A DNA stretch of 60,020 nt, the filler included, from Asterionella formosa (Eukaryota), in the NCBI GenBank assembly GCA_002256025.1. It is 12 parts of 12 records of this genome, joined end to end, with 100 filler letters (N's around TTAATTAATTAA, not from the genome) between each part and the next. Parts side by side here need not be neighbours in the genome. Positions count along the whole stretch, not along the records: positions 25,107 to 30,014 come from NKIB01013298.1; 11 more parts are not named here. One strand, given 5' to 3'. Below are positions 1 to 60,020 of this stretch, piece by piece. The notes under the pieces were generated by a model. It had not been told where the DNA came from. It saw only the letters and a list, made by a program, of their open reading frames with translations, and ran no database searches. The position numbers were made by a program, and so were the translations under genes. Within the stretch, counting starts at the first letter, position 1. Each line of letters opens with the position of its first letter.

Positions 1-114
1 GATTCAAAACCAAATATCCAATGCTGACATCATCTTATGATATTCCATGGTAACGGTCCTATAACCGGCAATGAAATAATAACCATATGTACATACATCA
101 CTCATACTTTCGTT

Positions 115-690
115 ACTCTCCCTCTCAACCAAAAAGAGTCGGGGTCACCAACCCATAAGAAGCAGCCAAGCGGCCTGAAACTTGACAGTGCAAAGACCGT
201 TGGTGAACTGATTGGCAAGCTGGTGATCTTTGGTGTCAATAGGTTCGACATGGATATCAAGGTTGACAATCTTTGTGCGAAACCAGTGATATGGAATGCC
301 AATGTGTTTGGTGCGAGGAGATAGTTGTGCCATGCGCGCAAACTTTAAACAAGCATGGTTATCCTCATAGAGGATTGATTGATCAATGGCATGATAAGGA
401 ACAGTACCCTCTGCAACATCTGTGAACGATTTGGAATGCGCATGATATGCAATACTTGGTTGAATTTCGAATACAACAGCCATAAATTCTTTGAGTATTT
501 CACGAATTGGAATGAGGTCACGCATCGCCTGAGAAAGAGCCACGTATTCAGCCTCCATGGTACTCAAGGCAATTTGAGTCTGCATCTTGGATACCCAGAG
601 GAGAGGGCTGCCTTTGTACAGCACAACATAGCCAGTACGGGACTTGACTGAAATGGGATCTTGATTATCTTCAACAGCAAAAAGAGGGTT
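115..690 (-). mobile_element. Ty1/copia pol 3' fragment (RNase H) with polypurine tract
   Basis: Translates DPISVKSRTGYVLLYKGSPLLWVSKMQTQIALSTMEAEYVALSQAMRD...EDNHAC...SPRTKHIGIPYHWFR, the typical copia RNase H. Stop at 145; purine tract GAGAGGGAGAG (minus strand, ~116-126) follows. Confidence 0.9.
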
Positions 691-726
691 CAGAGTGTCA
701 CTAAATGCAGGGAGAAATGCGAGACA

Positions 727-1277
727 TTAAGCACTGCATGGCGCAAGATTCAGAATAGAGGAAGGAAAGGGCGAGACAGGAACAATATACATTGACCCGA
801 GTAGAGAGAGAAACGTTGGGTCGCTGGCCTGTAAAAGCATAGATAGCATTGCTAAATTTGTCAATTGAATTAAGATCCGTTCCAATCCTTTTTCAACAAT
901 CCTTGTAATTAGAAATATGATCATGTTTAAGATAGACATACGATGAAATAATTCAAATGATAGCATATAGTTTAGCTGATTTTAGGATGCATTATAGTAG
1001 TTATAATTTACATCGGGCGATCACGAGAAGTGAAAATAATATGAGAAGGTTTATGATATTGACGAGAAATGTTGTTGATCAGTTTATATACATTGTGTGA
1101 TGATAATGCTCCTATTATCATTATTCTTCAAGGTCGGTAACATATTAATAAATCATCATAGATACAAGATACCTTGATCATATTTTTGATCCAAAAATTA
1201 TCATATATACGAAAATCTTGTGCCACTTAACGATACCCTTGATCCTATAAGCATGATACTTTTTATTTGCAGACGAT
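727..1277. repeat. AT-rich interspersed repeat R, copy 1
   Basis: GTAGAGAGAGAAACGTTGGGTCGCTGGC... and downstream sequence match 3297-3577 (near-identical) and 6886-7435 (more diverged). Confidence 0.9.
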
Positions 1278-4112
1278 GATAACTCTTCCCTTTCAACTAG
1301 GTTTTGCTCCAGTTCGGTGGACAAACGCCTTCCAGATTATGCTCGAAAAAGATGTGGGAAACCCTCTCTTCACATCTATCCATGTCATTCAAGCAATTAT
1401 TAGAGGCAGACATGAATTTGGCGTTTCGCCTTCTGTGGGGCAGACGGTTGGTATACCATGCTCTTGATCACAATACTCTTAATAAATGGAATTTTAGGAA
1501 TCTCCAGCTACCTAAGTGCCTTGTTACTAAAAGTACTTTTCTACGACTACATCCGCCTTCGTCGCACCGCCGCAGTGATCTTCAATAACAATGCCAAAGC
1601 CTGCTATGACCGGATAGTACCCTCCCTAGGTCTTATGGCCACAGAACGATTTGGGATCCCAAATTCCGCAGCAAAATGCATGTTAGCAATAATTCTTGCC
1701 ATGACCTTCTATGTCCGCACAGCATAACATGGTGGTGTCTCTACCACATCATTCACGACCACAACCACCCTCCTTATCCTTGGCGTCCTCCAGGGGAGTG
1801 GTGCGGCACCTTGCATCTGGATGTGTCTTAGCAATGTCCTGCTACATGCCCTCAGCTCCTTAACAGATGGTTTCTATGCACGTTGCCCCCATGGCTTACT
1901 TGTCTCTCAACGCCCAGGCGAAGCATTTGTGGATGACACTGACCTGTGACGATCCTCTGACATCCTTACTGGTTCAGAGCTAGTCGCCTCAATGGCAGAA
2001 GTTGCACAACATTGGGAGCGCCTTCTTTATGCTAGTAGTGGCGCTCTAGCCCTGCAAAAAAATTTCTTCTAGTACTTAATGGACTGGACCTGGGATCGCC
2101 ACGGGTGCCCCTCCCTTCAACCAAACTCGGCCTCCCCCCATTTGACTCTCAATATGACTTCCGGAAGATCTTCTCTTTCCTTTCCAATCCCGCAAATAGA
2201 ATGTCACACCGGAAAACGCTCTCTCGGCGTCAGAGCAGCCCCTGATGGCTCGTTTCGTCAAGAATTTCATTTTCGTCTCACCCAAGCAAAAAAATGGGCA
2301 TTAAATATCTCCCTTGCACCACTCACAAGAACAGAAGTCTACACCGCATTCAGTGTAATGTGGAGTCCAGTTATCTCATATACTCTCTCTGTTACATCCT
2401 TCACACAACATCAGTGTACACAAATCCAGACAGCCTATGTCAGTGCATTTTTCTCTAAAATGGGCATCGCTTGAACCACTGCCTGCGCCACAATCTTCGG
2501 TTCTTCTTTCCACCACAGTGGTTTTCAAATCCCAGAACTGTGGGTTATGCAAGGCACCCATCACCTTTCATATCTCCTAGGACATTTGTGCGCCACAGAC
2601 AATGTGGGACGTCTCCTCCTCATCACTATGGATACTTTGCAACTTCACCTTGGCTTTTCTCAACCTCCATTTACATATCCTTACTCCCTGATCGAGCAGT
2701 ATGTCGAGACTTCCTGGGTGACCACCACCTGGATGTTTCTCCATGGGTTGCAGGGCAAGGTTGCCTTAATAGAACTGTGGGTCCTTCCCCTAGACAGAGT
2801 GGATGACAACATTCTAATGCCAGCAGTTTCTGCACTGCTAAACACTCCCATTCTCTCCAAAGCGGACATTCTTAAGTTTAATTGATGCCAACTACATCTT
2901 CAGGTCTTCAATCTTTCCGACCTAGTTGACAACTCAGGGCGCTCGATCACCTCAGACGCCTGGGCTGGAAACAAGAGCTCTCGCCGCTCGACCCTCCAAT
3001 GGCCCAAGCAAACAATCCCGTCCCTGTCAGTCCAGCTGGACAATTTGGCGTCGCATCCTGGCCTATTTGTACACAATCAGGAAACGGTCCCCACACCTCC
3101 GCCCTGAGCATCACCTTAAGGAATGGTATCCTGCTGGAACGTCTCACCAGCTTTGGCCCACCCTCCTTGACCTTCTTACCAACACCTTTTATTGCCGTCT
3201 GCACCAGGATCTCTCCCTTTTCTCTCCTTACCGTCGCACTGTACGTCTACGCTTTGCTCCCATTTCCAATCAGCTCCTCGACACTCTCCCTCCAATGTAG
3301 AGAGAGAAACGTTGGGTCGCTGGCCTGTAAAATCATAGATAGCAATGCTAAATTTGATAGTTAAATTAAGATCTGTTCCAATCCTTTTTTAACAATCCTT
3401 GTAATTAGAAATATAATCATGTTTAAGATAGACATACGATGAAATAATTCAAATGATAGCATATAGTTTAGCTGATTTTAGGATGCATTATAGTTATAAT
3501 TTACATCGGGCGATCACGAGAAGTGAAAATAATATGAGAAGGTTTATGATATTGACGAGAAATGTTGTTGATCAGTTGGGCTATGCAATGTCAAATTATA
3601 GCACCCAGCTACTCTAAAATTTTCTTATTCACTATTAGCTAATATACTTATGATTAATCAATCTTTTTTCTATGATGTATTGTTGATAACAATTGTGTAC
3701 ATATTTTATCGTATTTCTCATCCACCCAATGGCAAGACCGCAATGACTGTGGTCCCAAGTAAAAGACTCAGCACATTAGTCATTGTTGTTACAGCAGCAT
3801 ATCAACACCCCCTTTCGGTTCCAATAGATGAGAGAGGCCATCTCTTTGGTCTACCACTATCTCAACATCTTCAACTCACCCCATCACACATGGAAGCCTG
3901 GCTGGCTACCTATAAAGCTGGCCAGTACCGCCTTACCAGTCAAATTAAACGCAACAAGCGCCGGCAGGTTACTATCACCCAGTACCTAGTTCGCAGAACC
4001 CAAACCCGTTGCCCTTCCGAAACGATCTGATCACCACACTTGAATTCCGTGGGGCGCTCTGCGCCCCAGTGCGACCCATCAACCTCCACAATTAGTCGAC
4101 TTTATTAAAGCG
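1278..4112 (+). mobile_element. Degenerate non-LTR retrotransposon (Ambal-like), RT region to 3' end, interrupted at 3297-3716
   Basis: Frameshifted, stop-containing RT motifs: MLEKDVGNP..QLLEADMNL, NNAKACYDRIVP, GVLQGSGAAPCIW (~1780-1820), GEAFVDDTDL (~1915-1948), then RSLGVRAAPDG. C-terminal ORF tail ends at 4030. The Ambal clade call is from recalled motif style. Confidence 0.8.
3297..3716. repeat. Filler segment copied from both flanks of the LINE
   Basis: 3297-3577 matches 801-1084; 3610-3716 matches 4113-4219. Confidence 0.85.
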
Positions 4113-4569
4113 TACTCTAAAATTTTCTTATTCAATATTAGCTAATATACTTATGATTGATCAATCATTTTTCTATGATGTATTGTTGATAACAATTGTG
4201 TACATATTTTATCGTATTTTAAAATCATTGTATTATTTTCACATGATCATAGTTTGATTTGAAATATATCATAAACATTTTTTTAAATCATCAAAGTTCT
4301 ATGATCAATGTATCATAGCTATGTGATAAACATTATTCAATATGGATCAGTGTGAGTTATTACAACTTGAATTTTTAATTTTTTGTTCTGTCCCAGCTGC
4401 ATTGGACTTTGGCGACAATGTTTTATTGTCTGGAGATATCAGTTCAAATTGGCCTCAGTTGACAAAACTACGTAAAAAAATAAAAAAAATGAAGGGAAAA
4501 AATGGTTGCGAAAGAATTCAGCAAATCATTGACTTTTCATATTTTGTACACACTTAATGATTACAGGAC

Positions 4570-4933
4570 ATGTGAACTTTGGACATTAAAAAAACAACAA
4601 CGAGATGAGTGGAAAAAGTTCAACTGAGCTAGGACTCTTGTCAAGCTTAACTTTCTTATCATTGGGTCCTAATTGGTTAACTGTTAGACTCCACCGAGTT
4701 TTGTCTCTTGAAAAATCTCTTTTCTCCATCTTTGTCCAACAATAAATTCACTGGAAGACTTCCAACAGAGACTTGGAACTTGACAAGTCTCAATTATCTA
4801 GATTTTTCCATCAATACTTTCACTGGCACACTTCCCACAGAGATTGGACTCTTGACAAGTCTCAATTATCTATTTTTGTCCTCAAATACTTTCACAGGTA
4901 CACTTCCCACAGAGATTGGACTCTTGACAAGTA
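4570..4933 (+). pseudogene. Leucine-rich repeat protein fragment (24-aa LRR), 5' part frameshifted, runs into contig end
   Basis: LSNNKFTGRLPTETWNLTSLNYLDFSINTFTGTLPTEIGLLTSLNYLFLSSNTFTGTLPTEIGLLTS; 72-bp nucleotide periodicity. Confidence 0.8.
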
Positions 4934-5033
4934 NNNNNNNNNNNNNNNNNNNNNNNNNNNNNNNNNNNNNNNNNNNNTTAATTAATTAANNNNNNNNNNN
5001 NNNNNNNNNNNNNNNNNNNNNNNNNNNNNNNNN
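4934..5033. other. Artificial contig linker (first of 11)
   Basis: 100-nt N-TTAATTAATTAA-N, giving stops in all six frames. Also at 9961, 14980, 19996, 25007, 30015, 35019, 40021, 45023, 50023 and 55023. Confidence 0.98.
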
Positions 5034-6885
5034 TGGCGTACGATTGTACACCCAAAGCAGGGTTAGCATGGTGCATCTGTTCGTATCATAGGTAAGGATG
5101 CAATATAAAATATGTGAACATAGGGTTGAAATGAAGGAACCCTCCATATCTCTATACTGTAATAATAATGTGGTCTCGACTTTTGAATAAATATAAAAGT
5201 ACAGCTATAGTATCAGGTACCATGGTACCTGATAAAATAGTAAGGCGCATTTTGGATGGGGGTCCATACCAGTAGCTAGCCTAATATATTCTCAAAGCTA
5301 AATATTTGAATGATGCTGGAAATAATGTGAAAAAACAATAGTAGCTAAAGTATGCTGGTACTAGTGAAATGGAAAATTTTCTCAATATATGTAGCTGTGT
5401 GGTCTTTGACTACTTACCCATATCTCATTTTCCCTGCTGGCATGATAGTATGTGTGACAACATCAAAGATCCATGTTTTTTCATCCCACTAAGTACAAAT
5501 GCATAGAAATATACATTTTTTTCCTTAGTAGGAAGAACAAGTCAGTATTATCCTCCGTACTATACTTGAGGAAAAAACAATCTACATTTATACTATACAA
5601 AAAACAGATTGACCAAATGAGACGAATCATATCAAAGTTGCTGCTACTAAACAGGCATTGCTGGTTGTACGTGAATCAAGGTTCCAAAAGACTTGCTAAA
5701 ACATATGTATGCATCTGCCCTCCACCTCCTCCATCAGCCATACTACCTACTCAATATCAAACCCAGTGGAAGCCATGGTCACTGCCAATTTCAAATTTCC
5801 CTTTCGTGACTCATACATTGGTAAATTATTTCTATACAGGCGATATTAGAAATTATGTACAAGGAGGTTTTGGGCAGCCACAATTACCAACAATCCATCA
5901 CAATGGCGCTTTTTCCCTCACTCCCAAGACAAGAAGAGTGTGGAGAAGGATAATGCAGGTGACGCAAAACAATTGAATAAAGGTCATGTAAAACCCCTCT
6001 GGCTATTTCTGGCTGGCAAGTCACCATGATCCTTTCACAGCTGGTTTCTACTACCTTGTAAACCTTCTGTAGCACCCTATCAGATAGAAAATTTCCTTTC
6101 GAAAGAAGCAATGAATCATCAAGGGAAGATGGGGTGAATAAACGAAACTAGCAACAACATCATTGTCACCAAGAGCCTCAGCAAAACGCAGCTTCATACC
6201 ATAGCACGACATTTGTCTTGGCATCATATATATACCGGTAGTCGCATCCACTGTCGTTAATTTAAGTCGTCAAATTTTCGTTGTCGTTATTAGTGTTATT
6301 ACTTTACTTGTTTTACGATTGTATTTTCCATGTCGTTCTTAATACAGGTAGCAAGTCGTATTAAATCATTGTTTTCAATTTTCGTGGAGAAAATTCGCAT
6401 TTTCGTCATGGTCAAGGTTGCAATAACAGCCAAGATGAAGAATTTTCAAGCTGCTGTCTTCTCTAGTGTTTTGTATGTACAAATGAATCGCAACATGACA
6501 GCTAATTAATTATATACTAGTGCCTACGAGGACAAAAAGAATTATAGCACGATACATTGTCTATGACAAGATGATTGCTGGGTGTTTGGTTCCATCTCGA
6601 GAAAAAAAGCACAGGGGGGTCCAGCAACCATAGGTGGGGGGGGGGGACAATGAAGTATACGGTAGTTGATTGTAGGAGTATACCACATGAACTGATAGTT
6701 GGGTATATACCTGTTGTTTGTGTGATCGCTTATATGGGCGAGTAACACCATAGCATGGCACCATCATCATCAATCAGCAGCCGCAACAAAAAACGCAAAT
6801 CGTGCGTCAAAGCATGTGATCCCAACGTGCCTTCTTGCCTAGTAGTAATCCATCCAATCTAATTGTAGAGCTCGGATAGCATCAG

Positions 6886-7435
6886 TAAGGCACTGCGTCT
6901 CACACGATTCAGATCAGAGGAAGAAAGAGCGAGAAAGGAATATACATTGAGCCGAGTAGAGAGAGAAACGTTGGGTCGCTGGCATGTAGATTAATAGATA
7001 GCATTGCTTAACTTGATAGTTAAATTACGATCCATTTTAATCAATTTTGAACAATGCTTGTGATTAGAATTATGATCATGTTTACGATAGATTTACGATG
7101 AAACAATTCACATGATAGCATAGAGTTGAGCTGGTTTTAGGATACGTTGTAGTTATAATTTACATTGGGCGATCACGAGAAGTGAAAATAATATGAGAAC
7201 AAGGTTTATGATATTGATGGGAAATGTTGTTGATCAGTTTATATACATTGTGTGATAATAATGTTCTTATTATCATTATACTTCAAGGTCGGTAGCATAT
7301 TATGAAATCATCATAGATACAAGATACCTTAATCATATTTTTGATCCAAATTTTTTTCATATATACCAAAATCCTGTGCCACTTAGCGTACGATACCCTT
7401 GATCATATTTTCATGATATTTTTTATTTACAGACG
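6886..7435. repeat. AT-rich interspersed repeat R, copy 3
   Basis: Colinear similarity to 727-1277 from (T)AAG(G)CACTGC through TTTATTT(A/G)CAGACG. Confidence 0.85.
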
Positions 7436-8419
7436 GTATATTCATGTTAATTAAATTAGAAAATATAGTCTTTTTTGTGACAGTAATCAATTACAATTTC
7501 ACCATTCTTCAGGAGGACAAACTCTCCACAATGTATATTCATGGAAACTAAATTAAAAAATCCACCAGTGTCTCAACTGTTCGCATATGAAGGATTATGT
7601 AGCCAACATACAAAATTTCTACGTGAGGGTCGTCCTACTCGAAAAAATGCGTTTTTTATGAGTTACATAGACGTGAACATGCATATACTCGGTTTCTGTA
7701 ATTAAATTTTTAGCATTTAAATATATTAATCGAAACCAATTTAACATACGCATATTCATTGGAAGCATGTACATATCGCCAACTGCTGTTTCACATCGGC
7801 CGGCCAGTCAAATATTTGCTGGAAACCAAATGCAACAAGACACTATCATTATTATAACCTGAATAGAATAAATGTTTTTTGGTATACTTTCTACGGTTGT
7901 TGCACCTACATGGACCATGCCACCGGATGTTTAACGGTTACAATCCTCAGAATGAGCATACCGTTGTTTTCTTCCTTCCCATCATCGCCACTTTCGGGGT
8001 TGCACATTCCATAATTGAACGGAAGTTGCAGTTATTCTACTGTAATATCGTACTTTGTATGTATGTTGAGAATAGATGGTTCGAAGAAAAATGGGTCCTC
8101 ATGCATCTGCATTTTGCTCGAGATAGCTAAAAGTGAAAATCGAAAAATCCCAAAAACGGTTTTTTCAAATGTAGTTGCCAATTTTAATCTTTTTATATAT
8201 AATGTATAAATGATTCTGTAGCTTAGAACAAGCCGCACAGTAGGGCAATTGAGCCGGAGCAAATCGTAGGAGTCAAAATGGCCCCGGATAAATTTGAATT
8301 ATCGATGCAAGTGTTACTAGACAGAGGTAGTACCAGGTACACCAGGTACGAGGGTAAAGTGTCCCAGATGACATGTGTACAGCCAACTTGGCATCTTGTC
8401 CTTTTGCTTGGTGACGCTG

Positions 8420-9242
8420 TTTCCTGATAATCGCCCATACACACATGATACTTACGAAATTCGCAAATAAGTGTATAAACACAGATGCCAACAGGACAAA
8501 TGATACAGCATATGTAAAATGCAATGAGAAAACAACTACCAGAAAAAATGCCGGTCGTCCGGTATTCTCAGACGATCAATCTTCACTCCAAGCAAGTTCA
8601 ACATCGAAGTTCTAGATGTACCTTGTTATGCCCCACCACAGCCCACTGGTCAGGATTCAACAAGTAGGTTCTGGGTAATTATGAGCTTAATGATTAGTTT
8701 ATCTATATTAGCTCCTAGTCCAAGGGGACTCACAAGGGTCTTGATGAGTAGGGCATGTACTAGGTGTCAAGAGTCATGCTAGGTGTCATGTTTTAGCCTA
8801 GCATTGGTACATCTATTCTAGAGATAAATCTGTACCAATAGTTATCACGTAACATATAGCTGCGGGTACTTAATGCAATATGTACGACTACGAGCTACAT
8901 GCTAGTAACCGTGTGTATAGCATCACGTACTAATCATGATCACTCTCGTGTACATGTATATGTACTACGTACGTGTTCCATACTAGTCGTGTGCGTAATG
9001 TAAAAGGGTACACCTTTCACTTATGGTTGACGTGGTATACATACACAGTGCGTATTGTGTAAATTCTCTACAGTGAGAATAAACAAGTATATGGTCTGTA
9101 CAGAAGAGCCTATAAGGTTAACGTTATATAGGTTTACATACTGTACCATAAGTCATGTTAAATTATAAGGAGGTAATGAACGTGAAGTTCAGACTTTGTC
9201 CGTAGAACCGGCCTACCATCCGAACATTTCTACGAAAACCGG
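8420..9242. repeat. Interspersed repeat (inverted homologue of 30885-31160) split by a solo LTR
   Basis: 8420-8628 and 9161-9242 align in reverse complement to the contiguous 30885-31160. Confidence 0.75.
8629..9155. mobile_element. Solo LTR, 527 bp, with 5-bp TSD TGTTA
   Basis: Starts TG, ends CA; TGTTA at 8624-8628 and 9156-9160. The homologous repeat in contig 7 lacks the insert. Confidence 0.75.
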
Positions 9243-9721
9243 AATATAGTGTTCATGAAATGTCTGATGATACTTCCAATTTTCCTTGTTCCGAGTGGGC
9301 TTGCGCTACACCACTAGTCGGAGTACCAGTTTCATTTCTGCTGTGCTCGCTTGAATTGTATACAGAATTGTGCGTGATACTATCGGAAGTGTGTTTCAGC
9401 AGTTTGCACACACAAGAACCATAACAATGGTGTAAATCATTTAACACCGCTTCCAACGTGACATTATACTTGTTATATACATATACATGTCACGTCGATT
9501 AGACAATTCATTACCACATCGCTTGGCTGCAAACATTTTCAGGAATGTTTGGGAGAATCGCAAAACTTTTTCATTTCCTCGCAAATATATATAATCGGGT
9601 AAGAAACTCGGAACGACAGCAACAAGCAAAACATTTGACAGCACCTACATACAAATCAGCATCCCAAAGTTCTCTATCACTGAAAGGGACGGAGCATAGA
9701 CAAAGATTTTGTCTAAGCAAG

Positions 9722-9960
9722 ATGGATATTTTAAACATAACCAGTGAACGTCCTTCTGATGTCTGCACCTCTGTTCCAATTGAAGACGTAAGGCTGTCTC
9801 TTTTCAAAATGATTTGTGGTGATAGCGAGTATTTAGGAAAATGCAATCAGTTTGGACAACGAGACGTAAGGCTGTCTCGTTTCAAAATGATTTGTGGTGA
9901 TGGCGAGTACGCAGGAGAATGGAATCAGTTTGGACAACGAGAAGGGCGCGGGATCATGAA
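9722..9960 (+). CDS. Probable MORN-repeat protein, 3'-truncated by contig end
   Basis: GDGEYAGEWNQFGQREGRGIM fits the MORN consensus; 78-bp internal tandem duplication (9785-9862 / 9863-9940). Confidence 0.55.
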
Positions 9961-12149
9961 NNNNNNNNNNNNNNNNNNNNNNNNNNNNNNNNNNNNNNNN
10001 NNNNTTAATTAATTAANNNNNNNNNNNNNNNNNNNNNNNNNNNNNNNNNNNNNNNNNNNNAAGATATGATCAATTGACGCTCAGGGGAAGCTTGTTTATT
10101 GATTTCAGTAAATCCTGTGATATGGCTAACACATATATCTTCAGTCCAGCAGATTCATTGCTTGTTCACCTACTGCTACAAAAGATGACTCACAGATATC
10201 GTCTTGTCTGACTGGATGAACGTTGCAATACACTCAGATGCTCAGTCCCACCATAACAGTCTCAACAAGAAAGTCATAGTGATGTGGCTGGAAGATTACC
10301 TTCTTCATGATATCTCTGAGAGTCAATAACAGTGGCTGGATGCCATGATATTACTCAATAAAAAATTTCAAAATGTTTATAATCGACGTTGCTGCCTGTC
10401 TCAAGACCTTAAAGAAGCTCCTAAAACTCATGATAACTCATCCAGAAGATCAAGAGGTTTCCGCCAAGGAAGATTTGAGGTTGATTGTCATTTTGCTTGA
10501 TCGACAATGCGTGGCAACAAGTGTTTGAATGGAACAATGAAAAGAACACAAAATAATTGATTCGCTTGGTTTTGACTTACTTCGAGAGTCAACAATCATT
10601 CAAAGATCAACTCAAGCACATCCTCAAGCATGAGTTCTACCATAAGCCAAAATCGACTTCGCATCGCTGAAGGCAATCGTGTTATTTCGAGAGAACGCGC
10701 GTGCCTGGTGTCAATTTTCTAACACAAAATCGTAAATAAATAGTTGAAGTTGAAGACAATTCCATGACGCATCAAGAAAATAAGCGTGACTGGTGTCAAT
10801 TTTAACAAAAGATCGTCTTCGCATTGCTAAATGCAGTCCTGTGATGTATCAAGAGTACAACCACCATTTCAAGCGTAAATTTGTACATGATAATTTTGTA
10901 CTCAGTGGCAATGGCAGGGCACATGCATTTTAATGCAACCGACCACGCATGGGATATGAAACAACGGTCAAACATAAGGTTCATGGAGTTAACATTACTA
11001 ACACTACTAACCTTGTTCCTGTTCGGAATCCTGTTCCTGTTCCTGTTCCTCTCCTGGCGTAGAAATTCTACGCGGAGCAAATTATCATACTAACACAGCT
11101 AACTCTATTCAAGTTTTTTCTTCCGTGCATGTTTTATACAAGCAAATCCATGGGTTAACTCTATGATGATGTCTGGTTAGGGTACTGTGCCGAGGGCCAT
11201 ATCTGCCGACTATCATGAATCTGCCCAGGAAATTTTAGTGGTCATGAACCCTCCTGTTGGTCAGTAAGTGGCCGATGTGCCTAATAAAGAACCAGCAGAA
11301 TGCTGAACATATCGCCTTAACAGAAGTATGTGCAACAATAGCAACAATGCTATGATTTTAATTATATACATATATATATATATATATATTTATGAGCGAC
11401 AGCACATTGAATATGTCTTACATCAATCATTACCTGAATAACTTTTGTTATTTACAGCATAATTACAGGTTGGATATCACCGCTATTGTAACACGGGATA
11501 TTTTAAAATGCAAAGGTAGATTCAATATATCATTCCATATGCACATCTCAAGACCTGATTCCGGTCTCATTCTTTCTTTGCCTGTGAATGCATAAGCTTA
11601 ATTGCATTTCATTCTCATGTCATAGTAAGCAACCCAAGCATTGGTGGCTGCCTTGTATATGCATGACAAAAGATGAATTTTATTTGATTGCGGTGGGTCT
11701 TGATTTTTAACTTATGAATGGATTGTAATTCAGGACATTTCGATGTAAAATCGAACATTTATAATTAATATATACCATGCATGGCAGGTATGATCCCATC
11801 TTTTCTTCCTTTGCCAGTACTCAGCATGATGCTCCCAAAATTTAATCCGTCTGCTTGTATCTTGCAACAGAAGTACCTGGTCTTAGTACCTTCTGCGAGT
11901 TTGCTCATTTGTCCAGCTGATTAATTTATGATGAATAATTTACAAATACCATGTCCTGTCTGTATGGTGGATATATCAGTGTTTTTCTGCATGTCATGCA
12001 TTCCTATAATGATACGCACAGAACATTTGCACAATGGTTTGTTATATTTTGATACACCTATCAAGGATTATGTTTACACATGGAACATTCAAGCTCCTAA
12101 CTATACAGATACGGAAATATGCTGTTATGGCTGAAGTCCTCCAGCACCA

Positions 12150-13838
12150 TTCTATATGAAATGGTCTGTTGAAGAAACTGACTCATTGGGATATCGATAA
12201 ACTCCAACCGACTTCAAATTTTGGTCTTCAAAACTTAAACCAGGATTGAAATGGAAATATTCCATTTGTATGGCTACCTATGCATACATCAACAAACTTT
12301 TGCATCAATGAAAGCATTGTTAGTTGCAGATATGCGTGTTCTCCGGTGGAGGATTTATATTGAAGAATATCTTCTCACTTTTCACAATATGAAGGGTACT
12401 GATAATGTCAAATATTACAGATTCTATCTCTCGCCTCCCGAGGCTTGAGTCTTTGGTGGGGGATGATATTGGACCGAAATCTTCAGCATCAACATCCATT
12501 TCTACTTTCTCAATTGAAGTAGATGATGAACCTTTGTTTACCTGTTCCCTCAATCATCCAATTTTGGCAGACAATATTCAATATCCTCTGGAATATTACT
12601 CCATACATGATAGATAATTGCTGGATATACAATTGATTCTCAATCAAACAACTCATCTCATTCTCAATCAACAAACCAGTCACATCTGTTAAAATTTCCC
12701 TCTATCAATTTTCATTATATACATTTAATATATTTTGTGAAGAATCCAGGAGATACTTGACGTATTGTTATTCCTACATCACTATCAAATCCTATTATTT
12801 ATTGGTATCATCAGATGTTACCTCATGTGGGTATGACAAGATGAAATGCCACAGTTTCTACACATTTTTACTATCCTCCATTAAAAGCAAGAGTGGAACA
12901 TATTGCAAGCATATATGAAACATGTTAAAACGTACAAATTACCTGATGCTTGGTTTTGGTGAACTTCCACCAAGGAATGCATTGTTATTACAATGCTCAG
13001 AAGTCACAGTGGATTTCATTGGTCCATAGAAGATAACAGTGCTGACTGCACAAGCGATTGAATTTCATGCTCCAACTTGAGTTAACACAGTCACCAATTT
13101 ACCAGAAATTTCACATATCAATAATAAGACATCAGAATATATTGCGATGAAATTTAAAAATGATTGGTTGGACGGATATCTCCGTCCAGAAGGTTGTATA
13201 CATGACAATGGAGGTCAATTTACTGGTATTCCTTTCATACACATGTAAGTGTTGAATGGAAATAAAAATGGGACCATTACAGTCAAGAATCCACAAACAA
13301 ATGCTATCCGTGAACGTTTACATCAATCTATCAGTAACAGTCTATGTACAAGTTATGTTAAAGGCTTATCCTCCAATCAATGAATTTCAAGTTCAGAATA
13401 TTGTGGATACCAGTTTGTTGCATCATATGCAGCTCGAGCTACAATTTATAGTACATTGTGTATTTTCAGCCGACATGATTTGATTACAGATATGTAATTG
13501 ATATTGGGATATCAAGGTTCTCCAACATGATTTGATAACAGATATGTAATTGATATTGGGATATCAAGGTCGATAAGTGATAATTTACAAATGACTACTT
13601 CGTCATAATTTCCGTCGTCGTTCTTGCGATTACAAAGTTGTTGATGAGGTTTTAATCCTATTGGATAATCTTACTACCTTGGATAACCATGGACGAGGTC
13701 CTTATTCTATTCATTCAAGTATATGCCAATGGTAAAAGTTACTTTTCAACAAACTATGCATACTACGGAACGAATTAATATCCATTACATCAAACCTTTT
13801 CAAAGGTAAAAGGTTTTCCCTTGGTGTGGGGCGGAGAG
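12150..13838 (+). mobile_element. Decayed Ty3/gypsy pol (RT end, RNase H end, integrase) with PPT
   Basis: RVLRWRIYIEEY..KGTDNV..DSISRLP; many stops; colinear with the intact integrase at 53997-55022; purine tract at 13828-13838. Confidence 0.85.
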
Positions 13839-14040
13839 TGAGCGATCTTGCGCATCAATACAGATGTATATAGTGTTAGTGTTATATCATATATGTACCG
13901 TATCAGAACTCAATAATGAGAGAACTCGACTAACCCTCATTGTATACTTTGGTGTCGACTTAGAGAACGAGTTACACACAAGGATTAACAAATAAGTTCA
14001 TATATTCAACAAATACTACTACTTCTAGTTAGATGCTTCA
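13839..14040 (+). mobile_element. Gypsy 3' LTR (202 bp)
   Basis: TGAGC...GCTTCA directly after the PPT; homologous to the reverse complement of 53776-53970. Confidence 0.85.
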
Positions 14041-14273
14041 CCAGGTACCAGGTAGTATACCTACCTGGTAATGTTTCGTCGCGGCTCTAACTTCCTGGTA
14101 CCGTCCCGTAACTCCACGACTTGATGTTATTCCAAATTACCCAGTGATGATCACTTTTTTACATGAAGAATAAAACGAAACAACAACAAAAAACGAGTTT
14201 GCTTCGGTCCATCACGCGGCAATAAGTTCAATATCTAATTACATCCTTTCGATCTCTGCATTGCGGTTCAGCC

Positions 14274-14665
14274 ATGCCTCACGTCATTTTGAAGAAAACC
14301 TTCAAAACGAAGCCAAGTGGATTTTCTGTCGCCAACGAGAAGTTCTTCACATTCTTCGATTCAGGGGTAACGAAAGATATCACAACTGTCATCAACCACC
14401 GCTTGGAAAAAATTCCTTCAAGTATGCACAAGGCGCCAAAATATTGCAATTCAAAGTTGATGCCGCCGGCCACTACGAAGCTATCATGAATCATGACTTC
14501 CAGAAGTACCATGAAGAGGACGCCGTGGTTTTTATCCTTGATGCTATGGAGGAGTTTGGCTGGGAGTTTCGATTCCAGTACGACACGGAATCATTTTCTT
14601 CACGCGTCGGAGGAATTTCTGTTTCTCGCAATGAGCAGTTTATTTTTCATAAGGCCAAAAAATAG
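14274..14665 (+). CDS. Small (~130 aa) protein with apparent frameshift in an A6 run; GFRP/KCTD-C-terminal-like fold suspected
   Basis: MPHVILKKTF...INHRLEK (frame of 14274) joins NSFKYAQG...ILDAMEEFGWEFRFQY...EQFIFHKAKK if one A is added to the run at 14407-14412. Confidence 0.55.
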
Positions 14666-15099
14666 AATACCGAATTTTGATGAGTCTAGACAGACAACCT
14701 AGTGCAATTTTTTTGTCTGGGAGCTTGTTTCCATGATGTCACATACGAACGACAGTCCTTGGCATGCAGCAAGATTGTGGAACTCTCAAACGAATTACTG
14801 GAATGTACTTCTTTGTGGCCAGTGAAAACTAAAATCAAATTTAAAGCACGACAAGTTAAACTTAGCATGTACTACTATTAAGCTACTGATCTTGTCCCTC
14901 CAATAGATCGACGGGAGACTTTCCGTTAACATCTTTGTCTGTGTGAGGAACCCCGGCCTTTGTAAGAATCTTGACAATTNNNNNNNNNNNNNNNNNNNNN
15001 NNNNNNNNNNNNNNNNNNNNNNNTTAATTAATTAANNNNNNNNNNNNNNNNNNNNNNNNNNNNNNNNNNNNNNNNNNNNAACTTGCCAGCAGTGCCTCT

Positions 15100-15608
15100 C
15101 TTGTTGACGTTGAAGCAGAAGAAACAGCCCAATGTCAACGTCAAGTAAAGACTGCTTTGTTACTATTTTTGGTAATTGACATCTTCGTTTCCATCCCAAT
15201 TCAGCTAAAAAACACCATCACTCAAAACATTGGCTCCATCAGAAACTCCATCAGTAAGCCCATCTCAAAGTTTGTTTGGATTCTTGGCTGAACATTCGTT
15301 TGATAACGGAACAGCACTTTCAACTACTGGCTCCTCACAAAAAAGGCACTTACAAGGTTGGAGAAGCAAGTCGACACTTTATAATAGTGCCACAGACTAT
15401 GTTGTTTTGCAATTCTATGTGCTGTGATCTCCTTTCAGGCGAATCATGGTTGCATGATAATGGAACTGCTTCTGAATATAATTTTTGTGATTGGGATAAC
15501 ACTGATTGCAACGACGGTAGGACAGACATCACAGCTTTGTCCCCTTTGGGATCTCAACTTTTTGGATCCCTAACACCGGAGATTGCTTGCTGCCTCATTA
15601 TTCCTTGA
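15100..15608 (+). pseudogene. Remnant of a diatom-type membrane-anchored LRR protein N-terminal region
   Basis: APSETPSVSPS..SFDNGTALSTTGSSQ..VVLQFY*..SWL..FCDW..C..ITAL..LFGSLTPEIA, spread over shifted frames with a stop. Confidence 0.6.
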
Positions 15609-16741
15609 AATCGACCCTGTCACATGCGGCTGATTGCTGATTATTTCTTCCTGCATTCAGTTCGATGCCCCCCCTCCCCATCATCCGCTGTGTTTACAAG
15701 AGCAACGACAGGACATAAGTGCAAATAACAATCAACAGTTACAACGATGATGATGGTCTTGCCGAAGTTATGACATCATGATTTTGGACAACTTACCATT
15801 TCCTCAATTGTATACTTTCTTCGATAATGAGCCAGAGACTTCATCCCTGAAATCGCTTCCGATGCCAGAAATTCTATGCTTTGACGAAGTCACATTTTCA
15901 TCAAAAAAGCTAATATATTGCAAACTTACGTCATGAATCGAAATATGGGCCATAGTATTTTGCTATGTAAATAATAAAAACGTGATCACTATAACTTTCT
16001 CCTAATATGACATATTATGTAGTGGAGGGAAAATGGACTGGCTAACCTTCTTAACCAGAAACCGTCTTAAACAGTGACGATATTCTCAGTGGCAATACCG
16101 GATAATAAAGGTTAAAATGTAAAACGTAAACTAAAATTATGATATAAACTGTGAAAAATGGAAATGATCTCCAATGGTTAATCCATTCCTCTCTTCCTGT
16201 AGGGTGATTCTGATTCCATACGTAAATAGTGCATACGTAATCACTGAATTGACTTGGTATGCAAACATACGTATTCCTTTTTCTCAAATTCTCAGGATCG
16301 GAACATATCCAGCTGTTCTGATCCTCCTCTATATATAAGAAACCCCTAATACTGTAGACCAAGACGACGGGGATACGACAGGTACCTGGTACTCACTCAT
16401 CACTTTCTCCGAGGAATCATGTCTGATTTGTTGCTGTTACGCATACCTTATATAAAGACTTGTTTCATTCCGGCTACCCCCAGATGGTGACAGTGTGCTA
16501 TTCATCTCCATCTCCATGTCATGTTGATGGATCCTTCTGTATGCAAAATGAACATGTTTACAAAACGAGCATTGCTCACCATGTATGTATCATAATCAGG
16601 GAAACATCCACAAGGAAGAGCATAAACGTAAATTCCAACTAACAGTTTAACAAAACATACCCTAATTGATAATAAAAACATAACAGTTCCGTAATTAGAA
16701 TAATAAATACTAGTTGATCCTCCTAAATATTACCAGGATGA

Positions 16742-17779
16742 TCATTTCCACAAATTGCAAAGTGCTCCATTACCTTTTTCTTGAACACCAGCATTGGATG
16801 TGTAATTTCGCATAGCAGACTCAATTAGGGCTTTTCCACCAGCATCGGATATCGTCACCTTGTTGCTGCCATTATTCAAAGCCAATTTCCAAAGTGCTCC
16901 ACAACCATGTTCTTGAACCCTAGCATTGGAGGAATGAGTCCTCATCGCAGACAGAATTGTAGGAATACCTCCTGCTTCAGCAATCGTCACCTTGTTGTTT
17001 TCATTATTGTCAGCCAAGTTCCAAAATGCTGCACAACCTTGGAGTTGTACATTAGCATTGGAGGAATAATTATTCATAGCTGACAGAATCAGAGGGATAC
17101 CTCCTTCATCAGCAATTGCCACCTTGTTGTTTTCATTACTATCAGCCAAGTCATCAAGTGCTGCACAGCCATACTCTTGCACCTTAGCATTTAAGGAATG
17201 AGTTTTCATTGCAGACAGAATCGTAGTGATACCTCCTGCTTCAGCAATCGTTTCCTGGTTCTTGTCATTATTCCAAGCCAAGTTCTGTAGTGCTGCACAA
17301 CCATTTTCTTGCACAGTAGCATTGGAGGAATGAGTCTTCATTGCAGACAGAATCGTAGTGATACCTCCTGCTTCAGCAATCGTCACCCTGTTGTTTTCAT
17401 TATTCAAAGCCAACTTCCCAAGCTCCTTGATACCATCAACTTGAATGTCAGCATTCCGTTCATTCATTTGCATCTTTGAAAGAATTTTAGCAATCGGAGA
17501 CGGAATTGAAGTGGTTGGAATTTGGGTTGCTGGCAGATAAGGAGACTGCTGAGGCATTGGAGTCACTGGAGCAGCAGCCCCTTGGGTAATATTCATGCGA
17601 TCGCATTTTGGGCAGCTGTTTCGCACAGTCTTCCAACCTCCAAATCTCTTCTTTTTGCGAAGCTGAATGTCTGGATGATAAGGACAGAGTCCATTCCTTG
17701 CGTACTCTGCTTGTACGCCATGCTCATTCAAAATTGGAGCGTCATGCTTATGGCGGTCGAATGAAGCACCGAATTCCAT
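16742..17779 (-). CDS. Armadillo-repeat protein with N-terminal CxxH...CxxC module
   Basis: About five 42-aa repeats (NKVTIAEAGGITTILSAMKTHSSNAxVQExGCAALxNLA), 126-bp period; intact 345-aa ORF. Confidence 0.9.
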   Translation of the reverse strand: MEFGASFDRHKHDAPILNEHGVQAEYARNGLCPYHPDIQLRKKKRFGGWKTVRNSCPKCDRMNITQGAAAPVTPMPQQSPYLPATQIPTTSIPSPIAKILSKMQMNERNADIQVDGIKELGKLALNNENNRVTIAEAGGITTILSAMKTHSSNATVQENGCAALQNLAWNNDKNQETIAEAGGITTILSAMKTHSLNAKVQEYGCAALDDLADSNENNKVAIADEGGIPLILSAMNNYSSNANVQLQGCAAFWNLADNNENNKVTIAEAGGIPTILSAMRTHSSNARVQEHGCGALWKLALNNGSNKVTISDAGGKALIESAMRNYTSNAGVQEKGNGALCNLWK

Positions 17780-19312
17780 GGTGGTTGATTTATGATTTTT
17801 GATCGTGCTTCTTTTGGAGACCTCCTCCGAATTTTACATGCTTTGATTTTCCTGATGATATATATTTCTTTGTCCTACCGGTAGTCGTGTTTGATCTACA
17901 TACATAATTCTTGTGTTCTTCCACTTCCTCTCGTGGAATTCTACAGTATATGAAAGATCTAAATTCGTTCAGTCATCATTCCTATCCTGGAATTTTTGTC
18001 TAACGTGATAACAATTATATTCTGGATATATCTATACTGGTACCACGTACAGGTAGTATAGCTATACCAACATCTACATATCATTGTGCTACCTGGTACG
18101 TAGTAACAACAATACAATTGCTGGACTACATAATGGTATGTAGACAATTCGATTCGATTAGGGGGAATGATAAAAGGGTTTCTATACATATACCTATGGG
18201 CATATATGTAAACATATTATTCATTACTTACTATGTACCTACTACAAGACCTCGCTGGTTTCTTTCCAACGACTAAATAACAATATATTTTTTCTTTCTT
18301 CGCATGCTCTTTGTTGTATCCACTTTCTAAGTAATTTAATGTATAGAGATGAAAGGACCTTATGTGGCATATATAGGAAATGGAACAAAAATTGTCAGTC
18401 ACACATATCATTTACCGGTAATTTTTTTAATAATTATAATTATGAAAATACTACTTACAGAATGGATCTTGTAGGAATACGTTGCATGACTGATGAGGAC
18501 ATCCACCTGGTACATAATAATCGGTAGGATGTTGCAGAAGGTGGAAGTATACTGGCATATATGTATATTTTATGATAGCAGAGGTTATTAAATCAATATA
18601 AAGAGTAAATAACCCCGAGGGTCATTTTAGCTCCCAGGTACAGTATTCTGCCAAGTAAAATTGCGGAAATGATTCAGAATTTTTCACTTTCGACTCGGAC
18701 CGACAAACTGTTGGTACAATGTCAGTGTACAGACAAAGTGAAAGTGAGAAGCGAAGACTTGCTTTTACTTTTGAGCAGGGTAAATAATACCGTAGACCTC
18801 TTCATATCTTCTCCACGGATATAAATAACTCCACATCATTAGTCGCTCCACATGGGGGGTTCAGCCAATCATAATATCTCCACTTGTACATTTTTACATC
18901 TGTGATAGCGCTGTAGGTTTACATAGTGACGTAACACAATACATGCATAAGTAGGTAACAGGTACCTGGAGTACCAGTGACACGTTTCTGTTTCACCCTC
19001 AACCCGCTATCATGCCGCATGCATCTGTATCGTTTTATTAGGAGCGGTACTGTTACCAGGTAGGAGGAATACGGTAGCGTCTACTACAGTACCTGGTACC
19101 CCGCCGTACCTGTCACATTCAGGTACCAGGTACCATGGTACCCTGGTACAGGGCACTCTGGTATTTACCAGTCTATCTAGCCGGTACAAATAGATTGTAA
19201 ACACAGTTCACAGCTACCTTGTACGGTACGGATGTATTGTTGTTACATCGGGGTACATGTACATACCGTTATGTCTAATACAGCAAAGAGTAAGTATCTA
19301 CATCAAGATTCA

Positions 19313-19730
19313 GGGTCGTTCTTATCATTCCGAATTTGCTGTATCATTTCCGGGTTGTGGGCAAACAGTGACGGTTGGTATCAAAACACGGTATCAGCAA
19401 CGGTAACTTGATGGTATCAATTTTGTATCATTGATACAAAATTGATACCTTTTTTTGCCCCCGCCTCCAAAAACGGTATCAGTGATACTGACGTTTTCAC
19501 GCAGGTATCATTTCCGTTGTCACTGACAAGATAACCGAAAATAAGCCTGCAGGGCAATACTTTTATTGACATCTAAACAATATACTTAAAAATTATTATG
19601 GTATGTGCATCAAAGAAGCACCATACAATCATTATATGTAGTGGCCGTGTGTGGCAATGTTCAGCCACAACACCAAAGAATGACAACCACAGAGTTGAGA
19701 ATTGAACAGATTGAGTCATGTTCATAGAGA
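19313..19730. mobile_element. Truncated copy of the 59193-59937 Harbinger-type MITE
   Basis: Starts GGGTCGTTCTTATCATT and aligns colinearly with ~59193-59600. Confidence 0.75.
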
Positions 19731-19786
19731 TATACCCGGTATCTAATTACAGGTACCTGGTGCTTGGTACCTGGTACCGGTACTCA

Positions 19787-19953
19787 GAAGTGCTCCACAA
19801 CCTTTTTCTGGCACAGTAGCATTGGAGGAATGAGTTTTCATTGCAGACAGAATCGTAGTGATACCTCCTACTTCAACAATTGATGCCTTCTTGGTGTCAT
19901 TCAAAGCCAAGTTGCTAATTCACCACAACCATTTTCTTGCACCTTAGCATTGG
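19787..19953 (-). pseudogene. Detached degenerate ARM-repeat fragment
   Basis: GCACAGTAGCATTGGAGGAATGAGTTTTCATTGCAGACAGAATCGTAGTGATACCTCC is nearly identical to repeat units at ~17180-17370. Confidence 0.8.
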
Positions 19954-20095
19954 TACAGCAAATAAGACGACATCAGACAATCATTAACACGGTTTNNNNN
20001 NNNNNNNNNNNNNNNNNNNNNNNNNNNNNNNNNNNNNNNTTAATTAATTAANNNNNNNNNNNNNNNNNNNNNNNNNNNNNNNNNNNNNNNNNNNN

Positions 20096-21693
20096 CTTGG
20101 GGAGATTCACAAGTTCTGCCGAGAGTCAATTGGGGAGATGTGTTCTTCGATTTATTTTATGTCGCTGCTGCCTATAATTTTGGAAATATACTGCACCACT
20201 CGCCAAGTGCTTCGGGCGTGTTGTACTTCGTTGGAACCTACTTTCCAGTTCTTGATAACTGGAAAGAAAAGGTATATTATGACGCCAGATTGAGTTTGCG
20301 CGACGATATCTTTCACCGCATCTTTGAAATGTGTTTCCACATGGCAAATGCTGCCATCATCTTGCACATTCGCCCGGTGGAGGTCATGGCCAATTCCAAA
20401 GACAACATTGATATGTTTGCCTTTTCTATCGCGCAAGTGATTTATAATTTCTTGGTATTTGCAGGCTATCTAGAGGTTTTCTTCTTAGCCGAAGGCCAGA
20501 AATCCTTGCTAAAACGAGTTGCGTCCCGAGATTTTAAGTTGAAGATGGTTTCGTTTCCATTCTACCTGGGAGCAGCCGTTGTCAGTGGGATCAACTACTA
20601 TTCAGACGATAACAGCACCGATAATTCTTCAGATGATTATGCCATCCGAAATTCGGCCGAAAGCGAAAATGCAGCTGCAGCTTCTTCTAATTTTGTTGAT
20701 TATTTGCCTATTTGGCTATGCATTGGCGGTGCCTTGGCTCACTTTTTGTTTTTTCTGTTTTTGACTCAAATCTGGTTTCCAAATGATGGTTCGCACAAAA
20801 AATTTACGATACCCTTGAATGTTGAATTTGTCATTCATCGCAATGGCGAATGGATTATGCTAATGTTGGGTGCCGGAATCTTGAACCTACTGATTGTGGA
20901 TGTGTCAGCTGCTAGTGACTATTATGTGACCTTTTATTGTGGTATTCTTTCTGTCGTTTTATTACAATACCTACACTTTCGGTCACAACCTCATGATCCC
21001 GACAACCATGCCATCAGAAGGAGCAAGGATGCTGGTGTGTGGTTTACATTTATTAATGGCGTTTACTCCGCTAGTCTCCTCGTTGTTGGTGCCTCCTACA
21101 AATCATTTTTGACTGGATTCGCTGATGCGGCTCGAAGGTTAGACGAAGAGCGTATATTGCTGGGCAGTGAGGAGTCGAATCTGTCAGGAAAAGATCGTCT
21201 ACAACAAATTGCGAATTTGTTTGGTGGCGCCCTGGCGATACTATGGTTCTGTACTGATGTTCTTATGGTTTTGCATCTGGGTCTCAGCAATTGTCTTGGT
21301 AGATGTCAATGTAGTGAGTCGAAAGCTATCAACAAGAAGGGCTTGTTCTTGCTAACTTGTCGTGCTTGTCTCATTCCCATATCGGCAACTGTTGGGCTTT
21401 GGCTAACTGACCCTGCCAAATTGGCTGCCTTTGGATTGGGTATCGTGATTGCTCAGTTGCTATTGCGACGACTTGGTGGAATGTATTTTCCGCGAGATCG
21501 AGTTCATGGTCATCATGGTGACGAGTTCGGTGCACATTATGATTTCGACCTGAAGATTGACTCTGGAGAATTAGCGTGGCCAAATGTGACTCATGTCCCA
21601 GTCGAGTACATATCAGAGCAGGAATGCGATGACACCGATGAGACCATTTTAGATCTGTCCAAGAAGCGCGAAGAAAAAGCAAACAATATTTAG
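20096..21693 (+). CDS. LtrA-like (low temperature requirement A) multi-pass membrane protein, 5'-partial
   Basis: Frame is open from the contig start: WGDSQVLPRVNWGDVFFDLFYVAAAYN (LtrA FFDLxxV-like); IHRNGEWIMLMLG (ERxGLFxIIxLGE-like); many hydrophobic helices. Confidence 0.75.
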
Positions 21694-21808
21694 CTTATGT
21701 TTCTCTATTAAATTTTTAAAAGTAAATTCATAATCAATTAATTAATTGATATTCAAGTAAGCAATGGTGCCGGTTTGCTGCTCATTAAGCTATTGCCTTG
21801 ATGATGCT

Positions 21809-23053
21809 TTACCAGCCGTGATTTGCCTTCATCCATTTTGCAACATGCTCCTCACCACCAGCACTGCGCCAGATCTCGCTTGGTGTGTGGCCACCTTTGT
21901 CTGGTTTTCCCATTTTTTTTAATTGCTCGTCCGATAATCCTGCTCCACCTTCGAATTTTGTTTTCGTCAACCATTCAATCACCCTCTTGTTTGTTCGTTG
22001 GCACGCTTTGTGGAGTGGAAAGTGCCCATGCTTTTGAGCAACATCGAATGGGACACCAGCCTTGAGAAGTAAGTCACACAATTCGCTTGCATCGTTGCTG
22101 GAACTCTTGGTCATGGCAATCCAATGCGCCGATCCACATTCCCACTCGTTGGTGGCATGTGGGTCTGCTCCATTCTGTATCAACAATTGAGCTGCCGCGA
22201 GGTGTCCACCGTACAAAGCCAGGTGCAATGGGGTTGTTCCGTCTCCCGATGGCTTGTCGACATCATCTTTATTAGCATCGATGAGAAACTGTATGACATG
22301 CAGTCTTCCATTACGAGCTGCGTAGTGCATGCAAGTTTTGCCCTGTCGACGCCTTATTCCTCGCATATTGTTGGTCCGATCGGTGCTGAGTTCCGGGAGA
22401 ATTCGTCTCGTCTTTACGAGATACTGTAAACAATCTAAATGGCCCTCTCCAGCAGCCCAATGTTCGGCGGTAGACCCGTTGCGATCTCTGGTTTCCAATA
22501 GCATCCTTTTTTTGTCTACGTCGTCCCCCACAGCCTCGACCAAAGCTTGAAGCATGGTCAGGGTCCCATCCGCAGCCGCTTGAATAATCTCTGGTAAGGA
22601 TTCACGATATTCCTTCACTTTGTTTTTCCCAGTTCGATCGAAGCCGCGGCCTAAAATCTCCTTGGGACGCGCCTCAAGTTCCCTAGTAATTTCGAGGACT
22701 CGATGCTCCCAGTCTCGCTCCTCTTCTTCGGATGGGTCCCACGACGACATGGTCGTCATAGTTGCAGGACTCGGGGTAAGCTCGGATCCTTTCTTTCTGG
22801 CTTCCGCAGCTAGTCGTTCAAATTCTCGCCTCTTGATTTTTAGCTCCATCTTGCTCCCCTTCCAAGGTGTATGCACGGCATGCAAATGAGATGAAATTCC
22901 TCGACCGAGTGCATATTTCTTTGTTGAATATTGTCCACACAATGGACAAGCAGTCCAACCACTTATAAATCCGCGTCCGGAGGAGTCGCTTGTATCCAGT
23001 CTTCCTAGGACATCGGCCTTGCGTTTTCGGTCCCTAATTGTTGTTGCTGTCAT
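21809..23053 (-). CDS. Ankyrin-repeat protein with N-terminal C2H2 zinc finger
   Basis: CPLC-x16-HLHAVH; ankyrin repeats GSTAEHWAAGEGH, GKTCMHYAARNGR, GTTPLHLALYGGH, GHFPLHKAC. First ATG at 23053 (the ORF track starts at TTG 23098). Confidence 0.9.
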   Translation of the reverse strand: MTATTIRDRKRKADVLGRLDTSDSSGRGFISGWTACPLCGQYSTKKYALGRGISSHLHAVHTPWKGSKMELKIKRREFERLAAEARKKGSELTPSPATMTTMSSWDPSEEEERDWEHRVLEITRELEARPKEILGRGFDRTGKNKVKEYRESLPEIIQAAADGTLTMLQALVEAVGDDVDKKRMLLETRDRNGSTAEHWAAGEGHLDCLQYLVKTRRILPELSTDRTNNMRGIRRRQGKTCMHYAARNGRLHVIQFLIDANKDDVDKPSGDGTTPLHLALYGGHLAAAQLLIQNGADPHATNEWECGSAHWIAMTKSSSNDASELCDLLLKAGVPFDVAQKHGHFPLHKACQRTNKRVIEWLTKTKFEGGAGLSDEQLKKMGKPDKGGHTPSEIWRSAGGEEHVAKWMKANHGW

Positions 23054-23839
23054 GGTGTGTGACGGAGGGGGAGGAGCATCATCGTGAGTGTGATTCAATG
23101 ATTGCTTCGTTGTTTTCGAAGATCATGTGCTAGTATCCTTACTGCCAGGTACTCCTACCAGTTACATGGTACCAGGTACCTAGTTAAAAATGGGTTTGAG
23201 CCACGTTGAATGGCTTTGCTTGAGCCACTACATACTAGCTAAGCCATCTAATTATTCACAGAGTATCTATCATACATACGGTAGATCTTTTCTAATTTTC
23301 CGGTTACCGTATGACTATTTTTAGTACGACGAAGTTGTTTCTGACGTTGCGCCGGATACAACATACAATAAATCCCATGTTCCTGTCTCCTCAAATGCAC
23401 AGACCGCTCGCGGCTAGATTTACTTAGATGGGGAGACAGGATGATGGCGATTTTGGCATTGCCCACTTCAGTTGATCAACAAAACGTCATACCCATTGTC
23501 TTCTCCATAGTTTAAACATAAATGTTCATACTAAGTGATATTGTTCTTGGTTGAATCGGTTTCTATGATCATTTCACATGGAGCACTTGTCATTATGGAT
23601 AGGATTTGGATGCCAGGGCAATAGCATTGTAAAAGTTGTTGAACATAACTAAATATGGCTAAATAAATACTGAGATAGTCTCTCTCAAACTCCATCTTGC
23701 TAATGGAAAATTAACCCTCAGTAGCCAACCTCACAATTTTGACTTTCTGAAAAATGACTTTAACTGGTTGTAACAGTTCCTAAAGGCTGCGGTTTGTGTG
23801 AGTCAGACCTCAATGATTTCTAAAGTGTTTACCAGTTAA

Positions 23840-23895
23840 GGTTGCTGCATTTGAGCCCCTGGGCAAAAATTAAAATATTGCTTAGGGCTGCCGAA
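23840..23895. mobile_element. Single terminus of the TTAA-flanked MITE family seen at 46119-46402
   Basis: TTAA|GGTTGCTGCATTTGAGCCCCTGGGCAAAAATTAAAATATTG matches both ends of 46119-46402. Confidence 0.65.
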
Positions 23896-24609
23896 TTTCC
23901 CTGGAACTAAGAACTTTTATGCGCTAAATTTGAATATCGATGATTCCGTTTGAAATATTTAAATCAGTGGAAATTTGCGCGTATGTGTACATAGGTCCCT
24001 GGAACCTGGTACAAGATTGTCAGTACTCCTACTACGTACCAGGTATATACCAGGACGTGAATATGATAGCATCGGCCAACACCCAAGAAAATGTTGCATG
24101 TGTGGGTATCCAGTGTGGCCAGCATGGGATTGCAAGACCTCGCAAACCAGGCCAATCGAATGGATGTAAGTATAACCAATCAGAATATGAATAATGCAGC
24201 GGGCCCTTTTTTGTACAGCAGATTTTACAAAAAATTTAAGCACAAGACTATCATTCCGATGATGACGTTTCGGCGATTAGTGATTCTGATTCCAATATTT
24301 TTGAGACCGTAGAAAAGGCCGATTTTGTAGAAATTTTGGACGAAGATAACTCAACGTCGGCTGGGTCTGAAGGCGATTTCAATACATTGGTAACCTTCAA
24401 ATAGCATCAGTATATATCTTCCGGCAAGAAACTGCAGAAAGGAACTCCGGTTTTTTAATACACCAAAAAAAAGGATTTCCCCTGAATCTTCTTGTCGTTT
24501 TAGCATAGTAAAAAAAGTTCCTTTCTGCAGTTTCTCGCTAGATCCTATATCCTGACGATATATAGAGTGCACAGGAAACGAAAGTACCATGTATTGACCA
24601 TTTTTTCGG

Positions 24610-25006
24610 ATTTACCTTGTATTAGGCGTCACAACGTTTTCCGTTACAAGGTATCGGTCATTTGACATACCATTCCAATGAAACAAGGTTCACCTTGTAT
24701 TGGCGAAAGGTCTGTATTTTCAACATATCCGGATATCACTACAATTCAAGTTGTTCCTTTATTTGTCGTGAGAATGTTATCCAATACAAGGTATTCCCTG
24801 TATTAGGCTCTGTTTATTTACCAATACAAGGTGGGAAAATTTTGCAATTCAAGGTTGCCCCTGTTTTGAGTTTTGGCTGTACTCCGTCACGTCCCAATAC
24901 AATGTCATGATTTCCAATACAAGGTGAAAATATTTTCCAATTCAAGGTTGCCCCTGTATTGGGTTTTGGCGGTACTACGTCTTGTCCCAGTACAAGGTGA
25001 CAATTT
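24610..25006. repeat. CCAATACAAGG / CCTTGTATTGG repeat array ending in a 93-bp tandem duplication
   Basis: Motif occurs in both orientations at ~24615, 24691, 24781, 24821 and 24914; units 24821-24913 and 24914-25006; runs into contig end. Confidence 0.75.
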
Positions 25007-25804
25007 NNNNNNNNNNNNNNNNNNNNNNNNNNNNNNNNNNNNNNNNNNNNTTAATTAATTAANNNNNNNNNNNNNNNNNNNNNNNNNNNNNNNNNNNNNN
25101 NNNNNNAAATCACCTCTGTTAAAGCCATCTATTCGACGTGTCATCCGAGAAATCGGAGGTTGGCCAACATATCTCAACGATCCTGTCAAGATTCGAAAGT
25201 GTCTTTCTTCTGATATTTTCAGTATTCACATCATCTTTACAGGAACTTCAAACGTCACTGCCTCTAGTTGTTTCAAAATATATGAATACAAGATATCTGA
25301 TATCTTTATTGGTTGGCGGTTCGTTAATATGGCCTACATTGATGAGACTGATCCTTCGAAAGACAAGAAGTGCAAATTCGATCTGTCGTTAATACATGAT
25401 ATTATTCCGCAACATGGAGGGGGAGCCGAATCGTTGGAATCCCGCGACAGCCTTTGAGATTTGCTTTATGTTCACTATTTTCCTGTACGAGCGGGATGTT
25501 GTGAAGGAATATCAATGAGGTAGTTTGCTTTGATTCGATTGGGTTCGATTCTTGCTGATATTGAGGTGACCCACCATAATCTGGAGGAATAGAGACAATG
25601 CCTGCTTGTTCTACCATTTCCTTCGTCTGCATGGGCGCCCCGAAGCACTCTGTACTAAGTGACATTTTTAACCCCCCAACATCTGCCAAGCATCGACCGT
25701 GAATCAACAGTAATCACTTCATCGGCACGGCAAATAAGTTTTGCCATATCAACACAGTGTACTCTAATTTATCATTATTATTATTGCTCGCACGTTTTAT
25801 TAGC

Positions 25805-26938
25805 TTATTGTGGCATGGCCAATCCATTGAGAGATATCAACGTAATGTCATATTGCAACGTAGCGTCAGGGGGGATGCCTCGGCGGGGGACGCCCACCGA
25901 TCCATAGGCAAGCGCAGGGGGTATAATTACCCGGCGTCGTTCTCCTACACATGTCCCGTACAAACCAACGTCCCATCCCGGTGGGAACTGTCCAAAAGGC
26001 TGCTTGTTCAGAACGAAAAACAACGAGACATCGTTTCCCCTCCCTGGAATGGCTTCCCCATTTATGCGAATAGCAGATCCATCAAAGACAGCGCCAGTTT
26101 CAACAACTGTTCCAAGGTACGATATTTCCAGTAAATCATCAGTGGTAGCTCCTCGGTTGCACATTTTAGGTGGGATCAACTGCGACACCGAAATGCGTTG
26201 ATCGACCTGATCTGTCACCTGCCTTCCCAACTTGACCGAACCATCCCAGTTTCTCTGTGTGGTGTCTCCTGCCGGAGCAACTTGAGTTGTGACCTCTCCT
26301 TCTGAAGCCATATTTTTCAGTTTTTGCTTGAAAATCGCTGGATCGCGAAATGAAATCACAATTCCTCCATCGGCTGGTGTGTTCTTGGCAGCTCTCGCCA
26401 CCATTATGGCCACGCCTTCTGCGTTGGTTCGCTCTGCCCCTTGACCATTCACAGAGACAACAATCCAATTTGTTTGAATGCCCAATTTTTCTGCGAGAGA
26501 ATCTCCAGTTACCGATTTCACAAAGACTCGTGTATTCGTACGAAACTCAATCTGTCCAAGTTCGAGACCCAGCCCTTTCGAAAGATCCGACTTTGGGATA
26601 AAAAGAGAGATTTCGTCTGATGGAGCTGCCAATGCCTGCGGCGAGGATTGAATAGGCGGAGAAACAGCTTGAAGACCTCGATAGGACGAGTCGAAATCAG
26701 TGTTGGCAAACGTGTCTGTCTCATCTGTAACCGCTCCCTTGCTCTCGGTGGGCAGTATTAGACAAGCAGTGAGGGAGCTTGCAAGTGCTGCTAAAGCATC
26801 GCGCCGATCTGTTGGCGACATTTGTAGACATGTACTCGTTCTCGACGATTGGAAGACTTTCGTAAACGAAGATGCTACTTGGATCGTCTGAAGTAGTAAG
26901 ACTACAACAGCCGCGACGGAACAGCGGTACGTTGCCAT
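25805..26938 (-). CDS. PDZ + FKBP-type peptidyl-prolyl isomerase, predicted thylakoid lumen
   Basis: Signal peptide ending VASS-F, transit region, RR motif (TDRRDALAAL..SKGA); PDZ-like GLGL..VFVKSV..SLAEKLG..IVVSVNG; FKBP ISYLG..FDGS..GWDVGL..VGERRRVIIPPALAYG..IPPDATLQYDITL. Start could be 26938 or 26956. Confidence 0.88.
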   Translation of the reverse strand: MATYRCSVAAVVVLLLQTIQVASSFTKVFQSSRTSTCLQMSPTDRRDALAALASSLTACLILPTESKGAVTDETDTFANTDFDSSYRGLQAVSPPIQSSPQALAAPSDEISLFIPKSDLSKGLGLELGQIEFRTNTRVFVKSVTGDSLAEKLGIQTNWIVVSVNGQGAERTNAEGVAIMVARAAKNTPADGGIVISFRDPAIFKQKLKNMASEGEVTTQVAPAGDTTQRNWDGSVKLGRQVTDQVDQRISVSQLIPPKMCNRGATTDDLLEISYLGTVVETGAVFDGSAIRINGEAIPGRGNDVSLFFVLNKQPFGQFPPGWDVGLYGTCVGERRRVIIPPALAYGSVGVPRRGIPPDATLQYDITLISLNGLAMPQ

Positions 26939-26972
26939 GAGGATGAATTTATGCAAGTACCGGGTACATACA

Positions 26973-27527
26973 NNNNNNNNNNNNNNNNNNNNNNNNNNNN
27001 NNNNNNNNNNNNNNNNNNNNNNNNNNNNNNNNNNNNNNNNNNNNNNNNNNNNNNNNNNNNNNNNNNNNNNNNNNNNNNNNNNNNNNNNNNNNNNNNNNNN
27101 NNNNNNNNNNNNNNNNNNNNNNNNNNNNNNNNNNNNNNNNNNNNNNNNNNNNNNNNNNNNNNNNNNNNNNNNNNNNNNNNNNNNNNNNNNNNNNNNNNNN
27201 NNNNNNNNNNNNNNNNNNNNNNNNNNNNNNNNNNNNNNNNNNNNNNNNNNNNNNNNNNNNNNNNNNNNNNNNNNNNNNNNNNNNNNNNNNNNNNNNNNNN
27301 NNNNNNNNNNNNNNNNNNNNNNNNNNNNNNNNNNNNNNNNNNNNNNNNNNNNNNNNNNNNNNNNNNNNNNNNNNNNNNNNNNNNNNNNNNNNNNNNNNNN
27401 NNNNNNNNNNNNNNNNNNNNNNNNNNNNNNNNNNNNNNNNNNNNNNNNNNNNNNNNNNNNNNNNNNNNNNNNNNNNNNNNNNNNNNNNNNNNNNNNNNNN
27501 NNNNNNNNNNNNNNNNNNNNNNNNNNN
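26973..27527. other. Scaffold gap inside contig 6
   Basis: 555 N without the linker sequence; hides the divergent promoter and the TGT start. Confidence 0.95.
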
Positions 27528-29003
27528 CAAATAATGACAATGATTACACTGATTGGGATCCATTCAAGACGAGTGGCTGCGTTTTCGCCACATCAGAATG
27601 TTGCAGCAGCCAACGCCAGATCGATCCGCTTTGCCACGACGATTACTGCTGAACCCTCCGACAGTGACAGCTCAAAGGAGACTGGTGTTCAGATCAATTC
27701 AGTCGAACCCAATAATAATAAAATTTCAGAAGGCGGGAAGACTCGCAGCAGACCCAAGCACCCGCCACTGCCGACACCGAGTGACTTTCCAGACTGGTCC
27801 TTTGCACCACGAGATTACTTTCGGTTTGAGATTTTGCATCAGTCATCCAAGAGCCAAGCACGCGTAGGTCGCATTCATACTCCCCATGGAGTCATTGATA
27901 CCCCTGGATTTGTAGCAGTTGCCACAAACGCTGCTCTCAAGGGTGTGGACTTTCGAGATGCTGACGATTCAGGGCAGCAACTTATCTTTGCCAATACCTA
28001 TCATTTGATTCTACAGCCTGGACCGGATATTATTCGAGAAGCAGGAGGTATCCACAAGTATACCGGAAGGTTAGATCGTCCATTCATTACGGATTCTGGA
28101 GGCTTCCAAGTGTTTTCGTTGGCCTATGGCAGTGTTCAAGAAGAACTAGCATCAAGAGGAGAACTCAAACGACGTGTTGTTCAAGAAAGCAAACCCCAGC
28201 ATCACACTAATAGTGTTGGAGCAGATGCAGTAAAGGTGACGGAAGAGGGTGTCAAATTTAGGTCGTATCGCGATGGATCCAAATTCTTGTTGACACCAGA
28301 GAGTACGGTGCAAGCACAAAAGGACATTGGGGCTGATATTATTATTCCACTTGATGAACTTCCGCCTTACCATATAGATCGAGAATTGCTTGTCGAATCG
28401 GTAGATCGATCACATAGATGGGAGGCTCGTAGTCTAAGAGAGCACTTGAAGGATGTGAAAAATCAAGCAATGTACTGTGTCGTTCATGGTGGTATTGACA
28501 GGGAATTGAGAACAAAAAGTGTGGAATACTTGACATCGTTACCGTTCGACGGATACGCGATCGGGGGATCTCTCGGAAACGGACGAGAAGAACTGAAGGT
28601 CCTTTTGGAGTGGATGATGCCCTTGTTTGATGAAGGAGAGCGCAAATCGAAACCCCGGCATTTATTGGGAATTGCGGATGAAGAGAGTATTCGCAACGCC
28701 GTCACTAGAGGTTTAGACACTCTTGACTCTTGCTATCCAACTCGAATTGGTCGTCATGGTACGTTGCTGACACGAAACGGGCCCATAAAGATTAAGAGTG
28801 GAATTTATAGTAGGCAATATGGCGTCAAGATTGATGAGGCGTGCTCTTGTCGAACTTGCCAACGATACGATCGGGCTTACTTGTGGCACCTTGGGAAGGC
28901 CAATGAACCCCTGTTCGAGCAACTTTCCACGCTTCATAACATTCAATACATGAACGATATGATGGCTCAGATTCGACAAGATATTATGGAAGATAAGATA
29001 TAG
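27528..29003 (+). CDS. tgt: Queuine tRNA-ribosyltransferase, chlamydial-like bacterial type, plastid-targeted; 5'-partial
   Basis: ARVGRIHTPHG, ANTYHL, TDSGGFQVFSL, AIGGSLG, HLLGI, DSCYPTR, Zn site CSCRTC...H; N-terminal VAA-FSP presequence motif. Confidence 0.95.
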   Translation, partial: QIMTMITLIGIHSRRVAAFSPHQNVAAANARSIRFATTITAEPSDSDSSKETGVQINSVEPNNNKISEGGKTRSRPKHPPLPTPSDFPDWSFAPRDYFRFEILHQSSKSQARVGRIHTPHGVIDTPGFVAVATNAALKGVDFRDADDSGQQLIFANTYHLILQPGPDIIREAGGIHKYTGRLDRPFITDSGGFQVFSLAYGSVQEELASRGELKRRVVQESKPQHHTNSVGADAVKVTEEGVKFRSYRDGSKFLLTPESTVQAQKDIGADIIIPLDELPPYHIDRELLVESVDRSHRWEARSLREHLKDVKNQAMYCVVHGGIDRELRTKSVEYLTSLPFDGYAIGGSLGNGREELKVLLEWMMPLFDEGERKSKPRHLLGIADEESIRNAVTRGLDTLDSCYPTRIGRHGTLLTRNGPIKIKSGIYSRQYGVKIDEACSCRTCQRYDRAYLWHLGKANEPLFEQLSTLHNIQYMNDMMAQIRQDIMEDKI

Positions 29004-29018
29004 AAACATCTTTCCTAT

Positions 29019-29963
29019 TTATTGTCTTCTTGAAAGCTTCAGAGACTCTATTGTGCAGCGATCGAACCCTGCCTCGACAACAGCACTCACTAGGGTATCA
29101 GCAATCTTGGTTGCATCCGCCTCTGATGATGCCACAAATGTTACTCTTGAGCGGCCACCTTTCTCTGATTCGTTCAGCCACGACTTCGATTCAAGTATAT
29201 GAACTGATCCACGTTTTTGAATAGAGGTGTTTATCTTGTTTATACAAGCAACACATCCCATCGCAGGTACCAGCATCTCAATTTCAGCTTGAATTGGAAG
29301 CCCCACAGCATCTACAATGGTTCGCTTCTTCGGCCGATTGTTGCAGAGGTGTATTAGTTCTGGCAAAAAAGCCACAAGGAATTTTGCCGAGAGAATAGCC
29401 ACATTTCCCTGCGACTGAATCGATAAAAATGTTGCAAAGAGTAAGACTGCAAGGAAATATGGTCGAAGTGGACCTAGCCACTTGTTGAATCCAGCACACC
29501 CTCCAACTCCAACCATTGCATTGATAATGAGCTGGATACCGCAACAAGCGCTTGAAAGCAGCGGCATTACAACAGAATTGAATATGACTGTAAAGATTGA
29601 GGGTGACGCAAGTAGCGGTCCAAGTTTGTCAAAGCTTGAGTGACACGTGAGTCTCGCCGAAACTAGCACGGCTAAGCTAATTAATGTCTTCTGCAACATT
29701 CCCGGTGACCAGATAAGATAATAGGAAAGTGCAGTAGACTCCCCAATCTCGCCCTTGCGCGGATTTCTGTGACTACCACTACGAAGCAGTAATGAATCCA
29801 TATGCGGGCGAGGCATACTGAACGCTAGCTGCGTATTCTTGGACAGTCGCTTGATGCGACCCTGAGCTTCGAACCCCTCAGCGCGAGAGTTGCTTGATAA
29901 GATATGGATCAACAACACCGCAAAGGCCCATGCATGACTAACTCCTAACTTTCCCATTCTCAT
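29019..29963 (-). CDS. MerT-like membrane domain fused to an HMA domain (MerTP-like heavy-metal transporter) with N-terminal signal peptide
   Basis: PLLSSACCGIQL...LGPLRPYFL resembles MerT (ASACC..LEPYRP); C-terminal AMGCVAC in an HMA-like context. Confidence 0.75.
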   Translation of the reverse strand: MRMGKLGVSHAWAFAVLLIHILSSNSRAEGFEAQGRIKRLSKNTQLAFSMPRPHMDSLLLRSGSHRNPRKGEIGESTALSYYLIWSPGMLQKTLISLAVLVSARLTCHSSFDKLGPLLASPSIFTVIFNSVVMPLLSSACCGIQLIINAMVGVGGCAGFNKWLGPLRPYFLAVLLFATFLSIQSQGNVAILSAKFLVAFLPELIHLCNNRPKKRTIVDAVGLPIQAEIEMLVPAMGCVACINKINTSIQKRGSVHILESKSWLNESEKGGRSRVTFVASSEADATKIADTLVSAVVEAGFDRCTIESLKLSRRQ

Positions 29964-30884
29964 CCTGTGGTCACAGTTCTATTCGTCGACACAGCCGTGT
30001 TGAGAAATTTCGTGNNNNNNNNNNNNNNNNNNNNNNNNNNNNNNNNNNNNNNNNNNNNTTAATTAATTAANNNNNNNNNNNNNNNNNNNNNNNNNNNNNN
30101 NNNNNNNNNNNNNNAGTGATATAGCAATCACTCTGCAGTGATTCTTTCCACCAAAGCGCAACTGTTGAGTAATAACAAGAATCAATTTAGGTTGGAACAA
30201 AGGCTTAATGCTGGATCGTCTCCTAATTATGAATGAAACACAAAATAATACCGAAATTTCGTTGTTCATAAGGTCGATGGATAATTTACCATCCGTTGTA
30301 TATGTACCTGGTGTATACTTGCAGAAGCATACCCGTAGATGATTCTCCCAACAAGAATTCGACAAAATTATATACAGATTTCGTCACAAAATTCATTGAA
30401 GACATCGGGTCTTTTGAACCGAACCTCCCCAGCAGGAGAAAGTGTAACTAAGGTACGCTATCACCTTCGAAATCCAAAATTCGATTTCTTACGAATTTAA
30501 CTTGATGCTTAATTTTGATTGGCCCTCAAATAAATGGTCAAACCCATCCATTCATACACGTGGCATACAACTCGTGCATTCTTTATGCTGAATGTGGTAC
30601 CAGTATCAATGTTCCCTCACAAGTCAGTTCTTTTCCTCTTCAAAAAATTTAAAACACGGGGTCACAAAACATAGTATCTATATAGCAATTCCTGAGGTAA
30701 GGCAAATTCTAACTAAGAAATGAACCTACCTAAATAAGAATTGATACACCAGCTCTGTCGGACTGTCTATATTCCGTCAAAAAATTCTTATTTTTGATTA
30801 GTCTTCGCAAAGTAACCATGTGGAAACTTATTTACCTGCACCAAGATGCGGCATCATCAGACATCTACCGGACACTTACGCTGA

Positions 30885-31160
30885 TTCTCGTAGAAATGTT
30901 CCGACAGTAGGCCGGTTTTTCGACAAAAGTCTGAACTTCAGTTCATTTCCAGTTCATAGTTTTACACGGAATATCTTGCACTTCTATGTTGAACTTGGAG
31001 TGAAGTTTGATCATTAGAGGGGAATACCGGACAAATGGCCGTTTTCTTCCGCTAGTCATTTTCTCGTGGCATTTTACATAGGCAGTGGTTGTCTTGATGG
31101 AATCTTTATTTATGCATTTTGATGCAAACTACGAAAGTATCATGTGTGTATGGGCAATTT
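30885..31160. repeat. Interspersed repeat, uninterrupted homologue of 8420-9242
   Basis: Reverse-complement match, e.g. AAGTCTGAACTTCA and AGTATCATGTGTGTATGGGC. Confidence 0.75.
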
Positions 31161-31301
31161 CAGCGAGGAAAAAAATGCATTCATATGATGAAAATTACAT
31201 GAGTATAATGTGTTTATGGGCGATTTCATTGAGGATCGGCATCAAGCAAGAAATTTCAAAAGCACACACCACATCATACTCATCATTCATTGCATCTCCA
31301 C

Positions 31302-31598
31302 CTCATGGCAAATACTGTCCCCATTCATGGGGCATCCTCTCCAGGATGTTAATGAACAAATGATGATAGAAAATATTGTGGCTGGTGGAACAAGGCGGCC
31401 GGGCATACATCGCTGATAGCCTCCTGTTTGCAAGGTGGTGCTTGGAGCATCAAACTGAGTGGCTCACAGCAAATACTAGAAACCGACTCCAACAACTGGA
31501 AATTGAAGCAGAAGGAAAGGGAACAAGGCAAGGCGGGATGCACATCAAATCAGGCTTTGCCCTTTTGCTAGAGAATACAGCAGAGGAGCCTGTTATTT
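31302..31598 (+). repeat. Crypton-derived segment X, duplicated at 43996-44300
   Basis: CTCATGGCAAATACTG...GAGCCTGTTATTTTG is present in the same orientation at both ends of the reconstructed Copia. Confidence 0.85.
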
Positions 31599-31848
31599 TG
31601 ATAAGATGCTATCTAAAGACAAATTGGCCTGTTAGTGCCCTGCTGTAAAGGTAGGTCCAACAAGTTGTGACTTGAGGCCGTTCCAGCAGTACTTTTTACT
31701 AGGTTAGTATGTATCTACCTAGATGGTACAACCACGTTGTACCAGTACCCATCAAGTACTATGGATATCTGATTCATTAGTTGGTGCAGTAAGCGGTAAG
31801 TCACCAATTCCCCGGAGAACCCGAGCAATCTCGTTCCCGTATTTATCA
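31599..31848 (-). mobile_element. Copia 3' LTR (250 bp)
   Basis: TGATAA...TTATCA termini; adjacent PPT (AAGAGGAG on minus, 31849-31856); near-identical to 43745-43996. Confidence 0.92.
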
Positions 31849-31934
31849 CTCCTCTTGAATCGATAACCCAATAAAAAAAGTTTGATTGACCATAATAGAA
31901 TAATACTTGCATAGAATATGCAAATCCCTAATCC

Positions 31935-34900
31935 CTATCGATGCATCACCTCCCCAACTAACATGGCAAACACCTTGTTAGTCTGGGCCTTGGTGAGCAC
32001 ATCTGCAAAATTATACCTTCCATCAATCTTGACTGGATGTACAATTCCGCATGCTGCCGCCTCCCTCACCTTGTGATATGAGATGGTAACATTTTTCTTC
32101 TTCAACAAACTATCCTTGATAGTTACTTTCTGAACTACTCCAAGGTTGTCACCAAACAGGTATGAGGCATGAGGCATGAGCCATCCGCACTCCCATTGAG
32201 CGCAGCATATAACGAAAAGCTATGGTTTCTTCAACTGCAATGCGCATAGCACAAAACTCAGCGCCGTATGTTGATGTCTCCACTGCTCCTTGTCGCCTAC
32301 TCATAAAGAATACAGGTGTTCTTCCAACAAATATAATCAAACCGGTCACTGACCTGCGTGTGATCTTGTCATGGGCATGATCTGAGTCAACAAACACAGT
32401 TATGTCCAACTCATCGACCAATGGCTTTGGTAGGTTGCAGTCAACCTCCTCAGATGCTTCAGGGTAGTCTTTACCAAGAATACTTGCGTAGTCTTTAGAA
32501 AAATCTTCCTTGAATCCTGAGAAGTCAGGCGACCTAAAATCCACAACAATTCGCCTATTTGGCCTCCTCTTTAGGTAGCCAAACACTTTCAATACCCGCT
32601 CAAGGTGTCCTTTTCTTGGACATGCAGAGAATCTTGACAATGACATTGTAGCATGTGCAACATCAAATCTCCCAATTGTTACTTCCCCATTCAACATGCC
32701 AATTAACATCTGAAACTTTCGATGTTCATCATCACTAAGTAGTGTGGTGTCATCGAGTTCTGGATGATCATTTGCACTCATTGGAATTGTACTTTTGGGT
32801 TGCACATCAAACATCACCTCAATTCTTGCAATCGACTCTTGTATGTATTTCTTGCATCCAAAACACCACCTGCCCTTCTTGTCCTTCTTGAAGTCATTTT
32901 TCCCAAGGTAATATTCTGGAGGACCTTCAGACTTGATCATATAGACCTGCTTGAGTCCTTCCATAATTACTTCAGGAGTTTTTGACACTATCATGAAGTC
33001 ATCTGACTGGGTGCAGATATATTCATAGTGTGAAGTATCATTGCTCATCTTGTACCACAAATCTTTGTCGTACCTAGTTGGCTGGAACCCCATTCCCCAG
33101 ATCGTGTCCGCAAAATGCGCCCACCAACGCTCAGAGCTTGATCTCAAAAAACCATATAGTGCTTTTTGGATGAGAATGATTGATCCCCTCAACTCCTCTC
33201 CAAATTCTGGTTCAGCACGGCAGTATACTAGCTCATTAGTGTATGCATTGATGTAAGCATTTCCAACATCTCCACAAAGCAGCTTCAAGTTCTCCTTGTG
33301 TGCAATCACATGTAGCATTCTAACACTTATGCCTTTCACAGTTGAAGAGTAAATATTGTTGTCAAGTGCGTCAACTAGATGTCCGCCAGCCACAAGTCTT
33401 GCCTTGCGCCGTAGATCTTGTTTGACGTCAAAGATCACTGTCAGTGTTGTCCATTGATATCCGACTCCAGGGTTAAAATCTGGCTTCTTAAATTCAAAAC
33501 ATTCCATTTCAACAAGTGAGGAGATTTCACGTTTGATTGCCTCTTGCCAGGCAGAATGTGTTTCCACTTTGCTTGTCCAATTCCATTGCATGGGTGACAT
33601 TTTGTGGGACCTCAATACCATGATACTTGAGAATTTTCTTCCTAATCTTAGGATGCTTCTTCTTCCTTATGTCGCCACGCCTCACTGTGTACACCTGATC
33701 ACATCCATCAAAATGATGCTCATATAACCTTGCAATTCTTTGGAAAGCTCGTTTGATGTCTCGAAATGTTTTCTTTGCCCATTGCATGACTCTATCCAGG
33801 CATTTGGAACGACTGACATTGTTGTCTACAATGTATTGTGCTGTCATGTTTGGATGGTCAAGCTTCAAGTCCTGAAATGATTCCCAGGAGACATTTTCAG
33901 TATCCCAGTGCACCTCCAACTCAAGTTGCCCGGCCTTCCAGCGATGCGCTTGAATATCAGTTACCCTGGAACCACTCATCTTTGTTGCCTCTGTATACTC
34001 TTCAGCTAGCTCATTATTGATCTCATCACACATTTCAATGTCATGTGTTGCGTCAAGTGGATTAAAGTCGAACTGAACATCATTGGTGTTGGATGGTGGA
34101 TTTTTTGATTTGTTGTTGTCTACTTCTGTTGTAGTACATTGCTCCTCTTTCCCCTCCTGCTCCTCTAGACCCTTTGATGTTTCAATGATCTGAGGAGTAG
34201 GAGCAAAATGAAATAGATGCATAGGATTGTGATCCTCTGGTTCATCTAGAGTTTCAGGAATAGGACTGGTGGGAGCGTTCCTTTTGCGTTTACGATCCTT
34301 CATTTTTGTTATTCTGGACTTGAGCGTAAGGTCACCATAAGGTACCTCATCACTGTAAGGCTCAGCTGAAGTTTCCTTTCGTGTTCGAACAATATTACGA
34401 ATGAGTTCAACACCTTTTTCCCAATTACCATCAGGACATGTCCAAATGCGATAAGTGAATGCATCTCCATGGTTCCATGCGATACCCACAAACCTTCCTA
34501 GAAGAAAGTTTGGGTTGGGTTACTTGGCTGTTGGCTCATAGTAATAGATTGCTTGCCAGAAGGAAAATCGAAACACAGAAATGTCTGGAGTTCTTCCATA
34601 AAGTCTCCCATTGTGAGTCCTCCAATCCAGTCCCTTATGCTGAATGATTTAGGCAATCAATAACCCACATCATGCAATAGCACCAGAACGTCAGTGGAGC
34701 TTTTGCCAAGCGTAGAGATAAAAAGAGATAAAATAGTTCGAGATTTAATGTCCCGGATCTTGAGCTCTGCCTGGTTCTGGTTTTGGTTGTGGCTGTGGGA
34801 CAGAATGGATTTGTTTTGTGATGTTTTCCCGGCTTGTTTTGATCCACAATGTGCCAGACTGAGTTTGAGAGTTATCAGTCAACAAAATGTTGGGAGCTCC

Positions 34901-35018
34901 AACCTCACGTACAAAATCCTGGTATGCTCCATGTGAATGTGCCTCTCTAAACATACAACGTGCAAACAGAAATTGCGATGGAATTTGAATGAAGAGTTGC
35001 ACACATGAGTAGTTCTGG
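31935..35018 (-). mobile_element. CoDi-type Ty1/copia pol: integrase, chromo-like spacer, RT, RNase H; frameshifted
   Basis: FVREVGAPNILLTDN; HGIEVPQNVTHAMELDK; FDVKQDLRRKARLVAGGH; GDVGNAY; QSDD; FVDSDHAHDKITRRSVTG; STYGAEF; GDNLGVV. Confidence 0.93.
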
Positions 35019-36544
35019 NNNNNNNNNNNNNNNNNNNNNNNNNNNNNNNNNNNNNNNNNNNNTTAATTAATTAANNNNNNNNNNNNNNNNNNNNNNNNNN
35101 NNNNNNNNNNNNNNNNNNGGTATGTCCCTACTTGGAACGTTTAGAAGAAGCCCTTTACTCAATGGATGCAAATTAATTTAGCTAGTCCATTGGTTTTTAT
35201 GGTAAAATATTTTTTGATATTATTATTAACAGCTGAAATACTGAGTCCCCCTTTGCATTGTCATTGTTTACGTAGTGCAAAGTAATGACAACCAATCCAT
35301 CACTTCCACCATGTTGGCTGCACTGAATTATAGACTAGAACAGCTAAAATGTAAAGAGTTGCAATAACTGCAAGTGATAGTCAATAAGAGGCAGATGCCT
35401 TAGTTATTGGAATGCTTCTAGTACATTAATAGCGCATCTAAGCACCGCTCTTCATTCCACTGAGTTTGTGTGATTGATTGTTGAATCTGATGGCATTCTT
35501 TCTCGTCCCCATTGATTGTCCATGTGAAAATTTCACCAAAACATTCAGTTGCACTTCTACAATGAAGGTTAGTAGGCACCAATGCTTTCCTTGCTTCCTG
35601 GCCATCTCCCTGAATATCGCCTGTTGTCTATCACCAATGTTGGCTCCGAAATATTCCCCTTACACATGCCAAGAATTGTAGCTATGGCAATAATGCTCTC
35701 CCTTGGCAACTCAAACACAGCTGTCTGTCAGAGATTCAAGTATGAAGAAGGAGGGTTGTAGTAGTGGAAGAGGAAACGATAGCGAATGACAAAGAGGATG
35801 AAGGACGAAGATGAGGAGAGTAGTGTGAGTCAATTAACGAACCTGACAAGCTCAATAGGAATTTGGAAGGGGGTATGTTAAAAGAGTGATTAGAGTATAT
35901 TTAAAGTAGTTTTTGTAGAGATAGAGAATAGAGCGAGAACATCAGACGGGCGTTCAAGATAAACAGACAGACACATGAATCTACGTCATAATAGTAGGAC
36001 AGTGATTAATAACAGTTAGTGCATGTTGCTGTCAACAAGAGCAATCAGCAATCATCAAATTAAGTTTCAACCAGCACCATATGCCAAGTTGATGACTTGA
36101 GACTTCATCGCACAAGTCCAACTTTCATCCATGCAATCATGGTCAGCCAATTGGATACTTCTCTATCCCAATTAAACACTTACCTTCGACGGAGTATTGC
36201 AACAATGTTTCAACATGTGTTGTACTAGTGCGAACATCACCAGAGGACGAAGAATGATGATTCCATGGTCTGTTCGACTTGAATGTGTTTTCAAAATATT
36301 TGTCTAAATCTATTTTGGAAAAAATTACTGCGATCATGTTTTTCCATTTTAACATAGCCACATACTATAGCCCAAATTTCAATTTATGATGTGTGAAATT
36401 TAAATAGCTTGTTTTGATGATCATGTAACTTCATCAAAAGTATAGAATTTCTGGTAAGCATTTTCAAGGATGCATCCTGTGGTTACAGGGAGGGTGCTAA
36501 AGAAATATTCACCAAAAATTATACACTTTGAAGAAGTTACATAA

Positions 36545-36715
36545 TTAAGGTACCAGGTACCGGAACAAGACCTCCCCCCCCAATTTCTCGTACTCTCAAA
36601 ATTGGGAGAGCATTTAGGGGATGAGCATAAAAATCTAGAGTCTAAATCCAAAGCTTGATGTAAGTGCCCCAGCATCTGAATCCTATCAGCACATGGCAAG
36701 TGCTCAATGTGTACA
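36545..36715. repeat. Dispersed repeat, homologue of 58955-59125
   Basis: Shared GACCxCCCCAATTTCT...TTTAGGGGATxAGCATA...GCACATGGCAAGTGC. Confidence 0.75.
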
Positions 36716-36849
36716 CGACCCGGACATTTGGTAGAACGCAAACGTCCAGGGTACTTTGAAGGTCTGGAAATTGAGAGTTTAGCATGATACTTATAGTATA
36801 AACCGTAATTTTACTATGCACCTTCCTGCCAAATGAATTAATTGGTAAA

Positions 36850-37780
36850 TAATCTCCGTTCGTTGGCAATACTAGACTCAACCCATTGTTTTGAAGAGGT
36901 TTAACTGTCATTCTCTTGCCAGATGCAAGAAAGGTCCATGGAACACGGCTGGAAACTGCTGCATTGCCGATACTAACAATTGAAATTGAGTCCCAACAAA
37001 CGTCAGTAATCTTTTCTTGTTTTCTCTTTGACAAGTCTCCCATCACTTTTATTGACCCAAGTTTTGCCAGTACACCAGTCTCATCGACATTGCAGATAAA
37101 ATGGGCTTCCAGAGCACTGAACTCCTCATTTGGATGGTTCAGTTGGAGTTGCTCTTGCCAAACAGATTCTATGTTGCCGTGCCAGCGGAGCCGCTGTTGC
37201 TCAATTGTTATCTGGGAACGATTTGCAGTTGTCTTCTGTGCAGAAACTGTTCGACCTCCACGCTTCAAATTAGGAAACTTGCCAGCACGGATCAGAAAGT
37301 CCAAGTGATTCTCAGCTTGCTTCCATTTACAACATCCAGTAAAATCCATAACTAAAAGAATCATCTCCTTCCTCGTCATCCCATTGTTGTTTTTATCCCT
37401 GAAGCAAGCTATACCTTGAAGCTCATCTCTTTCCGACAATGTTGTTAAAGATTTGGGTAAAGGACAAGTTGGGCGCAGCAATTCTATGGTTACAATTCCG
37501 ACCAAATTCTTATTGTTGGGATTGGTAACCTGCAATTGTTTCCTTGCATCATACAATATTGATCTTGGAACTCTGTGAGTGCGCACAATATTTGCCTCAT
37601 TCCCCCCTCCCATGATGTTCAATTCTTCCAACAGTACTTTGATGTTACAAGGCAAGTTCCAGTTCTTGTATCGACCGCGATGATTCTTCTTCGAAACCAG
37701 AGATTGACTCACTAAATTTTCAACATCATTCATTTCTTCTGTTATCACTGAATGGCTGCGCTTCTTGGCCTTGATTGCCT
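36850..37780 (-). mobile_element. pogo/Fot1-like DDE-1 transposase remnant (truncated)
   Basis: HTH-like region, QKTTANRSQIT, ICNVDETG (NxDETG), ISIVSIGNAA; second half of the catalytic domain is not seen in frame. Confidence 0.65.
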
Positions 37781-38672
37781 TCATCGTTGTAGTTATTGCT
37801 TTTGCTATTACTGTCACTGGTTTCTGATGAGACAAATCAGACTGATCCTTCGGAGGTTGTCCACGCCATAAAGGAATCCATCTAACAGAACAAGTAAACA
37901 AGAAAATGAGCACATTGCAATAACTCTGGACATCCATTATTACTGGCATTGTTACTCACCCTTGTATGTCTCCAGACTCTTTCAGCCTTGCCTGTTCTTG
38001 CCTAGTCTTTGGCCTCCCAGACATGGTTTGATTGTTGTAATTGAATGTGCAGTGAGCAAGAAGAGTAAGTGACGAAAATTAATGAAGATGATAAACATTC
38101 ATCCACCAGTGCGCAAAAATACTGAGTTTGCGATGCACAAAATAATTGTTGAACTGCTATTGTGTACCTTTTTACAACGGATTCGGGTATCGTTCGCCAG
38201 CAGCATTCGAAATTATTTATAAATAATGAAAAAATGTCCATAATTGAATGAACTAAAAAAAATACAAGATCTAACGAAAGTTCTACAGGGGCTGTAGCAC
38301 AAGGTCAAATCCAAAATTGGTCAGGGTGCTGGTTTGGTCAGGTCAACTCGCTCTAGTACATAAAGAGTTTCTGTAGTAGCTATAAACAGAGTAAAAATAA
38401 TCACGGTTTTGGGGGAAAATATATTAACCGATGTATACACATCGAAAAATATGCACTGTAAGCCATCGACTGCTATGCAACAATCTTAATGACTTTGAAG
38501 AAATTAGATCTTCATGGCTCATTACACTGAATCAAAACTGATTAGCGGTACCAGTACTTATTTGACACTTAGTCCCGGGACTCTACCGTACTTGCATCAG
38601 GTTCCGATTGATAAACAAATTACCTCAATATTTTCAAGTCGGAAGGTGGAGTCGTAAAATAACCGTGGCTTA

Positions 38673-39640
38673 GGCCGTTGCTAACCGTTGACCCAAACCA
38701 AAACCCAAAAACTTTTTTTTGGATTGGTTTTGGTTTTGGTCAACTGACAAAAAAACGATGCTATCGGTTTTTGGGAAATCCTAAATGCTGTCAACCACCC
38801 ATCTACTGTGACGTAGGATGACAAAACCATTATAAAAAAAGTAATATATTTTATTAGACTACTTTTATAAAGGAAATATTATGATTCCTATTTGGGAATT
38901 AGTTAGTTTTCCCCGCAATTTACCGGTAGTGCCGTATATATATATATATATATACTCCGACCACACTTCTTCATGATGAAATACAACTGACAGCAGTTTC
39001 AGCAACCCAGACAGAATTGAATGCCGCAAAAAAATGGTGTCTTGGTACAAACGAATTGGCGATGCGCCATTACCTGCAACAAAACATCTACTGATTACTT
39101 ACCAGATATATTGATACAATGGGACGTGGCGATGCACCAGTACCAGTTGCCGGAGCAATACCGCCACCAGCAGCCTCAGTTGAAGAGGACGACGAAGATG
39201 AAGTCGTGGTGACAAAAGATTGATTTATGTGTTCCGCATAATAAATCGAAGTCGATTTGTTGTTGTTGTTCTCGCCAGTGTGGTATGGTACCTGGTACTC
39301 TGGTACCGGTACCGTCTAGCTATTGTTGTACATATGTAGATATGATATACCGGTACCGGCATATGATGCATCCTATATGTAGTGATTCTGCGACGATATT
39401 TATTGGGTTTCTAGTGACTACATTCAAAGTAGTCAATATGGAATCCTACGTTTAGGTAACTTTGGGAGAAAAAAAACCTAAACGTAATGCGTTTGGGTAA
39501 CTTATTGGAATATGGGCACGGAATCCCCTATACGTAATGCGTTTGCGTTGGGTTTTTCACTCCCGTTAGCATCGTTTTTTAGGGTTACCAAAACCAAAAC
39601 ACTGTTTGGTTTGGGTTTTGGTCCACCGTTAGCAACGGCC
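38673..39640. mobile_element. Non-autonomous PIF/Harbinger-type element (968 bp), TSD TTA
   Basis: TTA|GGCCGTTGCTAAC ... GTTAGCAACGGCC|TTA, with subterminal CCAAAA/TTTTGG repeats. Confidence 0.85.
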
Positions 39641-41939
39641 TTACAGTTTTTAACTGTTATGTAGGAGTACCATGGTCTAACGTGATGTAATAATCGGAGC
39701 CGCTGTTCCGCCCAAAGAAACAAGTCGTGCCCTGTGCTCCATGTAACGACGTGCTCACTCCATTTGAAAGTAACGTACCAGCTACCAGGTACCCTGGTAC
39801 CAGATACCTGATGGCGTATATGTACCAGGTGCCAGTATTTAAAATGATATCAATTAAGCATCATTGATGAATTGTCAAGAGCACATCGTCGTTCCAAGTA
39901 GACTGAGTGAACCATTCCTCTGCTTCGATATCGTCGTCCAGACACTAACTAGTCATATGTATGTACAGCACCATCATGGTCGTCGCACATATTCTGAGTC
40001 CAGCCTCGCTTCCCACAGCCNNNNNNNNNNNNNNNNNNNNNNNNNNNNNNNNNNNNNNNNNNNNTTAATTAATTAANNNNNNNNNNNNNNNNNNNNNNNN
40101 NNNNNNNNNNNNNNNNNNNNGGGAGCTCCAACCTCACGTACAAAATCCTGGTATGCTCCATGTGAATGTGCCTCTCTAAACATACAACGTGCAAACAGAA
40201 ATTGCGATGGAATTTGAATGAAGAGTTGCACACATGAGTAGTTCTGGATAGACTTGATAGATGAGAAAAACGTATCCGAATCTGTGCTGCCATCGAGTCA
40301 ATTAGGATGAAGAGGAATTAGACGCTTCTTTCAGACGCTTCTTTCGATGCTGTCTGGGTGCTTCTCTATTCTCCTTTTCAACTGTTTGGGTGCAGAGCTG
40401 TGTTGTTGCTTCGAGTTTCTTCTTGGTTACAATCTCAGTTGAATTTCCCAGACGTTTCTCCCATAGAGTTGGCTCCTCTTCAACAATGCTTCCGCGTCCC
40501 CTCCTAGATGACTGCTTCAACAACTCAGATGAGTTGCTGGGAATTCGTGGTGTCAACCAATGAATTGTGTGGGAGTTTGCTTCTTTGATTGTAGGTAAGC
40601 GAACATTGAATGTAAGAAGTTTTTCATCATCAGTGAACCACAGTTTAATCTGAATGTTGTCAACCTCAATGCATTGCAAACCGCCATCCCGTTCAGAAAT
40701 GTCATGAACAATAACATTATTACGCCTCATCACATGAGTGTTGATCAGCGCTTCTGTTTGTTCTGGTCTTTCATCAAAGGCTGCTCCCCCCCAACCCAAG
40801 TAAAAAGGTTTCTTTTGTTTCTGGATGTTCATAAGCAGTGACTGCATTGACAATTGGAAGAGTAGGTCCATCCATATTGGCCCCCCCAACCATACAGTTT
40901 TGCGCTCTTGCTCACTTTTTCCAGAACTCTCCATCCAACTCCGCCAATGACCTCAAATTATGTTCCTCCATCAAGCACAACCCTTGCTGCTTCCCCCGGA
41001 ATGCGTCCAAGTCAGAGTATTGGGTTGCGATGTCTCTTTTTCTTTTTCCTGGGAGTCTCCTTCTTAGATTTCTTCTTTTGGGTACTTGTTGTAGGATTTA
41101 TTTCCTGGTCACTATCATCCTCACTGTCTTTGTCATCAGAGTCCTTGATTTTCACATGAGGTGTACTAGCCGTATCGCATAATCCAGAAGCTGAGGTCTT
41201 TGTCCTTCTAGCCTTCTTCTTGCGCTTTCTTGTCTTTGGCTTGTTCTTGGAGTGGCATCCCTTGTCAGATTCGACTGAGTTGTCATCTTTCTTGGCATCT
41301 CCATTGGCGCCAGTCAACTTGTCGACACGAATTGCCCTTCCTTCATTATTCCAGACACTTCTCCACTTAAATGGATCTTTCTTGATAGAATTGGAGTTAA
41401 TTGTATTGAGTAAGAGTGTGGGGAGGAAAGGAATTTGGTTCTCTTTAGACGATTTAGGTGTGGCTCCGCCTTTACTTGTAGAAGTTGTTGCGCGCCTTGC
41501 CTTGGTGGAACTCTCTCGTGAGAATCTTTCCAATTCCTGTTCTCTGCTCCGAATACGTTGAACACACTCATGCCGTCTGCCCAAGTGTTGCACCTGTACC
41601 AATGTACCATTCCTCCCAGTCAATTGGATCCCCGGAAAAATCCTTGAGTGCATCAACATATATTTTCGGGGCCCCACGCGTAGGGTCTACAGGCATGACT
41701 GGTACTGCTGGTACAACTGCTTGTGCTGTAGTGAACATGGGCATGCTTAGTGTCACCATGACCTTCTGCATAGTTGTTTGGACGTTTACGACATGTCCTC
41801 TTGCGAGAAATGTCCCAAGTCTTGCCAACTTGCGCCTAAGCAGGATAGAAGAGTTGGGAAGTAACTGGACGATGTCCGCTTCTTCGAGGACGGAAAGGTT
41901 GTCTGTATTTGTCAGACCGGCGTTTGCGAGTGTTTCTAA

Positions 41940-43640
41940 GAGCATCGCCACCGCATCGACCAAATACCAAAGCCAATTGCAGTTGAAAATATCAATACAC
42001 ATCACTTGGTTGAGAATCTTTTTATCAATAGTCGAATTTTTCATATTTTTTCCCACCGCATCGACCAAATCCTAGAATAGTCAAATCTCGCGCCGAAACT
42101 TTTAGTGAATAGAAATAGTACTAGAATTTTATTACATGTGTATCGTTATTTTAATAAACCCGATTACTACCAATAAGAAAATGATGGGACGCACTGCGTG
42201 GTTTGTGGTAGCATACCAGGGTACCAGGTACTCATCCATATGTATCTGCCTGATGAAATCAGCAAAGATAGCGACTCATCAGATGACGACCGCTCCTACA
42301 CTTCCGTACATACCAGTTAAACATATACAGGAAGAAAACGAGAAAGGCAACCGAAGGAGGATCAAAGGAAGTCGCTTAGCTACCGGTAGTCTGTACCTGT
42401 AGTTTTTTGAATAATTGTAGCACCACGTTTCCTGCAAATTCCTTATTCTTACGCAGCTAGTACTACGCCTATCTAAACTGCCCATCAAAAACTAATATGA
42501 CTATGCATTTGTATATTGGTATTCTAGAATAGAAAAACCTTCCGTTTTTCCAATTAGCTAGAGTGATAGCCTAGCTTTCTAATCAATCATACTAGCGTTG
42601 ACATGTAATCTATATTATTTTTCCTTCATTTGGAATCATCTGCTACATCAAAATCATCAGTGGTGGATGACAGGTGGGACAGTGGAGTACTGGAAGCACT
42701 GGAATTTTTGAGATGCAATTGGATCACACCTAATCCCTCCTTCATTTTTTCCATTAAACGACATTGCCTTTATTGGCGTGAAACCCTTCGTTAAATGGCA
42801 CAACTCTCTTGGATACATTTTTGAAATTCTTCGGCTGATTAATCAACCATCGACACAGTAAACTGTTACACAATATACCCATGGCTGGCATGCAAGTGAA
42901 GAAGATATCGATACTAGCCTGGGACATGCAGCAGTCTGCCAACAATGACACATTACGGTACATGAGGAACAATGCTGCCTTGACAAAACTCGCATATCGC
43001 TATCGATTGTTGCTCTTGACAGCGCCAAAATGATAATCCAACTTTGGTTCTGTCTGAAACCGACAATGAATCATCCTCGTTGGCTGCTGCTCCTGCTTCT
43101 CCTGCTGCTCCTGCTGCTCCTGTTGCTCCTGCTGCTCCTGCTCCTTCTGCAGCTCCTGCGGCTCCTGCTCCTGCTGCTCCTTCTCACGTAGCATCCTGCT
43201 TTGACAACAATGGATGACGATATCCTACTGGGATCGTCGAAGACTCGAAGGACAATATTTTATAGATACTAGCTGCCGGTATTATTCAAAGGTTTTTGTA
43301 CTTAAGTTTATTATTTGTCTACATCAAGAGAGTAAGGTAAATGTGCATTGTAAGCGTTTGTGGATCAATGAAACAGTTGACGTTATGTTGCCGGCGCAAA
43401 CCGCAATCTAAACCAATAGAAATGCTCCTTTTATTTGGCTACAGTCGGAGTCTAATTGACCAAATACCAGATATTTGGTCGATAAGGGGGTCATCCTCGA
43501 TCAAGACCAAAGCATATTTGGTCTTGGTCGATGCGGTGGCTAAAATATTTTTGCTTTTTCGACCAAAACAACACATCATGACGTGTAATGACCCGCAACT
43601 TCAATTGGCTTGGTATTTGGTCGATGCGGTGGCGATGCTC
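41940..43640. mobile_element. Non-autonomous PIF/Harbinger element (1701 bp) nested in Copia gag, TSD TAA
   Basis: TAA|GAGCATCGCCACCGCATCGACCAAATACCAA ... TTGGTATTTGGTCGATGCGGTGGCGATGCTC|TAA; subterminal copies at ~42055 and ~43525. Confidence 0.93.
43085..43180. repeat. Imperfect (CTGCTGCTC)n microsatellite inside the Harbinger element
   Basis: 9-bp period, reads QQE repeats on the minus strand. Confidence 0.85.
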
Positions 43641-43710
43641 TAACTCATGTTGAGTCATTCCACTCAATTCCACCACTTTCGGATCCATCATTCTACTAGT
43701 CACTCTTCGT

Positions 43711-43744
43711 CGGCTCATAACCAAGGAGACTCAGTCTCATAATC
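43711..43744 (-). promoter_or_regulatory. Copia primer-binding site region (half-tRNAi-Met type), duplicated
   Basis: Minus strand directly after the LTR reads GATTATGAGACT, then GGTTATGAGCCG; both resemble the copia/Ty5 PBS GGTTATG(G/A)GCCC. Confidence 0.6.
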
Positions 43745-43996
43745 TGATAAGATGCTATCTAAAGACGAATTGGCCTGTTAGAGCCCTGCTGTAAAGGTAG
43801 GTCCAACAAGTTGTGACTTGAGGCCATTCCAGCAGTACTTTTTACTAGGTTAGTATGTATCTACGTAGATGATGGTACAACCACGTTGTACCAGTACCCA
43901 TCAAGTACTATGGATATCTGATTCATCAGTTGGTGCGGTAAGCGGTAAGTCACCAATTCCCCGGAGAACCCAAGCAATCTCGTTCCCGTATTTATC
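43745..43996 (-). mobile_element. Copia 5' LTR, outer terminal base missing
   Basis: Matches 31599-31847 with about 7 substitutions and one 3-bp indel; ends ...TTATC rather than TTATCA. Confidence 0.9.
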
Positions 43997-45022
43997 TCAT
44001 GGCAAATACTGTCCCCATTCATGGGCATCCTATCCAGGATGTTAATGAACAAATGATGATAGAAAATATTGTGGCTGGTGGAACAAGGCGGCCGGGCATA
44101 CATCGCTGATAGCCTCCTGTTTGCAAGGTGGTGCTTGGAGCATCAAACTGAGTGGCTCACAGCAAATACTACTAGAAACCGACTCCAACAACTGGAAATT
44201 GAAACAGAAGGAAAAGGAACAAGGCACCAAGGCGGGATGCACATCAAATCAGGCTTTGCCCTTTTGCTACAGAATACAGCAGAGGAGCCTGTTATTTTGC
44301 AAAACGAGATCACACCATCAGGCTTCATGGTCTACTTGCAAGGATTGCGGCATTGGCGCACAAAAGAGAGGCTGTCCAAGAGTTGCTATTGAAACAAAAG
44401 ATCTGCAATCTACAATTTATTTCGTCTACACAATGGAACAGGCTTCTCTGCTACCTTTGAGCAAGAGTTAAGCAATTTAATGCGAGGTTTCTTCTCTTGA
44501 AAACAATGATGGATTGGGTGAGGTTCGAGAGGGCAAGGATCCAATGACTTTTCAATTGTATCGCCTTGTGAGTCTCTGGATGATTGAATTGGGAAGTGAT
44601 GATGGCATCTGTGGCCATCTTTTCCTTGTTTTGACATGGAATTTTATGTTTCGAGTTAACAACACAAGCCAGATATACCTTTGTCATATGGAATGGGCTG
44701 ACGATGCTCTACGCATTTACTTTGCCAACTCAAAAACAGATCAGCAAGGTGCCCAGTCGAAATTTCCAAGGCATGTTTATTCCAATCAAATAGACTGGTG
44801 CGGGGGAGGAATGGTCAATGGGCAAAGTGAAAGATATTTATATCCGATATGAGAAGGGTGGCCACATGTTTGTTGGAAGGGCTTTGAGTGGTCTCCCTTT
44901 GCTACTCGCCCAATTCTCTGCATCCCCTGCTGTGTTTATTAAATCTGAATCTACTTAGGCTGGGATCACAACCCAGTGGATATCTGCAACAAAAGCTGCA
45001 ACTTTCCCAATGATGATAGGGA
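43997..45022 (+). mobile_element. CryptonS-like tyrosine-recombinase transposon remnant
   Basis: EGKDPMTFQLY..HLFLVLTWNFMFRVNNT..I..HMEWADDAL..F..SKTDQQG..PRHVYSN, then GEWSMGKVKDIYIRYEKGGHMFVGRALSGLP; the HSxRK box is missing (internal deletion); stops present. Confidence 0.75.
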
Positions 45023-45467
45023 NNNNNNNNNNNNNNNNNNNNNNNNNNNNNNNNNNNNNNNNNNNNTTAATTAATTAANNNNNNNNNNNNNNNNNNNNNN
45101 NNNNNNNNNNNNNNNNNNNNNNCACCTCCCCGCGTACAAGCACCTAGAGTCACCACGTCACCACATAGTACCGGTATGTTGGGTTGATACCAGGTGGGTT
45201 AGGGTTAAATTTTCTCATTTCAACAAAACCCAGGCTTGGTACTTGGTACGCCAGGAAGCGCCATCATGGCTCCCCTACTGATAATAGAGCTGCAATAAGG
45301 TGCTTAATTGATGACATTTAATATATTATTGAACAATGACGATTTGCAGAATCAAACTCTGAACTTGACTCAGATTTGCTGCCTGATCAAGCAACTGGTT
45401 CAGCTAACCATCTTCTTGCTTTGGAATACAGATAGGAATTGTTCTACATTTTGAACTTGCTGATAAC

Positions 45468-45570
45468 GACTAGAACTGCTTGACTACAACTAGAATTTGC
45501 TGACTACAACAACTAGAATTTGTTGACTGCAACAACAAGAATTTGCTGACTACAACTAGAATTTGCTGAT
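45468..45570. repeat. ~20-23-bp tandem minisatellite (ACAACTAGAATTTGCTGACT)
   Basis: About five imperfect units are visible. Confidence 0.8.
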
Positions 45571-46118
45571 AAAACTTGAGGGCAAATACAAATAGATTTT
45601 CTGAATAACCCTTCTGCAAATGAAGTAACATACCTTGTACTAGTATATACATGAATATACACAACTATGTACTATATTCCTCCTAATAGCCATGCTACAG
45701 CAGTAATAATGCTATGAACATACTTGACATCATTATGTCTATATCCATATAGTCACAGTCATTATCACGCCTGATGCAATGCACAGCATACCAGGTACTG
45801 GCATATTTGCAAATAATCATACATATCACATACACTATGGCTATATAAGGTATGGATTTACTGAATGATAATTTAATGGAATAGAAAGGTTTTTACGAGA
45901 GTTTGGAATGGAAAGCCAACCTAACCCTTCTGGTAGGCATGGGACAGATCATTGTTGGGAGTGAGTCGAAACTTAAAAATTGCGCATAAAATGTGCACTA
46001 CCAAACCTTCCTGGTATATTGTCCAAACTAATACCGGTACCTGGTACCAGTACATCCACTACCTAGGATTCATACCAGGAAGGGGTAGGTTACCCCGTCA
46101 GCTACATACCAGCATTAA

Positions 46119-46402
46119 GGTTCCTGAATTTGAGCCCCTAGGGTTTAAAAAATAACATTGATTCAGACTTTTCAATCACGTACTTTTCATATTTGAAATA
46201 AATATGTATTTTGCTATTCAGCTCACATCACTACAATTTTGCTGAGTCTGATGCACATGATTGAGGATACACAAAAATGGCTAACTGTTTTGCTATTACT
46301 GAGATATATTTGTGAAATATATCTCTGTGAAGATTTGATCTGTGTTAAGATTGCCCCTAAACAATATTTTATTTTTTGCCCAGGAATTCCAATGCAGCAA
46401 CC
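46119..46402. mobile_element. MITE (284 bp) with TTAA TSD and GG..CC termini (Kolobok-like)
   Basis: TTAA|GGTTCCTGAATTTG ... AATGCAGCAACC|TTAA with imperfect ~40-bp TIR; another end at 23840. Confidence 0.65.
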
Positions 46403-46721
46403 TTAATGGAGTAATTTTCGAATTATGCATTACAAAGAAAAAGGAAAAGATTTTCAAAATACCTGCCCTTGTGTTTAGCCTGGTGAGCTCATTTTTAAAT
46501 CCTTAATGATGGAATGCTGAAAGTGAAAAACTTTCTCAAATAGGGGGATTACCAGAAGTTGATAATGAAATATGCATTTGTTTTGGGCACATGATATTTC
46601 CAGGTATTTTATCCCTGACATATAACAAATGCATTCGAGCACTTGTCGTTCTTTGGGAGTAAAGGGGCCAACTGAACCTGGAATAACCAGTAGTCTATAG
46701 CTAGATCTGCCTGCAACATCA

Positions 46722-48938
46722 CTATATCTTAGCTTTCTGCCTGTTTCTGATACTCCATTCAAAACCAAGATTCTCCAATGATTCAACTCGATCATTGGTC
46801 ATTGTGCTGACTTCACCCCTCTGCAACTTCTTGTATTGTATGCGTTGGTTTCGGACCCAAGTTGCAAGCAATTGATTGAATTGGTATTTGTCGGGAACAT
46901 TGCAGTTGCCATGTACCCTTTTAAATTCACTCAGCTCATTAAACCGCTCAACCCATCTTGCTTCATTGATATTCCACGTTAATCCAATTTCCTCGAGTCT
47001 CGCAACTCGTTTTGAAGTCAAGCTTGATCTGAACTTGCCGTCTTTCAGCTTCTTGTATTCGTTACGTTGAGTATTAACGAAGCGATATAAGGCCTCATCT
47101 GTGTAATTGGATGGTACATTGGCATGGCCAATCTTTTCGGAGAAAGCTTTGAGCTTAGCAAAGCCACTTTCCCAGGCGCCACGGTTCACATCTACTTTCC
47201 AAACAAAGCCAACCCCTTCTAGGCGCTCCTGACGTTCTTCAGTGAGCGACGAGACTTTCCCTGTTTGTTTGTCTCTATATTGCGTCCTCTGATTGACCAC
47301 AAAACCTACCAATTCCCTGTCGTGATGCGAAAGTGGAACATCGCAATTACCATGAGCTTCCTGATATGATTTCAATTTTTCAAAGCCACGTTCAAACATT
47401 TCATCATAAGTCTGAAAAACAAAACCCAACGATCGCAGCTGAGCCTCGCGGTTCGGCTTCATAACCCCTCTTTTTTTTGCATCTTTCTGTTTTCGGACCC
47501 ACACCGCAAGTTGATGATCATCTTCATACTCCACCGGAACTTGGCAGTGCCCGAATCTGGCAGAGAACATAGCTAGGGCGTGAAAGTTCCACTGCCATTT
47601 GGACTCCAGCGGATCCCAATCTATTCCGAGATCATCCAACTGTTCTATTCTATCCGGCGTAAGTCGACTTTCCCAGCGCTCCATCTGAAATATTTTATAT
47701 TGCTGCCGTACGTGCTTGAGCCATACAGTTAGTTCGTAGTTCTCCGCGAGTGTAACACGAAGGTGCCCATTCTTTTCACGATAGGCTTTTAATTCCTTTA
47801 TGCGACTTTCCCAGGCCTTTTCATTTGGACTCCAGTTAAATGCTAACGAATTTAGAAGCTTGACACGCTCGTTCGTCATGGTGCTCTGCATGCCTTGCTG
47901 ATAGCACCTGTATTCCGTTCGCTGAGTTCGAACCCAGTAATGGAGACCAGGAAATTCTTCTTCGTCGTCGTCATCATTCATGGTATCTGATGGAACCTCT
48001 ACATGACCATATCGATCATGAAATTTTTGTAGTTGCTTGAAGCGATCATCCCATGATAGGAGAATTTTAAAAGAAAAGCCCAAATCGTAGAGCATCTGTA
48101 TTCGCCACGGAGACAATTCCGTAATCTTATCACCCAACTCACCATTATCATCCATTTCATATTGATAGTAGTTGTTGCGAGCATATTTTCGGTAGTTAGT
48201 GCGCTGCTGCACGCTCCATCTATATAGAGGAGGGTCAGCATTCCAATCGAGAGGTACATCTGCGTGTCCAAAACGATTACAAAAGTCAACCAATTTGGTG
48301 TAATATACCATCCACCGTTCATCGTCAAGAAGCCATCCCGAGAACTTTTCCTCTTCGCGCAGCATCGTCGTTCCCAACCCACGAGCTTCAGGAGTAATGT
48401 CCATGGGTCCCTGCCAAGGCTTCGGCATGGTTACATTTTGTTCCCATTGCAGCAGATTCTGCGAAGGTATCATATTGTACCTCCTCATGCCTTGACTTGT
48501 CAAGGCATGCTGAGCTCTCCACGCAAAACCCTTGGAATCAATGACCAAGTCATCCGCGGTGTAGTTGGCGAGTGGAACTTTAGTCTCGTACCAGTGCGGG
48601 ATAGGCCTGCCGTAATGAGGAATCCATTTTTTGTCACTGAAGCAACCATTTCGGTACATGATGCGATCTCCGTCCACCGTCCGAATTTCATTGTTGGGTC
48701 CAAATTTGTCCGAGAATTCACAAGCCGCCACGAGGGACGATTCTTCTGAATTGGAACAGTCGCCGTTTCGAACGGCTGCTTCCTCATCATCGTCGACATC
48801 ATTGTGTGGTCCATTCTTTAAAAGAACAAACGTCTGAGTATTTCCCTGATGGATGACTATACGGGGAATTCTCAGTGACGGAAGAAAACATAGGCCATTC
48901 GGAATAACAGTTATCAGAAGAAGGAGAGACCGCACCAT
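46722..48938 (-). CDS. Protein with seven helicase-associated (HA) repeats and no helicase core; probable plastid presequence
   Basis: Seven W/F..F..L..F....GHxxVP...L..WV..QR...L..LGF.W units; MVRSLLLLITVIPNGLC-FLP signal peptide starts at ATG 48938. Confidence 0.88.
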   Translation of the reverse strand: MVRSLLLLITVIPNGLCFLPSLRIPRIVIHQGNTQTFVLLKNGPHNDVDDDEEAAVRNGDCSNSEESSLVAACEFSDKFGPNNEIRTVDGDRIMYRNGCFSDKKWIPHYGRPIPHWYETKVPLANYTADDLVIDSKGFAWRAQHALTSQGMRRYNMIPSQNLLQWEQNVTMPKPWQGPMDITPEARGLGTTMLREEEKFSGWLLDDERWMVYYTKLVDFCNRFGHADVPLDWNADPPLYRWSVQQRTNYRKYARNNYYQYEMDDNGELGDKITELSPWRIQMLYDLGFSFKILLSWDDRFKQLQKFHDRYGHVEVPSDTMNDDDDEEEFPGLHYWVRTQRTEYRCYQQGMQSTMTNERVKLLNSLAFNWSPNEKAWESRIKELKAYREKNGHLRVTLAENYELTVWLKHVRQQYKIFQMERWESRLTPDRIEQLDDLGIDWDPLESKWQWNFHALAMFSARFGHCQVPVEYEDDHQLAVWVRKQKDAKKRGVMKPNREAQLRSLGFVFQTYDEMFERGFEKLKSYQEAHGNCDVPLSHHDRELVGFVVNQRTQYRDKQTGKVSSLTEERQERLEGVGFVWKVDVNRGAWESGFAKLKAFSEKIGHANVPSNYTDEALYRFVNTQRNEYKKLKDGKFRSSLTSKRVARLEEIGLTWNINEARWVERFNELSEFKRVHGNCNVPDKYQFNQLLATWVRNQRIQYKKLQRGEVSTMTNDRVESLENLGFEWSIRNRQKAKI

Positions 48939-49495
48939 GGGGCCAACGAGGCACAGAATCCAACCGGCGGCGCGGACCAGGAAATAAGTAACGGCGAGGG
49001 CTGAACTGCAAACCTTCTTCTGAGCAGGCAGTGCAAGCAAGCGACTGGATTAGAGTACCGGTACCTGGAAGCTCTATCACGGCTTCTAATACGGTGATTC
49101 TATGTGCCAGGTGCCATTAGGTATCGGTACACAGTTGTCTGCGGAGTAGCCAACATACTAATGGCTGTCATATCATAAGGTGAATCATATGATACATGTG
49201 ACAAAGTGAGTTGTTGAACCAGCCAGGCGCAGGTCTGGAATTCGAGAAATATAGCTAGGTAAATGAATTTCTACAAGTATACCTATGACCTTCTCGGCAA
49301 ACCGTCATTTACCGGACCTTTTAAGGAGTGGGCGGAGTGGTGGTACCTGGTACCTACTATCAGTGAGAACCAGGTACCTGGACCCCTGGTACCAGTACCT
49401 TCTAGCTGGAGAACCAGGCGGCACTAAACTCCGGTACCTGGTACCCCTGGTAGACAGGACAACCAGACCAGGGTACCAGTACGGCACCAGTTATA

Positions 49496-49620
49496 CCAGC
49501 AAGTTGCGGTAATTTTGCTGAAACTAAATCTCGTACCCTGCAAGTTGCGGTCATTTTGCTTAAACTAAAGATTTAGCTATTTTTATCCCAGATTAAAATG
49601 TTAGTTTAAGCAAAATGACC
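49496..49620. mobile_element. Tiny foldback element with perfect 20-bp inverted repeat; related copies at 57183-57272 and 58581
   Basis: GGTCATTTTGCTTAAACTAA (49549-49568) / TTAGTTTAAGCAAAATGACC (49601-49620); the left arm is also duplicated at 49496-49528. Confidence 0.75.
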
Positions 49621-49631
49621 TGTACATCAAC

Positions 49632-49777
49632 AACGTGGTAATGCGTTTAGGTAAAACTTATTGGGAAACATCAACGCATTTGCGTTGGGATATTCACTCC
49701 TGTTAGCATCGCATTTTAGGGTTACAGGAGCAGAAAAACTGCTTGGTTTGCATTTTTGGCCACAGTTTCACTGGCCT
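49632..49777. mobile_element. Diverged right end of the 38673-39640 Harbinger family
   Basis: TTTGCGTTGGG..TTCACTCCxGTTAGCATCG..TTTTAGGGTTAC aligns with 39480-39640; ends GGCC|TTA. Confidence 0.7.
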
Positions 49778-50122
49778 TAAGAACCAATAGCTTATTAACT
49801 TTTAACTTAAAGCACAAAACGCTTATTAACTTTTAACTTAAGCAGCAAGGGTCACGAGCACAAGCCAAGCCTCCACGGAAACCGTCCAGCCCTTGCACGA
49901 TGCGCTCTCAACAATATATATATATATATCAAGTTCTGTATAATTAGCTAATAATAATTAACCCCAAAATTATTGCTCTTACACGGTTTTAACCACGTTT
50001 TCCGGATGTCCCAGGTATAATANNNNNNNNNNNNNNNNNNNNNNNNNNNNNNNNNNNNNNNNNNNNTTAATTAATTAANNNNNNNNNNNNNNNNNNNNNN
50101 NNNNNNNNNNNNNNNNNNNNNN

Positions 50123-50906
50123 CAGTGAGTACTCCTTTGAAAATGCTTTAAGGAAACTACAGGAGACTGATATGATACATACAACGCCCACGTTTGGTTG
50201 GATATGGCATGCTCTGTTTAAGCCTTCTCCAGGTCTTGAAAGATACCTTGAATCAAGCAGAAATGCCATGAATTTGACCAAAGGTGGGTACACCGCAATA
50301 CATATACGATTGCATTATCCAACTTTGACTGAAGAAGCCAAGGAAAATGGTCTGAAACTGAAATCCCTTGATGATCCAGAGAAGTTCAAGAAATATGGGT
50401 TTGACAAAGGTGATAGTGGTATTGTTTTCAAGGGAGACGGAAAGAAGTTCGCTGTTGACATTGGGCTTCATGCAGTTCAATGTGCAAGAAAATTGACCAA
50501 AGGCAGTGCAGAACCCTTGTATTTAATGTCCGATGCCAATTATTTGGCAGCATACCTTGGTAAACATAGTGGTGCTGGCAGCCAAAATAGGTTAGCCAGC
50601 AAAGGTCAAATTGATCAACATGTCAACAAAATGCTTTCTCAGGTCACCATAGAAACTCGACATGACATACATAGAAGAAATTATCACATTGATGGACACA
50701 TGGGCAATGCTACAGATTTTTTTCCAGTTTTTGCTGACTTATACCTTGGAATGGAGGCACGATGTATTACCTTTGGGTATGGAGGTTTTGGACGATTTGC
50801 AAGGCAACTAACTAACAACACATGCTACTCACAACACCAGCTTTATATTTATAAGGGAGCTTGGTATAAAGGGCATTCTCTCAATGACAAAACCCATGTG
50901 TGTTAG
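50123..50906 (+). CDS. Fucosyltransferase-like (GT-B) protein, C-terminal part, 5'-partial
   Basis: YTAIHIR, LYLMSD and FADLYLGMEARCITFGYGGFGRFA match the three conserved motifs of alpha-2/6/O-fucosyltransferases. Confidence 0.6.
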
Positions 50907-51555
50907 CAGTGTAAAAGGCTTTAATCCTTGTTCATTTAAAGAATATCGTCTTGATATGTATAGTGCTGGCTAATGAATGATGTTATATATACTCCTGCTA
51001 GTAAAGATCTTGGTATACCAGTAGGTGGTTGGAGCTTACAGTCTTTTCTTTGCAAATATGGATGGGAATCAACCAGCATCTCTCTTAAAGAGATGTAGAA
51101 ATTTATGAGTTAGGTAGGTCTATAAAAATGTGCCTTTGTATGACCTTTGTTAGGTCAGCATAAGTTTTACAATAATATGAAATCATTGAGAACACTGTTT
51201 TCAATATCTCAAGGACTTACCAGTGACGTTACAAATGAATTTCAGATGTCAACAACTTATTCTACCCATGGAGTAGATCATGAACTAGATGTTGCCCAAT
51301 GGTTTTGATACATTAAAGAAATTCATTTTCAGATCTTGATAGCCTATAATTCTTGTACTGTTACCGGAGATACTTGTACTCCCTTCAACAAACAAATTAT
51401 AAGTTGTATGACCTTTCAACAAGGCTTGGGTACAAGAAGGAAACAACAATAAATGAATGCTTAGGGGTAAAATAAAAAATGGTGAATTGGTAAGATCAGA
51501 AGAGAAGTCCTGACTTAATGAAAAGCAAACCAAAAAATCAGTTCAAATCTGATTA

Positions 51556-53265
51556 TCAACGAAGTAGTAGAGAATTATCAATAATGTGTATAATGCCTTG
51601 ATCTGCAAAGATATCCGCTTGGATGATTGTGACATTACCATTAATGGTGGTAGTCATGATCGAATCAATATTGTTGTTGTCTATCATGTCATCGTGCTTA
51701 TTGAAAATGTTGTGTGTATTATTTTCCGTGTTGACATGGTCCAATTTAGTAATCACGAGATTGAGTGTTTGTCCAATTCGAGACACAACTGTTAGTTCAG
51801 TATCACTGATTTGCGTCCCCATTGGAATTGTTTTCCAACAACATGTTGCAACGTTCCCTGAAACGACATGATTGAGTACAAGATCCAATAGTGTATACCC
51901 TTCAGGTATTAACATGGTCAAATCATTAAAGGCTCTATTCGTAGGAACAAAAATTGTTGTGGCAGCATCCCTCCCTACTTCCATGAGCTGTTGCAGAAGA
52001 TCAGGTATGGTATTGATGAAACCAATAAAGACGGATATGTCACCACGGCGGTTGGCATTGAGTTCCAATAATACATCCATCATGGAATGGTTCACCCAAG
52101 GAGCCAATGGATCAGGATAGTGCAAAAGATTGTGAACGATACCATTGTTGACATGCACATTCCTTGTTGCTATTATGACATTGTTGACTCGAAACGATGG
52201 ATCGGTTTGAATTATTATTGGATTTCCTACCATAGACGGTATTATCATCCCATCGAAGTTACGTAGTCCTTGTTCGTCCAATGCTTGCCCCTCGATAGTG
52301 AGACCTTCCAGTATATTGAGCTGAACCAAGAAACCATGACAAAGATATAAACATGCAATAGTGCAATTATAATACGAAACACATTTGGGTGAGTTTTCCA
52401 AAAATACGCCATTCAAAATGATACAATCAATTTCTCTTGCAAAACATACCACATGCCCATTCCATAACGGCGAACGAAATTTCATCAGGATGGATTTATC
52501 AAGAAAAATGGCATCGCTTGATACTCCAAAAAAGGTGAAATTTGTTTCTGTTCGATTTACGATAGTGTCGAGAAATAATTGTCCACCTTTTGACGAGGTA
52601 ATGGATGGAAATGACTGTCCAGTTTTTATATAATCTGCAATGGAGAAGCATTCACTATAATCGACGATACCAACAGATTCAGGAGCAGTGGAGACAGGAC
52701 GAGTGGTTGTAGGAGTAAACGTAGGAGTGGCGATAGGAGGAAATGTAGTAGTTGCAATGGAGGAAGGTATATAGGTAGTACCAGTAGTCGAGACATCAGT
52801 GGGAGAAGTAGAAGAGGTAGTATCAGAAATCGACGCCCAAGAGGGAGCTGGGTTTTTGATCTGAAAACCAGTTGATAGAAGCAAGGATGTGAGATGTTGG
52901 TGCAACTTGTCATTTTCTGTAGCCATTCTGCACTGCGGTGGGAATCAAAGCAGCATTGGAGGTTGTTGCAGGCAACTTACAAGTGTTCTCATTTCCATTC
53001 CGATAATCGAATCAATGTCAGTTAACTTCGCCATGCCACCATTGCCAATGGATATCATCCGCGTCATTGTCACTGAATCCTTCATTTTGACAACCTTCAA
53101 TTTGCCATTGCCAGAGTCCTTCTTACTACTGCGTAATGTTCTGTGATGCTCGAAAGGGTTACTTTCATCACCTCTCCTCGGATGAGAGGAGCGGATGGAT
53201 GATGCAGCCATGATGAAGCATTGCAACACGACAAGGGACAAGGGCGACGACCCCAAGGCCTTCAT
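51556..53265 (-). CDS. Secreted fasciclin (FAS1) protein with S/T/P-rich linker; three exons: 53265-52981, 52860-52450, 52320-51556
   Basis: Signal peptide; TTIFVPTNRAF, NHVVSG, NVHVNNGIVH, DIFADQGIIHIIDNSLL; introns GTAAGT..TTTCAG (120 nt) and GTATGT..TTCAG (129 nt) both preserve the frame. Confidence 0.8.
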
Positions 53266-53775
53266 GTTGGTCAATTCAAATGCACTTAAAATAATGGCCA
53301 AGTCCACGACGTGTGCATCAATAACGCATGCATGGCACCTTCAATGTTACTACCGGTATATAGTTGGTACCCATGACGCACATTATAGGTTATGTAGGAA
53401 GAGGATAAATTTGTAAATATCTTATGCCTGTAAACTAACGGCAAGTACCGGTAGTAAAGGTAAAAGAAAAATTATACGTAGCGTAAAATAAACACATACA
53501 GTCGATCTGTTTTATATATATATATGTACGCAATGTCCAGATATCTACATATCGGTAGATCATTGGGAGCAGAAGTGAAACAACATGTGTTCGATAGGTC
53601 TTATTCTCAATGTTTATATTCCCATGATCAAAGACCAGTATACTAGTAACGGTAGTCTTGGAGCAAATCTACCGGTATGATTTGGGAGGGCCTGTTTGAC
53701 ACGGCCGACAAGCAGAAATTTCGATCATTTGATTTTGACTTGCACTTGGTACCTTGTACCACTACCAGTACAAGG

Positions 53776-53970
53776 TGAAGTATCTAACTAGAAGTAGTAG
53801 TATTTGTTGAATATATGAGCTTATTAATTAATCCTTATGTATAACTCATTTCCTGAACTGACATCAAAGTATAGAATGGGTGTTAGTCGAGTTCTCTCAT
53901 TATTGAATTCCGATATATTTGACATAACCCCAACTCTATATATATCTGTATCGATGTGCAGGATTGCTCA
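53776..53970 (-). mobile_element. Gypsy 3' LTR (195 bp)
   Basis: Minus strand TGAGC...CTTCA after PPT GGGAGAG (53971-53977); homologous to 13839-14040. Confidence 0.85.
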
Positions 53971-53996
53971 CTCTCCCACACTTGAGGGAAAACCTT

Positions 53997-55022
53997 TTAC
54001 CTATGAAAAGGTTTGATACGACGAATATTAATTCGTTCAGTAATATGCATAGTGCGTTGAAAAGTAACTGTACCATTGGCATGTACTTGAATAATAGTAT
54101 AAGGACCTCGTCCACGATCATCCAAAGTAGTAGGATTATCCAATAATATTAAAATCTCGTCACCCACTTTGTAATCATAAGATCGACGACGGAAATTTGC
54201 ACGACATAAACGTTCGTCAATTATCACCTGTCGACGTTGATGTATTAATTGTAAATCTGTAATCAAAGGAATATTTAATATCATATCACGTTGGAAAACC
54301 CATGCTCCTGGTGAAATACGTAATATACTATGAATAGTAGCTTGAGCTGCACATGACGCAGCTGCAAAACATGTATCCACAATATTTTGGGCTTGAAATT
54401 CATTGATTGGAGGATGAGCCTTTAACATAACTCGTAGACTATTGCTGATAGATTGATGGAAACGTTCACAGATAGCATTTGCTTGTGGATTCTTTACTGT
54501 GGTAGTCACATCTTTGATTCCATTCAATACTAACATGTGTAAGAAAGGAGCACCAGTAAATTCACCTCCATTGTCATGTATACAACGTTCTGGACGGGGA
54601 TATCTGGCTAACCAATCATTTTCAAATTTCATTGCAATATATTCTGATGTTTTATTGATGATACGTGAAATTTCTGCTAAATTGGTGACTGTGTCAATAC
54701 AAGTTAGAGCACGAAATTCAATCGTTTGAGCAGCCACTGTTATCTTCCATGGACCAATTAGATCTACTGCGACTTCTGACCATGGTAATAATAATGCATT
54801 CCTGGGTGGAAGTTCACCAAAACCAGTACCAGGTAATTTTGTACGTTGACATGCTTCACATACTCTTACAATATGTTCCACTCTTGTTTTTAATATAGGG
54901 TGATAAAAATGTGTAGCAATTGTAGCATTTAATCTTGTCATACCCACATGAGCTAACATCTGATGATACCAATTAATAATAGGATCCAATAATGATGTAG
55001 GAATAGCAATACGCCAAGTATC
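53997..55022 (-). mobile_element. Ty3/gypsy integrase, intact frame, 5'-truncated by contig end
   Basis: H..LAH..C..C zinc finger, VAVDLIGPW, IHDNGGEF, NPQANAICER, GPY motif (GRGPYTI). Confidence 0.93.
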
Positions 55023-55206
55023 NNNNNNNNNNNNNNNNNNNNNNNNNNNNNNNNNNNNNNNNNNNNTTAATTAATTAANNNNNNNNNNNNNNNNNNNNNN
55101 NNNNNNNNNNNNNNNNNNNNNNTTTTCTCTATTTATGGAAAGTCTATGTATTTTTCTAAAATGTGCATTTTCAAACCCCCCAAAAAGCATCGCCCACATG
55201 AAGTCT

Positions 55207-56712
55207 CTACCTATCTTTCGCATCTGTATTGACAATGACCATTGGATCGTAAACATTGATCATTGGTTCATAGCGACTAGAGGAAAAGGTTCCTCGGATT
55301 GCCTGTCGCCACTCAGCGTCAGATGCATAAACTGCCACCTTTTTTCGAGTTGACTTGAGTTTATATTCGAAATAGACATCAGTCGCTGTCAAGACAGCGA
55401 AACGCGACACCAGCTCTGAACCTCCATCAAAGGCAAGCTTCGTAACATCGCAGGATGCATCCAGGAAGGAAAATGATGTAGCGTTTGTTAGACCATCCTG
55501 CAGAAAAATTGAGCCATTGTTAGCCAATACCAACGACTCTGGATTGACTGTAATCCCCCCTGAAGAAACGAGGGAAATTTGAGCTTGATGATCTGGAATC
55601 TTGCGATAGGTGAAGTTTCCTTCACCGCCATATGGGATACGTTTATGCGAGCCAGTCACAAGATTTGCCATGAAGACGTCCAGTGCCGAATGTTTATCAT
55701 GATCCAAACAAATTTCAATCGAAAAGGTGATATTGTTCATGATGAAGAAATCAAACTCCACCATGGCATAGCCACGATCCATCAGAGCACCCTTATATTT
55801 TTTCCACTGATCGTTATTGTACTGACGATAGCCAATTTCGAAAGGACTCAATACTGTGGATTCGTAAGGCAATGGATCATCAAAGATCTGTTTGGCAGAA
55901 GATTCGTTGAAACGACGCTTGGTTGTCAAAAAGTCTTCGCGACTGACATAACGCTTAGGAACGATGAGACGTGTTCCAAAATGCGTTTCAGTTGCTGGGT
56001 CGTAGCCCTTAAAAAGTGGGGCAAAGTTGACGAAGACATGTTCGTTTTCTTTTTCAATTGTGTCGGAAGCAATCACAGTCCCAAACAAGAACAGCCAATC
56101 TTTGAACCTTGCATCAGCAACCAACAACTCCAGACCATTAAGACTCTGACACACGGCATGGCACTCCTCGAGATCGGGATCATTGTATTCTCTCGAAATG
56201 TTGTATGCCCCATTCTTGCCTCGGAAAAAGAACTCGGGAGCATTAAATATCTTCAATGTTGTGTTGGAAGGATCAGCAACTTCATAGGCTTTCTCGAGAG
56301 CAGCCCGCATGATTTGCAATCGCCGAGCCACATCTTCCCTGTCGTCCTTGAGTCCAAGGTAGCACTGTAGATCACCATCGACTTCTCCGTAGGAGCCTAG
56401 TCCGATGCACTCTGGATTCTTGACTCCACTAGCGCTGAAAGCAGGAGCACCGCCAGTGTATATTTCGTATCCGAGGCCTTGAAAGTGCGTATACTTGGAG
56501 ACCAGGTAGCCACGTCGTTCGTCAAGCGCTGCGTGGGAATGTGGAGTAGTGGTAGGAAAATGCAACGCGGGAATCCCAAGAATAATGGCGAGCACCAAAC
56601 CGAGGCCAAACACCAACACGTGCGAGGCGATGTTGAAGGGTCGACGGGGTTCAGCAACCCTGCTGACCTTGCCGTTCGCGAGCAACATTGAATTCTCGGT
56701 TGCTGTGCACAT
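55207..56712 (-). CDS. Membrane-anchored protein with a carbon-nitrogen hydrolase (nitrilase-fold)-like E-K-C triad
   Basis: TM HVLVFGLGLVLAIILGIPAL; IFNAPEFFF (Glu), IVPKRY (Lys), IEICLDH (Cys). Start codon uncertain; the ORF extends to 56850. Confidence 0.65.
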   Translation of the reverse strand: MCTATENSMLLANGKVSRVAEPRRPFNIASHVLVFGLGLVLAIILGIPALHFPTTTPHSHAALDERRGYLVSKYTHFQGLGYEIYTGGAPAFSASGVKNPECIGLGSYGEVDGDLQCYLGLKDDREDVARRLQIMRAALEKAYEVADPSNTTLKIFNAPEFFFRGKNGAYNISREYNDPDLEECHAVCQSLNGLELLVADARFKDWLFLFGTVIASDTIEKENEHVFVNFAPLFKGYDPATETHFGTRLIVPKRYVSREDFLTTKRRFNESSAKQIFDDPLPYESTVLSPFEIGYRQYNNDQWKKYKGALMDRGYAMVEFDFFIMNNITFSIEICLDHDKHSALDVFMANLVTGSHKRIPYGGEGNFTYRKIPDHQAQISLVSSGGITVNPESLVLANNGSIFLQDGLTNATSFSFLDASCDVTKLAFDGGSELVSRFAVLTATDVYFEYKLKSTRKKVAVYASDAEWRQAIRGTFSSSRYEPMINVYDPMVIVNTDAKDR

Positions 56713-57819
56713 ATTGAGGAATATCAAGAAGCAAAATGTCGCGAAGAATGAAATTGCTTTTATTGTAAACAACAATAATAGGGAACCATGATGAACCATG
56801 CAACAAACCGCCAACGGACGGATGTTTGGCATGGTCGCGTTGTAACACAATACCGGTAATACGACATCGTTTAGACTACTGGTACCTGGTACCGGGTACC
56901 ATGTACTTAGGGTGACGCACTATTATATTTTGCAACTTCGACGATCCATGAATCATCGTTACGTGTATGTAGGCATTGTTGTAGACATCGATAGTCCTGA
57001 CGTGCCGACTATCGTACCGGATGTGGCATAATACCACCACGAATGAAAATGCGTTAGGAAGAGGAGGAGCTTTGTTCTCCAGCAGGTCGCTCAAATGAAT
57101 CTACCGGTATGCATTATTTCAGCGACTGAAGCATTTTGCAGGTGCAGTGGAAAGAAACAGCCACGAGAGGATTTCCTTGACTCCTGCAACTTGCGGTCAT
57201 TTGGCTTAAATAAACAATTTAATATAGGATAAAGATAGCTAAAGTTTTAGTTTCAGCACATTTACAGCAACTCACTGACTGACGTGTTCATCCTGGAACC
57301 TATCCTTATCTATTCAACCATGCATGATAAATCCAGATGAATCAAGATCCTACATAATTTGTACATACAGTACTATTTCCGGTACCTGATGGCTGGTTCC
57401 TTGTTGTGCTAATATCTGCCTGAGTTTGGTGTCCGTCCCAACCGTACCAGCGTACCAGTAGCCACCAGATTACTGGTCCTGGTACCAGGTAGTTACATGC
57501 GTGGGTGACATTAACAATGTGCGCACTTGTGACAGCAATAGAATAGTCATAATATTGTAGCTCACTTTATTCATGAAAAGGTTCCCCTAAACAGAGCTAC
57601 CCAGTACAATATCTTTTTCTTTCTCTCCTCGTCCACACCCTTGCCATTGCAACACTATTTGGCAGTTCCATTACTGAATCACCACCAGTGCAAACCAGCA
57701 CTGCCTTGCTTTGCATGCCTGTGTAACAACAATTGCCCGCATTTTCTCCCTCCTTTCCCTGAGCTTCTTTCCCTTTCATTCTCCATCATTGAGACTCCTA
57801 TTGTTTCTGATGCCTTCCC

Positions 57820-58320
57820 TTTCCCTCACCATCTGCTCCTACACTGATTGATGGTAAACCTACAGCCCTCACTGTAACCTGCCTTTGCAAAGAATTATTT
57901 ATAAATGCTTACTCCATGCATTGTACTAGTGGTGGTGGTGTTTGTGGGTTCCTTAGCATTGTCATGGCTACTGCTCCCTACCTCCTGCATGCTGGTGAAC
58001 ATTTTTTATTGCCTGAACATCCTGTCACACAGCCAAGAACTCACATTGCAACTGCTTCTCAGTCCCAAATCACTGTGGCCAAGTGTCACTATGATACTTC
58101 CCTTGATGCATTTTGTCGCTATTCTAAAATCCGCGAAGCTCTCCAGCAACAAATTTGAACGGTTATTCATCCTATATATTAAAATGTTCTTGAGGATAAC
58201 ACATTTGGGTATGCCAACATCACCATCATTGCTCTGCTTGCCCATTTGGAGTTTACCTAGCCTATGCAAACTTGAGTGCTGATGATTTGGAACTGAATCG
58301 CGTGTGCTTCGCCAATGGTT
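57820..58320 (+). mobile_element. Decayed gag of a stramenopile LTR retrotransposon (Copia-type)
   Basis: LIDGKPTALTV..KELFINAYSMHCTSGGGVCGFLSIVM..P.HP..SQIT..ALQQQI*..LEDNTFGYANIT..LLAHL with stops. Confidence 0.6.
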
Positions 58321-58954
58321 GGACAACAAAGTTTTCAGTGTAGGTACAAGTCAATGGAATGTATGATTACAACTGTGTTCCATTAGCCCCACCTGGCTGT
58401 TGGGTCCTTGTTCATGCTAAAACTCCTCTACACTGCACCACATGGTCTCCTTTTGCTCTTGACAGCTGGTATATTGGCCCTGCCGTGGAATCCTACTGTT
58501 GTTACCAAAGGTTCCCCTAAGCACACTGTACTCACTGCGATTTACTGTCCCTGTACCAGGGTAAAAATGCGTAGTACAACCAGCAAGTTGTGGTCATTTT
58601 CCTGAAATGGACCAGACAGGGGCTTATTTAATCTTATAAAAAGAACGCCTTCTTTTCATAGCATGATACAGTGAAATAAATAGCAGATCTCTTCAAGTTG
58701 CAAAAACGAGAGAGCAAACAGCATATGTTTCATATGGCTATCCTGACTTTCAGGAAATGTAAGGAAATGCATACAATTTCTTGAAGTCTCCAAAATTCAT
58801 TGGGTTTTTCTGGCCAAAGTGGAAAACCACCTATCCTTTAGTCCAACTACTACAGGGAAGCAAGGTGCTCAAGAAATGCTTACCGGAATTCTGCAGAATA
58901 CTATACTTTGATGACTTGTTATATAATCAAGGTAACCAGGTACTTCTTACCATA

Positions 58955-59125
58955 CCAGGTTACCAGAATGAGACCCCCCAATTTCTTGTTCTTGCAAAAT
59001 TTCGAGAGCTTTTAGGGGATTAGCATACAAATCTAGCTACAGTCTTAAGGCCAGAATGTGATGTAGTAGCTGACCCGGCATGTGAATCCTATGTATCTGC
59101 ACATGGCAAGTGCACCATGTGTATG
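58955..59125. repeat. Dispersed repeat, homologue of 36545-36715
   Basis: See partner; the adjacent 58860-58912 also matches 36431-36470 in inverted orientation. Confidence 0.7.
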
Positions 59126-59192
59126 TTTATTTTCATATCATGATCAAGGATGCTGGCTGATGGTGCACTTGACTGTGGTGTGCATAAATTAA

Positions 59193-59937
59193 GGTGCGTT
59201 CTTATCATTCAGCATGCTTCACACAATGTAGTATCATTTCTGGGTTTTGAGCAAAAATGACAGCTGGTGGTATCAATTTTGGGTATCAGCAACAGCTACC
59301 CTACTAGTGGTATCAATGCAGTATCATTGATACCTTTTTTGACCCCCTCCAAGAAAGGTAGCAGTGATAATGGAAAATTCGGACAAGTATCATTTCCTTT
59401 GTCACTGATAAAATAACCGAAAATACGCCTGCAGAGCACAAATTTTATGTAACATGAAGAAAAATTCTGATGGTGTGTGGATCTAAGCAGCACCATACAA
59501 ATCATTACTATGGTGGCCATGTGCAGCAACAGCAGCACATTCCACAAAACCAAACCATGACAGAGTCGATAATTTAACAGATTGAGTAATTATGTATAGA
59601 GTGAAGCACAGTACAACGGAGCACCACCGTCCAAACATAAGTGCCAGTAGTAAGTGCAGTATTGACAATATTCTGGTTCTATGCATACATAAAACGCGCA
59701 GATTTCCTACATGGTTTGAGTACTGGATAATTATCTCAAATCTGGAAGGAAAAGCACATGTTTGCTCTTGTAGCCAGCCTGTAACCATTGAATATTCGTG
59801 ATACTTTTGGGTGATACTTATTCGATTCTTATTTTATTTTATTTCGAGAATGAATATTTTCAGTTCAAATCGACTAGCCGTTGCATGATACTTTTTCAAT
59901 TATTATGATACCCTATCAAAAATGATAAGAACGCCCC
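59193..59937. mobile_element. Harbinger/Tourist-type MITE (745 bp), TSD TAA
   Basis: TAA|GGTGCGTTCTTATCATT ... AATGATAAGAACGCCCC|TAA; internal GGTATCA/TGATACC repeats. Confidence 0.85.
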
Positions 59938-60020
59938 TAAATAATAGTAACAAAATACAGGTATGCCCCAATAATTGTTTGAAACGTGAAACCCTTGAAC
60001 TGCAAAAATAATATACGTAA

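What the first reader, a model, noticed from the sequence alone, without database searches (positions are those of the whole stretch)
29019..29963. Eukaryotic MerT-HMA (MerTP-like) fusion with an organelle-type presequence
Seen: signal peptide plus a basic/Ser-rich extension, a TM domain with the SSACC pair and LGPLRPYF, an extra Cys (GGCAG), and a C-terminal MGCVAC HMA motif. Established: bacterial MerT uses a CC pair in TM1 and MerP a GMxCxxC to import Hg(II). Inference: an ATP-independent Hg/Cu/Cd/Zn carrier in a diatom plastid or endomembrane. It lies among ordinary nuclear genes with no mer operon in this contig. A strong candidate for an undescribed metal-handling component.
Basis: partly seen in the sequence, partly recalled or inferred. 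Interest (0 to 1): 0.7.

Follow-up and report, generated by a model that had tools for sequence, protein, structure and literature searches.

The report
Algal MerT-like metal carrier, flipped orientation
This diatom gene encodes a probably plastid-targeted relative of bacterial mercury-uptake proteins that seems to sit in the membrane the opposite way round and probably handles copper or similar metals, in an organelle whose usual copper pumps appear to be missing.

Summary
The intact, intron-free 314-aa gene has a signal-plus-transit presequence, a MerT-like membrane domain and a CxxC HMA domain. Profile comparison gives a collinear match to bacterial MerTP (probability 96, E 2e-9). The CC pair and a third Cys are kept in 247 of 247 homologues, the named ones all diatoms or dinoflagellates.

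It is not a MerT proper. The cytoplasmic Cys pair is gone, an extra N-terminal helix is added, and the genome gave no MerA match over cut-off. The Lys/Arg bias is reversed against bacteria, which points to an HMA domain facing the stroma.

New here: unnamed, apparently eukaryotic sequences carry tandem (MerT-HMA)x2 proteins whose two halves have opposite charge bias, and divergent split gene pairs of the same two types. The diatom protein descends from the flipped half, and no partner was found in its genome.

Best reading: an ATP-independent cysteine relay that moves Cu(I)-like soft metals away from the plastid stroma. Substrate, direction and membrane are inferred, not shown, and the Phaeodactylum orthologue is only a low-confidence plastid call. 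No description was found in 10 literature searches.

The parts
29019..29963 (-). Whole ORF, 314 aa (P0001), MerT-like membrane domain plus HMA; the only copy found in the genome
29874..29963 (-). Signal peptide, residues 1-30, predicted cleavage AEG|FEA (Met3 is an alternative start)
   Evidence: hydrophobic stretch plus ASAFind matrix, no SignalP run
29730..29873 (-). Transit-peptide-like region, residues 31-78: Phe at +1, Ser/Arg-rich, low pLDDT
   Evidence: transit score 4.28, published cut-off 2; pLDDT < 50 at 27-72
29646..29723 (-). YYLIWSPG motif and extra helix TM0 (residues 81-106), absent from bacterial MerT/MerTP; only moderately hydrophobic
   Evidence: Y81 225/247; helix in both models; KD17 1.36
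29511..29597 (-). TM1 (123-151), kinked at the C140-C141 pair (29541-29546), equivalent to MerT Cys24/Cys25; polar face Q144, N148
29454..29501 (-). GCAGFN..LGPLRPYF loop with the eukaryote-specific third cysteine C156
   Evidence: 247/247; a Cys at this place in 0 of 41 bacterial MerTP
29340..29459 (-). TM2-TM3 hairpin (169-208) with a short loop lacking MerT's second Cys pair; invariant P201-E202
29028..29294 (-). HMA domain (224-312) with MGCVAC at 29244-29261 and loop-5 GF
   Evidence: VIA Z 10.8, rmsd 1.7, 72 aligned to yeast Ccc2a, tied with other HMA domains; profile hits to ATP7A/B, CopA, MerP, CopZ

Best explanation
A nucleus-encoded plastid membrane protein of a eukaryotic branch of the MerT/MerTP superfamily. 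After import it sits with its HMA domain and C156 on the stromal (positive-inside) face, the reverse of bacterial MerTP. The CxxC captures Cu(I), or another soft ion such as Ag, Cd or Hg, and hands it to C156 and the C140/C141 pair. The ion then leaves the stroma without ATP along a polar path (Q144, N148, N160, E202), probably in an oligomer. The likely purpose is to keep stromal free copper low around Fe-S enzymes and to set the plastid's soft-metal balance where PAA1/PAA2-type pumps are missing. Shown: sequence, homology, conservation, HMA fold, presequence signal at family level, charge bias. Inferred: location, topology, metal, direction, transport itself.
For: Collinear hhalign match to MerTP, probability 94.6/96.2, E 6.8e-8/2e-9, 158 columns. 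A membrane-domain-only HMM scores 5 of 5 MerT and 40 of 41 MerTP at 12.7 bits or more; reversed decoys reach at most 4.7. Bipartite presequence: 164 of 211 long-N-terminus homologues have an h-region (shuffled mean 31) and 105 of those 164 have small|Phe (shuffled 29+-4, max 40). HMA-side loops carry more K/R in 84% of 232 eukaryotic against 2% of 41 bacterial proteins; the query is 6 against 1. In 18 tandem proteins repeat 1 has the query's bias and repeat 2 the bacterial bias (15 higher, 1 equal, 2 lower), and the query's family nests among repeat-1 sequences. The 4 P1B ATPases of the genome show no leader by eye, and PAA1/PAA2 are reported absent or non-plastid in Phaeodactylum (PMC9546453 passage). 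No plastocyanin match and only a degenerate SOD_Cu match argue against import for those clients. Kept in the non-photosynthetic Nitzschia Nitz4 (P0053).
Against: No transport, binding or localisation experiment exists. TM0 is only marginally hydrophobic in the diatom-type proteins (median 1.39; 68 of 228 reach 1.6); if it does not cross the membrane the topology argument weakens. The Phaeodactylum orthologue is not a confident plastid call. MerT's exit Cys pair is missing and no repeat-2 partner was found in the genome, so it may be a half-transporter. Cu(I) preference rests on recalled HMA rules (CxxC without an acidic ligand, loop-5 Phe). The Nitz4 gene model lacks a presequence. Absences come from a 15,436-contig assembly searched exon by exon. 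Another plastid-predicted 'copper transporter' (J47805) is listed for Phaeodactylum.
Confidence: 0.45

Rival explanations
1. Importer of Cu or Zn into the plastid, or into the thylakoid lumen, replacing PAA1/PAA2: either in the bacterial orientation in an envelope membrane, or with a stromal HMA feeding lumenal clients.
For: Bacterial MerTP imports (PMC5715351 passages); plastid P1B pumps are not seen; TM0 is marginal; five homologues have three HMA domains, as high-affinity collectors might.
Against: No plastocyanin match and no intact Cu/Zn SOD in this genome; gene kept in a non-photosynthetic diatom; charge bias opposes the bacterial orientation.
Confidence: 0.22
2. Membrane-anchored metallochaperone, buffer or sensor that binds the ion in a three-Cys membrane site but does not move it across; a relic half of the two-repeat transporter.
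For: No exit Cys pair; no repeat-2 partner in the genome, whereas other lineages keep both halves fused or adjacent.
Against: Invariant intramembrane polar residues and all three Cys are kept equally in both halves of the tandem proteins and in the solo form, which suggests the same chemistry.
Confidence: 0.15
3. Same carrier chemistry but in the periplastid membrane, chloroplast ER or another endomembrane rather than the inner plastid membranes.
For: Phaeodactylum orthologue lacks Phe at the SignalP site; 59 of 164 h-region homologues lack small|Phe; 9 of 18 tandem relatives start close before TM0 and several single repeat-1 ORFs show no leader.
Against: Phe at +1 in 122 of 164 and a query transit score of 4.28.
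Confidence: 0.08
4. Transmembrane thiol-disulfide relay (CcdA/DsbD-like in logic) that uses the HMA CxxC as a redox domain.
For: Intramembrane Cys, CxxC domains on both faces and inverted repeats in the tandem forms resemble that logic (recalled).
Against: No DsbD family among the 7 Pfam families hit by 120 members; the soluble domain is an HMA, not a thioredoxin fold; homology is to metal carriers.
Confidence: 0.05
5. Dedicated mercury uptake or detoxification, as in the mer operon.
For: Ancestry from MerTP; thiol sites will bind Hg(II) in any case; 11 of 41 bacterial MerTP loci have a MerA-like ORF in the fetched flank.
Against: No MerA over cut-off: the best hit scores 361 against 454 bits and lacks the C-terminal CC. 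Strict conservation across diatoms and dinoflagellates fits housekeeping, not a patchy resistance trait.
Confidence: 0.05

Closest known systems
MerTP fusion (NCBIfam NF033556; Bacteroidota, e.g. Spirosoma Slin_6742)
   Same: CC in TM1, (L)xPxRPY motif, Pro ending TM3, C-terminal CxxC HMA, same order over 158 columns; 118 of 120 homologues hit the model at E <= 0.05.
   Different: Query far below cut-off (33 against 180 bits); loop CxC pair lost; third Cys, Q/N/E polar residues, TM0 and presequence gained; K/R bias reversed; long separating branch, donor unresolved.
Tn501/Tn21 MerT plus MerP (PF02411, PRK13751)
   Same: C140/C141 align with Cys24/Cys25, the pair needed for Hg(II) transport.
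   Different: Match covers only TM1-TM2 (46 columns); no Cys76/Cys82; fused HMA; no merR/merA context; eukaryotic.
Plant and green-algal plastid Cu pumps PAA1/HMA6 and PAA2/HMA8
   Same: HMA-fed, Cys-based metal passage at a plastid membrane (functional analogy; their properties are recalled).
   Different: Those are P1B ATPases; this protein has no ATPase domains. They are reported absent or non-plastid in Phaeodactylum.
Inverted-repeat and paired small transporters (SMR/EmrE, Fluc; recalled)
   Same: The wider family shows fused antiparallel repeats and adjacent oppositely biased single genes.
   Different: No sequence or fold relation found; analogy of architecture only.

Membership tests
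MerT/MerTP | Vicinal Cys pair in TM1 (Cys24/Cys25) | tested here: met
   C140/C141 247/247, aligned to MerT CC
MerT/MerTP | Profile homology of the membrane domain | tested here: met
   hhalign probability 92-96; TM-only HMM separates MerT/MerTP from decoys
MerT/MerTP | Score above the curated cut-off (PF02411, NF033556, NF010314) | tested here: not met
   15.4/32.9, 33.3/180, 14.8/150 bits; best relative P0265 31.7/32.9
MerT/MerTP | Second Cys pair in the cytoplasmic TM2-TM3 loop | tested here: not met
   1 of 247 against 41 of 41 bacterial MerTP
MerT/MerTP | Three TM helices with MerP/HMA on the outer face | tested here: inconclusive
   K/R bias reversed but TM0 marginal; no experimental topology
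MerT/MerTP | mer operon context or MerA in the genome | tested here: not met
   neighbours TGT and FKBP-PDZ; no MerA over cut-off in a fragmented assembly
MerT/MerTP | Hg(II) transport activity | not testable with these tools
   needs an uptake assay
HMA domain (PF00403) | Ferredoxin-like fold with MxCxxC | tested here: met
   model and VIA Z 10.8 to Ccc2a; MGCVAC; sequence score under cut-off for the query, 54 of 120 members hit at E <= 0.05
Complex-plastid protein (ASAFAP type) | Signal peptide plus F/W/Y/L at +1, transit score > 2 | tested here: inconclusive
   met by the query and 122 of 164 with a heuristic cleavage site, SignalP not run; Phaeodactylum orthologue low confidence or negative
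MerF / MerC | Profile match of the membrane domain | tested here: inconclusive
   one MerF and one MerC sequence not scored by the TM HMM; no MerF chain in the fold lists

The most novel reading that the evidence does not exclude
Microbial eukaryotes hold an undescribed family of MerT-derived, ATP-independent soft-metal transporters. It arose by duplication and membrane inversion (HMA-out ancestor, HMA-in copy made by adding a helix, antiparallel fusions and split pairs). Its solo flipped member is the main copper gate of diatom and dinoflagellate plastids, which lack PAA1/PAA2.
Probability: 0.35. Interest if true: 0.85.

Novelty: new variant of a known kind. Interest (0 to 1): 0.7.

Why it matters
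Diatom plastids appear to lack the PAA1/PAA2 copper pumps of plants (PMC9546453), so how they control copper and other soft metals is open. This gives a single-gene candidate with a named orthologue in a genetically tractable model (Phatr2a_42943, no KO annotation and not found in that plastid transporter atlas under this ID). It also occurs in coral symbionts. It would extend the Mer transporter family, which I recall as prokaryotic and mercury-specific, into eukaryotic housekeeping. The solo, split-pair and fused antiparallel forms make a rare natural series for how inverted-repeat transporters evolve. It may also be an incidental route for Hg, Ag or Cd in phytoplankton.

Tried and rejected
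Single-sequence PDB search: 0 hits. Fold search of the membrane domain alone (pLDDT 82.6): best VIA Z 4.9 among 48,161 chains, no Foldseek hit under E 6; uninformative. Homodimer prediction: score 0.00, no verdict, alignment not used. Prokaryotic or viral member of the eukaryotic family: 9 pattern matches in GTDB genomes and 5 in IMG/VR, none confirmed; motif-limited, so contamination or very recent transfer is unlikely but distant bacterial relatives are not excluded. Donor lineage: not resolvable; quick trees only, long stem. Rosetta-stone fusions: of 8 longer hits, 4 were tandems, 2 triple-HMA, 1 insertion-rich single unit and 1 a probable merged gene model with kinesin/ankyrin pieces. ESM Atlas gave only unnamed or HMA-labelled diatom clusters. 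Taxonomy of tandem hosts: no names; no dinoflagellate spliced leader found in 80 loci. Expression data for Phatr2a_42943: no gene row in the supplements of PMC9010474 (4 files), PMC5156380 (2 numeric coincidences) or PMC7972479 (12 of 16 files searched); a changed Phatr3 identifier could hide it. In PMC9546453, 2 of 10 hits for the number were seen, both numeric, and 'J42943' gave 0. The T. pseudonana table of PMC4329603 was too large to read and other files were cut. An RGG-motif literature lead was not relevant. Earlier scan findings: none.

Full report
Observation. It lies on a 4,908-base contig, tail to tail with a queuine tRNA-ribosyltransferase gene 15 bases away and near an FKBP-PDZ gene. 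It was the only match in the 68-Mb genome with three different queries. Twenty of 24 listed runs, from 13 studies and mostly freshwater, hold the stretch. Of four runs laid, two RNA-run contigs of one study cross the ORF without a joint and stop 17 nt before the ATG, one RNA run covers part, and the DNA run continues. That is a weak hint of an unspliced transcript, not proof.

Family. Searches returned 139, 485 and 262 hits; one listed proteins were examined and all had CCxxQ. After dropping six near-copies of the query, 247 were aligned: C140, C141, C156, Q144, N160, G164 and P165 are invariant, P201/E202 246, C237 245 and C240 244. Named members are diatoms (Fragilaria, Nitzschia, Mayamaea, Chaetoceros, Cyclostephanos, Skeletonema, Fistulifera, Amphora; Phaeodactylum) and Symbiodiniaceae (Symbiodinium, Durusdinium, Cladocopium, Effrenium); most hits are unnamed. 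A diatom host for the window is inferred from these relatives. No prokaryotic or viral member was confirmed.

Homology. Single-sequence scores are below all cut-offs, but 118 of 120 aligned members hit NF033556 at E <= 0.05. Profile comparison with seven Bacteroidota MerTP gives probability 94.6 and 96.2 over 158 collinear columns, and with five MerT 92.4 over TM1-TM2 only. An HMM of the membrane domain alone scores 5 of 5 MerT and 40 of 41 MerTP at 12.7 bits or more, reversed decoys at most 4.7, and does not score the single MerF or MerC. The 41 MerTP came from 46 loci: 3 gave no ORF and 2 gave a wrong one; several are near-identical. The C-terminal domain folds as an HMA. In MerT, Hg(II) passes from MerP to Cys24/25 and then to Cys76/82 (PMC5715351, passages read). 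The first pair is kept, the second is not (1 of 247 against 41 of 41), and C156 is new (0 of 41 bacteria). It is therefore a MerT-derived variant, not a member of the MerT equivalog.

Targeting. Using the ASAFind matrix (PMC4329603, passages and Table S2) with my own h-region heuristic in place of SignalP, the query cleaves at AEG|FEA with transit score 4.28. Of 211 homologues with a long N-terminus, 164 have an h-region (shuffled mean 31, max 42), and 105 of those have small|Phe (shuffled 29+-4, max 40). Against this, the Phaeodactylum orthologue Phatr2a_42943 is 'Not plastid, SignalP positive' in that paper's table and 'Plastid, low confidence' in PMC12136025 (supplement row only). Plastid location is likely, not shown.

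Orientation. HMA-side loops carry more K/R than the opposite loops in 84% of the 232 measurable eukaryotic proteins and in 2% of 41 bacterial ones. A search for longer forms revealed tandem (MerT-like-HMA)x2 proteins. A metagenome scan returned 80 loci, 21 with two units in one ORF; with four database proteins and near-duplicates removed, 18 remain. No hydrophobic segment precedes the second unit (0 of 18 reach KD 1.6, against 11 of 18 before the first), so with three crossings per unit the second must be antiparallel. The charge bias flips accordingly: mean +1.8 against -2.9, higher in repeat 1 in 15, equal in 1, lower in 2 (Wilcoxon p 0.002; the sequences are related, so this overstates the evidence). 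Eleven of the 59 other loci hold two units in different frames: 8 on one strand and 3 (two near-identical) as divergent repeat-1/repeat-2 gene pairs. In a FastTree tree bacterial MerTP attach between repeat 2 (support 90) and repeat 1 (94), and the diatom/dinoflagellate family (99) nests among repeat-1 sequences. The hosts are unnamed; an intron-like break and UVSSA and TMTC neighbours suggest eukaryotes. Inference: duplication, inversion of one copy by an added helix, then fusion, pairing or solo retention. Caveat: that helix is only moderately hydrophobic in diatom-type proteins (median 1.39; query 1.36).

Which metal and why. The HMA site has two Cys, no acidic ligand and loop-5 Phe, which from recalled rules fits Cu(I)/Hg/Ag better than Zn; the top structural matches are tied and include Zn domains. 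The genome has four P1B ATPases whose visible N-termini lack a leader (unseen upstream exons are possible). PMC9546453 (passages) reports PAA1/PAA2 as undetected or non-plastid in Phaeodactylum, though its table lists another plastid-predicted 'copper transporter'. There is no plastocyanin-family match. The one SOD_Cu match lacks a leader and, against the recalled motif, several His ligands. No MerA passes the cut-off. The gene is kept in the non-photosynthetic Nitzschia Nitz4 (PMC9292941, passages), though that model has no presequence. These points fit removal or buffering of stromal Cu(I) (0.45) better than import (0.22), a non-transporting chaperone (0.15), another compartment (0.08), a redox relay (0.05) or mercury handling (0.05). 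All absences come from a fragmented assembly.

Novelty. Ten library searches (listings and abstract starts only) showed no paper on a eukaryotic MerT-like family; subscription journals are mostly outside the library. PMC6723447 and PMC5487736 (passages) added only background. Supplement searches for the Phaeodactylum ID gave no functional data. Databases call the proteins hypothetical, HMA-domain or CopZ. Verdict: real, conserved and apparently undescribed; a new variant of a known kind; interest 0.7.

Noticed in passing
P0261, P0262, P0264, P0265; L079-L099, L138: Tandem (MerT-like-HMA)x2 proteins with opposite K/R bias in the two halves; the second HMA is MGCEAC in 17 of 18. Hosts unnamed.
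   Followed up: yes
L101:2044-3714, L102, L106:898-2106: Divergently transcribed adjacent genes, one repeat-1 type and one repeat-2 type: a split version of the tandem protein.
   Followed up: partly
P0133, P0134, P0136, P0137, P0152: A clade with one membrane unit and three HMA domains, with an acidic N-terminal extension after the signal peptide.
   Followed up: partly
window 29775-29783 region; family N-termini: An RGG motif about 90 residues before the CC pair in 78 of 211 homologues (shuffled 4.8); the query has RSG there. Possibly a processing site; unexplained.
   Followed up: partly
L104, L114, L116, L121, L126: A second signal-peptide-bearing subfamily (HMA SVGCxAC) in a separate repeat-1 branch, so organelle targeting may have been gained twice.
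   Followed up: no
tree: Symbiodiniaceae sequences nest among diatoms near the query and Fragilaria (support about 90) and form more than one subfamily, one without a signal peptide; possible transfer between algae.
   Followed up: no
window 25805-29963: All three genes of this small contig (FKBP-PDZ, TGT, MerT-HMA) have signal-plus-transit-like N-termini by eye; TGT and MerT-HMA converge with 15 bases between stops and RNA-run contigs span both.
   Followed up: no
L069:1471-2061: The only SOD_Cu match of the genome appears to lack several metal-binding histidines and has no leader.
   Followed up: partly
L070:1432-2973 (second hit of equal score L071): Signal-peptide-bearing MerA-like flavoprotein without the C-terminal CC pair; 361 bits, under the MerA cut-off.
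   Followed up: partly
G000:C10224:31728-31871: Small stand-alone HMA frame (83 aa), a possible Atx1-like chaperone.
   Followed up: no
window 30020-30115 and other N runs: The window is contigs joined by N runs with a TTAATTAATTAA spacer, so neighbours across spacers are not real neighbours.
   Followed up: yes
window 31935-34303, 53997-54959, 46722-48938: Copia-type retrotransposon remnants (RVT_2, integrase zinc finger) and a protein of seven helicase-associated (HA) domains.
   Followed up: no
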